From IMG/VR virus record IMGVR_UViG_3300034084_000080, positions 6,631 through 70,630 of that record: a stretch of 64,000 nucleotides of DNA; one strand, 5' to 3'. A model generated the notes under the pieces. That model worked only from the letters and a program-made list of their open reading frames with translations. It searched no databases and had not been told where the DNA came from. The DNA is from a virus. Taxonomy: Duplodnaviria > Caudoviricetes. Made by a program: the position numbers and the translations under genes. This document shows positions 1 to 64,000 of this stretch, piece by piece. Every line of letters starts with the position of its first letter. Position 1 is the stretch's first letter.

Positions 1-16
1 AATAATAACTAAAAAC

Positions 17-250
17 ATGAGACTATTTGAAATTTTAGACAAAATGAATGTGTCGGATATTGAAAAAGGCACAAGCTATCTTGGAGTATGCAATGAAGTA
101 ATTGCTATTGATAAGATTGGACACAATGGTAAAGTAACTATTGGTATTCCTGGTCATGTTGCCGAGGAAATTATAGTAAAAGATAAAGACATAAGGCCAA
201 TCCTTTTACTGGTAGATGGCAAAGAGTACGAAAAATTAAAAAATGGTTAA
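17..250 (+). CDS. Hypothetical phage protein
   Basis: 77-aa ORF with A-rich leader, co-oriented with operon. Confidence 0.55.
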   Translation: MRLFEILDKMNVSDIEKGTSYLGVCNEVIAIDKIGHNGKVTIGIPGHVAEEIIVKDKDIRPILLLVDGKEYEKLKNG

Positions 251-297
251 TAAAAATCACCACCGAAATAAAACTGTTAAAATTTTTAATAAAATAC

Positions 298-678
298 ATG
301 GGTTATTCTGAAAATTTAAGGAAAAAACTAGCTGCCAGGCTTTTAAAGAAAAGTTCAAGCAATTGGATTGAAGTTAATTTATCTGAGGTTGATCACCCTA
401 TTTGGATGACAAGGTGCTTTAGAAACAACAAATACGTGGTGATGATCAATGATGAATGCATGACAACCCATGGATATGCCATAAGAGCAATGGTTCAAAA
501 AAATGATGATACGCCAATTTTGAATCATTGGCGAGAAATTCAGAATATTAAAAATGAACTTTTTGGAGAGGAGGTAACAGCCATTGAATATTATCCCGCT
601 GAAAGTAATCTTCAGGATCTTCATAATATTTATTGGTTATGGATATACCCTGATGGAGTATTACCAATTCCTGTTTAA
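298..678 (+). CDS. Conserved phage protein (DUF7694-like)
   Basis: WREIQNIKNELFGEEVTAIEYYPAES...NIYWLW motif recalled from this family. Confidence 0.5.
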   Translation: MGYSENLRKKLAARLLKKSSSNWIEVNLSEVDHPIWMTRCFRNNKYVVMINDECMTTHGYAIRAMVQKNDDTPILNHWREIQNIKNELFGEEVTAIEYYPAESNLQDLHNIYWLWIYPDGVLPIPV

Positions 679-681
679 TAA

Positions 682-700
682 TTATACGATTTTCATATAA
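682..700. promoter_or_regulatory. 19-bp palindromic operator-like site
   Basis: TTATACGATTTTCATATAA, 12 nt before the ATG at 713. Confidence 0.75.
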
Positions 701-712
701 AGTAACAACAAA

Positions 713-1465
713 ATGAAACTAAACCTAACCAGACCGCTTGCCTTCTTTGACTTAGAGGCAACCGGTATTGATCGTGAGAATGATCGCATAGTTGAAATAG
801 CTATCTGTAAACTTATGCCAGATGGTTCACAAGTAGTAAAAACCAGAAGAGTAAACCCAGGCATTCCAATTCTTGCAGGAGCAACAGAGGTTCACGGAAT
901 TAGTGATGATGATGTAAAAGATGAACCGTTTTTTGAAGCTCTTGCGCCAGGACTTATCAAGTTTTTGGAGGATTGTGATGTAGCCGGCTTTAATTCAAAC
1001 GCCTATGATATTCCTATGCTTTTCAATGAATTTCAGCGTGCCGGCATTTATTGGGATTATACCAAATTCAGGAAGATTGATGCAGGGAATATCTTTAAGA
1101 TAAATGAACCAAGAACTCTTTCTGCAGCAGTAAAATTCTATTGCGGAAGAGATATGGAAAATGCTCACTCAGCAGAAGCAGATATTTTGGCGACAGTTGA
1201 TGTTTTTATGGCTCAGGTAGAAAAGTACCCAGATCTGCCTGCCAATCTTGATGAGCTTGAATTGTTCTGTAATTACGGAAAGCCTATTCTGGATATATCC
1301 GGAAAGTTTACAACAGATGATGAAGGGTTTATTGTTTTCAACTATGGACCTAAACGTGGGGTAAGGGCAATGGATGAATTGGGATTAGTTCAATGGATGA
1401 TCAATAAAGATTTTCCGCAGGATACTAAAAATATCTGTTATCAAATATTGGAGGAATACGAATGA
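713..1465 (+). CDS. DEDDh 3'-5' exonuclease (DNA polymerase III epsilon-like)
   Basis: FFDLEATG, AGFNSNAYD and HSAEAD motifs. Confidence 0.9.
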   Translation: MKLNLTRPLAFFDLEATGIDRENDRIVEIAICKLMPDGSQVVKTRRVNPGIPILAGATEVHGISDDDVKDEPFFEALAPGLIKFLEDCDVAGFNSNAYDIPMLFNEFQRAGIYWDYTKFRKIDAGNIFKINEPRTLSAAVKFYCGRDMENAHSAEADILATVDVFMAQVEKYPDLPANLDELELFCNYGKPILDISGKFTTDDEGFIVFNYGPKRGVRAMDELGLVQWMINKDFPQDTKNICYQILEEYE

Positions 1466-1707
1466 ATTGGGAATCAATAGATCAAAAGTATTCCGGATAT
1501 CTATATAGGGCTCCAATATTCGGAGGTTGGCTTGTGAAAGAGGTTCATGATGTATCGACTATCCTACCTGATTGGAGTGCTAATATACCTGGAATCAGAA
1601 ATGAACAAGGCTACGAATTTCGATCATCTATCACGTTTGTACCTGATCCAAATCATGAATGGGATTTAAACAAAGAATATGGAATTAAGCTTAGTAAAAC
1701 TTCCTGA
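1462..1707 (+). CDS. Hypothetical phage protein
   Basis: 81-aa ORF with ATGA overlap to the upstream gene. Confidence 0.55.
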   Translation: MNWESIDQKYSGYLYRAPIFGGWLVKEVHDVSTILPDWSANIPGIRNEQGYEFRSSITFVPDPNHEWDLNKEYGIKLSKTS

Positions 1708-2092
1708 TCAAACATTTAAAGCTGCATACGACAGTGATTATGAAAAGGTCATGAAAGTGAAGGTAGGTGAGATTTATAAGTGCCAAATAACCAAGCCAAG
1801 GAATTATGAGTTCCATAAGAAGTATTTCGCACTGATAAATATGGTTTACGAAAACCAAGAGCTTTTTGATAACATAGAAGATTTAAGATCAGAACTTACG
1901 ATAAAAGCCGGTTTTTTCAGCATTTATCATGGCCTTGATGGTAACATAAAAAAGAAAGCCAATAGCATAAGTTTCTCTGAGATGGATGGATTTCAATTTC
2001 AGGAATTATACGAGAGAACCAAAGATGTTATCTGCATTCATTTCAGGTTTACTAAAGAATCAATAGAACAGAATATTCACCAATACTATTAA
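1679..2092 (+). CDS. DUF1367/NinB-like protein
   Basis: KPRNYEFHKKYFAL and SISFSEMD...FQELY motifs. Confidence 0.6.
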   Translation: MELSLVKLPDQTFKAAYDSDYEKVMKVKVGEIYKCQITKPRNYEFHKKYFALINMVYENQELFDNIEDLRSELTIKAGFFSIYHGLDGNIKKKANSISFSEMDGFQFQELYERTKDVICIHFRFTKESIEQNIHQYY

Positions 2093-2093
2093 A

Positions 2094-2261
2094 ATGAAAA
2101 CATTAAAGTCTAGGATCGTGAAGTTTTCAGAAAATTTCAAACTATTCTTCGAAGAAAATATCGAAATAAAGTCTGCAATGGCAATAATTTTTGGTGCTGC
2201 AGCAGCTTCGGCAATATCCATATTTTACATTGTAAACAAATTTATAAAAGCTATGTTATGA
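2094..2261 (+). CDS. Small membrane protein (55 aa, not in ORF track)
   Basis: Hand translation MKTLKSRIVK...AMAIIFGAAAASAISIFYIVNKFIKAML; ATGA overlap with next gene. Confidence 0.55.
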   Translation: MKTLKSRIVKFSENFKLFFEENIEIKSAMAIIFGAAAASAISIFYIVNKFIKAML

Positions 2262-2725
2262 AAACAGAGGATCAAATTATTAACAAGATTATTGAGGGAA
2301 TTGCCTCAGATAATCATTCACTTGCTGAGGATGCTTTAAAAGAATACCTAAAAGAACAATCCATTGCAGGATTTCAAGACCGGGTAAACAAATTCCTGGC
2401 AGAATGTTTCGGCAAAGATCTTAACAAATCAGATCGTGTATTCAGGTTCCTGGAAGAAGCTTTAGAACTTGCCCAAGCTTGCGGATGCAGCAAGAAAGAT
2501 GCTAAAAGATTGGTAGACTATGTTTATGGCAGACCTATTGGTTTACCTAGCCAAGAGATAGGTGGGGTAATGGTAACATTGGCGGCACTAAGCAGTGTAA
2601 TGAATATCAATTTAGCAAAATCATCATTTCAAGAGATTGAAAGAGATGAAGGCAGACGGGTTCAAATCAGAGAAAAACATAATTCAAGACCTAAAAACAG
2701 CCCTCTTCCGGGCACTTACAATTAA
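2258..2725 (+). CDS. MazG-like nucleotide pyrophosphohydrolase
   Basis: RFLEEALELAQA...QEIGGVMVTL acidic helical motif. Confidence 0.65.
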   Translation: MKTEDQIINKIIEGIASDNHSLAEDALKEYLKEQSIAGFQDRVNKFLAECFGKDLNKSDRVFRFLEEALELAQACGCSKKDAKRLVDYVYGRPIGLPSQEIGGVMVTLAALSSVMNINLAKSSFQEIERDEGRRVQIREKHNSRPKNSPLPGTYN

Positions 2726-2728
2726 ATC

Positions 2729-2974
2729 ATGCAGAAATTAGAAGCACTCTTCAGATCATCAGGGAACTCAGAATTTATCCCAAAAGAAAAAGCCTTAGAA
2801 ATTGCCAGTCAAATTGATAAGGAACGAGAAAAGACTCAGGAATTGTTAAGAAAGTTAGAAAAGTGGGTTGGCATGACACTCAAAGAGGAGATTGAAATAC
2901 ATCTTTCCGAAATGAATGGAACTACATTCAACCCAATAAGCTTTCACTATGATCGTTTAAACGGTGATCAGTAA
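2729..2974 (+). CDS. Hypothetical phage protein
   Basis: 81-aa ORF in operon. Confidence 0.5.
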   Translation: MQKLEALFRSSGNSEFIPKEKALEIASQIDKEREKTQELLRKLEKWVGMTLKEEIEIHLSEMNGTTFNPISFHYDRLNGDQ

Positions 2975-2989
2975 TAAATTTTACTAATA

Positions 2990-3008
2990 TTATACGATAA
3001 TCGAATAA
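2990..3008. promoter_or_regulatory. 19-bp palindromic operator-like site
   Basis: TTATACGATAATCGAATAA in the intergenic gap. Confidence 0.7.
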
Positions 3009-3032
3009 TTGTTTAACTTAAATCGCTCAAAA

Positions 3033-3359
3033 ATGAGTAACAACGACAACAACTACTTCAATACAACAGATCTTCAAGGTGCTGAATTGGAGGAAGCTCA
3101 GGAAAAATCATTATTCCAAAGGGATGTAATCTTCAATGTTTTTAAAGATAATCCCCAGGATGAACTTACACCTTTTGATGTTCAAAGGAAGCTATATAAG
3201 AAAGGATATAAATATCCATTGACATCTATAAGGGCAAGAATGACAACACTAACGAAGGATGGTTTACTGATCCGGAGTTCGGTGGCTGATGCTATTGGAG
3301 GGTACAATGCCAAAAACCATACATGGAAACTATCAATTTCAGGACTTAATTCTCATTAA
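3033..3359 (+). CDS. Winged-helix DNA-binding protein
   Basis: LTPFDVQRKL...LTSIRARMTTLTKDGLLIRS wHTH pattern; ATG start at 3033 preferred over TTG at 3009. Confidence 0.55.
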   Translation: MSNNDNNYFNTTDLQGAELEEAQEKSLFQRDVIFNVFKDNPQDELTPFDVQRKLYKKGYKYPLTSIRARMTTLTKDGLLIRSSVADAIGGYNAKNHTWKLSISGLNSH

Positions 3360-3377
3360 TATATGAAAATCGTATAT
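3359..3377. promoter_or_regulatory. 19-bp palindromic site overlapping the start codon at 3363
   Basis: ATATATGAAAATCGTATAT. Confidence 0.6.
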
Positions 3378-3686
3378 ATCGCACACCCAATTTCAAATGA
3401 TCCGGAAAAAAATCTGAAACATCTTGAATTTATTTACCGGTTTATAACATTGACTTTCCCTGATGTAATACCGTTTATTCCGTACTACGCAACTGTAAAA
3501 AGTCTCAACGACAAAAATCCTGATGAAAGAAAGATAGGTTTAGATCACAATCTGGAAATGTTCAATCGTAAGATGTTTGATGAACTATGGATCTGCTCAA
3601 AGAGAATTTCTCCTGGGATGCAAATTGAGATCGACAAGGCAAATGAATTAGGTATTCCGGTTGTAACAATGGTGGAGGAATCGTAA
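3363..3686 (+). CDS. DUF4406-like (nucleoside deoxyribosyltransferase-like fold) protein
   Basis: VYIAHPIS N-terminus; DELWICSKRISPGMQIEIDKANELGIPV. Confidence 0.6.
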   Translation: MKIVYIAHPISNDPEKNLKHLEFIYRFITLTFPDVIPFIPYYATVKSLNDKNPDERKIGLDHNLEMFNRKMFDELWICSKRISPGMQIEIDKANELGIPVVTMVEES

Positions 3687-4759
3687 TGGGTAAATTACCG
3701 ATTAATAGAATTATCAATTCAGACTGCATTGAAGGTATGAAATCCTTACCTGATGCTTGTGTTGATTGTTGTGTTACTTCACCTCCATACTTTGGGCTGA
3801 GGGACTATGGTAACGATGATCAGATTGGATTAGAATCTACACCTGAACTATTTGTTGCTAAAGTAGTTGAAGTGTTCACAGAGGTTAAAAGGGTGCTTAA
3901 ACCTGAAGGGACATTGTGGCTGAATATAGGAGATAGTTATGCTTCATCTGCTGGAGGATATAGTTCAAAAGGAAGTCGTGGATACAACTCTTTGATATCC
4001 AAAAATACTCAAGCTGCTGTTTTATCTCACAAGAACAGAAAACCACCAATAGGATTAAAGACTAAAGACCTTATTGGTATTCCATGGATGGTAGCATTTG
4101 CTTTACGTTCATCAGGGTGGTATCTAAGGCAGGATATAATCTGGAGCAAACCAAATCCGATGCCTGAAAGTGTTACAGACCGATGCACGAAAGCGCATGA
4201 ATATATTTTCCTGCTTTCAAAATCTAAAAAGTATTTCTATGACCATGAAGCGATTAAAATTCAAATGGCCGACAGTTCTATGCAAAGACTTTCTCAAAAC
4301 ATAGAAGATCAGCAAGGATCAGCAAGAGTGCCAGGAAAAAATAACGGAAAGATGAAAGCAGTAGGAATGTATGTTGGAGGAAAGAAGCACAAGAATGTAG
4401 ACTATAAAGGAAGACTTAAGGCAAATACTATTCACAAAACCAGAAACGATAACGGAACAGAATGGCAAAATGAATCTGGGAAAGCCAATAAGCGTTCAGT
4501 ATGGACTGTAACAACCAAACCATTTTCGGAGGCTCACTTCGCCACGTTCCCGCAAGAATTAATTATTGACTGCATAAAAGCAGGATGTCCAGAGAACGGT
4601 ATTGTTTTAGATCCGTTTATGGGAGCCGGTACTACAGCTCTGGTTGCTTCAAAGTTGAATCGTAACTATATAGGATTTGAACTTAATCCTAAATATATAG
4701 TGATAGCTGAAAAAAGGCTTTATAAAGATTTGGGGATATTTAAAAATGAGGCGTTATAA
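3686..4759 (+). CDS. Orphan DNA amino-methyltransferase (N4-C/N6-A, beta class)
   Basis: TSPPY catalytic motif before the DPFMGAGTT SAM-binding motif. Confidence 0.92.
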   Translation: MGKLPINRIINSDCIEGMKSLPDACVDCCVTSPPYFGLRDYGNDDQIGLESTPELFVAKVVEVFTEVKRVLKPEGTLWLNIGDSYASSAGGYSSKGSRGYNSLISKNTQAAVLSHKNRKPPIGLKTKDLIGIPWMVAFALRSSGWYLRQDIIWSKPNPMPESVTDRCTKAHEYIFLLSKSKKYFYDHEAIKIQMADSSMQRLSQNIEDQQGSARVPGKNNGKMKAVGMYVGGKKHKNVDYKGRLKANTIHKTRNDNGTEWQNESGKANKRSVWTVTTKPFSEAHFATFPQELIIDCIKAGCPENGIVLDPFMGAGTTALVASKLNRNYIGFELNPKYIVIAEKRLYKDLGIFKNEAL

Positions 4760-5565
4760 TGGCATTAAGAGATCAACCATACCTTCCGCTTTATATCCAA
4801 GACTTTTTAACTGATGAAAAGTTAATGGAATGTTCTGCATCAACACTGGGGATTTACATTAAACTCATGTGTATCCTTCACAAGCAGGAGGAGTATGGAG
4901 TTATTTTGCTAAAGCAAAAAGACAAGCAAAGTGACAAGCAGGAAATAAATTTTGCTAGTAAAATTGCTAGGTTTTTGCCATACAGTTTGCTTGAAGTTCA
5001 ACAAGCATTAAATGAACTTTTGAGTGAAAAAGTCTTGTTTATTGAGGGTGATAAACTGATACAAAAACGTATGCAAAAAGATGGTTTAATTAGTGATGAA
5101 CGCAGTAAATCAGGTTCTAAGGGTGGGAAAAATACTCAACTTAAAAACAAAAATTTTGCTAAAGCAAAAACTAAAGCAAAAACTAAAGCAAAAACTAAAG
5201 CAAACTCTGAATATGAAAATGAATATGAAAATGAATATGAAAATGAATATGAATTTATAGATAAAAAGGAGTTCGTTGAAATTTTTGACCGATGGATTAA
5301 ATACAAAAAAGCCAGGAAGGAAAAATACAAGACTGCTGACAGCCTAAAATCTGCTTACAACAAACTAGTGAAGTTGAGTGAAGGAAAACATGAAACCGCT
5401 CATGAAATTATTGAAGAAGCGATCTCGAATAATTGGGCTGGATTCTTCGCATTAAAAAACAATCAAGCAAAAACCCAGGATAAGTTTGAAAAGTTAGGTA
5501 AAGCTTATCATTCCATTGAAAATCCATTTAAAAAGCCAAACAATGAAGAGCTTACAATTGACTAA
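4759..5565 (+). CDS. Phage replication initiator (replisome organiser-like)
   Basis: PYLPLYIQDFL N-terminus, low-complexity repeat linker, FDRWIKYKKARK...NNWAGFF C-terminal domain. Confidence 0.7.
   Translation: MALRDQPYLPLYIQDFLTDEKLMECSASTLGIYIKLMCILHKQEEYGVILLKQKDKQSDKQEINFASKIARFLPYSLLEVQQALNELLSEKVLFIEGDKLIQKRMQKDGLISDERSKSGSKGGKNTQLKNKNFAKAKTKAKTKAKTKANSEYENEYENEYENEYEFIDKKEFVEIFDRWIKYKKARKEKYKTADSLKSAYNKLVKLSEGKHETAHEIIEEAISNNWAGFFALKNNQAKTQDKFEKLGKAYHSIENPFKKPNNEELTID
5159..5253 (+). repeat. Two tandem 12-bp arrays inside the initiator gene (candidate iterons/origin)
   Basis: CTAAAGCAAAAA x3 plus 10 nt (5159-5204); GAATATGAAAAT x3 plus 9 nt (5209-5253). Confidence 0.85.
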
Positions 5566-6397
5566 TCAATCAACTTCATTAAGTCCAAGGGATAATGAAG
5601 TGTCCGTTGCGCAAAAAAGTCCTATGATAAAAGATAGCGACAATTTTACGTTGTTTGAAATTTTCAAGAACTCCATTACAAAAGCTTATCTTCTAATCAG
5701 GTATGATTCTCCTTCTGAGCTTGCGTTGATTATAGGTGAAACTTTAAGATTAGCTTTAACAAACTGCCCTGATATTAGGGAGAATGAAATAAATATCGCA
5801 TTCACGAGGGGTGTTCTGGGTGAGTATGGAGATTTTAAAGGGTTGTCAGTGGTTACATTTATTGGATTCCTTAAAAGTTACCTAAAAGACGAAGAAAGGC
5901 AAAGGATTATTGCTTTGAGTATGGTTAAGCCTGAAGAGAAAAAAATTCCAACAGCAGAGGAAGTATTTGAAATGGCAAAAGGGAACGCTCTAAAAGCTCT
6001 TAATGATGTGAAAATCGGGAGAGATATAACACTTTCCGGATCTGCGGTGTATGACTGGTTAAGCCTACTGGGAGTTATTTCACTATCAACAGAAGAAAAG
6101 AATGAGAGCATGGATGAAGCTAAAAGCCAGTTGATCGAGGAGTACACTCACAAAAACATGACCGAAACAGACAGGTTTAAAAGGATTGATAACACAACAA
6201 TCATTGATACGCTTAATTCAGACTACAAATCTAGCCAAGATGTTCACAAAAAGTTGATCAGGAGGGCTAAGACAATTTCACTTAAATATTTTCTGCAAGG
6301 TATCATTGTTTCAGAGGAAAATTTTGATGAATTAATTGAATCGAAAAGATCAGAGTATGTATCAAGGCAGATAAATCAGTCGGATTTACCTAAATAA
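5543..6397 (+). CDS. Hypothetical protein (possible helicase-loader position)
   Basis: Directly follows and overlaps the initiator gene; function inferred from position only. Confidence 0.5.
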   Translation: MKSLQLTNQSTSLSPRDNEVSVAQKSPMIKDSDNFTLFEIFKNSITKAYLLIRYDSPSELALIIGETLRLALTNCPDIRENEINIAFTRGVLGEYGDFKGLSVVTFIGFLKSYLKDEERQRIIALSMVKPEEKKIPTAEEVFEMAKGNALKALNDVKIGRDITLSGSAVYDWLSLLGVISLSTEEKNESMDEAKSQLIEEYTHKNMTETDRFKRIDNTTIIDTLNSDYKSSQDVHKKLIRRAKTISLKYFLQGIIVSEENFDELIESKRSEYVSRQINQSDLPK

Positions 6398-6414
6398 TCA
6401 AACGTGTTCAATTA

Positions 6415-6433
6415 TTATACGATTATCGTATAA
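6415..6433. promoter_or_regulatory. Perfect 19-bp palindrome (operator consensus)
   Basis: TTATACGAT-T-ATCGTATAA. Confidence 0.85.
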
Positions 6434-6489
6434 AGTATTAGCCAATAAAAATTAACGCATTACAGAGCCTTATTTAAAGCAAATCGGAT

Positions 6490-6834
6490 ATGACATTTCT
6501 AAACGAACTACAAATCGAATCAGTTATGCTTCATGATGAGTTAGAGAAGCTTACTGATCTTCAAAAATTCATGGATGGCCCTTTGCTTGATGCAATCAAA
6601 TCAAAGAAGGATTATATCAAGGAAAGAATTGAGTACAACCTTAATCTCCAATCAAATCATTGGTTTGAATCTACCTGCTCAGAAAGTGAGGTAGTGAAGA
6701 TGTATTTCAATAATCCTGGTATTACCCAGGAAGAATTGGCCAGAAAGTTTAATACAACCAGTACGGTTGTTTCAAGGTTATTAACAAACAGTTTTAAAAA
6801 ACAAGGATATGGGGAAAATGGTCTTAGAGCATGA
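6490..6834 (+). CDS. HTH-containing protein
   Basis: C-terminal ITQEELARKFNTTSTVVSRLL helix-turn-helix. Confidence 0.6.
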   Translation: MTFLNELQIESVMLHDELEKLTDLQKFMDGPLLDAIKSKKDYIKERIEYNLNLQSNHWFESTCSESEVVKMYFNNPGITQEELARKFNTTSTVVSRLLTNSFKKQGYGENGLRA

Positions 6835-7048
6835 GATTAGGGAATTTATACCGATTAATATCAAGGTAATTCGCAAAGAAAACAACCTTACTCAACAGAA
6901 ATTTGCTGATTTATTGGAAGTAAAGCGAAATAGGGTTGGTGCATGGGAAGAAAAAAGAGGTGTTCCTCCATTGGAAATACTGGTCCGGATTAGTGAGTAT
7001 TTTGGTTTAGATCTGAAAAAATTTCTAACTGAAAAGTTATGCGACTGA
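6809..7048 (+). CDS. XRE-family HTH regulator
   Basis: NIKVIRKENNLTQQKFADLLEVKRNRVGAWEE. Confidence 0.85.
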   Translation: MGKMVLEHEIREFIPINIKVIRKENNLTQQKFADLLEVKRNRVGAWEEKRGVPPLEILVRISEYFGLDLKKFLTEKLCD

Positions 7049-7425
7049 TTGGGTATGACAGTGATTTCGCTTATGATCAATCAATTCTTCGGGTCAGGAA
7101 GAAGCGGAAATTCAAACTTAAGCCAAGGTTACAGAATGTCTTTGATCGTGATGATGGAATATGTCAACTGTGTTTAAGAAAAGTTGAGGAGATACACGCA
7201 ACAGTTGATCATATAATACCGGTTTCCAAGGGTGGAACGAATGAGGAAGATAATCTGCAGCTAGCGCATTGTTGGTGCAATACTATAAAATCCGATTGTG
7301 TAAGAATTAGGGTTCCGGAGTTCTACATATACCATAAGCTTTATGGATTAACAAGCATTAAAAGAAGTGCTGATTTTACTTTCAGTAGGAGGTATAGAAT
7401 CCCGAAACACGCATTAAAAGATTGA
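7039..7425 (+). CDS. HNH endonuclease
   Basis: CQLC...TVDHIIPVSKGG...NLQLAHCWCNTIK. Confidence 0.85.
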   Translation: MRLIGYDSDFAYDQSILRVRKKRKFKLKPRLQNVFDRDDGICQLCLRKVEEIHATVDHIIPVSKGGTNEEDNLQLAHCWCNTIKSDCVRIRVPEFYIYHKLYGLTSIKRSADFTFSRRYRIPKHALKD

Positions 7426-7892
7426 TTATGAGTAGAAGATTTACATTGGAGGATTTACAGAGGAAAGGCTTTCAGGTTGAAGGCGCAAAAGCTTCTAAAA
7501 GCGTAAATGAGAATAAGATAAGGAATGCTCAAAAAAACGAGATTGATGGGGTAAAATTTGCTTCAAAACTTGAATTGTTCTTATACAATTTGTTGAAAGT
7601 TACCAAAATCAGGTTTGAATTTCAGGTTGAATACGAATTACAGCCCGGATTTAGATTTCATGGGTCAAAAATTCAACCAATTAAGATTATCCCTGACTTT
7701 TATCTGCCAGATCATGATATGATCATTGATACAAAGGGTTTTCAGTTGGCTGATAACAAAATTAAATTCAAGATGCTAAAGAATAAACTGGTCTCTGATG
7801 GTAAAAACACAACTATCGAACTTCCAAGGACAAAAGAAGAGTGCGAAGCATTGGTAAATAAACTTTTATCACATAAAAAAACCCGGCAGTAA
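7422..7892 (+). CDS. DUF1064-like PD-(D/E)XK nuclease
   Basis: IDGVKFASKLE, FQVEYELQP and PDF...IIDTKG motifs. Confidence 0.7.
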   Translation: MIMSRRFTLEDLQRKGFQVEGAKASKSVNENKIRNAQKNEIDGVKFASKLELFLYNLLKVTKIRFEFQVEYELQPGFRFHGSKIQPIKIIPDFYLPDHDMIIDTKGFQLADNKIKFKMLKNKLVSDGKNTTIELPRTKEECEALVNKLLSHKKTRQ

Positions 7893-7946
7893 ATTAATAC
7901 TCCGGGCTTTTTACGTTATTTTTGAATGTAATTAAAACGGCATCTT

Positions 7947-8383
7947 TTACTTTGTGTAATTACCGTTTGGATCATTAAAACACTCCGATATTTTTAACTG
8001 TTGTAGCTTTGATTTTATCTCCTCAACATCATCGGTTAAGATTGAGTAATATAAAGCACCACCCATTGAATCCCTGATTTTTTCAGCATCAGCTAACTGT
8101 TTCTCTCCTTCTTCCACAGTGGTAAATTCGAGGTTCTTGTGTAAAAAGTTCATTTTTTGTTGTTACGTTGTTAAATTTATTAATTTTCTATTTCATTTTT
8201 GATATCCATCCAAATTAACTTTATCTTTTCTTCTTCAAAAGGAAGTATTCTACGGTAATTTTTCCCGGAAATCTTCTTGTTAAGTTTTGAATTTGCAACA
8301 TTTAAACTGAGATCAGGGTATAACCTTCGTGCGATCTCTGATCTTTTTACTGCAGGATGATTTAATATTTTATTGATGTCCAT
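7947..8383 (-). other. Two small early ORFs (7947-8153 and 8180-8383, the latter HTH-like)
   Basis: ORF track; VKRSEIARRLYP in the second ORF resembles an HTH. Confidence 0.5.
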
Positions 8384-8392
8384 TTTATAAAG

Positions 8393-8932
8393 TTAAATTA
8401 GTTTCCTTTTTTTAGGTTTGGTCTGCAAACCTGTTTTGTGTGCGTGTAATTGATTTTCACTTTGCGTACACCATTCAAGATTTTCAACTCGATTATCTGT
8501 TTTTATACCATTAATGTGATTTACATGAGGTTTATTACTCTTATTTTCTATAAAGCAAATAGAAACCGCTCTGTGTACTGATATTTTTTTTGTTTTACCG
8601 TTAATTGATAATACAACTCTAAGATATCCACGAGTGGTTAATTCAGGTTTTAAAATCTGTTTGGAACTTTTTACCCTACCTAAATTAGACGCATAATATC
8701 CTTCATAATCAGTTATTGGTTCCCATTTTTCGCCAGGTAATGATTCTATTTTACTAACCTTACTAACGTAGTCACGTTTATTTCTTAATCTACTTAACTG
8801 ATTAATGCAAAGCTTGCAATAGTTCCTCGAATATGTATAATTATGTCCTTTAACTACGCAAGAATATGTTGAAAATTCAGAAATTTGTTTTTCTAAATTG
8901 CACTTTCTGCAAACCTTATTTTGATTTTTCAT
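8393..8932 (-). CDS. NUMOD4-HNH homing endonuclease
   Basis: EKWEPITDYEGYYASNLGRVKS (NUMOD4) plus VNHINGIKTDNRVENLEW (HNH). Confidence 0.9.
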   Translation of the reverse strand: MKNQNKVCRKCNLEKQISEFSTYSCVVKGHNYTYSRNYCKLCINQLSRLRNKRDYVSKVSKIESLPGEKWEPITDYEGYYASNLGRVKSSKQILKPELTTRGYLRVVLSINGKTKKISVHRAVSICFIENKSNKPHVNHINGIKTDNRVENLEWCTQSENQLHAHKTGLQTKPKKRKLI

Positions 8933-9138
8933 TACTCACTTATTTTGCTGAAATAATTAGTTAATTGTGTTGCAACATAAACGATGTTGTGCCTATCGTT
9001 TTGATTTAAACTGCAATAATCATCTGTTGTGATATACCCCAGAAAAATAGTTTGAAATGTTTCTTGTGCCTGATGTGGCTCAATTTGTGAAAACAGTTCA
9101 TTTAGAAGCTGTTCTTTTTGTGTTTTCTCGTTCTGCAT
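8932..9138 (-). CDS. Small protein downstream of RNA switch 1 (paralog of 13190-13393)
   Basis: Shares F-x-GY-x3-D-x2-C-x4-NDR pattern with the 13190-13393 product. Confidence 0.75.
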   Translation of the reverse strand: MQNEKTQKEQLLNELFSQIEPHQAQETFQTIFLGYITTDDYCSLNQNDRHNIVYVATQLTNYFSKISE

Positions 9139-9278
9139 GAGATTTAAAATTTGTAAATAAATGCCCAGGTCGCTGCAGAACGAGCCGGATAACCGGTTGT
9201 TGACGGACTTTCACCGTATCGCCTGGGCTTTATCTTTGTTAGGAAAATTTGAATTGGATCTCTCCGACTCATTCTGCA
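9127..9278 (-). ncRNA. Structured antisense-switch leader 1 (P4 CI / P1 c4-like architecture)
   Basis: Outer stem 9222-9228/9163-9169; hairpin ACGG-TGAAAGT-CCGT at 9203-9217; segment 9174-9194 complementary to 9256-9278 and to the start-codon region 9127-9137. Confidence 0.75.
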
Positions 9279-16517: not shown

Positions 16518-17203
16518 TTATTTCTTTACCATTTCCTTTAACTGTTCCTTGTCAGTGACCTTACCAACACAGGTAAAATCTTCATTTTGGTCATTCCATT
16601 CGTGTAGAAGTTGATCTTCTGTATTAAACTTAAAGTCATAGAATCCTAAGTAGTAAGTATTACCTCCTAATGATCTAAATCCTAAGTCTGTTAGGTCATT
16701 TTCTGTTACCATTGTGTATTTGAAGTTACTTAAACAATCTTATTAAATCGTTAATATCTTCCATTGTGGATGCGTTGGTTATATTAAAATCCAATAAAAC
16801 TTTCCAATCGCTTTTATAAACTATTATATAAGGATAAGATAATACAAACCTGTTATCTGATTCTTCAAACCCCATCTCAATCAGAGCTTCTGGGGTGATT
16901 TTAGTTGCCATTTTGTTGCTCCTTTCTTAAACGGCCTTCGTATTTGTCAATCAAGTGTTCGCACATTCCTGTGCATTGATTTAATTGTAAGTGGCACTCG
17001 CATTCTAACCTATTTACTGAAACAGCTTTTTTAAGTTCTTGGAATACGAATTTCATTCCGGTATAAGTACAAACAAAAGTATTTTTAAACGGCTCTTTAA
17101 ATCTTTTCTTTGGGTGTCTAAATTTAATATAGTTCCGCGCCTTTCTTAAATCATCGAAATACAACCCTTCGTATACTTCGCCCTTGTTCATTATTACTAT
17201 CAT
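16518..17203 (-). other. Three small ORFs (16518-16712, 16726-16911, 16901-17203)
   Basis: ORF track; the first two share a T-x2-L-x2-(L/M)GF start; third start placed at 17203 by ATGA coupling. Confidence 0.55.
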
Positions 17204-17589
17204 TTTTGTTCCTCCTTTCTTTGGTTGTACCATTGGCAAAAATCAGCTACAGCCATATATGTAGCTTCAATTAGTGCATCACCATAAAATAACTGATGAC
17301 CATTTAATCTTACCATTATTTTACCATTATCATCGTTTAACATTCCGAATGTTCTCGGATATGAGTGTTTAACGTACTCTATATCATCTCCTATTTCTAA
17401 ACGGCAAATCTTCTCAACAACTCTAATTAACTCATTCCAATCTGAGTGATAAGTGAATGTAGTATCAAGTTATACTCTGTTACCTTTACGGTATGTTCGT
17501 GTTTTATCAGGGAATGAATCATCTATAACAAATCCATCAAACTCAGCAATAGCCTTGTTCATCTCCTCTATAGTTTGTATTGGTGTCAT
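17200..17589 (-). pseudogene. 129-codon phage gene interrupted by one in-frame TAA (codon 40)
   Basis: ATGA-coupled at both ends; frame open before and after TAA at 17470-17472; YHSDWNELIRVVEKI...IEATYMAVADFCQWYN motif follows the stop. Confidence 0.75.
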
Positions 17590-17987
17590 AGCTTTTCAAA
17601 GTAAAATATCACTGGCTGATTTGTTTCTTTCACAAGACCATATCTTTTTGCAAACTTGTACTGATTTGTATAACTGTTTAGGCTGTGAATAAAATTAGCT
17701 ATCCTATCTCTGAAAGCTTCAATAGATACGCTCGATTTCAATATGTTACATGAAGCACATGAAGGCATATAATTGTCAATATGATTTGCATTTGGGTTAT
17801 AATATCCATCTTGAACTAATTTACCTTCGATCCATGTTCTACCAACATAATGCCCTTTTATCCACTTAGTTCTTCTTTGACATGGTTCCAGATGATCTAC
17901 GTGCCAACCTTTAACTAAATTGCACCCGCAATAAGCGCACTTACCTCCGTACTTGTTAAAAACTATTTCTCTTTCAGATTTCTTCAT
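17586..17987 (-). CDS. HNH endonuclease
   Basis: KYGGKCAYCG...WHVDHLEP...NYMPSCASCNILK. Confidence 0.85.
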   Translation of the reverse strand: MKKSEREIVFNKYGGKCAYCGCNLVKGWHVDHLEPCQRRTKWIKGHYVGRTWIEGKLVQDGYYNPNANHIDNYMPSCASCNILKSSVSIEAFRDRIANFIHSLNSYTNQYKFAKRYGLVKETNQPVIFYFEKL

Positions 17988-18008
17988 CTCAATACTGCTT
18001 ATTATGAA

Positions 18009-19449
<1,441 letters not shown>

Positions 19450-19450
19450 G

Positions 19451-19834
19451 TTATTGTTGTTTAGGTGGTTCAGGATAAGGCATATAAAAAGGATATTCTT
19501 CGGCAGTATCGCAATGAATATTCCACTCCATAGGAACAATCCAGCCAGTATCTTCTGCAATTCTCCAACCTAATATAATTTGTTTGTCAATAGGTGGATT
19601 ATCTGATGTTTTTATCCATTGTGATTGATTAGCGTGCCATGATTCAATGATTTCTTCCAAATCTGAAATTCTATCTGCAAATTCAGAATCGGGCTCATTG
19701 TCTGGATGAGCAGACATGCAAAGCAAAACAGAATTTAGCTTTGTCAAAATTTGTTCTTTTTTCATCTCATTATTGTTTAGATTTTGTAAGTCAATCATAT
19801 AAGAAATAGAACTATGCCTATAAACAATAAGCAC
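19451..19834 (-). CDS. DUF551-like protein
   Basis: QWIKTSDNPP...YMPYPEPPKQQ; true start probably internal (MKKEQ). Confidence 0.55.
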   Translation of the reverse strand: MLIVYRHSSISYMIDLQNLNNNEMKKEQILTKLNSVLLCMSAHPDNEPDSEFADRISDLEEIIESWHANQSQWIKTSDNPPIDKQIILGWRIAEDTGWIVPMEWNIHCDTAEEYPFYMPYPEPPKQQ

Positions 19835-19859
19835 AATACAACATAAATCTGTTTATCAC

Positions 19860-20129
19860 TCATTTTGGTCCGTATGAAATGTTTTCAAATAACTCACCAT
19901 TTGAGTTTAAAATCCTGTTATCGTTCACTTTGAATAAAGGATGAGAGTCGCCATTAGCATCTATGACAAATCCATAGAGTTCATCCGATACTTCACCTCC
20001 GATGGATTTATGTCTACCTAACGCTCTTTCAAATGATTTTTCATCATTAAGCTTATCAATATAAGTATACTGATTGCCTAACTCTTTGTTTACCGAAATT
20101 CCTTCGGATGTAAATCTTAATACAAACAT
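19860..20129 (-). CDS. Hypothetical protein
   Basis: MFVLR...ELGNQY...YILNSNG-like pattern; 89 aa. Confidence 0.55.
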   Translation of the reverse strand: MFVLRFTSEGISVNKELGNQYTYIDKLNDEKSFERALGRHKSIGGEVSDELYGFVIDANGDSHPLFKVNDNRILNSNGELFENISYGPK

Positions 20130-20173
20130 TTTATTTTAGGTTTAATTCGCCACTGAATTGTGGACTTTATATA

Positions 20174-20494
20174 CTATTGTTGTTTAGGTGGTTCAGGAAG
20201 TGGCATCCAATGAGTGACTGTTATGTGAGGAGAACCGTTCCATCTTTTTAATTCAAAATCATAAGATTTGACTGACATTTTATTCCCTGCAATTGTTAAT
20301 ACATCTTTACTCATTTGTAATCTATTTTCATCAGGCAATCTATCCTCAACACTTATCCATTGTGGTTGATTAGCGCGCCACGTTGCACCGAGTTTGAAAG
20401 CTTCAATAAATACAGTAGAATAAAGTTCTCCATTTGGATATGTATAGTCAAACCATGCTTTGTCAGCAGCTTCTTCAAGTGTTTCTTTTTTCAC
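20174..20494 (-). CDS. DUF551 domain protein
   Basis: QWISVEDRLP...VTHWMPLPEPP. Confidence 0.8.
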   Translation of the reverse strand: MKKETLEEAADKAWFDYTYPNGELYSTVFIEAFKLGATWRANQPQWISVEDRLPDENRLQMSKDVLTIAGNKMSVKSYDFELKRWNGSPHITVTHWMPLPEPPKQQ

Positions 20495-20495
20495 A

Positions 20496-20708
20496 TTAAT
20501 TCATTTTAAAGTTCATATAATCTATTATTTGATCTCCTGATATCTCTGCTTCAAGTAGTCCATCTACTTTACAGTAACCTAATCCATTTCGCTCACAAAA
20601 TTCCCGAGCATCGTTAAATGATATTCCTGGAATATTTGGACCTGCGTATAATGTTAGTTCTCCGGTTATTGGAGAAATAGCTTGAATTAATGTTGTGTAT
20701 AGATTCAT
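20496..20708 (-). CDS. Hypothetical protein
   Basis: 70-aa ORF in operon. Confidence 0.55.
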   Translation of the reverse strand: MNLYTTLIQAISPITGELTLYAGPNIPGISFNDAREFCERNGLGYCKVDGLLEAEISGDQIIDYMNFKMN

Positions 20709-20889
20709 GTGACAGATTTTTTAACAAAGTGTGGATCGTTTGCCAATTTCACCATCGGACCAACTATATTAAGCCTTCCACATACAATTGCTATACTCAG
20801 TTCTGTTAGTTTTACACTGCCACATCCGCAGTTAGATAGCACCGTTTTTACCCTGAAATTGTAGTGGAAGGAAAGAACGCCTGATTTTT

Positions 20890-20908
20890 TAATACGATTA
20901 TCGAATAA
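20890..20908. promoter_or_regulatory. 19-bp palindromic operator-like site
   Basis: TAATACGATTATCGAATAA. Confidence 0.7.
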
Positions 20909-21334
20909 TTAATACCTAAAATCAGTAAAATGTATTACTGCCATTGGTTCGCTTGTTCTCACTTTAAACCAATCGCAAAAATCTTCGAAAGATAATCCAT
21001 CATTCTTTGCCACAAGCTCCCAATCGACTTTTTTACCATCAATGCTTGCGAAAATGAAGTTTTTCGGATCATCAAGCTTTTGGATCCCGACCTTAGTTGT
21101 AGATAAAATTTCTTGTTGTGGAGATTTGTATGGTTTACCGGTCCATACACGAATTGAAAGCTTTGCATGGCCGGAGTTTATTTCATAGATTCTCTTCTCC
21201 CATAATTCGTAATTGCCTCTGATCGTGTGAAGTTTAATGCCTGAAGATATTTTTTCAGGAAAGAATGTCTGAGATCCTTTTTTAGAATGGGTTGCAGGGA
21301 ATACCCTGGATACCATTAATACGTAAGTATTCAT
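20909..21334 (-). CDS. ASCH/PUA-like protein
   Basis: KLHTIR...WTGKPYKSPQ...LAKNDGL-like...DFCDWF. Confidence 0.6.
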   Translation of the reverse strand: MNTYVLMVSRVFPATHSKKGSQTFFPEKISSGIKLHTIRGNYELWEKRIYEINSGHAKLSIRVWTGKPYKSPQQEILSTTKVGIQKLDDPKNFIFASIDGKKVDWELVAKNDGLSFEDFCDWFKVRTSEPMAVIHFTDFRY

Positions 21335-21367
21335 AAAGAATTTGTTGTTGTTACGGTGTTGTTATTT

Positions 21368-21406
21368 CAAAGATAAATTATCTTATACGATTTTCATATA
21401 TTTTTG
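21368..21406. promoter_or_regulatory. Divergent promoter region with an operator at 21383-21401
   Basis: (-) TATCTTTG at 21375-21368; (+) TATTTTTG at 21399-21406; TTATACGATTTTCATATAT between them. Confidence 0.65.
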
Positions 21407-21439
21407 ACAAAAAAAATTGATATTTGATAATAAAATTTT

Positions 21440-22225
21440 ATGGAAAAGATTAGCCTGAAAAACTTTAGTATTCCTTCAAACTATGTTTTGATCAAACCTG
21501 ATCCTGACTTTGAGTTTGTAGAGGTTGCCCCTGAGTCGCAATTTGATATAAATGGCGAGCCTGTTAAAATCTGGATTGGTTACAATTCAGAAACTCATGG
21601 CCGGCACTTTGGGATCACCGGTAAAGTAATTGCCGTTCCTGAAAAGCTTGTTTTCAATAAACAGAAGATTGAAAAGTACAAGAAAAAGCTGGGATCAACC
21701 AGGATGGTGAGTGATCAGATACGGATTGCAAACTTGATGGAAAGTTCTTTGGAGGTAGATGTCCTAATGGAACTGCAGCCAGGAGATAAAGTTTGGTTCA
21801 GCTACTTATGCCAAATCAATGCTGTTACCAATAAAATACTCATTGACACTGAGGAGTATGGTATGTGCTTCCTTGCCAGGTATGATGAATTGTACTGCTA
21901 CGAAAGAGATGGTGAACTTGAATTGATCAATGGGTGGGTGTGGATAAAACGGATTGAGAGAAAAACCACGACAAGCTCCGGGATTGAACTTCAGTTATCA
22001 GAGAAAAACAAATTCCATAATGGTCATGGTGAGATTGTAAAATTCGGAAAGCCGGTTATGAACTATATGGATGGTGAAAAAGAATATCCGTGGGCATTTA
22101 GCGGTGGTGAACAAGTTGTCTATGCAAGTAAAATGGGGCACCCAATTGAATACGGAATGCACAGAAAGCTTACGGATAGCGAGGTGTATAGTATTCGAAG
22201 GAAACACATTTACGCTGTATTATGA
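21440..22225 (+). CDS. Phage GroES-like co-chaperonin (two GroES-like halves)
   Basis: NYVLIKPD...GKVIAVP...ELQPGDKVWF and GWVWIKRIE...TTSSGI...GEIVKFG...GEQVVY. Confidence 0.65.
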   Translation: MEKISLKNFSIPSNYVLIKPDPDFEFVEVAPESQFDINGEPVKIWIGYNSETHGRHFGITGKVIAVPEKLVFNKQKIEKYKKKLGSTRMVSDQIRIANLMESSLEVDVLMELQPGDKVWFSYLCQINAVTNKILIDTEEYGMCFLARYDELYCYERDGELELINGWVWIKRIERKTTTSSGIELQLSEKNKFHNGHGEIVKFGKPVMNYMDGEKEYPWAFSGGEQVVYASKMGHPIEYGMHRKLTDSEVYSIRRKHIYAVL

Positions 22226-22309
22226 GCAAATCATACATAGATGAGGAAGGTGAACTGTACTTATGGAAAAGCGGTAACTATTGGATTCGCCTAAATTTTA
22301 GTAACTGAT

Positions 22310-22900
22310 ATGGATTTTTCAGCATTGCCATACGATGTTTCAAAGCCTGGGTTGTTGATTGAAAACTATCCTGAGTTGAAATATTATGAAGAGTTTTCAA
22401 ATCCGGACCATGATCAGCTTCTAAAGCTTGTTGTTCTAATCACCGATGAGAATAGCCCTTTTGTAATCAGCGAGAAAAGCTTTACCGGCATCGTAACTTC
22501 CTCATGCAAATACCTGAAAATAGAGGATGAAAGCTTCATTGAATGTTTGGTCATGGGCTATGGTCACGATGATGTTGATATTGTATTTCAGATGCAATGT
22601 TCATATTTCCGAATCAATAACAATTGGGAATATAATACATGGTATGATTTGATGTACCAATACCATGAAAATAGTTTGGTTTTAAGAACCCCTCTTAATG
22701 CTTCTGATCGCGATTATGAAAAGAAAGCTGAAACCAAACAGAAAATTCGTAATCACCAGGTAGAGCTTCAAAAAACTCTTGTTCAATATGAGAATCAGAT
22801 CTTCCCAAGAGGCACGAATATCAAAAAGGTGATCACAAAGCACGTTTCAAAAGTAACGAACTGGCCTGAGAAAATGGCTAGAGAAAAACCTACGCCATAA
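22310..22900 (+). CDS. Hypothetical protein, candidate terminase small subunit
   Basis: Helical 196-aa ORF coupled (TAATG) to the terminase large subunit. Confidence 0.4.
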   Translation: MDFSALPYDVSKPGLLIENYPELKYYEEFSNPDHDQLLKLVVLITDENSPFVISEKSFTGIVTSSCKYLKIEDESFIECLVMGYGHDDVDIVFQMQCSYFRINNNWEYNTWYDLMYQYHENSLVLRTPLNASDRDYEKKAETKQKIRNHQVELQKTLVQYENQIFPRGTNIKKVITKHVSKVTNWPEKMAREKPTP

Positions 22901-24990
22901 TGCCAAAGGAATTATATACCGTTAATTGGGATAAGATCTCTGGTACTGTGCCATTGGGAGGTTATGATGTTCCATTGCCGGAAAAACCACCATTGGAATC
23001 AATGGAAAATCATGGTTTGGATATCATCGAACAGAAATTTAAACGAACAAAAATCCCAGATTCGTTATTAAAAAGAAAGCCGATTACTGAGGAAAGTGAA
23101 GAAGATGATTTTATCAGGGGTGAATATCACAAGATTTTTAATGGTACATGGGTAATAATTAAGGGTATTCCGATCTATTTAACCGGAGCATACTATTTCT
23201 TCCTTAATTATTGGACTACCAATCAGGGTAAAAAACCTGACTTCAAATATATCCAATGCCTACTGTTCCTATTTTGGGAAATGGTTATCAGGAATAAAAA
23301 TCTGTATGGATTGTTCCTGGTTAAACCGAGGCGTATCGGTGGAACTGAAATTACGATTGCCTGGCTATACTCAGATGTATTAAGGTATCGGAATATGGTT
23401 TGTGGAATGCAGTCCAAAAATGAGGATTCTGTATTCAAGAACTACCGGAGGGTATTGAATGCTCACAAAAATATGATCTGGTTTATGAAGCCGATAAACC
23501 AAGGATCAACCGGCAACAGGGATGGTTTATTCTTACGGTACCCGGAGGAGCAACAAACAGCAAAGAAGTTAAAGGAAGCTGCGGAAAATGGAGATAAAGA
23601 ATCAAGCTATGAAGATCCGGAGATAAACTCAGAACTAACCTATCAACCTTCAGTTGCGACAGCCTACGATGGTGAAAGGCTTGACAGATATATTCTCAAC
23701 GAGTTCGGTAAAATGGAGAAGATGTCTGCAGTTGATTGTTGGGATAAAGTGAAGCCATGTCACCACATTGATAATGGTGAAACTATCACCGGAAAAGCAG
23801 TATTTGAATCAACCATTGAGGAAATGAATGATGATCAAATATCTGAGTTGGTTGATATGTGGAATGATAGCAATCCGGATAACCTTGATGAAAATGGCAG
23901 AACCATTTCCGGGTTGATCAGACTATTTATATCGGCTACAGATGCAGCAAAAGAAGATGAGTGGGGTTTCCCTAAGTCTGAGGAAACACTTTTATTCCTT
24001 GAAAAGCAATTTGCAGCATTAAAGGCCGCAGGAAAAACAAAGGAGCTTGCAAATTTAAAACGTAAAGTTCCATTGGTTATCGAAGATGCTTTAACGCCAT
24101 CCGGTGATCAATGTTCATTCAACAAAGAAAATCTTCAAGAAGTATTATCTGATATAGACTTCCCGGCCAAGGGTAAAGAAAAGCCTTCAGTCAGAGGGAA
24201 TTTAATGTGGGAAAATGGGAATTTCAATGGCAGAGTAATATTTGAGCCTAATCCGGAAGGTAGATGGTGTTTTTCTATGCTTGCCGGCCCGAATACATAC
24301 CAGGATAACAAAGTTGGATATGTTGGTCCGGACAGAGTTCCCGGTAACATAAATAAGATCAGAATTGGAATTGACCCTTACGATCATAAAGAGGTTGTCG
24401 ACAGTAGAAAATCAAAAGGTGGTGCCGTTGGTGGTATCATGTACGATGATCTTATTGATGGTGCCAAAGTTGGTGAGGATGGAAAACCACTTGATTTAGG
24501 ACTTGAATGGGAAACACATCAACCAATATTTACTTATTACTACAGACAGCCTGATCCGCAAGACTTTTTCGAAGATATGCTGATGAGTGCTGTTTATTGC
24601 GGGGCACCTGTGCTTTTTGAAAACAATAAGCAATCAATCAGGAATCATTTTGTGAATAGAGGATATAAAGCTTTCATCATGACAAGGCCGGAAGGAACTA
24701 TGTCTGCGGAGCAAAGAAAAGGAATGATTACAGATGGTATTCCGGCCAGTGAAAATACTATTCAGCAGTACTATGATGCAATTGATACATACATTTCAAG
24801 GAACGCGAGAAGTATTAAGCTTAGAGATCTTGTTGTTGACCTTCTGGGTATGAATAGGAAAAATCATGGTAAGCATGACTTAGGTGTTGCTTTTGGTTGG
24901 TTGCTTATTGCAATGACAAAGAAGTACCCAATATTGAAAGAGTATAACGAGGAAGAAAAAGAGGAATGGTTTGAAGTTTATGAGGTATGA
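22900..24990 (+). CDS. terL: Terminase large subunit
   Basis: LVKPRRIGGT Walker A, ILNEFGK Walker B, GIDPYD RNase H-like nuclease motif, HDLGVAFG. Confidence 0.92.
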   Translation: MPKELYTVNWDKISGTVPLGGYDVPLPEKPPLESMENHGLDIIEQKFKRTKIPDSLLKRKPITEESEEDDFIRGEYHKIFNGTWVIIKGIPIYLTGAYYFFLNYWTTNQGKKPDFKYIQCLLFLFWEMVIRNKNLYGLFLVKPRRIGGTEITIAWLYSDVLRYRNMVCGMQSKNEDSVFKNYRRVLNAHKNMIWFMKPINQGSTGNRDGLFLRYPEEQQTAKKLKEAAENGDKESSYEDPEINSELTYQPSVATAYDGERLDRYILNEFGKMEKMSAVDCWDKVKPCHHIDNGETITGKAVFESTIEEMNDDQISELVDMWNDSNPDNLDENGRTISGLIRLFISATDAAKEDEWGFPKSEETLLFLEKQFAALKAAGKTKELANLKRKVPLVIEDALTPSGDQCSFNKENLQEVLSDIDFPAKGKEKPSVRGNLMWENGNFNGRVIFEPNPEGRWCFSMLAGPNTYQDNKVGYVGPDRVPGNINKIRIGIDPYDHKEVVDSRKSKGGAVGGIMYDDLIDGAKVGEDGKPLDLGLEWETHQPIFTYYYRQPDPQDFFEDMLMSAVYCGAPVLFENNKQSIRNHFVNRGYKAFIMTRPEGTMSAEQRKGMITDGIPASENTIQQYYDAIDTYISRNARSIKLRDLVVDLLGMNRKNHGKHDLGVAFGWLLIAMTKKYPILKEYNEEEKEEWFEVYEV

Positions 24991-25169
24991 TTGGAGATAT
25001 TGTAAGGTTAATCGAAACCGTAAAATCAAGTTGTAAAAAAGATGTTGTATATGGTCAGTGTGGCGATAAGGTTGAGATAATAAGTGTGTTAGGCCATGTT
25101 TTATTAGTTAAGGATTTAAAGGGGAATACATTTCCTGTTCAGATAAAAAAAACAGATTATAAGTTATGA
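24987..25169 (+). CDS. Small SH3-like hypothetical protein
   Basis: 60-aa ORF coupled between terL and portal. Confidence 0.45.
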   Translation: MIGDIVRLIETVKSSCKKDVVYGQCGDKVEIISVLGHVLLVKDLKGNTFPVQIKKTDYKL

Positions 25170-27541
25170 AACTTCAGCAAGATCAGAAGTATATGAGTAA
25201 AACATATACTTTCCCAAGTGAAAACATTCCTCAGAACTTGAAGAATGAAAATGAGAAAGAGTATTACTTGAATTGCGCCAATGCAATCGTTTGGAAATAC
25301 GTAAGGAACAAGTGTTATCTACCTTATGAATATGGGTCTGATCAGGATAGCATACAAGTTCTCAGAGCTTACATGAAGGGAACAAACTCTCCTGATAAAT
25401 ATAAGAGTAGGCTTATTGGTCAACCTGATAGAAATGGTAAGAGAAAAACCACCATGAATATATCATGGAGGGTTCCTCAAATTCTATCTGAAAAAATGGA
25501 GGTTGTAAAAGGGCACCTATTAAAGATTATTTATGATATCAGGACCCAGGCAATTGATATGCAAGCCGTAATGGATAAGGAACTGATCGTTGCTAATCTA
25601 AAGCTGATGATTGATGATAAGATCAGGGCACTTCCTAATATCATTAATGAATCTGCAGGCAGAGAGGTTATTCCACAAAACGAAGATGAGGTTACATTCA
25701 GTAATGAGCAGCAAGTGGATATGTTTGCAAAAATTGGCGGTGTGCTTCTCCAACAAGAATCCAGTATTAAAATACTTCTCGATCATTCAATGACAGAGAG
25801 CGATTGGATGGGTATTTATGAGAAGTTGGTTGAGGATATTATTGCAGCAGCAATTTGCGGAACAGTTATTTACAATGATGCCGGTTGCGAAACTCCAAAA
25901 GTGGAATGGGTTGATATTGACAGGGCAATTATTCCTTATTCTGACTATAATGACCACAGAGATATTACATGGGGTGGTTATATAAGACAAATGTCAATCG
26001 CTGAATTGCGAAAAGAATCAGGGCTTTCAAATAAGGAAGTTATGGATATTGCCAGAAGATATAGCAGAGATGAAAAAACATCTCAATACATATCTGATTT
26101 CTATATCCAGGCACAATCAGGATATGGGAATGAGGGATTTGGAATGAACATGATTGACAGCTTGATTGTTGATGTTGCCGATGTGAAATGGATAGGTACA
26201 TACACTGATACCATTACCAAAGTAAAAAGGAAAAAGGAAGGTAATATTGCACTAAATAAAGTTGGCGATACATACGAGTTGTCAGCAAGGGAAATCAGAG
26301 AAGGGAAAGAATTAAATAAGTATTCGAGGCAATGCGTTTATAAAGCAAAATTGGTCATTGGAACAGATTATGTTTTTCATAACGGACTTGAATACAATCA
26401 GATCTACAAAAAAGATGATAATGGTAATATGAAAGTTGTATTTCCATTTTCATTCATCCGTACCGGAAGTACATCCATAACAAGCAAAGCCATTGGATTC
26501 TTTGATGATCTTGCAATGGCTGTTTATAAGAAACGAACAGCACTGAAGAAGTTACCTCCACCTCCAGGAGTTTATATTGAACAATCAGCATTTCAGAATG
26601 TAGATATCGGTGGGAATAAACTAACTCCATTACAATCAATGAAGCTACTGCAGGATGAAGGATATCTTATAGGTAACTCTCAGAACTTATGGGGAAATAC
26701 TACAACCGGAAGATCACCTATTACAGAAATTCCATCTGGAATCATCAGTCAGCTAACTCTTTTTAACTCTGAGATTGAGTTTAATACCCAGCAAATCGAA
26801 AGAGCAACCGGTATTAATGAAATATTTTCAGCAGCTACACCATCAAGTGAAACCGGTTTAGGTGTTAGCAAGATCGCTATTAACGCGACCATGAATGCGA
26901 TCTATCCAATAGTAAGGGCACTTGAACGTGTAGAGGAAAAATCATTGATTGTAGCTGCTAAAAAATGGCAGATTTCATCTTTAGGAATGGATGAACCTGG
27001 AAGGAAGCCGATGCCTTATGATCGTGCGCTCAGATATATAAAAATTGGTGCCGGAAGATCATTTAATGAGTACATGATAAAAATTAAGCCTGGACCTACT
27101 GATGAGGAAAAGGCAATGTTAATGCAAGAGATTAGGGCACTTCAGGATATAAGAAGGCAGTCAGGTGTTGGTGGAATAAGACCTTCTGATTATTTCATGA
27201 TCTATGAGATGGTTAGAAACGGAAACATCGAACAGGCTAGATTATACCTTGCACAAGTTGAAGAGTACATCAAAGAAATGGATGATAGAAAAGCGATGGA
27301 GAATCAGCAATTCACATTCCAATCACAAGCTGAATCAAATCAACAAGCAGCAGAAAATGAATTTGAGTTAATGCAGGCAGAAGGTCAAATAAAGGGTCAA
27401 ACAAAGGCTCAGGAAATTCAAATGCAATTGGAAGCTGATATGATACTTCAAAAGCAAAAAGCCCAGGATGAACGAAGAACAATAGCAATGTCAAATGTTT
27501 ATGGTTGGGGTGCTGACAATTACAATTCAGCAAGGAAATAA
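25166..27541 (+). CDS. Portal protein (crAss-related)
   Basis: 791 aa after terL; MNISWRVPQIL, VEWVDIDRAII, ITWGGYIRQMSIAELR, TGINE motifs; Gln-rich C-terminal coiled coil. Confidence 0.85.
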   Translation: MKLQQDQKYMSKTYTFPSENIPQNLKNENEKEYYLNCANAIVWKYVRNKCYLPYEYGSDQDSIQVLRAYMKGTNSPDKYKSRLIGQPDRNGKRKTTMNISWRVPQILSEKMEVVKGHLLKIIYDIRTQAIDMQAVMDKELIVANLKLMIDDKIRALPNIINESAGREVIPQNEDEVTFSNEQQVDMFAKIGGVLLQQESSIKILLDHSMTESDWMGIYEKLVEDIIAAAICGTVIYNDAGCETPKVEWVDIDRAIIPYSDYNDHRDITWGGYIRQMSIAELRKESGLSNKEVMDIARRYSRDEKTSQYISDFYIQAQSGYGNEGFGMNMIDSLIVDVADVKWIGTYTDTITKVKRKKEGNIALNKVGDTYELSAREIREGKELNKYSRQCVYKAKLVIGTDYVFHNGLEYNQIYKKDDNGNMKVVFPFSFIRTGSTSITSKAIGFFDDLAMAVYKKRTALKKLPPPPGVYIEQSAFQNVDIGGNKLTPLQSMKLLQDEGYLIGNSQNLWGNTTTGRSPITEIPSGIISQLTLFNSEIEFNTQQIERATGINEIFSAATPSSETGLGVSKIAINATMNAIYPIVRALERVEEKSLIVAAKKWQISSLGMDEPGRKPMPYDRALRYIKIGAGRSFNEYMIKIKPGPTDEEKAMLMQEIRALQDIRRQSGVGGIRPSDYFMIYEMVRNGNIEQARLYLAQVEEYIKEMDDRKAMENQQFTFQSQAESNQQAAENEFELMQAEGQIKGQTKAQEIQMQLEADMILQKQKAQDERRTIAMSNVYGWGADNYNSARK

Positions 27542-27572
27542 AAAAAGGCAGCCAATTACGGCTGCCTTTTTC
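27541..27572. terminator. Bidirectional intrinsic terminator
   Basis: AAAAAAGGCAGCC-AATTAC-GGCTGCCTTTTT. Confidence 0.85.
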
Positions 27573-27590
27573 ATTTTACCTGATCGGTAT

Positions 27591-27767
27591 TTACAGATTG
27601 TTTTTCTTTTCAGACACATCTTTACGGATATCAGTAGCAAGAACTTTAATTTCCTGCAATACCTTACGAAGCCTTGTGCCGGCAGCTTTGTTGTTTTTAC
27701 CGTAGAATTTATCTCCTTCGGCATTTGCTTGATCTACAAGTACTGTTAATTTTGATAATTTTGACAT
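27591..27767 (-). CDS. Histone H1-like (Hc1-family, Bacteroidetes type) protein, 58 aa, not in ORF track
   Basis: Hand translation MSKLSKLTVLVDQANAEGDKFYGKNNKAAGTRLRKVLQEIKVLATDIRKDVSEKKNNL; KFY-x2-NKAAGTR-x-RK motif. Confidence 0.8.
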   Translation of the reverse strand: MSKLSKLTVLVDQANAEGDKFYGKNNKAAGTRLRKVLQEIKVLATDIRKDVSEKKNNL

Positions 27768-27803
27768 TGTTGTTACGTGGCTAACCTTTACGCCACAGGG
27801 TTT

Positions 27804-28073
27804 TTAGTTTATTAAAATATGTTGTTTAATATGCAATAATAATTCATTGTAATTTTCTGAAATATTCGATTCTTCTATAAGTAATATGTTAAAAAATTCT
27901 ATTGGGATATCAAGCACTTTACAGAATCTAATCACTGTTTTTTTTCTTGGTTCGGTTATTCCAGACTCTATACATGATACCGATGCCTGAGTGATTCCAA
28001 CAGCAGAGGCAAACTCAATTTGAGTTAAACCACGTTTTTTTCTAAGTGTCGAAATTAACTTGCCAATTTTCAT
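27804..28073 (-). CDS. XRE-family HTH regulator
   Basis: LRKKRGLTQIEFASAVGITQASVSCIESG. Confidence 0.85.
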   Translation of the reverse strand: MKIGKLISTLRKKRGLTQIEFASAVGITQASVSCIESGITEPRKKTVIRFCKVLDIPIEFFNILLIEESNISENYNELLLHIKQHILIN

Positions 28074-28092
28074 AAAAATATCGGATAAAATC

Positions 28093-28882
28093 TTACTTTT
28101 TCAACATCCATCCGTTAAACTTCTGGAACGTATATAATGGAGCACTGTCAATGTATGCTCCATTATCAGAGAATTTTCGGAGCCGGCCAGACTCTAACTT
28201 AAAATAAAATCCAGGCTGATCATCAATTGTGACAGTTTCGCCTTTTTCAATTTTAGGCAAAATATCATCAAATGATACTCCCTTTACTTCTTTTGGAGCT
28301 TTCTGTTGTTGAACCTCTTCAGGATTGACAACTTCTTTAACTTTTTTTGGAGCCTTCTGAGCCTTGCCAGCTTTTGCATCCGGTTTTTTTTCTTCCTGTG
28401 ACATGATTAAGCGGTTTACATTCGTTTCATATTATTGTAAATTCTCTTTAAGTACTGATAAAACTTCCTTGTCTTTGACTTAGACATTCCAACAGTATTT
28501 AGAACTGCGGTTTTTCTCAAACCCCTTGCGGTTTTTCCGTTCATTTATTTAATCTCCTTTTAAGTTTTGCATTGTGTGAATACCTAAGACGATTATGCTT
28601 TACTTTTCTTGACTTTCCATTTCCATAGGAAAGACCATACTGTTTTGGCGACATACCATAGTCACCACCTTCATGGATAATATCCAGACCTCCGGAATGT
28701 TGAGCCACGATTTTACGGCTAACAGACTTCCTGGGCTGAGTAGCTTTCATTTCACCGGATCTTTGGGCCTGAGATGTTGGTGCATTATTTATTGATGTAT
28801 GAGTTACCTGTGCGGTGCCAAGACCGGCAGCTAAAGCAAAAGCCAAAGCGGTACCTATTAATCCTATTTTTTTCTTTGCCAT
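28093..28882 (-). other. Small ORFs 28093-28404, 28416-28544 (42 aa, basic) and 28541-28882 (signal-like N-terminus)
   Basis: ORF track plus hand translation MNGKTARGLRK... Confidence 0.5.
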
Positions 28883-29000
28883 AATTTTTTAAATGAAAAA
28901 ATGATTATCGGAGTTATCGTCTTTATCAGAGTTTACGATACACCTTCCAACGATATACCCAGCCACGAAAGCCAAAATGAATTTTAGCGCAATAGTCATA

Positions 29001-29267
29001 CTATCTGAGTTTTGCTAATTTGTCATCCTGCTTCATAATCAAATGAGTTTCCCCATTGTACTCTTCTTCAATACCTGCGTGCGGCTTAAATAAGATGTAC
29101 TCACCAACTTTTACATTCATTGGTTCATCTGATGTTCCAGGACCAACAAGTACGACTGTACCTCTGTTTTCCTTTTTCTTGACTGTATCAGGTAAGTAAA
29201 TACCTGATGATGTTTTCTCTTCCGTTTTGTCCGGAAGGACTAAGATTAAATCTTCTGCTAATTCCAT
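29001..29267 (-). CDS. groES: Co-chaperonin GroES (Cpn10)
   Basis: EKTSSGIYLPDTVKKKENRGTVVLVGPG...VKVGEYILF. Confidence 0.9.
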   Translation of the reverse strand: MELAEDLILVLPDKTEEKTSSGIYLPDTVKKKENRGTVVLVGPGTSDEPMNVKVGEYILFKPHAGIEEEYNGETHLIMKQDDKLAKLR

Positions 29268-29290
29268 GGTTTTTATTGTATGAACTGAAA

Positions 29291-29312
29291 GCCGGAGGCA
29301 TTCACCTCCGGC
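29291..29312 (-). terminator. Intrinsic terminator-like hairpin
   Basis: GCCGGAGG-TGAATG-CCTCCGGC followed by TTTC on (-). Confidence 0.55.
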
Positions 29313-29318
29313 AATTGA

Positions 29319-30494
29319 TTATTTTTCTATAACAACGATTTCAGGGCAGATGGCTTCAATTCCTGATAAAACCGTATTGATGGCATGATCTCTCAGTCTT
29401 TCCATCTCCTCATTTGCTTCCGGGGAAATAAGAGTACATTTTAAATCATCTGCTTCAATGTAAACCTCTACCTCAATCTTCATTGGTTTTTCACCTTTAA
29501 AAATTGGCATAACCATATTGAAAGAGTTAGGAAGGTTTGATGAAACTGTCTGCTGAACAAATGCCTTTACATTTCCTCTGTTATCATTATTTCTTTCAAT
29601 CTCAGAGTCAATTTTAGCCTTGAAGTTTTTCAGAGTGGAAACAAGTACCATGGCATCACTTTTACTCTCAAAGAATGACCGGTTCATTTTGATTTTGTCA
29701 GCCATTTCATGCGTAGTGATGTAATTGCCGGAATTGATTCCAAACTTTATGAAAGCTGGATGGTATTCAAGTTTACCTACAATGCTGTTACGGAAATGAT
29801 CTCTTTCTTCGGTTATGAGTTCAATACTCATTCTATCGCGATCAACAATAATGTGAGAAGAAAGTATATCGTGCTTACCTACTCTTTTTTGTAGCCACAT
29901 TAAAGGTGAATTGAGAATACCAGATATCTTTGTTGGTATTTCCTCATAGACCTTTAATGGATCATCCTCACGAATAACCAATAACATCTGATTCATGTTG
30001 TTGTTTTTAACTGCTTGTTCAATTGACTCTTTTACGGCAATTGTCATGTTTGAATTATCTTCCATTTCTTATTTGTCTAAGGTTCCTGATTTAATACTGA
30101 ATATTGTTTTCTGCTTTTCACTTGGCAGGATTGGCCTGGAGAAAACGAGATCTCCAACAGAGTTATAATACCCTACTTCCTGATTGTCCTGATCAACAAA
30201 CTTGAAACAGTCCTCAGTAACATCTATTGCCTTTCTTTTAATGTTACCCAGTAAATCAACCTTCTCTTTTTTCAAAGGTTTAGATCTGAGTTTAAACACC
30301 TCCATTGCATCTTTCTTTTCAGTATCAATGTCATTCATTTCAATACTTACTTCTGAAAGCCTGTCTTTCATCAGCGAAATTTCTTCGTGGGTGAATTGCT
30401 TCATGTAACTCTGCTTCTCAATAGCATCGCAGTTGTCCTGAAGCATCTGTAGCCTCTCTTCCGGGCTTTGGCTCTTAAATAATTGTTTGTCCAT
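29319..30494 (-). other. Conserved Bacteroidetes phage gene pair (29319-30065, possibly DUF2303/YfdQ-like; 30069-30494, coiled coil)
   Basis: ORF track; family assignment from recollection only. Confidence 0.45.
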
Positions 30495-30516
30495 GTTGTT
30501 ACTTTTTGTTATTAAA

Positions 30517-30535
30517 TTATATGATTTTCGTATAA
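30517..30535. promoter_or_regulatory. 19-bp palindromic operator-like site
   Basis: TTATATGATTTTCGTATAA upstream of the ATG at 30494 (-). Confidence 0.8.
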
Positions 30536-30540
30536 TGATA

Positions 30541-30807
30541 CTAAAGCTGAGTGCTCATAAAGCCCAGATCCCATTCATAATGATTAAGTGCTTTACTGAT
30601 TTTTTCCAATGTTTCCATTGTCATATTGCCGAAACAACCCCTTTCAAGCTTACATATATAGCTTATTGAAAGATCAGATTCTCTTGCCAAAACTTCCTGC
30701 TTCATATCAAGCTCTCGCCTTTTTGCTCTAATCTGAAGGTGAAGCTTGCAATCCTTAAACGTCATTGAAGTATTATTTTTAGTCATTACAGTGCAATGTG
30801 TAACCAA
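30541..30807 (-). CDS. XRE-family HTH regulator
   Basis: IRAKRRELDMKQEVLARESDLSISYICKLERG. Confidence 0.8.
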   Translation of the reverse strand: MVTHCTVMTKNNTSMTFKDCKLHLQIRAKRRELDMKQEVLARESDLSISYICKLERGCFGNMTMETLEKISKALNHYEWDLGFMSTQL

Positions 30808-30812
30808 AACTA

Positions 30813-30847
30813 CAAACTTAATTTTGAATTATACGAAAATCATATAA
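30813..30847. promoter_or_regulatory. Divergent promoter region with an operator at 30829-30847
   Basis: (-) TAAGTTTG at 30820-30813; (+) TAATTTTG at 30819-30826; TTATACGAAAATCATATAA. Confidence 0.65.
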
Positions 30848-30864
30848 TTATTTTCAAAAAAAAT

Positions 30865-31995
30865 ATGTCAGGAACAAATAGTAACAACACCGATGATGTA
30901 CTGGATGCCATATTAAATGACAAACCACTACCCACAACTGATGATCAGAATACAAATAATGATCAGAATGATAATAATGAACCTGCTGGATCAGCGACAA
31001 CCGATTCAGCTAACACAGATAATAATCCAAATCCAAAAGATGAACCTGGGCAACCGGCAGCTACCTCAAATTGGATTTCAGAAGCCAGTAAGAGTATTGG
31101 TGTTGAAATAAAATCAGAGGATGAGTTGAAAGATCTCATTAATAAGGGCAGAAGTTATGGTGACTTAGAAAGTCGTTCCAACACTTTATCCCAGGACTTA
31201 GAGAGATTAAAATCCTTGCAAGAGGAAAATCCGTTTGCTAATGATCATGTGAAAAAGCTTAATGAGTTGATTAAATCAGGTGCTCCACCTGAGCAGATTA
31301 AACTGTTCACAGAGATCGACTCATTGGATGTAAAGCAATTAAGTCCTATTGAAGCAAAAGTTTTAGCATTAAGGTATGAACATGGATTAACGCAAGAACA
31401 AGCGGAAAACATGGTTAATTCTACCTATAAAATTTCAGATGAATACGAAAAATCAATTGTTGATTCTGAGATGGTAAGGTTAAAAATTGATGCGAAAAAT
31501 GACTTTAAATTTCTTGAAGAACTTCAAACAAAAGCCTCAACAAGTCCTACAGATGCGAAAAAGGCAGAGTATGAAGCCAAAATTCAAGAATATGCAAAAT
31601 CCGTAGAGCCAATCGCTAAGTCAATTCAGGAGTCTTTAACTGTCATTAAAGGTGTAAATCTTAATGGCAAACAAGGCGCAGATGCAATCACAACTGATTT
31701 GCCAATATCAGAAGAATCAAGATCTAAAATTTCTGAATTGGTAGTGTCATACGCAGTCCAGAATGATATCCCACTTAACGATCAGGGCATTAGTCAACTT
31801 AAAGAGTTTGCTGAAAATGTCGCAATTATCGAAAACTGGAGAAGCATGGCTGTAGATATTGCCAGCAAAACAGAAGAGCGCATCAGAGCCGAATATCATA
31901 ACCCATCAAACATTGACAGAGGTCAGGATAATCCGCATGACAATAAAGCAACGCAGGAAAAACAGACCGAAGAGTGGGTTTTGCAAAACTCTTAA
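30865..31995 (+). CDS. Capsid scaffolding protein
   Basis: Acidic, low-complexity N-terminus, helical, directly before the capsid gene. Confidence 0.7.
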   Translation: MSGTNSNNTDDVLDAILNDKPLPTTDDQNTNNDQNDNNEPAGSATTDSANTDNNPNPKDEPGQPAATSNWISEASKSIGVEIKSEDELKDLINKGRSYGDLESRSNTLSQDLERLKSLQEENPFANDHVKKLNELIKSGAPPEQIKLFTEIDSLDVKQLSPIEAKVLALRYEHGLTQEQAENMVNSTYKISDEYEKSIVDSEMVRLKIDAKNDFKFLEELQTKASTSPTDAKKAEYEAKIQEYAKSVEPIAKSIQESLTVIKGVNLNGKQGADAITTDLPISEESRSKISELVVSYAVQNDIPLNDQGISQLKEFAENVAIIENWRSMAVDIASKTEERIRAEYHNPSNIDRGQDNPHDNKATQEKQTEEWVLQNS

Positions 31996-32020
31996 ATTAT
32001 TCATTTAAACTAAAAAAACG

Positions 32021-33460
32021 ATGTCTGCACCATCATTCTCTTATTCAGCAAATCCTACCGGTATTTCCGGATCAGGATCAGAAGGCTTATTTACTGCGCT
32101 GCAGTTATATGCCGACAACCCACAAGTGAAGCGTAAGCTTTACGAAAAACATGGATATAGAAAATCTCTGTATCTTATTTTAGACTCCCTTGGTTTAGGA
32201 ACTCCGGTAAAAGGTCCTGAATATGCACACTGGGAAAAAGATTGGTTTAAGCAAACATTCGTGGTAGGTTCTGTTGTAACAACTACCGGTGGTGCTGGTA
32301 ACCCAATTGTAATTGCCTTGAAAGCAGAATCTATGCTTACTAAGACAATTGATGGCGTAAATGTTCCTTTCTCTTTTCCACAGGAGCAGGATATCATCGA
32401 AATGCCTGGAACTCGTGCAAAAGGTATCATAACTGTAAAGGATACATCTGTTTCTCCACACAGATTAACCATTAAGCCGATGTCAAACTTTGACTTGGCA
32501 ACTTACGTAACTCCTAATGCCAGATTCTTTATTTCATCTAACGCATGGGCTGAAGGTACCGGAGGTGCAAAATCGCGTTTATCAGTTGATTCTCGTTGGT
32601 CAAACTATACTCAGATTTTCAAAGCTAAGTACTCTGAAACCGGTTCTTCATTAACAAACGAACTTCCTTATGAGCCTATTCCTGGTAAAATGGGGTCTTA
32701 CCTTTTAAGAGGTACCGATGAGGCTGAGAAGTTTATGTATGACCAGATTTCTGGGGCATTGATTTCCGGTATTAAATCAGCCTATGTTTCACAAAACTCT
32801 TCTGAGCTTGATTATGATCCAATCGTAAAAACTACTCAGGGAATGATTGATTACGGTGTAACAGAAGGCACTGAACTAAGCCATACCATTGGTGGTATTG
32901 ATATTTCTCACTTTGATTCAATTGGAGAGATCATGCGTAGAGAAAGAGTCAATACAAATATCATTTCTGGATGGATGGGATACGGTCACAGAAAGGAACT
33001 TGAAAACCTATTGGTTGACTACTTCCTGAGAGATCTTTCAGTTTACGCCAATAAATTCAAGCCTGAAGTAATGGCCGGATCAGATCCTAAAGACTTCTTT
33101 GCATGGTTAGGATTCTCCGGCATTTACAAAAACGGATTCAACTTCATCTTTAATGTACTTGATGAACTTGATGATCCGCAGGGAATGGGTGTAGATGTTT
33201 ACAACTACTCTCACCTGGCTATGTGGATGCCATCTGCAACTCTTAAAAATAAGGGTGAGAAACGTGATATCCCATCTGTAGGTTTCCGTTACAAAGAACT
33301 GAACGGATACAGCCGTAAGTATGAATTATGGAATACTGGCGGTGCTGGTCCAATCAAGAAAACATCAGATATTGATATCATGAACTGTGAGTTCAGATCT
33401 GATATTGGATTTGAAGCTGCCCTTGGTTCTCAGTGGGTAGTGGACTTCGGAACTAACTAA
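32021..33460 (+). CDS. Major capsid protein
   Basis: 479 aa after scaffold; EYAHWEK, NYTQIFK and TTQGMIDY patterns of crAss-related capsids; strong terminator downstream. Confidence 0.85.
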   Translation: MSAPSFSYSANPTGISGSGSEGLFTALQLYADNPQVKRKLYEKHGYRKSLYLILDSLGLGTPVKGPEYAHWEKDWFKQTFVVGSVVTTTGGAGNPIVIALKAESMLTKTIDGVNVPFSFPQEQDIIEMPGTRAKGIITVKDTSVSPHRLTIKPMSNFDLATYVTPNARFFISSNAWAEGTGGAKSRLSVDSRWSNYTQIFKAKYSETGSSLTNELPYEPIPGKMGSYLLRGTDEAEKFMYDQISGALISGIKSAYVSQNSSELDYDPIVKTTQGMIDYGVTEGTELSHTIGGIDISHFDSIGEIMRRERVNTNIISGWMGYGHRKELENLLVDYFLRDLSVYANKFKPEVMAGSDPKDFFAWLGFSGIYKNGFNFIFNVLDELDDPQGMGVDVYNYSHLAMWMPSATLKNKGEKRDIPSVGFRYKELNGYSRKYELWNTGGAGPIKKTSDIDIMNCEFRSDIGFEAALGSQWVVDFGTN

Positions 33461-33496
33461 TAATTTTTTAACCACTCATCATAATTAATAACCACT

Positions 33497-33522
33497 AAAG
33501 CCCCCTGAAAAACGGGGGCTTT
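33497..33522 (+). terminator. Intrinsic terminator
   Basis: AAAGCCCCC-TGAAAAAC-GGGGGCTTT. Confidence 0.75.
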
Positions 33523-33571
33523 ATTAAAAAGTAACTCATATCAAAATTTATACACACTAAAAAACAAAACC

Positions 33572-34699
33572 ATGTCTAAAATTTTTGTCGATGATGTCAA
33601 CGTAGGTGTAAAAGAGCTTTACACAATTCTTGGCATAGATCCAAACACAGTTCCGAATAAGCTCGCTCGGATTTACGAGATCAACCCTGATAAGGTTAGA
33701 AGAGATGCAAATGGTAATGAGAAAACTCCCAGAAGATTGGGTGTTCCAACAAAATTTACTGTTTTCTCCAAAGAGAGGGGTATGAACGTAACGGTTAGAT
33801 ATGCAAAAGAAGCCATTAAGGAAAACAAAAATGGTTTCGTAACAACAAGGTACAGCCCTGGTCATTTATGGATCAATGGCCGTGAAGAAAACGTTACAGA
33901 TGATTTAGTACACATCATGATGTATTTACATCCGGATTGTTTTCAAAGTCCTTTCAGGGCATTAAACGGACCTTTCAGGTACCTGTTTAAAGACAATGAA
34001 GCTTTGGCTAAAAATGATCTTCTCAGAGATGAGCAGGAAATGAGAGCCATGAGTATGATCATTGGAGATTCAGCATTGCCTATGTCGCAATTAAAGCAAA
34101 TTGCTAAGGGTATGAATATTGCCGGTGTTGATCTTCTTACTGATGCAGAGATCAAAAATCAGTTGAAGATTAAGATCAAAGCGAATCCTAATAAATTCTA
34201 CGATGATGCAAGAAGTCGTAGTATTCAGTTTAACGGATTGCTTCAGGATGTTGTGGATAAGCAAATTGTGCGAATCATTTCCAATAACGGATATAAACGC
34301 TGGTATTTCGTTAATGAAGAAATCTGTGTTATTCCATCAGGTGCCGATGAAATGTTGATGCTGAAAGAGGCAGTAACAAAGAAAATGGATTTGATTCCTC
34401 AATTCCAAACAGCACTTGAAGGAAGAACAGTCGAAAGCGAACTGGAAAAACCTGAAAATGCTCACTACTTCAACTCATTTAATGATGATGTACTCAGAAA
34501 CGGTGTATCAAAAGCAATCAAGTCTGAAAATAAGGAGCTTGAAGAGCAGTTAAAACACCAGGAAGATATCAGACTTCTTGCTGAGGAAGAGGATAGAGAG
34601 CTTGGTGGAGGTGAAAAAATGCACTTCCAGAGAAAGAAAAAACTCGAAAAATTCAGATTAGAGGTAGATGCCTATAAAGCATCCCTTCAATCTACCTAA
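33572..34699 (+). CDS. Conserved virion-associated protein after the capsid gene
   Basis: 375 aa; position matches a conserved post-capsid gene. Confidence 0.5.
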   Translation: MSKIFVDDVNVGVKELYTILGIDPNTVPNKLARIYEINPDKVRRDANGNEKTPRRLGVPTKFTVFSKERGMNVTVRYAKEAIKENKNGFVTTRYSPGHLWINGREENVTDDLVHIMMYLHPDCFQSPFRALNGPFRYLFKDNEALAKNDLLRDEQEMRAMSMIIGDSALPMSQLKQIAKGMNIAGVDLLTDAEIKNQLKIKIKANPNKFYDDARSRSIQFNGLLQDVVDKQIVRIISNNGYKRWYFVNEEICVIPSGADEMLMLKEAVTKKMDLIPQFQTALEGRTVESELEKPENAHYFNSFNDDVLRNGVSKAIKSENKELEEQLKHQEDIRLLAEEEDRELGGGEKMHFQRKKKLEKFRLEVDAYKASLQST

Positions 34700-34741
34700 T
34701 AAACTTTAAATCCCGGCTAACAACCGGGATCAATTTACATT

Positions 34742-37027
34742 ATGGCAAAGAAGCATAAATTAGTTTATGATAGATTGATTGACTACGCTAAGAAGTATCA
34801 AAGCGGGTTTGATATCGAGGCTGATTATAATAGCAGATTTGCTGAGGTTCAACAAGAACTTGCCAACTATCTTATCACTGTTGTAGGGTATAATTCTAAG
34901 GCTGAAAATCTTTTAGACCCATTAATAAAAAGTGCTACCACAGGAACACCTACAAGTGGTAAAGTAGCAAGACCAGATGATTTTTTACATCTGCTAAGTG
35001 GGTCATACGAAGGTTATCCAATTCATATTCTATCATCCAATCAATTAGCCACCTATGAGCAAATACCTCAAAGGAAAGGAGATATTTCTAAAAAGAGGGT
35101 TAACATCGCAAGTGTTGATGGTAAATGGGAAGTAAAGCCTGATACAGCAACAGGAATTTCCATAAGATACGTTAAGATTCCACCTCTTTCAACAATTGCT
35201 TTTCAAATTTCTGAAACAGAGAATGAATACGTCATGTCTTATGATGATGCCGCAACAGTTGATTTTGTTTGGGGCGATATCTGTGTGCCACTTATAATTT
35301 ACATGATGCTTGAAAAGTATGGTGTATCAATGCGTGAAGAAATATTAAGGGAATATGCCAGGTTAGGAATTTCAATGGAGGAAGTGAAATGACAGTAGGA
35401 GAAATAAAAGGACAGGTTTTGCTGAAGATTACCGGAGGGGAGCCTTCAAGCGATAATTCAGTATGGTTAAGCGATATTGAACCGCTTATTGCTCCTGCAG
35501 TAAATTATGTTCAGACTAAACAATATTTTATTGATCGTCAAACTGAAGATGATAAACATCTGATCCAGCATTTCATGTTACAGGTATTTACTGTTTCTAT
35601 TACGGAGGATACAGTAAGAAAAAGAAAAAGGTTCACATTACCTAAAACTCCATTGTCATTACCTAACGGCAGGGCACTTCAATTTGTTGGAGATGTAAGA
35701 GGAAGAGGATGGATCCCGCTATCTCAGGGTGCTGAAGATATGCAGGAATATTATGGGAAATACAAGAAAAACGTAACCAGTTATAGGCCGGAAGGTTTGA
35801 ATGTTTACTTATGGAATGTAGGGCCGATGGTAACTGAGGCATTAGTTAAAATGCTTGTGAATGTTAATGATCTTACTGATGCAGATGAAGTTCTTCTCCC
35901 ATCCGGAGGTGAACTTGAAGTGATTACGTTAATCTATGAATGGATTAGTGGACAGAGGGAAATTCCAAAGGATTTAATAATTGATCAAAAAGATAAAATT
36001 TCAGCATAATGGCAAATACAATAAGCTTTAAAAAGGAAAATAAAGGTATTTCAGTTACCGTAAACTCAACAAAGACATCATACAGTGCAAATGTTAAGTT
36101 CAGAGGATTCAATACCGGTACAAATATCGCGCATATTGATATATCCCCGTATTCAAAACAGCCAATCTCTGAACTAAAGATTGACACTTCTGAGGATACT
36201 ATCACTGTTAATTCAGTAGCGTTTTCTGGTAATGCTACCGGTCTTATTGATAGTTTAAGAGATACAGTTTTCATCGCTGATGCAGTAGTATAATGGCACT
36301 CACTCCAGTAGATATGATCATTAAGGAGCTTTGCCGGGCAACCGGTGAACCCGAATACAGAAACTATGACGAGTTTGTTGGGCATATCCGTAGAGGGTTT
36401 TCTCAAATAAACATTGCCGCTGTTCAGATTGTAAAGTATTCCTATATACCATTGAATGCCTACAACGCAATCAATTGGCCATGTGACTGTATCAAACCAG
36501 TAATGGTAGGAATGAAAAGAAATGGTGTGATCGTTTCTCTTTCCGTAGACGATAGCCTGATTCCATCTGGAAGTTATTCAACTGTTTCAAGTATTTCAGA
36601 AGCTGAATCTCAAATTGATCTTATATGCTCAGGTGGATACAAACCGGATTACTGCTTTGACATAAATGGCAATGGAGAACTTTACGGATTGGGTCCTGGT
36701 TATAATGCTGCCGGTTATGTTACACATGATAAGCACGGAAGGCAATCTCATATCAAAGGCACATATCTGGAAGATGATGAGTTCCTTTTTGTTTATCTAT
36801 CAGATGGTATCAGCGATGGGATTGAATTTGTTCCTGTGGAAACTGAGATAGTTTTAAGAGCATTCGCTTTGAGTGAATATTACAGAACGAGAAATCCAAA
36901 TCTCAGTAGATCAGAGAGAGAAATTTACAAGGAGGAACTTACATTTTTAAGAAATCTTTATCAATCCGCAAACGCTGAAGATTGGACTGAGGCGTTCAGG
37001 CATAACGAAAAATCAAGTCCTAAATAA
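34742..37027 (+). other. Neck/ring (adaptor) gene cluster: 34742-35392, 35389-36009, 36009-36293, 36293-37027
   Basis: About 200-240-aa coupled ORFs with ring-protein patterns (ISIRYVKIP, VGDVRG...VYLWN, LPCDCIKP-like, QSHIKGTYLEDDEFLFVYLSDG). Confidence 0.6.
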
Positions 37028-37038
37028 CAAACAAAACA

Positions 37039-37569
37039 ATGAGCTTAAATTTAATTGTAAACAGAAGAGTTTGGAAAGGTTCTGCAGCAGAACTGACAGC
37101 AAACGCAAAAAAAGTTTTTGAAGCCGGAGATGAAATCTATCAGACTGGTGACTTTTCAAGAGTTAAAATCGCAGATGGTGTTACAGCCCTGTCAAGTTTA
37201 CCATGGTCTGAAACTCCGCAAAGTAATCACACAGCGGCCACAGCAAATGAAACTGAAACATTAACTGCAGCCAAGGTAAAAACCGGGTATATCACTTCAA
37301 CTTCCGCAGCAGCTACATCATTAACATTGCCAAGTGCAGAATCATTGATCGAAGTTCTTCCTGGATCAGGTGCGGGTACGTGGTTCGATCTTGCAATTGA
37401 CAATAGTGCCGGTGCGAATACAGTAACGGTTGTTGCATCAGCAAGCATTACAGCAGCAACAGCAGTTGTAACCGGTGGAGATACACTTACCGTAGCAGCA
37501 GGTGCAGTTGGATTGTTTAGAATCTACTTCTCATCTGGAACAGTAGCAAAAATTTATAGAATAGGTTAA
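37039..37569 (+). CDS. Ala/Thr-rich head fibre or decoration-like protein
   Basis: TSLTLPSA...FDLAIDNS...TVTVVAS beta-rich domain. Confidence 0.45.
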   Translation: MSLNLIVNRRVWKGSAAELTANAKKVFEAGDEIYQTGDFSRVKIADGVTALSSLPWSETPQSNHTAATANETETLTAAKVKTGYITSTSAAATSLTLPSAESLIEVLPGSGAGTWFDLAIDNSAGANTVTVVASASITAATAVVTGGDTLTVAAGAVGLFRIYFSSGTVAKIYRIG

Positions 37570-37579
37570 AAACTACCCG

Positions 37580-37604
37580 GTAGGATCACGGTCCTACCGG
37601 ATTG
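37580..37604 (+). terminator. Hairpin after the head-fibre-like gene
   Basis: CCGGTAGGA-TCACGG-TCCTACCGG. Confidence 0.5.
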
Positions 37605-37616
37605 TTTTGATTCGAG

Positions 37617-40600
37617 ATGGCAGAAGAAAAGAAAATTCAACTTCAAACACTTACCGGTGGAATAGATACCGATACTGCAGATGAACTTTTATCATCTGAT
37701 TCATATCGTTATGGTCAAAATATCAGAATACTATCCTCCGCCGGTGGTAAAAAAGGAATTGTAACCAACTTAAAAGGAACTGTAGAGGTTGAATTTACAA
37801 GGCCTGAAGGTCAAAACATTACTATAGGTGCCGAAGAATCACCTGAGCAAAACAAATTATTCTTCTTTGAGTGGAATGAGAATGGAAAGCATTCGATTTA
37901 CTACTACGATATGTTGTTAAATAAGGTTATTCTGATCTTACAGAACCTTACAGACACAAATAACATTGATATTCTTCAATTCAAAAGGAGATCACTGATC
38001 CTTCATATTGATATCGTTGGTGATCTTATTTATTGGACTGATGGACAAGTCAAGCAGAAAAAATTTAATTGGAAAAGGGCACTTGATAAGTCAAGTGATG
38101 GCTACGGAACATTGATCATTGATGAATTTATCAATGCTTATAAGCCTCAACCAATTTTCCCTCCAAAATTATCTTACTTTACAGATACTACCAGGCTCAC
38201 TAATTACCTATACGGTAATTTATTCAAGGCATCATGCCGGCATATTTTCAGAGATGGTGAAATATCAAATTATTCAGAGTTCAGCACTGTTCCGCTTCCT
38301 CAGTCTGAAAGTTTTTCCGGAAACACCTCAGTTTCGAACCAAAACAATTGTCTGAAAATTTCTGTTGAAACCGGAAGTAGCGATGTGAGGTATATTGAGA
38401 TCGCGATTAAAATAGGGAATCTTGATTTTGTTTCAATAACCACTTTGGATAAAGAAGAATTGGGAATTTCTGATAACAGCCTTTATGTTTACTCATTTTA
38501 CAATGACAGCGATTCATTTTCCGGAATAGATCAGGCCAAAATAAATCGAGCATATTCATTCATGCCGAGGCTTCCATTGGTTCAAAAATTCGTTGATAGA
38601 GCAATGGTTTATGGCGGTGGTATTGAAGGAAGGCCAGAGGTTTTGGTTGATCTTGCTATTGAAGCTGAGTATTCTACATTATTCGTTCCTGATGGAACTA
38701 CAAATACATTAAATAGCCCTTTCTTTAATCAGACAGCATTTAATCATGACTTCACCAGGGAAGGTAAAGGAAGAAGAAGAAATTCGCTTGTAACGTTAAA
38801 AATCGGTAACGATGTTAAGTCCGGCAATAAGTTTGAACTGTTTGGAAGAAACGGTGACAGCGATAATTTATATTTTACCTACACAGCTACGGGCGCAGAC
38901 GATGCAATTTCAGTAGCCAATAATTTCAAGCAACAATTGGTTGCAACTGGAAGAATTTTATCTACAAGCGAAGATCTTCCCACAACAGATATTTGGAGCA
39001 ATACAATTGTATCAGGAGATGTAAGCTTTTCATTTATCCTAAGAGGAAGATTTGCTGAAGCTGCCACATCGTTTACAGGCAATGTAAATCCGGTATCAGT
39101 TCAGACACTAAAAAATAACGGTCAATCTGTATTAAACCATAAGTCAGGAGGATCTGTTAAGTACGGAATACTCTATTGGGATGAAGATACTAGGAGATCG
39201 CAAACATATACTTCAGATGATGCGTTTATCAGAACATCATTTGTTACTGAAACATCTGGATATAAAAAGGTAGTTCATAAGCTGAGTATTAAACATCAGC
39301 CTCCACTTTGGGCTAAGTATTACGAGGTTGTGAGAACCAATGACTTAACTTATGGCACAAGCTATATCCACATTCTGATTCAAAAGGCTATTGAGAGCAA
39401 AAGCACGACTGATACAGAATATGTTGATTTAGTGGTAGGAAGTCTGTTTACTTACCAGAAGATGTTTCCTAACACAATTCTGAAGTATGATTTTGAAAAA
39501 AATGATCGTGTAAGATTTATTAAAAAGGAATCTGATGGCTCATTCTATTCATTCCTTGAAACAGTAGTGTTAGATTATAACGATGTTATTACGGATGAAA
39601 AAAAGGAAGATATAACCACCAATAATTCTGTTACAGTAACCATAAACGGAACAACATCGCAAGACAATATTGGCCGGTATATTTCAATTAATGGTGTAGA
39701 AAGATTGATCATCAATGCACCTACCGGAACAACATACACACTTGACCGGGAATATGGAACTGCCGAAAAATACACATCATACAAGATCATTGATCGCAGA
39801 GGCACAATAAGAGTACGTAAGCCATTGGGAGTTACCATTGAGGATAATTCACTTGTCGAGGTTTATAAGCCGGCTCAGAACGTAGAAATGGCTGAGAAGA
39901 ACTTCTTTTTGTTCGGGCATAAATACGCAATAAAAGATTGGGGTACCGATAGCAGATGTCACACCGGAGATTTACAAAATCAGGATCCTAATAACCCTTC
40001 TACGGTTCCGGCCATAGTTTCTATTGGCAATGGAATGTCTTATGTAAGGCAAAGAGTATTACCAACTAATAATTCAGTTCCAGGAACTCAGGCAATAACT
40101 GATTTCGTAGAGGATAGTTCCTTTTCTGATTCCTATGAAAGCGATCTTAACGATAACGGTAAGATTGCTCCGCAAGACAATGGAAGTGGTGAAAAAAGGT
40201 TTGGCGACAGGCTTAGATTCAGCAAAAATTACATTGAGGATACAAAGATCAATGGGCTCAATGATTTTGATAATACTGATCGCATGGATTACAATGATCC
40301 ATTTGGTTCATTCAGATTATTGAAATTCAAAAAACGATTGCTTTATGCTTTCAAAGATTTAAACACTGGGTATATACCGGTTAATGCAACTATTCTTCGC
40401 GGAGATGATGGTGAAGGAATTGGTTTGAGTTCATCAAGTAAATTGCTTAATGAACTACAGTATTTTTCACATGAAGGTGGAATTGGCAATATGCCAATGA
40501 GTTTTGCAAGTGGTAAAACATGGTATTGGTTTGCTTCTCCAAACTCAGGAACATTCTGCAGAATCGGTGGTGATGGTATTTTACCAATATCGGAAGATTT

Positions 40601-42896
40601 TAATTTGGATAGCAGACTGAGAACTCTTCTTTCCAGAGCAAATAAATATGGATCATTTGTTTTCGGTGGGTTCGATCTTGAAAATGATGAATACGTTGTT
40701 ACTTTTGAAGCAGCTAAAGAGTCATTATACAATGCAGGATTCAATGAGGCTATGTTTGCTCTTTACAGCGAAGATAAACCTTCAGGAACTATTTACGAGG
40801 TAACTACGCAACCTTTACATGGCACTGTTACATTTGATGCTGATGGTAATTTTGTTTACACACCTACAACTGATTATACTGGTCAGGATTACTTTTATTA
40901 CAGATGGAAGGTTCCTGGCGGTGAATGGACAGAACCTAAAAAAGAATGCGGAAATGTCAATGAACAAGCTATTCCAACATCTCCTTCAATCTATTATAAT
41001 GCCGAATTAAGCACAAACTTTACCAAAGCTGGATGCCCTGATGGATATCATGGTGAAGTTGTTACTTATGTTGTTCCTCAGTACAAATACAGTTCACCAT
41101 ACAGTCAACTGAATGCCGATCAGCAAGCGATAGATGACACTATCGCAAATGGTCAAAATTATGCTAATACTAATGGTGATTGTATTTTAAATGATCCAGG
41201 TGCATTTTCATTTGTAGCACAAACAGGACTTGAACCATCAACATTAACAGAATCAAATGCAATTACAGTTAGTGGAACCTATTCAAAATATACAATATCA
41301 ATAGAGGCCGGTGGTGAATATCAAATTAACGGGGGTTCTTGGACAAGTGCTTCTGGTGTTGTAAATCTTGGTGATTCGGTAAAAGTAAGAAGAACTACAT
41401 CATCATTGTTTAGCACTGCAGCAAGCACAACTCTGACGATAGGTTCCGTTACCGGTACATTTACGGTAACTACAAGAGCTGCCAATAATGTTACTGTTAA
41501 TTTCTCAATGGTATTCGGTTCTGACCCTTCAGTAAATCATTGGAACGTAATTGAGAGAACAAGAGATGGTGTTACAACATCTATTGCTACCATTCAAAGC
41601 ATAGCATCTGGAACTTTACCAACAGGTGACTTTAAAGAGGGTGATACTATTGCTGTATATCAGGGTGCATACCTTACATTCATGTGGGCACCTAATTCAA
41701 AGGTTACGTTATCAATGAGTGCAAATGCTGTAAGTCAGTATAGTGGTGAGGTAACCTCTCAGTCTGGAACTCAGAATACTGGTTTATATGTAATACCGGC
41801 AGGAACAACTGTAATTGATATTTCGTCAATAGGATCAAGTACTGCAACTGGTTATTTAGCGAAAGCATTATTGACCGAAAACGCATTAACCACTGGTGAT
41901 GCTGTAATCAATGTTTCGGATAATGGCGAAGCCGGATTAGGATTGTTAAACTTAGAGCCAGGTACGGGAAGTGGTGCCTACTCATTTAATGTTAAAAACG
42001 ATGCTAATCTGTTAACTGTATCAATTGAAAATACAACACTTTCAGCATTCAACTATATTCTTGAAGGTGAAGGTGGATATATAAAATCTGGATCCATAGG
42101 AGCCGGAGGAACTATTACACATTCAGATGTGACAAAAGGTGGTTTGACTATCACTATTGGTGGAAACGTAGGTAATGATTTTTTAAGTCAGGCATTCCAG
42201 AAAAACGACTGTTCTACGGGTGAAAGCGGAACTTATGTGACTTGTTCTGTAGCTGCCAATACTTATTTTGCATCAACGAAAGCTGGAGCAAATTCATTGG
42301 CATCTGACTACATAGCCGCAAATGGACAAGCTCTTGCTAATTCAACCGGAACCTGTTTGGTAAATACTACTAATGCGGTTATTTCAGTTGATATGTATGA
42401 TGATTCCAACTTGGATGTTTGCGCGTATATTGATACAGTTGGGGTTGCTGAATCAGGTGTTATTGCTGCAAGAAATGGACAGAACTTCTATCTACCAACA
42501 GATCCCGCAGCTTCAGCTTATATACTTGCATCTGACAATATTGATCAGCCTACACTAAAGAGAAGGTTTGTATTCAACATTGGAAAGCTTATCGCACAAT
42601 ATCCTGATGATGTTGCAATACCTGAATTTATATTCAAGGTTAGAGGAAGATCATCATCGCCGGCTGTTATAAGTGGTATGTGGCAAAGAGAATACCCAGA
42701 TGTAACAATGGTAATGTCAGGATCAGCCGGTTCATATATTCCGACAACAACACCTACTGGCGGTCCTGCCGCTGATGCGTGGGTTGCAAATGTTGCAGGA
42801 GGTGGAGATGGAAGTGTTGGAATCGCTGTGGGTAGCGTTATATTAACTTTCACATATAATAGAGCATTAAATACAATCAGTTTAACTACCGCATAA
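37617..42896 (+). CDS. Tail stabilisation (muzzle-like) protein with C-terminal Ig-like and two DUF5977-like domains
   Basis: GGIDTD...YRYGQNIR N-terminus; YFSHEGGIGNMPMSF; QPLHGTVTFDADGNFVYTP (Big_9-like); two FxKxxC...ANGQxxANxxGxC repeats. Confidence 0.75.
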   Translation: MAEEKKIQLQTLTGGIDTDTADELLSSDSYRYGQNIRILSSAGGKKGIVTNLKGTVEVEFTRPEGQNITIGAEESPEQNKLFFFEWNENGKHSIYYYDMLLNKVILILQNLTDTNNIDILQFKRRSLILHIDIVGDLIYWTDGQVKQKKFNWKRALDKSSDGYGTLIIDEFINAYKPQPIFPPKLSYFTDTTRLTNYLYGNLFKASCRHIFRDGEISNYSEFSTVPLPQSESFSGNTSVSNQNNCLKISVETGSSDVRYIEIAIKIGNLDFVSITTLDKEELGISDNSLYVYSFYNDSDSFSGIDQAKINRAYSFMPRLPLVQKFVDRAMVYGGGIEGRPEVLVDLAIEAEYSTLFVPDGTTNTLNSPFFNQTAFNHDFTREGKGRRRNSLVTLKIGNDVKSGNKFELFGRNGDSDNLYFTYTATGADDAISVANNFKQQLVATGRILSTSEDLPTTDIWSNTIVSGDVSFSFILRGRFAEAATSFTGNVNPVSVQTLKNNGQSVLNHKSGGSVKYGILYWDEDTRRSQTYTSDDAFIRTSFVTETSGYKKVVHKLSIKHQPPLWAKYYEVVRTNDLTYGTSYIHILIQKAIESKSTTDTEYVDLVVGSLFTYQKMFPNTILKYDFEKNDRVRFIKKESDGSFYSFLETVVLDYNDVITDEKKEDITTNNSVTVTINGTTSQDNIGRYISINGVERLIINAPTGTTYTLDREYGTAEKYTSYKIIDRRGTIRVRKPLGVTIEDNSLVEVYKPAQNVEMAEKNFFLFGHKYAIKDWGTDSRCHTGDLQNQDPNNPSTVPAIVSIGNGMSYVRQRVLPTNNSVPGTQAITDFVEDSSFSDSYESDLNDNGKIAPQDNGSGEKRFGDRLRFSKNYIEDTKINGLNDFDNTDRMDYNDPFGSFRLLKFKKRLLYAFKDLNTGYIPVNATILRGDDGEGIGLSSSSKLLNELQYFSHEGGIGNMPMSFASGKTWYWFASPNSGTFCRIGGDGILPISEDFNLDSRLRTLLSRANKYGSFVFGGFDLENDEYVVTFEAAKESLYNAGFNEAMFALYSEDKPSGTIYEVTTQPLHGTVTFDADGNFVYTPTTDYTGQDYFYYRWKVPGGEWTEPKKECGNVNEQAIPTSPSIYYNAELSTNFTKAGCPDGYHGEVVTYVVPQYKYSSPYSQLNADQQAIDDTIANGQNYANTNGDCILNDPGAFSFVAQTGLEPSTLTESNAITVSGTYSKYTISIEAGGEYQINGGSWTSASGVVNLGDSVKVRRTTSSLFSTAASTTLTIGSVTGTFTVTTRAANNVTVNFSMVFGSDPSVNHWNVIERTRDGVTTSIATIQSIASGTLPTGDFKEGDTIAVYQGAYLTFMWAPNSKVTLSMSANAVSQYSGEVTSQSGTQNTGLYVIPAGTTVIDISSIGSSTATGYLAKALLTENALTTGDAVINVSDNGEAGLGLLNLEPGTGSGAYSFNVKNDANLLTVSIENTTLSAFNYILEGEGGYIKSGSIGAGGTITHSDVTKGGLTITIGGNVGNDFLSQAFQKNDCSTGESGTYVTCSVAANTYFASTKAGANSLASDYIAANGQALANSTGTCLVNTTNAVISVDMYDDSNLDVCAYIDTVGVAESGVIAARNGQNFYLPTDPAASAYILASDNIDQPTLKRRFVFNIGKLIAQYPDDVAIPEFIFKVRGRSSSPAVISGMWQREYPDVTMVMSGSAGSYIPTTTPTGGPAADAWVANVAGGGDGSVGIAVGSVILTFTYNRALNTISLTTA

Positions 42897-42897
42897 G

Positions 42898-43827
42898 ATG
42901 GGATTTACGACTTTAAAAAATACACCCATAACATTATCTCCAAATGAATTGGCAACATGGAGCGGATGGAGTATTGCAGATGGAATCGCATACCATTCAG
43001 GTTGTTTTGCAGGCATTGTAAAGCTTGAAGGGATTAATGTCGAGGCAAATAAATCCTATGTTATTGAATACGAGGTAAAATCATATACTTCCGGCTCTGT
43101 TTATCCAATTATCGGAGGAGTTAACGGTGTTAGTAGAACGGCAGTTGGTGAATACAAGGAAACCATTGTTGTTCCTGTAGGTGCAACTGATCTAACGGTT
43201 AAATTTTATTCAGATGGTGAATTGTCATTAAAATACTTCAATGTTTACCCGTTGGTATCTTCAGGAGAAGGTGCGGTTAGTATAGGTTTTAAAGCCGGTG
43301 ATAATAAATATACCTCAGAGTATATTCAGTACCCTGAGCTTATGACAAAATTCATTAACGAATTTATATCATTCAAGGATGGAAAATTGTGGATTCACAA
43401 CAAAAATGAAACCAGGAACTTATTGCATGGAGTACAAACATCATCAAAAATTAAGTTCATCTGCAATATAGATCCACAAGCAGACAAGCTTTGGTTCAAT
43501 TTAAGGCTTGATGCCACTGGAAATTGGTTTGCTCCTTCAATTACATCTCCGGTTTCCAATCAGTTTCCAAATGGAATGATGACTAAATTGAAACAGAAAA
43601 ATTTCAAACTGATTGATGGAAAGCTATGGGCCGATATCCTAAGAGATATGAATGATCCCAATTTTGCAACATTGACACCGGAAGCTGTTAGGCAATTAAC
43701 TTCACTTTTCAAAGGTAGAGTTATGCAAGGTTCATATTTAATTATTGAATTAGAATGTAGCGACACTACTGAGATAAAGCTTGTTTCAGCAGAGGTTTAT
43801 TACTCTAACGTTAAACGTGATTTTTAA
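42898..43827 (+). CDS. Protein with an N-terminal carbohydrate-binding-like domain and a C-terminal muzzle-type domain
   Basis: SIGFKAGDNKYTSEY...FISFKDGKLWIHN...FKLIDGKLWADILRD...GRVMQGSY resembles the muzzle C-terminus. Confidence 0.6.
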   Translation: MGFTTLKNTPITLSPNELATWSGWSIADGIAYHSGCFAGIVKLEGINVEANKSYVIEYEVKSYTSGSVYPIIGGVNGVSRTAVGEYKETIVVPVGATDLTVKFYSDGELSLKYFNVYPLVSSGEGAVSIGFKAGDNKYTSEYIQYPELMTKFINEFISFKDGKLWIHNKNETRNLLHGVQTSSKIKFICNIDPQADKLWFNLRLDATGNWFAPSITSPVSNQFPNGMMTKLKQKNFKLIDGKLWADILRDMNDPNFATLTPEAVRQLTSLFKGRVMQGSYLIIELECSDTTEIKLVSAEVYYSNVKRDF

Positions 43828-46598
43828 TGATGGACAAGAATCTTTTAATTCAATCGGCAAAGCCAGATCCTCCTGTTAAAATTACTCCGGAGCAAAAGAG
43901 TGAATGGAATAAATTCCTTGATTTTGTTAATGAAAAAGGATTTAGAGGGAACACAGATCTGGATAAAAAAGACACCAATCTTGGTAAATCATTGATTGAA
44001 GAGTACCGAAAATTAAACCCGGAGTCAAAAATATCTTATGATCTCATAAAACCAATTCAGGAAAATGTAATCCAGGATTGGGAAATGATGAAAAAGATAC
44101 GTGCAATGCAGGGTGTAAAAGCCGTAAATGCTGATGATAGACAGCTATCACCTCCGGATGGTTGGCTCGGATCATTAACATCAAATGGATATTTTCCTAC
44201 AGCTACAACATCGGATGATAAGGGTAGAATTATAAAGGATTGGGGGCATGATCTAAACGGTTATTATGAATCGCTTGTAGATCATGAAACTAAAAAAATT
44301 CCCATGCCGGCAAGGTATGCAAATAATAAAAAATAAAAGTAGATTTGTAATATATCATTTTCATATAATTATAGTATCATGGCTATTCCATTATTAGCAG
44401 CAGCAGCAATAAAAGCAGCCCCAGCATTGTTCTCGGCCGGGTATAAGTTTCTTTCTGGAAACAAACAGGTTAAGGATGGCAAAAGGCTTGAAAAAGAGAA
44501 CAAATTCACAAATTACGTCAGACCAAATGAGGCTACGGAAGCATTGAATTTAGCGGAACGTAATTATAGAAATGGTATGCCCGGATCTGACCTATACGAA
44601 AATCGTATTAATTCGAGTGCCGGAACAGCGTTTAGTGCCGCTTCAAATGCCGCTTCATCAAGCGGAGATGTATTAGATGCTGCCACAAAAATTAATATGA
44701 ATACCAATCGGGCCATGCAGGATTTAGGTGTTCAGGAGGATAATTTTACTCAAATGGCACTTGGTCAATACACAGATCAATTGGGAAAAAATGCAGCCTA
44801 TTCCGATAAAGAGTTTTCCTACAATATTGATCAGCCGTATCAAAGAAGAGCAGCAGCAGCTTCAGCACTTATTGGAGCCGGCAATCAAAACAAATATTCA
44901 GGCATTGATGATGCCATGGGAATAGTTACAGATGCAGCAAGGATAGGTTTAAATCTTCCAGAACAAACTATGGGAGGAAAACTTGGTATTCCTAAAATTC
45001 CATTGGCAAAAACTGTTGGAGTAACAAACAACGGTGCTTTATCAAATCCTTCTTTAATGGGTAAATGGATAGTAGATCCACAAACCGGAGCAAAGAGATG
45101 GTCAATTAACGGATAAAAAATGGCTACTACAGATCCTTTTAATTCAGTATATCAAGGCCGTGAAGGTACCGGTGCCGCATTTATTCTTGGCGGTAATAAA
45201 GCTGCAGAAGTTTTCAGATCAAATCTTGCCTATGATGAGCAGATGAATCGTCTGGCAGCACTTCAAAAGCAGAAAGACTTACAAGCAAGAAACTCTCTTA
45301 TTGATAAAAATATTTCTGACCTGAAGCTTGAAGATCATTGGATTGCGCATGATGAAGAACTGAGAAAAAAATATACCGGATTACTGAATTATGCTGGTCA
45401 ATTAAAGGCAAATGGTGTTAATCCAACTTCTGATGCTTCATTTAAGAATATGCAGGAAAAGTTAAATGCAGAAGCTAAATATTCAGGACAGCTTTATTCT
45501 GGGCTAACGGCTTTGAAAAAAGAAATTCAGGAGAATCCAGATAAATATAGCGAAGAAAGCATTAAAAGGGCATTAGCTTATTATGATCCGAAAAAGCCAA
45601 TTTCACAATATCTGAATGAAGGATTTAATCCTCCGACACTTGAACCTAAATATACTCTAAGTGGTATGCTGAAGGGGATAAAGGGTTCGTCTGTTGAGTA
45701 TGATAAAAACGGCAGAATCATTAAGGAAGCTGATCGTAGCAAGAATGTGAAGATTGTTGAAGGTTTGATGGATAGGTCAGACTTTAAAAAATTTGTTTTT
45801 GATGCCGGTGGTGATCCTAACATTGGTGCATTCCCGGTTAAAACTTCTGATGGTAAAACAATCTATTCAACCAATGACGAAGTGTTAATGCCAATGGTTA
45901 ATGATTTTGTCAGTAAAATAAAACCTGAAGAGTATAAAAACTTTGGATTAAGTGCAACCAATGAAGATGAAGCAAGAGCGCAAATGCTCGATATTGTCAA
46001 AAGACAAAATGCAGCTTACGGTACAGTAGTTTCGGCTGCTGCAGATCAATTAGATGCAGGGGTTGATAGCCAAAGCAAAAAGGATTGGTCTGGCGATGCA
46101 AGCGCAAGAGGATGGGCGAGCCTTAGACTTCAACAGCAAAAAGAGAATAGGATTGCTTCAAAGCAAGCTAAAGACGATGAGAAGGACTTAAAAGAGAATG
46201 AATATTTATCGGATTTGAAAAACAAAGCAATTTCCGGTGATAAAGATGGATTGAATAGATTAAGAGCGCACTTAGGTCCGATAAACGCAAGTGTTACTCA
46301 TAAAAATGGTGTATTGGAAATTATGGTTCCAATTGAGGAGAAAAAATCTGGCAATGATGTGTTGGAACTTATCTCTGGAACATCAATACAGGCTAATTCA
46401 AAATCAGGTGATACAATATCTTCCGGAGGCAAGAAATACAGAAGATACAAGATCGGTAAAAATTCAGGTATGACCGGAAGTGTTTACCTGGATAATCTGT
46501 TAAAAGAAGTAAATCTATTAAAGGACAACAGTACGCCTAAGAAATATTCAGGTGAACTTGATTCAATTGGAGAGGATGAAACATTTGATAATCTATAA
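43827..46598 (+). other. Putative ejection/internal virion proteins: 43827-44336, 44379-45116, 45120-46598
   Basis: Ala/Gly/Gln-rich helical proteins between the tail genes and the giant gene. Confidence 0.55.
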
Positions 46599-46600
46599 TC

Positions 46601-49600
46601 ATGCCGGATAAAAAACAAAAGCTATACGACAGTTTAAAAAGCAAGGGATTGTATTCAAAATCTTTTGATGAATTTACCGCACAATTTTCTGATTCTGAAA
46701 AGATTAATAAGCTTTATGCGGGGTTATCGCAAAAGGGTTTATATACTAAGAGCGGATCTGATTTTGCTCAACAATTCTTCCCGGATGTAAAAAAAAAAGT
46801 TTCATCAGAAGGTTCGGACAATGGGGAAGAAACATCTGGAACGCCTTTATCAGATTCCCGGCCTGATTCAAATGAAGTTTCTCAGGAACAAATTGATTTA
46901 AATGAGCCCTTTGTTTCAAACATCGGACTTAATCCTAAAGCAAATACCGGATTAGGATCAAGCTTAACCGGCCAGGGCGATAATCCATTTGATATAAAGC
47001 CAAAACCAAAGCCGGTAACTCCAGGATTAGAATCGGCAATGTCTGCGTTTGCTCAATCTCAGGGGCAAGAAACAGCCGACAAGGTAAATCAATTATCTGC
47101 CAATAGACCGCAAGAACAAGTATCTATTGATACAGAAAATGTAGGTGGCAGAGGTGGTTATATTGGAAATAAGCTACTGCAGGGTATAGGTTCAATAGCA
47201 AGTGGACTTGTTGATCTTGGGCTTAATGCTGGTAAAACAGGTCCTCTATCAGCTTTTAATCCTCTAACAACCGATGCCTTTATTGGTGAATACAGAAAGA
47301 ATATTGCCCCGAAAGTTCGCGACTATTTAAAAGAAAAGGTTGGATTTGAGGTTGACAAAGGTGCCGAAAGAACCTATGATAACGAGTTTATCACAAGCTC
47401 TCTTGGTGGACTTGCTCAATCAGCACCGGCCATGCTATCCGGATATTCCGGTATGCTACTTCAAGGTTACGACTTTGGAATACAATCAATCAATAATTCA
47501 GATCCCAATGGATTAATTGACGAACAGACTAAAACAATTTATGGCTCCGGGCTTGGACTTATTCAATCAGCACTTGAAAAGGTTGGTTTGGATAAGATCA
47601 TGAAAGGTAACACTACCATGCTTTCCAAAATTTTGTTTGATAAAGCAGTAAGGGAAGCTGCGGAAAAAACTGGTGGAAAAGTTACCGGGGATATTCTCGA
47701 AGAGTACATTAACAACAATGTCAAGGGAATAACCGGGTTGTTTGCAAAAGGTGGAGCAAGAGCAGTTGAGGGATTCTTAACAGAATTTACAACAGGTGCC
47801 TCACAGGAAGCTGCAGCAATTGGTTCTGAATTTTTACTCAATGAGGCTACCGGCCAGCCAATATTTGATACAAGCAAAGAAAAAACGTGGGATGGTTTTA
47901 TTAAGCGTGTTGCTTATGCCGGAGCGCAAGAAGGTGTTGGTGGATTCGTATTAGGACCATTCTTCAATAGTGAAAGGAAGAACAAGGTCAATGAAGTTCA
48001 AAATAAAGTTCAGGCAATTTCTACACAGCTTGATAATCCCAATCTATCATTGCCTGCAGCAGAAGCTTTAACGAAGCGTAAAATAGAGTTACAGGGCGAG
48101 ATTGAGAAAGAAGCTGAACAAGAAGCCAATGAACAAAAAAAGCTTCCTCCTGCGGCCTTAAATAAAGCCACAGAGATAGATAATGAACTAAACAAACTCT
48201 ATACGGCACTTGATGATCCTGAACTTAACGAGGAGTTAAAGCCAGAGATTCAATCTCAGATTGATGCACTAAATACTGAGTTAAACCAGGTAGTTTCTCA
48301 ACAAGAAACAGAATCTAAGTTTAAAAAGAATGATTTAGTAAATTACACTGACGAAAATGGAATTACTACTCAGGTTCCGGTTGAATCTGTAAAGGATGGC
48401 AAAGTCAAAATTGGTGTGAATAAGGATGGTATTTATTCAAGTATTGAGGTTAATGCTGAACAAGTAAGACCTATAAATGCTCCGGTTATAACCAATGTGA
48501 AAAATGACTTGGTTGAAACCAATACTAGAGAACAAAAACCTGATAAATCAGAAGTAACACCAACAGAAGAAGTAAAACGTATTATAGAACCACCTAATCC
48601 TATTCAGGAAATGAATAGCAAGGAATTGTATTTATACGCAAATGAGGTTAAGAAGGCTTTAAAAAAACAGGAAGAGGAAGTTGTAAATAAGAGTGAAAAG
48701 GAAAAAGTGGATTCTGGTTATTATGACATAATTGACGATGTTGAAGATTTAAGAGATACATCTACAAGAATAAATTTTATTGAGAACTCTGATAATTTGG
48801 ATGAGTTAACCAATTCTACACGTTCTGCCTTAGATCAGGTTACGGCTAACAAAGATTTATCTGTTTATTCACAAGCGATAATTAATGCTGTTCGTAAAAA
48901 GGCAGAAGAACTTAATATAGATACAAATGAATTAGTGTCTTCAATAGTTGATAATGTATCTAAGAGGTATAAAGACCCACAGGATGCAGAATTAATGGTT
49001 AACAATATATTATCAAAACTTCAACCTAAAAAAGCTAATAAAGAAGTTACAGATAAAGTAATTGGCAATCCAGAATACAAATATAAACCACAATCACCTG
49101 GAAGAAAAACCTATATCAGAACACCTGATGGCGATAAAATACGTGGAACCTACAAGGTTGTTTCCGCTGACAATGTTTTAGCATCTCACAATGAACAAAC
49201 ATTTGCTCAAACTGAAAATTTCCCTACAACAGAAACAGGAACTACTGTTAACGATAGGGATTATAGCAAAGATCGTAATGCCCAGGGTCAGGTTGTTGAA
49301 ATTGCAAGCAACTTCGACAGCCGGGCGATAAATGATACTCCGGTAGTTGATAGCAATGGTATTGTTATAAGTGGTAATAACAGAACCATGAGCCGTAAAT
49401 TATCTGCAACAAATAAAACTGATGCTACTTATCTTGAAGAGTTGAATGACAAGGCTGAAATGTTCGGCATTGATCCGGAGTCAATAAAAGGCATCCAAAA
49501 TCCTATGCTTGTTTTTGAGCCAGAAGAGAATATGCCATACACAACTGAAACCTTTGCCAAATTCAACAAGGTTACAGGAAAGGAGAAAGGCCCGATTGAA

Positions 49601-52600
49601 AAAGCAGTTGAGATAGCCAAAACAATTACAGACAAAGCTCGCAGGCAGATATCATCAATCTATGAAAATGCTACCAAAGCTTCAGATATTACTTCAGATT
49701 CAAAGAATGCAAAAGAGTTGAAAGATGTTCTCATTGGCAATAAAATAATTGATCAGAAAGAACTTCCTCGATACTTCGATATCAATAAAAATGTGTTCAC
49801 AAAAGAAGGTGTTGCATTCCTCGAAAACCTTTTGATGGGTGGAGCATTAAACGAGGCTTCATTACGTGCGCTGGATGCTGAAAGCATGGGAGATGTTCGA
49901 AAAAAGATTATTGGATCAGTAGTTCAACTTACCAGGAATAGTTCTTTAGGTGAAAACTCATTGGCAGAAAATATCTCAAATGCAATTGAGATCGCAAACA
50001 AGTTAAAGAAAAGTGGACTATCTTTACAGGAATACGTTGCCCAGGGTAATATCTTCGATGATTCAGTGATGTCTGATGTAGACTTCATGGTTGCAAGTGC
50101 GTTGGAAGATGGCAACTTTAAAGGATTTCTTCAGAACTACAATGATAATGTAGGGGCTATGGATCTCTGGACCGGTAAGGAAAGAGATAAAAAAGCAGTA
50201 ACAAACGACTATATAGACAACAAATATGGAAAATCAGCCGACCAAATTAGAAAGAGTCTTGCAAGCGATGACACCCAAAACAAGGGAGAAGTCGGAGAAA
50301 ATTCTGGAAACGTACAACCAAAGACTAACCCAGCACAAGAGCCAAAAGCAGAACCAAAACCAAAAGAAGAAGTAGTTGATACCTCCCCTTCGTTAAATGA
50401 ACAGCTTTCTGAGGTCAATGGACTTATAAAAGATCAGGAAGCGAAAATTAAGCAGGCTATTTCTAATATGGCCGGCATCTCAGATAGGTCTAAGGCTTCC
50501 AAAGTAATGGATCCGCTTAATGCCGAATACAATAGGCTAAAGCAAGTAAAAAAAGATCTTGAACAAAGTCAGAAAAATGGCAATGATCAATCTGCTGAAC
50601 AGGATGCAAAAATCTTCATGAATGCTGTTAATCCGCTGTCAGGATTAATTGGCAATATCAATAAAGCCCAGGAACAATTCATTTCTAAAAATATTCGTAA
50701 GATAGAGGACATTGTTTCCGGTCAATTAAATACATTACTTGAAAGTCAAAATTATTTTAAAAGAAATGCAGCCCAGATAGCGATAACTATATACAATGGA
50801 ATAGCTCGATCTCAGAAAAACCTTACCGGAAAACTTGAAATGACTGGTGGAATAAATAAAGCCAGGTATGATGCTAAAAAGCTTCTTGATCAGCTTTACA
50901 ATCTTGTCGGTGGCGATCTCAACAAACTTGAACAAGTTCACCAGATGCTTGACCCGGACCTATATGCAAGTTTAGGTAAACCTCCACTTGGAACCGTTTC
51001 AAGAGATGTTCAGCTTCTTCATGATGAGTTGAGGGATATGCTTGATAATGTTCACCGAAGAAACTTTGCCCTTGGTTTTATAAATCAGGAGATATACGAC
51101 AAATTCAAAGGAACATATACACCTCGTATGTATGAAACAAACGAGATTCCTGATGATGTGCAACAACTTCTTGATGATCAGGAGAAATTCAACCCGGTTA
51201 CAAAAATGGAAACAGGCCAGTTCAAAAAGCGAAAAGACCTGGATGATCTATCTCAGAAAGCAAAAGATGATGTTCTGAAGGATCCGGTTTACTCTACGGT
51301 GAAAAGATTGATGCAGCTTGATCAGAACGCTGCCATAGCTGCTTATATCAATCAGATTATCGCTAACAGCCCTGGTATCGTTAAAGATCCTGCCAATGGT
51401 AATATTCCAAAAGGATATCAACAGCTTAACGGCAAGGGTTATGGTAAACTTGATGGCAAGTATGTTCCAAACTATATCGCTGAGGACTTTAAAGGGTTTT
51501 TCATGCTAAATGAAACACTAAATAAATTCTATGATCTTTCAAAGGCTTACGACAAATTACCATTCAGGCAATTCCTTAAAAAATCATACACCGTATTTAA
51601 CCCGGTAGTTCAGCTTGGTAACTTTATTTCAAACTTCACATTTGCATTTGCTTCTGGAATTGATCCAGTAACATTTACAAGCAATATGCCGAAGGCTTAT
51701 AAAGCATTAAAGTCTGAGGGCTCAGAGTTTCAAACATTACTGAGAGCCGGGATACTTGGAAGCGACACCATTGTTCATGATCTGATACCTATAAAAGCCA
51801 AAGCCGGAGTTTTGCCAAAGAATCAGAATGTAGTAATGAGAGGTTTAAGAGCAGTTGATGAAACTATGACAGAAGTTTACCAACTGTCCGATGATTTGGC
51901 TAAAATGAATGCCTATATCACATTTAAGGAGCAAGGATTTACTCAGCAAGAGGCAATACAAAAGGTTTACGAAGGATTCCAAAATTATGCAACAGTTGGT
52001 AAAATGTGGGATGCCGCAAGTAAAACTCCATTTGTCGGACCGGCATTCATTAAGTTCCAGGCAGATTTGCTCAGGATCATTAAGAACGGCGTAACCAAAA
52101 CCCCGCTTACCACTGTAATGTATCTGGCCTCATTAAATGCTGTTCCGGAAATGCTTCAACTGGCCGGACTTGCAGACAAGGAGGATGAAGATGAGGAAGC
52201 TCTACGAACCGGAAGGGATTTCATTCCAAAAGTACCATTAGGATTTACAGATATTCCTTTAGTTTACAGAACAAGGTTTGGTGAGGTTAACCTTGCGAGA
52301 TACCTTTCTCCGTTCTATATGTTTGATACCGGTGATGCTTCAAGCACAATGAACTTAGTTAAGAAAGTATTGCCTGTTGGTTTTATAAACAAACAAGAGG
52401 CCGGTAAAGGTAACGAAACTACTGCCCCTGCCATGGCCGATCCATTGTTAGGAACTTTATTTGAAGCAACTTTTGGTGATACAGACTTTAGGGGAAAATC
52501 AATAAAGGATCCTGAATCAACCAGGTATAGAGCTTCAGGTGCAACAACTGAAGAGCAGATTTTAAATAAGGCTACATTCTTAGGCAGATCATGGATACCG

Positions 52601-53008
52601 CAAGGTGCCAATATTCATGACTTTTATTTAAGTCAGAAATACGGTGAAGATTTTTATGGTCGTACCAGAAATACAGCCCAATCGTTATTAAACATGGTTG
52701 TTAAGGTTCAGGATTGGAAAGATGGTGATTATAAGAAGGTCGCTGTTAAAAAGGTTGATGTTGAATTATCAAGAATAAAGAGCCTTACTGATGAACGAAA
52801 AAACATCATAGCAAACTTTGGTCAGAAAATAAAAAATGCAAATCAGGACTTCTATGAAAATAGGATTACCAAAGAACAGTATGATCGTAGGATTCAGGAG
52901 TTCAGGAGTAAAGCTGCCAATAGATTGAGTGACAATAAAGAAAACATTGTTGAGGTTTACGAAGGATTGAATGAGTTCATCGATAAGAATAGTAAATTTT
53001 TCAAATAA
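46601..53008 (+). CDS. Giant ejection/polyvalent protein (2135 aa) with a DdrB-like ParB domain
   Basis: GTYKVVSADNVLASHN...NDRDYS...DTPVVDSNGIVISGNNRTM at about aa 845-935. Confidence 0.7.
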   Translation: MPDKKQKLYDSLKSKGLYSKSFDEFTAQFSDSEKINKLYAGLSQKGLYTKSGSDFAQQFFPDVKKKVSSEGSDNGEETSGTPLSDSRPDSNEVSQEQIDLNEPFVSNIGLNPKANTGLGSSLTGQGDNPFDIKPKPKPVTPGLESAMSAFAQSQGQETADKVNQLSANRPQEQVSIDTENVGGRGGYIGNKLLQGIGSIASGLVDLGLNAGKTGPLSAFNPLTTDAFIGEYRKNIAPKVRDYLKEKVGFEVDKGAERTYDNEFITSSLGGLAQSAPAMLSGYSGMLLQGYDFGIQSINNSDPNGLIDEQTKTIYGSGLGLIQSALEKVGLDKIMKGNTTMLSKILFDKAVREAAEKTGGKVTGDILEEYINNNVKGITGLFAKGGARAVEGFLTEFTTGASQEAAAIGSEFLLNEATGQPIFDTSKEKTWDGFIKRVAYAGAQEGVGGFVLGPFFNSERKNKVNEVQNKVQAISTQLDNPNLSLPAAEALTKRKIELQGEIEKEAEQEANEQKKLPPAALNKATEIDNELNKLYTALDDPELNEELKPEIQSQIDALNTELNQVVSQQETESKFKKNDLVNYTDENGITTQVPVESVKDGKVKIGVNKDGIYSSIEVNAEQVRPINAPVITNVKNDLVETNTREQKPDKSEVTPTEEVKRIIEPPNPIQEMNSKELYLYANEVKKALKKQEEEVVNKSEKEKVDSGYYDIIDDVEDLRDTSTRINFIENSDNLDELTNSTRSALDQVTANKDLSVYSQAIINAVRKKAEELNIDTNELVSSIVDNVSKRYKDPQDAELMVNNILSKLQPKKANKEVTDKVIGNPEYKYKPQSPGRKTYIRTPDGDKIRGTYKVVSADNVLASHNEQTFAQTENFPTTETGTTVNDRDYSKDRNAQGQVVEIASNFDSRAINDTPVVDSNGIVISGNNRTMSRKLSATNKTDATYLEELNDKAEMFGIDPESIKGIQNPMLVFEPEENMPYTTETFAKFNKVTGKEKGPIEKAVEIAKTITDKARRQISSIYENATKASDITSDSKNAKELKDVLIGNKIIDQKELPRYFDINKNVFTKEGVAFLENLLMGGALNEASLRALDAESMGDVRKKIIGSVVQLTRNSSLGENSLAENISNAIEIANKLKKSGLSLQEYVAQGNIFDDSVMSDVDFMVASALEDGNFKGFLQNYNDNVGAMDLWTGKERDKKAVTNDYIDNKYGKSADQIRKSLASDDTQNKGEVGENSGNVQPKTNPAQEPKAEPKPKEEVVDTSPSLNEQLSEVNGLIKDQEAKIKQAISNMAGISDRSKASKVMDPLNAEYNRLKQVKKDLEQSQKNGNDQSAEQDAKIFMNAVNPLSGLIGNINKAQEQFISKNIRKIEDIVSGQLNTLLESQNYFKRNAAQIAITIYNGIARSQKNLTGKLEMTGGINKARYDAKKLLDQLYNLVGGDLNKLEQVHQMLDPDLYASLGKPPLGTVSRDVQLLHDELRDMLDNVHRRNFALGFINQEIYDKFKGTYTPRMYETNEIPDDVQQLLDDQEKFNPVTKMETGQFKKRKDLDDLSQKAKDDVLKDPVYSTVKRLMQLDQNAAIAAYINQIIANSPGIVKDPANGNIPKGYQQLNGKGYGKLDGKYVPNYIAEDFKGFFMLNETLNKFYDLSKAYDKLPFRQFLKKSYTVFNPVVQLGNFISNFTFAFASGIDPVTFTSNMPKAYKALKSEGSEFQTLLRAGILGSDTIVHDLIPIKAKAGVLPKNQNVVMRGLRAVDETMTEVYQLSDDLAKMNAYITFKEQGFTQQEAIQKVYEGFQNYATVGKMWDAASKTPFVGPAFIKFQADLLRIIKNGVTKTPLTTVMYLASLNAVPEMLQLAGLADKEDEDEEALRTGRDFIPKVPLGFTDIPLVYRTRFGEVNLARYLSPFYMFDTGDASSTMNLVKKVLPVGFINKQEAGKGNETTAPAMADPLLGTLFEATFGDTDFRGKSIKDPESTRYRASGATTEEQILNKATFLGRSWIPQGANIHDFYLSQKYGEDFYGRTRNTAQSLLNMVVKVQDWKDGDYKKVAVKKVDVELSRIKSLTDERKNIIANFGQKIKNANQDFYENRITKEQYDRRIQEFRSKAANRLSDNKENIVEVYEGLNEFIDKNSKFFK

Positions 53009-53010
53009 TA

Positions 53011-53043
53011 TTTGGTTTTAATTATTCGATTATCATATATTTG
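53011..53043 (+). promoter_or_regulatory. Bacteroidetes promoter for the tRNA, overlapped by an operator (53022-53040)
   Basis: TTTG at 53011-53014, TATATTTG at 53036-53043, TTATTCGATTATCATATAT. Confidence 0.75.
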
Positions 53044-53052
53044 AGTTCACAT

Positions 53053-53126
53053 TGCGGAATGGAGCAGTCGGTTAGCTCGTTGGACTCATAATCCAAAGGT
53101 CGCAGGTTCGAGTCCTGTTTCCGCTA
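53053..53126 (+). tRNA. tRNA-Met(CAT), initiator-type, CCA not encoded
   Basis: Cloverleaf TGCGGAA/TTCCGCT, GAGC/GCTC D-stem, TTGGA-CTCATAA-TCCAA, GCAGG-TTCGAGT-CCTGT; 1:72 mismatch and A11-U24 pair. Confidence 0.95.
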
Positions 53127-53164
53127 CATACATTTGAAAGGAAGGAGGGAACATTGGTTCCCTA

Positions 53165-53193
53165 AAAAGCCAGATCATTTGATCTGGTTTTTT
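53165..53193 (+). terminator. Intrinsic terminator after the tRNA
   Basis: AAAAGCCAGATC-ATTT-GATCTGGTTTTTT. Confidence 0.8.
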
Positions 53194-53203
53194 GTTTAAA
53201 ATG

Positions 53204-53222
53204 ATATATGATTTTCATATAT
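53204..53222. promoter_or_regulatory. 19-bp palindromic operator-like site
   Basis: ATATATGATTTTCATATAT. Confidence 0.7.
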
Positions 53223-53275
53223 TTTATTTTACCTTTATATCGGTTATTAATTATGATGGGTTTTATCAGAAACCC

Positions 53276-53764
53276 ATGGCAATATTTGCGGCAAACTTCA
53301 CTTTGACCCAATCTTCTGATGGGGTTACTCTGTATTTTACAGATACTTCAAATTATGGAATATCTGATCCTGTAATTACAATTTCCAATTTTTCTTCAAG
53401 ACAACTTGTGTTGCTCGATGCAAACGGTACGTCTATTGAAACAGTTGATCTTGGAACTAATTTATCAGCGGAAATAATCATTGCGAGAGATAAGTGGGTA
53501 AATGCCACACTTAATCTGGTTGGGATTAACCCGGTTGGGAATTATACCAAAAACTACCTATTCCCATTTGATCGTATTACAAAAAATCTTTACCGAAAAG
53601 CTTTAAAAGGAGGTTGCTGCAATAACCCATTGATCGAAAGGGCGCTATCTGAAGCTGATCGCTTTTTCCGTGGGGCTGAAATATCGGCACCTGCCGGTGA
53701 TGGACCTGGGTGGACAAATGCAATTGACAGCGCTTACGCTTATTTAATCACATTAGATCAGTAA
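53276..53764 (+). CDS. Putative tail/structural protein
   Basis: AANFTLTQSSDGVTLYFTDTSNY start; position before the fibre gene. Confidence 0.5.
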   Translation: MAIFAANFTLTQSSDGVTLYFTDTSNYGISDPVITISNFSSRQLVLLDANGTSIETVDLGTNLSAEIIIARDKWVNATLNLVGINPVGNYTKNYLFPFDRITKNLYRKALKGGCCNNPLIERALSEADRFFRGAEISAPAGDGPGWTNAIDSAYAYLITLDQ

Positions 53765-53765
53765 A

Positions 53766-54695
53766 ATGGAACTCAGCAAGGAAAGATTTAGTTGCATATA
53801 TAAAATTGTTTCTGCCATTAACGGAAAGGTATATGTCGGCAGTGCAAAGGACTATAGAAAAAGACAGCAGACTCATATTATTGCGCTTCAACGATGTAAA
53901 CATCACAGTCGGATATTACAACACCACTTTAATAAATACGGAGCCGATGACCTAAGCTTTGAGGTTTTAGAAATCGTAGAAAATGGTTCCCAGTTGATTG
54001 AAAGAGAGCAATTCTATATTGATAAAATAAATCCATTTTTTAATATCTCAAAAACTGCCGGAAGTCGTCTTGGCTGTAAAGCATCTGAAGAGACACTTTC
54101 TAAACAAAGGAATGCAACCAGGTTGCCAGTAACCGAAGAATGTAAGCGTAAAATAAGTGCGGCACTTAAAGGGGTAAAAAAATCTCCAGATCATAATAAT
54201 AAAGTTAGTAAGGCACTAATGGGTCATTTAGTGTCAGACGAGGTAAAAGAAAAACTAAGAATCGCTGCTACAGGCAAAGTTCCATCTCAAGAAACAAGGG
54301 AGAAACATAGGATTAACTCAACTGGGAAAAAGCACACCGAAGCTATGAAGCAGAAAATGAGTGCAGAAAGAAAAGGGATTCCTATGGCTGAAGAGACAAA
54401 AAAGAAAATATCTGCTAAACTAACTGGGTCTAAGCTTTCAGATGAAACCAAAGCTAAATTAAGAGAAATTGGAAAGAAAGAGAGTAATCTAAATAATCTA
54501 AGAAAAATGGCAGAAGGTAATATCGGTAGAAAACACACTGAAGAATTTAGTCAAAAGCTTAGAGAAAGAATGAATACCCCTGAGTCAAAAGCAAAATTTT
54601 CTGCTCTTCACAAGGGTAGAAAGAGAAGTGAAGAAACAAAGCAGCGTATGCGTGATGGTAAATTACGTGCAAAGCTTTTAAAGCAATCTGTATAA
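53766..54695 (+). CDS. GIY-YIG homing endonuclease with about 10 NUMOD3-like repeats
   Basis: SCIYKIVSAINGKVYVGSA...EREQFYID...FN; repeated (H/S)(T/S)EETKxK(I/M/L)(S/R). Confidence 0.9.
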   Translation: MELSKERFSCIYKIVSAINGKVYVGSAKDYRKRQQTHIIALQRCKHHSRILQHHFNKYGADDLSFEVLEIVENGSQLIEREQFYIDKINPFFNISKTAGSRLGCKASEETLSKQRNATRLPVTEECKRKISAALKGVKKSPDHNNKVSKALMGHLVSDEVKEKLRIAATGKVPSQETREKHRINSTGKKHTEAMKQKMSAERKGIPMAEETKKKISAKLTGSKLSDETKAKLREIGKKESNLNNLRKMAEGNIGRKHTEEFSQKLRERMNTPESKAKFSALHKGRKRSEETKQRMRDGKLRAKLLKQSV

Positions 54696-55219
54696 TGGCG
54701 ACACTTCAGGCAATAAGCGGATCTCTGTTACTGGCCAACGCCTACTATGTAGAACTTTTGGCTAAATACATTGATGATCTTTCTTCAGGAAAACTTAACC
54801 CTGAATCCGGCAAAAAAGTGGTTTGCCTTAACAGGCTTATCAGGGCTTTATCTTGGGATACTGCAGAGGAAGTAAATGATGATACCACTACTGCGTTGTA
54901 TGAATTGTTACTACAAGCAATTGCTCCTTATTCCGGAAGCACATTAACTGTAAATCCTGATGTTGTAATTCCTACCAATCCGATAATCTATGATCCTTCA
55001 GCGGAATATAGAACGCCATTGATAATTACAACTGCCGATTTTGAGCCAAACGGAACTACCTACAGCAATACTGATTTGGTTGGTCTTAATCAGTACATGG
55101 TATTCTTAAATGGTGTAAGATACCTGATCCCTGGAATAGACTTCAGCTATATCCCGGAAGGTGGTATTGAATTAGCTGAACAGATCTATGATGGTCAACA
55201 GATCATTTTAATATTCTAA
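54695..55219 (+). CDS. Putative tail-associated protein
   Basis: C-terminal VFLNGVRYLIPGIDFSY...GGIEL beta domain. Confidence 0.5.
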   Translation: MATLQAISGSLLLANAYYVELLAKYIDDLSSGKLNPESGKKVVCLNRLIRALSWDTAEEVNDDTTTALYELLLQAIAPYSGSTLTVNPDVVIPTNPIIYDPSAEYRTPLIITTADFEPNGTTYSNTDLVGLNQYMVFLNGVRYLIPGIDFSYIPEGGIELAEQIYDGQQIILIF

Positions 55220-55221
55220 AC

Positions 55222-58200
55222 ATGAAGAAGTTACTTTTTATAGCATTTACACTCATATCAACGATAGCATTTGGCCAAAATGATATTAATCGTACCAGCC
55301 CTGTAGGAAGTAATCCGGCAAATACATCTACCTACAACAAGCAATCGGTTAGAGATGCCAATTTAACGGCTGTTCTAAACCTCAGAATACCGGTTTATTC
55401 TTCATTCAGTTTAAGGAATGCAAAGGATAGCGTTGGTTATGTAATGTATAACTCATCCATTGGTAAAATGGGTATTTATATAGGTGGTGGTGTTTGGGAT
55501 ACAATATCAACAAGCAATACAAGTTCATTGCTTAATTATTACACTAAAACACAATCTGACGGAAGATTCACTCCACTTACAAGATCATTAAGCATTAATG
55601 GTGTAAGCTATGATTTAAATGCAAACAGATCATGGAATGTGGGTACTGTGACAAACGTTGGATCCGGATATGGATTACTTGGAGGTCCAATTACTTCATC
55701 TGGAACATTACGTGTAGATACTTCAGAGGTAGTTACCAAAACCTATGCAGGTAGATTTGTAACTTATGATACCGCAACAAAAAACGTCAATTTGGGTTCA
55801 AAATCATTGATTGTAGATGGTGTTGGAGCAGAAGTTGTTATTAAGCGAGGCAATCCATTAGTATTCTGGGATAATTCAAACACCTATGACACTCAAATCT
55901 ATGCAATGAGTGGAACTGGCACCAATGTTATTCAATTCCCTGGTGCCTCTGGTACTGTAGTATTGGACTCTGACTTATTGAATTACGTTCCAAAATCAAG
56001 AACGATCACAGTCGGAACCGGATTGCTTGGTGGGGGTGATTTATCTACAAATAGAACCATTTCAGCAGATACTACTGTACTTAGAAGTACAGCAAATTCA
56101 CTAACACTTGCCCAAACACAATCCGCTTTAAACCTTAAAGAGAATTTATCAAATAAAGCTACAGATTTCTCGACCATTAATAACACGCTATATCCCACAG
56201 TTCAAGCGGTTAAGACTTATGCAGATGGGTTGGTTGTTGGTTTATTGAACGATAGGGGAAGTTATGACCCAACAGCAACAAGCGCATACCCCACTACTGG
56301 TGGTTCAGGAGCCAGCGGAGCAATTAAAAAGGGTGATATATGGTACATATCAGCAAATGGAACTATTGGTGGAATAACCGTTTTGAACGGATATTCAGTA
56401 AGAGCGCTTGCCGACTCTCCGGCACAAGTGGCAGCTAATTGGAATATATTACAGGTAGGATTGGGGTACGTGCCTGAAAACGTTGCTAATAAAGCAACTG
56501 ACCTAACTGGACCTGATAATACTAAATATCCCACATCATTAGCAGTTAGTACGGCTTTAGACACTAAACAATCGGTTCTTTCCGGAACTGGATTAGTTAA
56601 GTCAACTTCCGGAACAATATCTTATATAACCGATTACTCCACTAATTGGAACACGGCCTATTCTTACTCTCAAGTAGGGCACTTGCCTTTAACTGGCGGA
56701 ACACTTACAGGGCCTTTAAATGGTACAAGTGCTACGTTTACAGATAGAATTTTCTTATCGAAAGATATAAGGTTCACTGATAATAGTGGTTGGGGAATTA
56801 TTAATCCTGCTGATGATACACGCATATTAACATTTACCAATAGTTTAATAGCCGCAGCAGTACCCTTCTCCGGAACATCTTCTACGTTTAGCGATGGAAT
56901 TGGCGCAGGTATTACGTCTTTAAGTGCTTGGGCAAGTGTAAAACCAATGATAGAAAGCAATGCCGGCAATAGTGTTGCTTATTTTAATTCTGCAAGTATT
57001 CCATCATTATATTTAAGTTCAAATGCTTATTTTAATGGTACAAATTGGGTTAGAAAATCAGCGAATCCTTCAAAATTAGTAGAAATAGATGCGTATAATG
57101 ATGTATTTAAAATAAATTCAGCAGCAACTGGTTCAGCAGGTTCAACTATAACATATAATCCACAATTTATAATCACATCTGCTGGTAACGTAGGTATTGG
57201 AACAGCGAGTCCACAAAACTTGCTACACGTGGCTGGAGTTACACGAATTTCAAATAGTGATGGTGGGTCAATGTTATATATAAATCATGGTGCATCAACT
57301 GGTAATACATATACATCTTTAGGAGCATTAATAGGATCAGGTGCGGGGTGGGGGAATTTAGTCTTACAATCAGGAGGTGGTAACGTAGGTATAGGTACTA
57401 CAAGTCCAAGCTATAAATTACAAGTAGATGGAACTGTTGCTTTAGGTGGGGGAACTACGGGTGTTACAAGAGGTGATTTGTATATAGATAATACAAGCCT
57501 ATCGGCAGGAGTTTATATAGGTCGACAAAGTACAACAGGGTCTGATAATACTAAATTTTATGTTCAAAGCAGGACAGGGAATAATGTTTTCTATGTAGAC
57601 GGAGGTAACCAATGGGTAGGTATAGGCACCACAACCGACGCAGGTTATAAACTTGATGTTAATGGTACTGGGAGATTTAAAGATAAGATCCAAATAAATA
57701 ATCAAGCTTATAGTATCACTTATCCAACAGTATTGGGTTCATTAGGTGGGGCACAAGGTTATTTACAGCTTGGTAATAATGATGTTAACTATATAATTGC
57801 CGGATCAGAGAATGCTGGAGGATATTTAAGGTTTTATGTTAACAATAGCTCTGCATATCCAAGCGCACCTAACGGTACACTTGCTCTAACAATATCCTCC
57901 ACAGGTGCAGCTACATTCTCATCATTAGCAGGATCAGGAACACGCATGGTCGTAGCTGATCCGAGCGGTGCATTGTCTACACAGCCTATACCATCAGGAG
58001 GTGGAGGAGGTTCTGTTACAGGGATTGCAGTATCAACCGCAAATGGGCTATCTGGTACTTCTGACGGTGCTTCTGTAGTTCCTACTCTTACATTATCTAC
58101 CACTGTTTCAGGAATGGTCAAAGCTAATGGATCAGCATTTAGCGCGGCAGTTGCTGGCACAGATTATACCACTTCATCAAGTACTGAAACATTCACTAAT

Positions 58201-58950
58201 AAGTCTGGCAACATTAGCCAATGGACTAACAATTCAGGCTACATCACCTCATCAGCATTAAGCCCGTATGCGCCTTTAAACTCACCTACATTCACAGGTA
58301 CAGTTTCTGGAATTACGGCAGCCATGGTTGGCGCACCGTCAGGATCAGGAACTTCAACAGGGACTAACACAGGAGATCAGACTAATATTTCGGGAAATGC
58401 AGGTACAGCAACTTTAGCTGCCAATTCAACGCAATGGAACGGAGCATTATATAACGGTACACCATCAGGACTATCTTCTTATATGATGGGGATTAACGCA
58501 GCGGGCACAGCTTGGAATCCAGTCACAGCAAGTGATGTTCAAGGTTTCTTGGGGTTAGGATCAAACGCCTACACCTCCACAACTTACGCCCCACTAAACA
58601 GTCCTGGACTTACCGGAACTCCCACAGCTCCAACTCCATCAGCAGGTGATAACAGTAATAAATTAGCTACTACAGAATTTATCGCAAACGCTACAGGAAG
58701 AGTTCTTCTAAGAAGCACTACAACATTCAGTGGTACTGGATTGGGATCGAGTCAAGATTATAATACAGGCATAGCATCAGGGAGTCTGTTACTCCTTACA
58801 GCAGGTTCATCAGATGCCGCTGGAGCCGGTTATTATGTTGCTAAAAATCCTGGATGCGGTGGATTGTGTGATGAGTGGCATATTATTTTCCCTAACGGAG
58901 CTCCCATAGGAACAAGCAACATAACTTTTTATTACGTAGTCCTTCAATAA
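55222..58950 (+). CDS. Tail-fibre-like protein with an N-terminal Sec signal peptide
   Basis: MKKLLFIAFTLISTIAFG|Q; GxGLxGGG/LPLTGGTLTG and three GNVGIGT-type repeats; APLNSPxFTGxPTAPT. Confidence 0.75.
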   Translation: MKKLLFIAFTLISTIAFGQNDINRTSPVGSNPANTSTYNKQSVRDANLTAVLNLRIPVYSSFSLRNAKDSVGYVMYNSSIGKMGIYIGGGVWDTISTSNTSSLLNYYTKTQSDGRFTPLTRSLSINGVSYDLNANRSWNVGTVTNVGSGYGLLGGPITSSGTLRVDTSEVVTKTYAGRFVTYDTATKNVNLGSKSLIVDGVGAEVVIKRGNPLVFWDNSNTYDTQIYAMSGTGTNVIQFPGASGTVVLDSDLLNYVPKSRTITVGTGLLGGGDLSTNRTISADTTVLRSTANSLTLAQTQSALNLKENLSNKATDFSTINNTLYPTVQAVKTYADGLVVGLLNDRGSYDPTATSAYPTTGGSGASGAIKKGDIWYISANGTIGGITVLNGYSVRALADSPAQVAANWNILQVGLGYVPENVANKATDLTGPDNTKYPTSLAVSTALDTKQSVLSGTGLVKSTSGTISYITDYSTNWNTAYSYSQVGHLPLTGGTLTGPLNGTSATFTDRIFLSKDIRFTDNSGWGIINPADDTRILTFTNSLIAAAVPFSGTSSTFSDGIGAGITSLSAWASVKPMIESNAGNSVAYFNSASIPSLYLSSNAYFNGTNWVRKSANPSKLVEIDAYNDVFKINSAATGSAGSTITYNPQFIITSAGNVGIGTASPQNLLHVAGVTRISNSDGGSMLYINHGASTGNTYTSLGALIGSGAGWGNLVLQSGGGNVGIGTTSPSYKLQVDGTVALGGGTTGVTRGDLYIDNTSLSAGVYIGRQSTTGSDNTKFYVQSRTGNNVFYVDGGNQWVGIGTTTDAGYKLDVNGTGRFKDKIQINNQAYSITYPTVLGSLGGAQGYLQLGNNDVNYIIAGSENAGGYLRFYVNNSSAYPSAPNGTLALTISSTGAATFSSLAGSGTRMVVADPSGALSTQPIPSGGGGGSVTGIAVSTANGLSGTSDGASVVPTLTLSTTVSGMVKANGSAFSAAVAGTDYTTSSSTETFTNKSGNISQWTNNSGYITSSALSPYAPLNSPTFTGTVSGITAAMVGAPSGSGTSTGTNTGDQTNISGNAGTATLAANSTQWNGALYNGTPSGLSSYMMGINAAGTAWNPVTASDVQGFLGLGSNAYTSTTYAPLNSPGLTGTPTAPTPSAGDNSNKLATTEFIANATGRVLLRSTTTFSGTGLGSSQDYNTGIASGSLLLLTAGSSDAAGAGYYVAKNPGCGGLCDEWHIIFPNGAPIGTSNITFYYVVLQ

Positions 58951-58951
58951 A

Positions 58952-59083
58952 ATGAAATATCTGATCATCATAATCATTTTAATATCCGGCTGTAAGAAAA
59001 CCGAGGTGACTACCATTGAAATAGACAAAGGAAAATCAGATAGTATTTACGCTGCAAAATTTATCAATAACAAAATCAAATAA
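58952..59083 (+). CDS. Small lipoprotein (43 aa, not in ORF track)
   Basis: MKYLIIIIILISG|CKKTE lipobox. Confidence 0.7.
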   Translation: MKYLIIIIILISGCKKTEVTTIEIDKGKSDSIYAAKFINNKIK

Positions 59084-59084
59084 C

Positions 59085-59354
59085 ATGAAAAAATCAATTT
59101 TAACCCTTTTATTACTTGTTAGTGTATCGCTTGTTTTTGCTCAGGAAAAACCTAAAGTTGAGCCGGTAAAACAAGACACAATCATTTCTGTAGAGATGAA
59201 TATCAATCAATTCAGAGGATTGATGTACTCAATTGACTTAAACATCGACAGTAAGAAATCAAGTAAAGAGATCCTTGAATTTCTACAGAAGGCTGCCAAA
59301 ATAGTTCAGCAGCCAGCAGACAAACCAAAGCCGGCCACTGAAAAGAAAGATTAA
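59085..59354 (+). CDS. Signal-peptide protein at the fibre-chaperone position
   Basis: MKKSILTLLLLVSVSLVFA|QEK. Confidence 0.65.
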   Translation: MKKSILTLLLLVSVSLVFAQEKPKVEPVKQDTIISVEMNINQFRGLMYSIDLNIDSKKSSKEILEFLQKAAKIVQQPADKPKPATEKKD

Positions 59355-59621
59355 ATGAAAATTGGAGCAATACTACTCTCTTCGGTTTTAGTTGTAAGAG
59401 ATTATTTATCTGATCACCCTCAAATAGGACTATTCTCTGGTTTTGGTAGTGGACTATTCCTGGCAATAACTTCCTTTTTTACTAACGAGGCTGTGATCAA
59501 AGCTGTAGGTATATGCGGTGTATGGCTTGGTTTTTTAATCGCCATAATGACCGTTTTTATAAAATTTTTTGAGTTCATAAAGTCCTCGGTTGACTTCTAT
59601 AAAAAATGGAAAAAGCCATGA
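59355..59621 (+). CDS. Holin-like membrane protein
   Basis: Hydrophobic segments and a basic C-terminus, immediately before the endolysin. Confidence 0.55.
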   Translation: MKIGAILLSSVLVVRDYLSDHPQIGLFSGFGSGLFLAITSFFTNEAVIKAVGICGVWLGFLIAIMTVFIKFFEFIKSSVDFYKKWKKP

Positions 59622-60322
59622 AAAAAACTGGTGAAGATCTACTAAAAGTAGCTGAGAAATATATAGGCAGACGATATGTGCTCGGAGCCATTGTGCCTAA
59701 AAGTAAGGAAGAATATACCGGAGCTTTTGATTGCGCTGAACTATGCGCCAGGGTAATATTTGAGGTGACTGAAAATCTCTATGGATGCCGGCCAAATGAT
59801 CCGTTGAAAGCAGATGCTTATACCGGCTATTTTGGATCTGATGCTGAAAAGATTGGAACCAAAATAACTATCGAAGATGCAGCCAGAATACCCGGAGCAT
59901 TGTTGCTCAGAATACCAACAGGATCAGCTATTGGTCATATCGCTTTCTCCAAAGGTGATGGTAAAACAATTGAAGCTAGAGGCTCTAAGTACGGTGTAGT
60001 TGAATACAAGGTTTCAGGCCGGGATTGGGATTATGGCATTTTACTTCCATTCGTTGATTACAGCAAGGAGCCGGAGGTTAAAGTGCAGAAACCACTTGGT
60101 AAGCTGATCAAGCTTGTTGCTCCATTCTTAATAGATGTTGCCGTAGGTTTAATTCAAAAGGTACTGAGAGATAAAGGATTTTATACCGGGTCAATAGACA
60201 AGGTGTATGGTCCAAAAACACAAGCTGCAGTAGTTGAGTTTCAGAAACTCAACGGTCTTACACCAGATGGGCAAATTAAGTCCGGAGGTGAAACAGCACA
60301 AGCTTTAGGAATAACAATTTAA
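59606..60322 (+). CDS. Endolysin: NlpC/P60-like peptidase plus peptidoglycan-binding domain
   Basis: YVLGA...FDCAEL...GHIAFS...TIEARG; DKVYGPKTQAAVVEFQKLNGLTPDG. Confidence 0.85.
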   Translation: MEKAMKKTGEDLLKVAEKYIGRRYVLGAIVPKSKEEYTGAFDCAELCARVIFEVTENLYGCRPNDPLKADAYTGYFGSDAEKIGTKITIEDAARIPGALLLRIPTGSAIGHIAFSKGDGKTIEARGSKYGVVEYKVSGRDWDYGILLPFVDYSKEPEVKVQKPLGKLIKLVAPFLIDVAVGLIQKVLRDKGFYTGSIDKVYGPKTQAAVVEFQKLNGLTPDGQIKSGGETAQALGITI

Positions 60323-60336
60323 TAAACTATAATATC

Positions 60337-60684
60337 ATGGAAAAATACTTTGAATTAGTGCTTGGCACGACAGACTGGCCAACATACTTAGCAGCTTTCA
60401 CATTCGCTCTGATTGGTGCTATTATAAGCTTGCGAAGGAAAGCGAACAAGAGGGATGAATTAAGCCGTAATACGCCAATTAATTTTTCATGGAGATTTTT
60501 GCTTCAGGATAATTTTCAGCAGTTCTTTACTGGAGTATTGATTACATTCCTGACGTTCAGATTCTCAAATGAATTTTATGGGCAGGAAGTCACTATGATT
60601 TTCGCCTTAACCATTGGATTTGGCGCAAATGAATTGGCAGGCCTTCCTGAAATGTTTGAGAAGAAGGCTCGTAATAATCAATGA
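60337..60684 (+). CDS. Holin-like membrane protein
   Basis: Three hydrophobic segments after the endolysin. Confidence 0.6.
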   Translation: MEKYFELVLGTTDWPTYLAAFTFALIGAIISLRRKANKRDELSRNTPINFSWRFLLQDNFQQFFTGVLITFLTFRFSNEFYGQEVTMIFALTIGFGANELAGLPEMFEKKARNNQ

Positions 60685-60800
60685 CAGCATTTTTAACTAT
60701 TGGGATCCTGATGATAGCACTGTTTTCAATCGCTATTTATTGGGATTCCATTGTTAAATTTTATTTAAAAGTAAAATCAATTATAACCTACCGGTCATAA
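60681..60800 (+). CDS. Small single-TM protein (39 aa)
   Basis: MTAFLTIGILMIALFSIAIYWDSIVKFYLKVKSIITYRS, ATGA-coupled to the holin. Confidence 0.5.
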   Translation: MTAFLTIGILMIALFSIAIYWDSIVKFYLKVKSIITYRS

Positions 60801-60884
60801 CCATATAGGATACTACTATCAGAATCAAAAATGCTGCAACAGGCATTGATAGTAGAATGATCCAATCCTTTTTTGAGTGCTCTT

Positions 60885-61439
60885 TCATTTGTACTTATTG
60901 ATTATGGTTAATAAATCATCCTTATTCCACTTGAAATCCTCAGCGATCTTGTGCGAATCAAGCCACTCAACCTTAACGTAACCTATCTTCAGTACCAGAT
61001 TCTTCCGGTACCCGGTTAAATGATTTGTATCAACGCAATTGCAGGTTATACATTCAGCATGAGCATTATCCTCATGAAACCTAAGTGCCGAATAATTTAC
61101 TGGCCGGTAATGTCCGCACTGAGCTTCAGATTTGTGCCTATTCAATCCGCAGGATATACAATTGAAATAATCACCTTTCAAATCTCTTTTCACAATGAAG
61201 CGATTAAATACGATTGTGGCCAACTTTATCAATTCTGAAATACTTTTATCGTGCTTTGGATTTTGATCATTTGTAGAGCCTGAATTTGCCCTTATCTGGG
61301 CTTTCTCTTTTGATCTTGCCTCTTGTCTTTTCTGATAGCAGAATGGATGCTCAAAACAATAACCACCTATCAGTTTTTTGTTAGGTTGATCGCACTTCTT
61401 ACAGGTGCCCACTTTGTACGGTTTTATGCTATTACCCAT
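60885..61439 (-). CDS. ninG: NinG/Rap-family recombination endonuclease
   Basis: FNRFIVKRD...CISCG...QCGHYRP...LRFHEDNAHAECITCN. Confidence 0.85.
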   Translation of the reverse strand: MGNSIKPYKVGTCKKCDQPNKKLIGGYCFEHPFCYQKRQEARSKEKAQIRANSGSTNDQNPKHDKSISELIKLATIVFNRFIVKRDLKGDYFNCISCGLNRHKSEAQCGHYRPVNYSALRFHEDNAHAECITCNCVDTNHLTGYRKNLVLKIGYVKVEWLDSHKIAEDFKWNKDDLLTIINKYK

Positions 61440-61668
61440 TTCTTTTCCTCCTGGTAAGCCATGCGTTTATATCATCTCGGTTAAACAATTGCTTTTTTTC
61501 ACCTATAGTTGTGAATGGAAGCGGATCCAATGGATCGTTGATCATTTTCCACACAAGAGTTCCCTCAATCCCAAACTCATTGCACAGATCTTTCTTTGTG
61601 AGCCATTGCTTTGGCATAGCCTCACTGATCCCCTGTTTTATAGCCTCTTTTATTTCTTCTGAACTCAT
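61432..61668 (-). CDS. Excisionase-like HTH protein
   Basis: WLTKKDLCNEFGI...LPFTTIGEKKQLFNRDDINAWL; start placed at 61668. Confidence 0.7.
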   Translation of the reverse strand: MSSEEIKEAIKQGISEAMPKQWLTKKDLCNEFGIEGTLVWKMINDPLDPLPFTTIGEKKQLFNRDDINAWLTRRKRNG

Positions 61669-61669
61669 A

Positions 61670-61688
61670 ATATACGATTTTCGTATAA
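61670..61688. promoter_or_regulatory. 19-bp palindromic operator-like site
   Basis: ATATACGATTTTCGTATAA, 1 nt from the ATG of the excisionase-like gene. Confidence 0.8.
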
Positions 61689-61693
61689 TAAAA

Positions 61694-62165
61694 TTAAGTT
61701 TTAATGGTCTTGATGATATTATTTTCAATAAGTATCCAGGTTTTTAGGTTATAATCTTTCATGAATGTTAATTGCTGAAACTCATCGTTTTTAATCTCAT
61801 AATTTGAATATAAAAGCATTGGATCAGTCAATCTAACCTTGTTTGGAATAAATATTGAACATAATAAATTATGGCACTTCTCAAACTCTGGAAGATTGTT
61901 CACTATTAATTTCATATCATCCAATGTTATTTTTAAGTTATCCATAATACTTTTTATATAATTTTAGTATATCATTAAATTAATCTTCAATTTTAGTCCA
62001 CTTTTCAATATTACTTATAGCAACGTAGCTTTCAAAAGTTGATGCTACAAAGCCGTATTCAGAATCATGCTTAAATTCCAGTACGTCATAATTACCGCTA
62101 ATGTACTTAACCAAAATAGGCGTATTTTCTGGAGGAAATTCTTTTGATACTTCTATCCACTTCAT
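61694..62165 (-). other. Two small ORFs (61694-61945; 61980-62165, DUF551-like)
   Basis: ORF track; MKWIEVSKEFP start. Confidence 0.5.
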
Positions 62166-63430
62166 GATGTTTTCCTTTCATTGATTTTATCCATATACCC
62201 AAAAATACGCTGTTCAACATTGATTGATTCCTTGGTAATGGTAGTTTTATTCCTCTTTGCATAACCTGATGTTGTCCTGATATTTGAGTGCCCCAGGATC
62301 CTGGCAAGGTTATCAATAGAACCACCGGAGTTTAAATAAATGTCAGCGAATGTATGCCGGCAGATGTGAGTTGTAAGCTTCTTTTTAATCCCGCAGATTA
62401 AAGCGATCTCATGCAGATATTCATTCATTTTCTGAAGCGATATCCTTGGAAATAAATATCCACCCTCTTTACATGAAGGATCATCTTTATACTTCTCAAT
62501 GATCTTAATAACTGGATCCCAAAGAGGAATGATACAAAGCTCTCCGGTTTTAGTCCGGCCACGATCAATCCATTTCTTTCCTGTAACATCAATTGAAACC
62601 ATATCTTTAGTTACAGTCTGAATATCCTCATTTGCCATGCCGGTGAAGCACCCAATAATGAAGCGATCTCTAACCCGGTCCAGCCTGGTAGTTGAGAACT
62701 CTTTATTCATTATCTCGTTCACTTCATCAATTGTCAATGGAACCTTGGATTCCTTACTGAATGAAACCTTAAAATCATCAAATGGATTAATGGCTATCTC
62801 TTGCTTCCTGAAACCAATCTTAGCAATCTTCTTGAATTTGCTGATAATACCGCAAGCTGATTCAACATCCATTGGTTCGGTAAACTTTCCTTTAACCTCT
62901 TTCCCTTTTGTAGTCAGGAAATGCCAAAATGATTCTATAAAGTCAAGATTAAGTTCAGAGATGTAGATATCCTTTCTCTTATACTTAGATTCAATGAAGT
63001 ACTCTATCTTGCGTCTGAGTGCGCCAGTATATTTGTCCAGTGTGCTTTGGCTGAATCCTTTCTGCCCGATTTTCTGTCTGAATAGATCGTTGTGAATATC
63101 AAGAACCTGCAATAACCCATATCTCTGTATATGATTCCCCAGGAAAATATTCCTTATGATCTCAGCAGATATCGGAAGATCATTCAACTGCAGGTCTGAT
63201 TCAATCTTAATCAGCTTATTTTCTGATGCAACAATATACCGGTTAATAATATCGGCCTGTACCGATTTTCCAATAACCCTTTTCTTATCAACATTCCATT
63301 GATCAGGGTTAACAAACTTTCCGGTTGAAATTTCAACCCTATCTCCAATTCCGCAAGTAACACGAATTTTCAAGGGAGCTTCTCCCTTACGGTTTGACTT
63401 GCTACGGTGAATCCAAAATAAAATATCCAT
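62162..63430 (-). CDS. int: Tyrosine integrase (Bacteroidetes type, arm-binding plus SAM-like domains)
   Basis: KGEAPLKIRVT arm domain; RDRFIIGCFTGM (non-canonical), KT, HICRHTFA, LGHSNIRTTSGYA. Confidence 0.92.
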   Translation of the reverse strand: MDILFWIHRSKSNRKGEAPLKIRVTCGIGDRVEISTGKFVNPDQWNVDKKRVIGKSVQADIINRYIVASENKLIKIESDLQLNDLPISAEIIRNIFLGNHIQRYGLLQVLDIHNDLFRQKIGQKGFSQSTLDKYTGALRRKIEYFIESKYKRKDIYISELNLDFIESFWHFLTTKGKEVKGKFTEPMDVESACGIISKFKKIAKIGFRKQEIAINPFDDFKVSFSKESKVPLTIDEVNEIMNKEFSTTRLDRVRDRFIIGCFTGMANEDIQTVTKDMVSIDVTGKKWIDRGRTKTGELCIIPLWDPVIKIIEKYKDDPSCKEGGYLFPRISLQKMNEYLHEIALICGIKKKLTTHICRHTFADIYLNSGGSIDNLARILGHSNIRTTSGYAKRNKTTITKESINVEQRIFGYMDKINERKTS

Positions 63431-63431
63431 T

Positions 63432-64000
63432 TTAATCTTCCATTGATTCTAAAAATTCTGCATAAAGCTCTTTATTCTCAGTATCTTTTAACTCGCATTT
63501 TCCTTCACGTAAGACAGGACAATCAATATCGCACCCCCATGTCATTCCATATCTTTCGCACCCAGACATTCCAATAAACACACTATCTGCTAATGTATTT
63601 GCCAATTCTGACTTCAAATTTCCCATGTTTAGTAATTAAGTAATTATTGCTCGTATAAATAAGTGCTCCATAACTCAATGAAGTTTTTACCAAAATGAAT
63701 TGCTTTTTGTCTGGAGTTTACGCAAAGTCTGGACCCGACATCCGCGTACGCGCGGTCGCTGTCGTAGCCATAGAACGAGATACGGACACCATTAGATACT
63801 CTTTCGAACAATGGATAGTACCATCTCTCAATTTTACTTAATGGTTTACCTTCATTAAGTGATATAGCAATCACTTCAAGTGCTTTTCCTGCTTTCTGTC
63901 CAGGAGTATCGAACTGAGTACGATACTCGAATTGTTCAAGAGTTTCCCTATTGTAATCAAGAGCTGTCTGAAGTGATGTGATTTGTTCAGTGATTTTCAT
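63432..64000 (-). other. Hypothetical ORFs 63432-63626 and 63644-64000 (window edge)
   Basis: ORF track. Confidence 0.5.

What the first reader, a model, noticed from the sequence alone, without database searches (positions are those of the whole stretch)
9127..9278. Switch 1: siteB pairs with either an upstream site or the start codon of ORF 8932-9138
9174-9184 (TGCAGAACGAG) is the exact 11-nt reverse complement of 9127-9137, which covers the ATG region. The same 21-nt siteB (9174-9194) can form about 18 bp (two G-U, one mismatch) with 9256-9278. The two pairings exclude each other. The gated ORF is coupled by TAATG to a NUMOD4-HNH gene, so the switch may also gate nuclease expression.
Basis: partly seen in the sequence, partly recalled or inferred. 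Interest (0 to 1): 0.75.

Follow-up and report, generated by a model that had tools for sequence, protein, structure and literature searches.

The report
Start-codon clamp leader RNA family
The 150-base leader of a small phage gene belongs to a widespread family of folded RNA leaders, absent from Rfam, in Bacteroidota phages and mobile elements: a scaffold-held 11-base stretch can pair either with the gene's start codon or with a look-alike decoy at the RNA's 5' end, most likely turning translation off or on.

Summary
9174-9184 is the exact reverse complement of 9127-9137, which runs from the U of the AUG to +12 of ORF 8932-9138. The same stretch also pairs with 9268-9278 at the 5' end of the leader.

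This is not chance. A covariance model of the core found 51 distinct copies in Bacteroidota genomes and metagenomes and 34 more in IMG/VR phage contigs. Rfam 15 has no match.

Each copy has the same order of parts:
- a Bacteroidota -33/-7 promoter;
- siteA at the transcript start;
- a GNRA hairpin (Ha);
- a closing stem P1 (7 bp, bulged A, 2 bp);
- a hairpin with a T-loop-like UGNAAGU loop (H1);
- hairpin H2;
- the 11-nt siteB;
- an AU-rich linker;
- AUG plus siteC.

The "address" differs between copies (33 variants among 42) and co-varies at all three sites. B:C is 99.7% paired and A:B 95.3%. SiteA usually differs from siteC by one C-to-U change that keeps a G-U pair, so the constraint acts on the sense RNA.

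Two mutually exclusive folds are both conserved and nearly equal in energy. Best reading: a translational gate, with B:C off and A:B on. The trigger is unknown. The closest analogue is the phage P4 CI RNA leader (seqA/seqB/seqC), but this is not a homologue.

The parts
9282..9312 (-). Bacteroidota-type promoter of the module: TTG (-33) at 9312-9310 and CATGTTTG (-7 box, consensus TAnnTTTG) at 9289-9282. It places the transcript start at about 9279-9278.
   Evidence: Sequence. 69 of 75 family members have a TTT[G/A] box ending 2-3 nt before siteA. The consensus is from PMC12632263. The transcript start is inferred, not measured.
9268..9278 (-). siteA, the 5'-terminal decoy UGCAGAAUGAG. It is a copy of siteC with one C-to-U change and pairs with siteB (one G-U pair).
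   Evidence: Family: A:B 11 pairs, 95.3% paired, 9 pairs with changes on both sides.
9254..9267 (-). Four-nt extension of siteA (UCGG, 9267-9264) overlapping hairpin Ha, whose core GGA-GAGA-UCC (GNRA loop) lies at 9265-9256. The extension can instead pair with the 3' strand of H2.
   Evidence: Ha: 5 pairs, 93.7% paired, 5/5 with double changes. Extension with H2 3' strand: 92.9% paired, with covariation.
9229..9253 (-). AU-rich single-stranded linker.
   Evidence: Alignment A4: length is conserved, sequence only weakly.
9163..9228 (-). Core scaffold. P1 is GCCCAGG/CCUGGGC (9228-9222 with 9169-9163). It is extended by C9221-G9171 and G9220-C9172, with bulged A9170. H1 spans 9217-9203 with loop UGAAAGU. 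H2 spans 9196-9185.
   Evidence: Covariance model R1. 17 pairs, 94.3% paired, 16 with double changes, 0/500 shuffles reach this. The P1-extension pair is G-C in 37 and A-U in 14 copies, never unpaired.
9174..9184 (-). siteB, the 11-nt anti-start 'address' CUCGUUCUGCA. It is held between H2 and the P1 extension.
9139..9162 (-). AU-rich linker between P1 and the start codon (24 nt here).
   Evidence: spacing is narrow across the family, 18-28 nt in the first 14 copies.
9123..9138 (-). Start codon AUG (9138-9136), siteC UGCAGAACGAG (9137-9127), then the conserved AAAA.
   Evidence: B:C 11 pairs, 99.7% paired, 8 with double changes. AAAA follows siteC in 31 of 42 copies.
8932..9138 (-). Gated ORF, 68 aa. 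No Pfam family. Paralogue of ORF 13190-13393.
8393..8932 (-). NUMOD4 + HNH_3 endonuclease gene, overlapping the gated ORF by TAATG.
13382..13531 (-). Second copy of the module in the same phage, with a different address: siteA 13528-13518, siteB 13434-13424, siteC 13392-13382. It precedes ORF 13190-13393 and a DUF6876 gene.

Best explanation
The 9123-9312 (-) region is a self-contained expression cassette: a promoter, a roughly 140-nt structured leader, and the first five codons of the gene. It belongs to a family not present in Rfam 15.

A conserved scaffold holds an 11-nt single strand, siteB, between two helices. The scaffold is stem P1 with a bulged A, hairpin H1 with a T-loop-like UGNAAGU loop, and hairpin H2.

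Fold 1 (OFF): siteB pairs with nucleotides +2 to +12 of the ORF, from the U of the AUG onward. H2 and the GNRA hairpin Ha are closed. The start codon is occluded, so initiation on the small ORF is blocked. Initiation on the TAATG-coupled HNH gene would then be blocked too.

Fold 2 (ON): the 5'-terminal decoy siteA, a near copy of siteC, pairs with siteB. It extends 4 bp into H2, opening H2 and Ha and leaving the start codon free.

What is shown: the two folds, their mutual exclusion, their conservation by covariation, and their near-equal predicted stability. What is inferred: that occlusion represses translation, and that the RNA moves between the folds.

Most likely course, in my judgement: the nascent RNA forms A:B first, so a new transcript can be translated. 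Later loss or displacement of siteA shuts translation off. Loss could come from 5' processing or decay, or from strand exchange. Scaffold RNAs cut out of other transcripts might also act in trans, as the P4 CI RNA does. The result would be brief, self-limiting expression of early, toxic or immunity-type genes.
For: - Exact complementarity and alternative duplexes in the window, enriched over chance.
- A paralogous copy in the same phage with a different address changed coherently at all three sites.
- 51 distinct copies from genomes and metagenomes, plus 34 from IMG/VR.
- 42 of 51 and 26 of 34 copies have at least 10 of 11 pairs between siteB and the 11 nt from the U of an AUG. 45 of 51 and 30 of 34 have the same for siteA.
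- 33 distinct addresses among 42 copies.
- Own-versus-foreign siteB control: mean complementary run 10.6 against 6.4 nt for siteC, and 12.4 against 7.0 for siteA.
- On a structure-blind MAFFT alignment, B:C is 99.7% paired with 8/11 pairs doubly changed, and A:B is 95.3% paired with 9/11.
- A-versus-C differences are mostly C-to-U changes that keep G-U pairs (22 cases). This makes sense only for the sense RNA.
- Both members of each exclusive pair of helices covary: Ha and H2 against the siteA extension.
- The energy difference between the folds is -1.7 +/- 4.5 kcal/mol over 41 modules. For this copy the values are -39.4 and -41.2.
- The promoter box sits at a fixed 3-nt spacing from siteA in 69 of 75 copies.
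- Downstream genes are of the kind usually kept tightly off: SymE-type toxins, Bro-N antirepressor-like proteins, RadC, an HNH operon, and small ORFs ahead of a primase-type gene.
Against: - No expression, probing or RNA-end data exist. The transcript start is inferred from a promoter consensus.
- The energy estimates ignore the pseudoknots with P1 and any tertiary contacts.
- In an intact RNA, siteA covers all of siteB and leaves siteC no toehold, so a purely cis flip needs an unknown trigger.
- About one copy in five lacks a clean siteC at the AUG. These include a subgroup (L161, L167-L169) whose partial site lies about 30 nt inside the ORF, L039 where it lies upstream of the AUG, and degenerate copies.
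- The second copy in this window has no good -7 box at the usual spacing.
- Alignment A4 used modules already filtered for good A and C sites. The unfiltered counts are those.
- The IMG/VR set was drawn with a pattern that fixed parts of H1 and of the B-P1 junction.
Confidence: 0.72

Rival explanations
1. P4/P1-type immunity RNA. The scaffold (P1 to P1', about 66 nt) is cut out of the leader and accumulates as a stable small antisense RNA. It acts mainly in trans on siteC, and on siteA, of newly made transcripts from the same or an incoming element. This would give negative feedback or superinfection immunity. The cis folds would be secondary.
For: - The order of sites is the same as in phage P4. 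There, seqA (8642-8651), seqB (8456-8465, inside the Rfam C4 RNA) and seqC (8375-8384, overlapping AGGAG) lie in one leader.
- P4 CI RNA is processed from the leader and pairs with seqA and seqC (PMC4825925).
- The C4 family fold is a closing stem enclosing two hairpins, as here.
- AU-rich linkers flank the scaffold on both sides.
- Several modules precede Bro-N antirepressor-like genes. In P1, C4 RNA controls icd-ant (PMC8198154).
- Tandem modules precede a primase-type gene, loosely like the P4 alpha operon.
- Addresses differ between modules of one genome.
Against: - Every transcript carries one siteA per siteB, and A:B is the stronger duplex. Free siteB therefore needs selective loss of siteA.
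- No further target of either address exists in this phage.
- Addresses within one genome are not fully orthogonal; some cross-pairs reach 10-11 of 11.
- Covariation of Ha and H2 against the siteA extension, and the narrow P1-to-AUG spacing, point to intramolecular geometry.
- There is no sequence homology to C4.
Confidence: 0.3
2. Riboswitch-like sensor. A small molecule or a protein binds the conserved scaffold (UGNAAGU loop, bulged A, junction). This stabilises one pseudoknot, P1 plus B:C or P1 plus A:B, and so sets the fold.
For: - The two states are near-isoenergetic and could be tipped by a few kcal/mol.
- The scaffold has invariant loop and bulge nucleotides.
- Both states are H-type pseudoknots with P1, as in several translational riboswitches (inference from topology).
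Against: - Few conserved unpaired nucleotides lie outside the H1 loop and the bulged A, and the junctions vary.
- The regulated genes share no metabolic theme.
- No Rfam riboswitch matches.
Confidence: 0.12
3. Static element. The A:B helix with the scaffold only protects the 5' end or sets a fixed, low translation efficiency. No switching occurs, and B:C complementarity is a by-product of siteA having been copied from the start region.
For: - A:B is retained at full length in the subgroup where siteC is weak.
- A paired 5' terminus is a known stabiliser of bacterial mRNAs (general knowledge).
Against: - B:C is the better conserved pairing: 99.7% paired and almost all Watson-Crick.
- In L123:4886-4959, siteB and siteC changed together while siteA did not.
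- A by-product would not be maintained through 33 different addresses.
Confidence: 0.08
4. Chance complementarity, or a DNA-level repeat such as a recombination site or operator, with no RNA function.
For: Short inverted repeats are common in AT-rich intergenic DNA.
Against: - 85 distinct homologues show three-site covariation.
- G-U pairs are tolerated only on the sense strand.
- The scaffold helices covary, with 0 of 500 shuffles matching.
Confidence: 0.01

Closest known systems
Phage P4 immunity leader: CI RNA (Rfam C4, RF01695) with seqA, seqB and seqC
   Same: One leader carries, in order, an upstream complementary site, an antisense stretch inside a scaffold closed by a stem around two hairpins, and a downstream complementary site at a translation start region (PMC4825925). 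It lies at the head of an early operon of a temperate mobile element.
   Different: There is no sequence or covariance-model similarity. In P4 the antisense stretch sits in a hairpin loop; here it is a single strand between H2 and P1. P4 seqC covers a Shine-Dalgarno-like AGGAG, whereas here the AUG and the next 10 nt are covered. P4 acts by transcription termination through a processed trans-acting RNA, which is untested here. P4 seqA lies in a separate structured RNA (isrK family), not at the 5' terminus.
P1/P7 c4 antisense RNA (immI: c4-icd-ant) and P22 sar-ant
   Same: A small antisense element encoded in or next to the operon it controls blocks translation of the first ORF and so expression of an antirepressor. 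Address differences give specificity. Several family members here precede Bro-N antirepressor-like genes (PMC8198154 for P1). The a1b1/a2b2 sites of P1 and the P22 sar system are from my own knowledge.
   Different: The phylum and the fold differ. Processing and trans action are not shown here. The family also precedes SymE-like, RadC and many unrelated small genes.
Start-region hairpins of T4-type phages (gene e, I-TevI, mobE, segB)
   Same: RNA structure sequesters the translation start of a phage gene, including free-standing HNH homing endonuclease genes (PMC3014915).
   Different: Those are simple two-strand hairpins relieved by a promoter inside the hairpin. Here there are three sites, a conserved tertiary-looking scaffold, and a promoter upstream of all three sites.
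Riboswitch and attenuator expression platforms (sequestrator / anti-sequestrator)
   Same: Mutually exclusive helices decide whether the start region is free. Both alternatives are supported by covariation.
   Different: No ligand-binding aptamer is recognisable, and the sequestering sequence is gene-specific. Synthetic riboregulators and toehold switches are the nearest engineered analogue, with the activator fused in cis here.
Type I toxin-antitoxin mRNAs (symE/SymR, hok/Sok, tisB/IstR)
   Same: Translation of a toxin, here SymE_toxin family proteins in 9 modules, is blocked by RNA pairing at the start. 5' or 3' pairing elements set mRNA activity.
   Different: The antisense element lies on the same strand and the same transcript as its target, inside a conserved scaffold. 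No separate antitoxin gene is seen.

Membership tests
Rfam C4 antisense RNA (P4 CI / P1 c4), RF01695 | Match to the family covariance model | tested here: not met
   cmscan at E up to 10 on window 8700-9700, and at E up to 1 on four other members, gave no C4 hit. The same tool finds C4 in P4 at 74.9 bits.
Rfam C4 antisense RNA (P4 CI / P1 c4), RF01695 | Antisense stretch inside a stem-closed scaffold, with complementary sites both upstream and downstream in the same leader | tested here: met
   for this family. for P4 (seqA 8642-8651, seqB 8456-8465, seqC 8375-8384).
Rfam C4 antisense RNA (P4 CI / P1 c4), RF01695 | Processing (RNase P) to a stable small RNA that acts in trans | not testable with these tools
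   Needs Northern blots, RNA-end mapping and trans-complementation.
Metabolite riboswitch | Conserved ligand pocket and match to a known aptamer class | tested here: not met
   No Rfam riboswitch hit. Conserved unpaired nucleotides are limited to the H1 loop, the bulged A and a few junction bases. A new aptamer class cannot be excluded.
HDV-like / other small self-cleaving ribozymes | Nested double pseudoknot with short P1, P1.1 and a catalytic C in J4/2; match to Rfam ribozyme models | tested here: not met
   The order of strands (A, P1-5', H1, B, P1-3') resembles P1-P2-P3-P1'-P2'. However, the A:B helix is 11-15 bp, J3/1 is long, no P1.1 partner exists in the UGNAAGU loop, and no Rfam ribozyme matched.
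tRNA-like element / tRNA | Cloverleaf detectable by ARAGORN or the Rfam tRNA model | tested here: not met
   ARAGORN found none in 8900-9500 and there is no tRNA hit. The H1 loop resembles a T-loop only by its pattern (G-UGNAAGU-C against G-UUCRANY-C), which is an inference.
Leader-peptide (uORF) attenuator | Conserved short ORF starting in the leader | tested here: not met
   SiteA begins with AUG/GUG/UUG in 60 of 75 copies, but with CGC-type sequences in the rest. The frame is closed by the UGA of the H1 loop here and by TAG at codon 4 in the second copy, and frame and length are not conserved.
New family defined here (start-codon clamp leader) | P1 (7 bp + bulged A + 2 bp), H1 with UGNAAGU loop, H2, 11-nt siteB complementary to the U of AUG..+12 and to a 5'-terminal siteA followed by a GNRA hairpin | tested here: met
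   Window copy scores 90.6 bits, E 5e-19, with model R1. All features are present at the coordinates listed under parts.

The most novel reading that the evidence does not exclude
The scaffold is a natural, portable 'programmable clamp'. It would be a stable small RNA domain that presents an 11-nt guide between two stacking helices. In this reading it serves Bacteroidota phages and integrative elements as their address-specific immunity or timing determinant, a convergent counterpart of P4 CI and P1 c4. It would act both in cis and in trans, with the 5' decoy as a built-in anti-antisense. The UGNAAGU T-loop and the bulged A would form a recognition platform for a processing enzyme or a partner protein.
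Probability: 0.3. Interest if true: 0.88.

Novelty: new variant of a known kind. Interest (0 to 1): 0.78.

Why it matters
Bacteroidota lack Shine-Dalgarno-led initiation, and few of their cis-regulatory RNAs are known.

This family shows how their phages and mobile elements gate translation. They occlude the start codon itself with a gene-matched 11-mer held in a conserved scaffold, and they carry the antidote (a decoy) in the same leader. The family has at least 85 distinct members, with clear three-way covariation.

It supplies a portable cassette of promoter, leader and first five codons. That cassette is found in front of toxins (SymE-like), antirepressor-like Bro-N proteins, RadC, replication genes and an HNH endonuclease operon.

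The family makes several things directly testable:
- a possible RNA-based immunity or timing system in Bacteroidota phages;
- a natural analogue of synthetic toehold riboregulators;
- a new RNA family for annotation.

Tried and rejected
- A strict pattern (CGATNCGGTGAAAGTCCG) in IMG/VR gave only chance hits in GC-rich coding DNA.
- Searches through the 68-aa protein found nothing in IMG/VR and one close relative in the 5.8-billion-protein set. That relative did give the first independent leader.
- blastn of the region against GenBank phages found no match.
- Rfam at permissive thresholds matched nothing in the leader. This includes Pedo-repair, radC, STAXI, C4, riboswitches and ribozymes.
- HDV-like ribozyme reading: the strand order is similar, but helix lengths and junctions do not fit. 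Rejected.
- External-guide or RNase P substrate reading of B:C: the GCGA after siteB is paired with the P1 extension, so it is not a free NCCA. Rejected as stated. RNase P cleavage 5' of P1 remains an open idea.
- Leader peptide from the AUG in siteA: not conserved.
- Extra trans targets of either address in the phage: none at a start codon.
- A random sample of 150 Bacteroidota genomes gave no copy outside the query genome. The family of the Pedobacter MAG gave 20 of 151 genomes.
- My first promoter-spacing script used a wrong regular expression. It was redone.

Full report
**1. The observation**

On the - strand, a leader of about 140 nt lies in a 196-nt gap. The gap sits between a 34-codon ORF (9335-9439) and ORF 8932-9138 (68 aa).
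- 9174-9184 is the exact reverse complement of 9127-9137. In the RNA, CUCGUUCUGCA pairs with UGCAGAACGAG, which begins at the U of the AUG.
- The same stretch pairs with 9268-9278 (UGCAGAAUGAG, one G-U pair), and the pairing can run on towards 9256.
- Duplex energies are -20.1 kcal/mol for the start region and -32.6 kcal/mol for the upstream site.
- The 11-mer with at most one mismatch occurs 5 times in the 64-kb window against 0.47 expected. Three of the five are these sites.
- The small ORF overlaps a NUMOD4/HNH_3 gene by TAATG.

**2. A second copy and the first relatives**

The phage record holds a second copy at 13382-13531, 77% identical over the core. It precedes a paralogous 67-aa ORF (24% identity). 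Its three sites have a different sequence, UGCGAACA[U/C]AG, changed coherently at A, B and C.

The one close protein relative in public data led to contig L044, which has a nearly identical leader. There the hairpin loop is UGCAAGU, and the upstream gene is different. Similarity starts at the promoter.

Pattern scans of IMG/VR, JGI metagenomes and GTDB genomes were filtered for closure of the flanking stem. They gave ten further independent copies, all in low-GC Bacteroidota-type DNA. Every one showed the same three-site layout with its own address.

**3. Family size and spread**

A covariance model of the core (R1) found copies that the patterns had missed. These include tandem arrays in a Pedobacter MAG.
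- 7 copies in that MAG and 10 in another Bacteroidota MAG.
- Hits in 20 of 151 genomes of the Pedobacter MAG's family.
- None in 150 genomes sampled across the phylum.
- In all, 52 hits, 51 of them distinct.
- A relaxed pattern in IMG/VR gave 48 new loci. Of these, 37 are model hits at E below 0.001, and 34 are distinct.

Rfam 15 has no match at permissive thresholds, in the window or in four other members. The literature searches I ran found no description of it.

**4. Anatomy**

From 5' to 3':
- A Bacteroidota promoter. The -7 box is of the TAnnTTTG type and ends 3 nt before siteA in 69 of 75 copies (consensus from PMC12632263). SiteA is therefore at or within a base or two of the RNA's 5' end. 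This is inferred.
- siteA (11 nt).
- Hairpin Ha, with a GNRA loop: 5 pairs, 93.7% paired, all five with changes on both sides.
- An AU-rich linker.
- Stem P1. It has 7 bp, then a bulged A, then 2 more bp. The innermost pair is G-C in 37 copies and A-U in 14, and is never unpaired.
- Hairpin H1, with the loop UGNAAGU. Its closing pair is G-C or U-A. The pattern is that of a T-loop, which is an inference.
- Hairpin H2.
- siteB (11 nt), then one nucleotide, then the 3' strand of the P1 extension and of P1.
- An AU-rich linker. In the first 14 copies the AUG lies 18-28 nt after P1.
- AUG plus siteC, followed by AAAA in 31 of 42 copies.

The scaffold as a whole has 17 pairs, is 94.3% paired, and has 16 pairs with double changes. 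No shuffle out of 500 reaches these values.

**5. The three sites co-vary**

- In 42 of 51 genome-derived copies, at least 10 of 11 positions pair between siteB and the 11 nt that start at the U of an AUG. One more copy, L160, fits when shifted by one column. In the IMG/VR set the figure is 26 of 34.
- For siteA the figures are 45 of 51 and 30 of 34.
- There are 33 different addresses among 42 copies.
- A control paired each leader with siteB from other copies. Mean complementary runs were 6.4 nt (C) and 7.0 nt (A), against 10.6 and 12.4 for the leader's own siteB.
- On a MAFFT alignment made without structural information (A4, 35 modules that had passed the site filter), B:C is 99.7% paired with 8 of 11 pairs doubly changed. 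A:B is 95.3% paired with 9 of 11.
- SiteA is typically identical to siteC at 10 of 11 positions. The usual difference is C to U opposite a G (22 cases), which keeps a G-U pair. On DNA, or on the antisense strand, this would be an A-C mismatch. The constraint therefore acts on the sense RNA.
- In one copy (L123:4886-4959), siteB and siteC changed together while siteA lagged. So B:C is under its own selection.

**6. Two exclusive folds are both conserved**

The 4 nt after siteA pair with the 3' strand of H2 (92.9% paired, with covariation). The same nucleotides also form the 5' strand of Ha. The H2 3' strand in turn pairs with the H2 5' strand.

The two folds are therefore:
- A:B of about 15 bp, with Ha and H2 opened.
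- B:C of exactly 11 bp, with Ha and H2 closed.

Either fold can coexist with P1 as an H-type pseudoknot, with the siteB helix able to stack on the P1 extension. This follows from topology and is an inference.

Nested-only energy estimates put the folds close together. For this copy they are -39.4 (A:B) and -41.2 (B:C) kcal/mol. Over 41 modules the difference is -1.7 +/- 4.5 kcal/mol.

**7. Genes behind the module**

The genes that follow the module include:
- many small ORFs with no family;
- RadC-like JAB proteins;
- SymE_toxin proteins;
- Lin1244_N and DUF1376 proteins;
- Bro-N antirepressor-like proteins.

In the Pedobacter MAG, two or three tandem modules with short ORFs precede a BT4734_N/PriCT_2/DUF927 primase-type gene.

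The products begin M-[Q/R/H/L]-x-x-K. Unrelated proteins share the first few residues. The cassette therefore seems to include the first five codons and to be portable.

Behind the conserved small ORF (85% identity), the HNH genes of this phage and of L044 are only 38% identical.

**8. Mechanism**

Shown: two conserved, mutually exclusive pairings of siteB, one of which covers the start codon. Established knowledge: structure over the start codon lowers initiation. Phage examples are in PMC3014915.

Inferred: B:C is the OFF fold and A:B the ON fold. Because siteA is made first and covers all of siteB, a fresh transcript should be ON. Turning it OFF needs siteA to be lost or displaced.

I rank the possible triggers as follows:
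- a) 5' processing or decay, or slow strand exchange, acting as a timer that limits translation per transcript.
- b) Scaffold RNAs processed from other transcripts that act in trans, as in P4.
- c) A protein or small ligand bound to the scaffold.
- d) No trigger, only a fixed partition between the folds.

None of these can be settled with sequence alone.

**9. Comparison with known systems**

Phage P4 has the same plan. On its leader, Rfam finds the C4 RNA at 8420-8507, which is a closing stem around two hairpins. It also finds an isrK-family RNA upstream. The 10-mer of seqB recurs as seqA (8642-8651) and as seqC (8375-8384...CACAGGAG). CI RNA is processed from this leader and pairs with seqA and seqC (PMC4825925). 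In P1, C4 RNA blocks the icd-ant genes of its own operon (PMC8198154).

The present family shares the logic and the rough architecture. It does not share sequence, the position of the antisense stretch, or the type of target. Processing is untested. It is therefore an analogue, not a member.

**10. Limits**

- There are no experimental data.
- The transcript start is inferred.
- Pseudoknot and tertiary energies are ignored.
- About 20% of copies depart from the three-site rule.
- Part of the conservation of H1 and of the B-P1 junction in the IMG/VR set is imposed by the search pattern. It is not imposed in the genome-derived set, where 49 of 51 copies keep UGNAAGU.

Noticed in passing
window 9429-9504 (+) and 9467-9488: A weak match to the Bacteroidetes FopS sRNA family on the + strand (33.1 bits, below the gathering score of 56, E 0.007). 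It overlaps the bidirectional terminator hairpin after the PcfJ-like gene.
   Followed up: no
window 9335-9439 (-): A 34-codon ORF encoding a hydrophobic, membrane-like peptide lies between the PcfJ terminator and the module's promoter. It is absent from the related contig L044, where similarity begins at the promoter.
   Followed up: partly
window 8393-8932 (-) and L044:1801-2274: Behind a conserved leader and small ORF (85% identity), the two NUMOD4/HNH genes are only 38% identical. Both are joined by TAATG. This suggests turnover of the endonuclease gene at a fixed slot.
   Followed up: partly
L123:4886-5505 and L114:5944-6279 (Pedobacter MAG): Two or three complete modules, each with its own promoter and address, stand in tandem about 270 nt apart. 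They lie ahead of a 919-936-aa primase-type gene. One long frame stays open through the repeated leaders.
   Followed up: partly
L145, L147, L149, L151, L153, L155, L157-L160, about 25-45 nt upstream of the -7 box: In the ten copies of one Bacteroidota MAG, a conserved element CCGGTTATCNTCCGACTAG lies around the -33 region. It resembles hairpin H2 plus the start of siteB. It could be an operator or a remnant of a duplicated module.
   Followed up: no
L161, L167, L168, L169: A subgroup keeps a perfect 14-bp A:B. Its only siteC-like match (6-11 nt, shifted into the GCGA junction) lies about 30 nt inside the ORF, at a conserved G-A-A-N-P peptide.
   Followed up: partly
L151:1501-1575 and downstream: This copy has a weakened siteC (9 of 11), and its SymE-like gene is interrupted by stop codons. 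The leader and the gene appear to be decaying together.
   Followed up: no
L170:2254-2326: A tRNA gene lies about 700 nt from one RadC-associated module. This fits an element integrated next to a tRNA.
   Followed up: no
window 13506-13560 (-): The second copy in this phage has no good -7 box at the usual 3-nt spacing. The nearest TTTTTA box lies about 13 nt upstream of siteA. Its RNA may carry a short 5' extension or come from an upstream promoter.
   Followed up: partly
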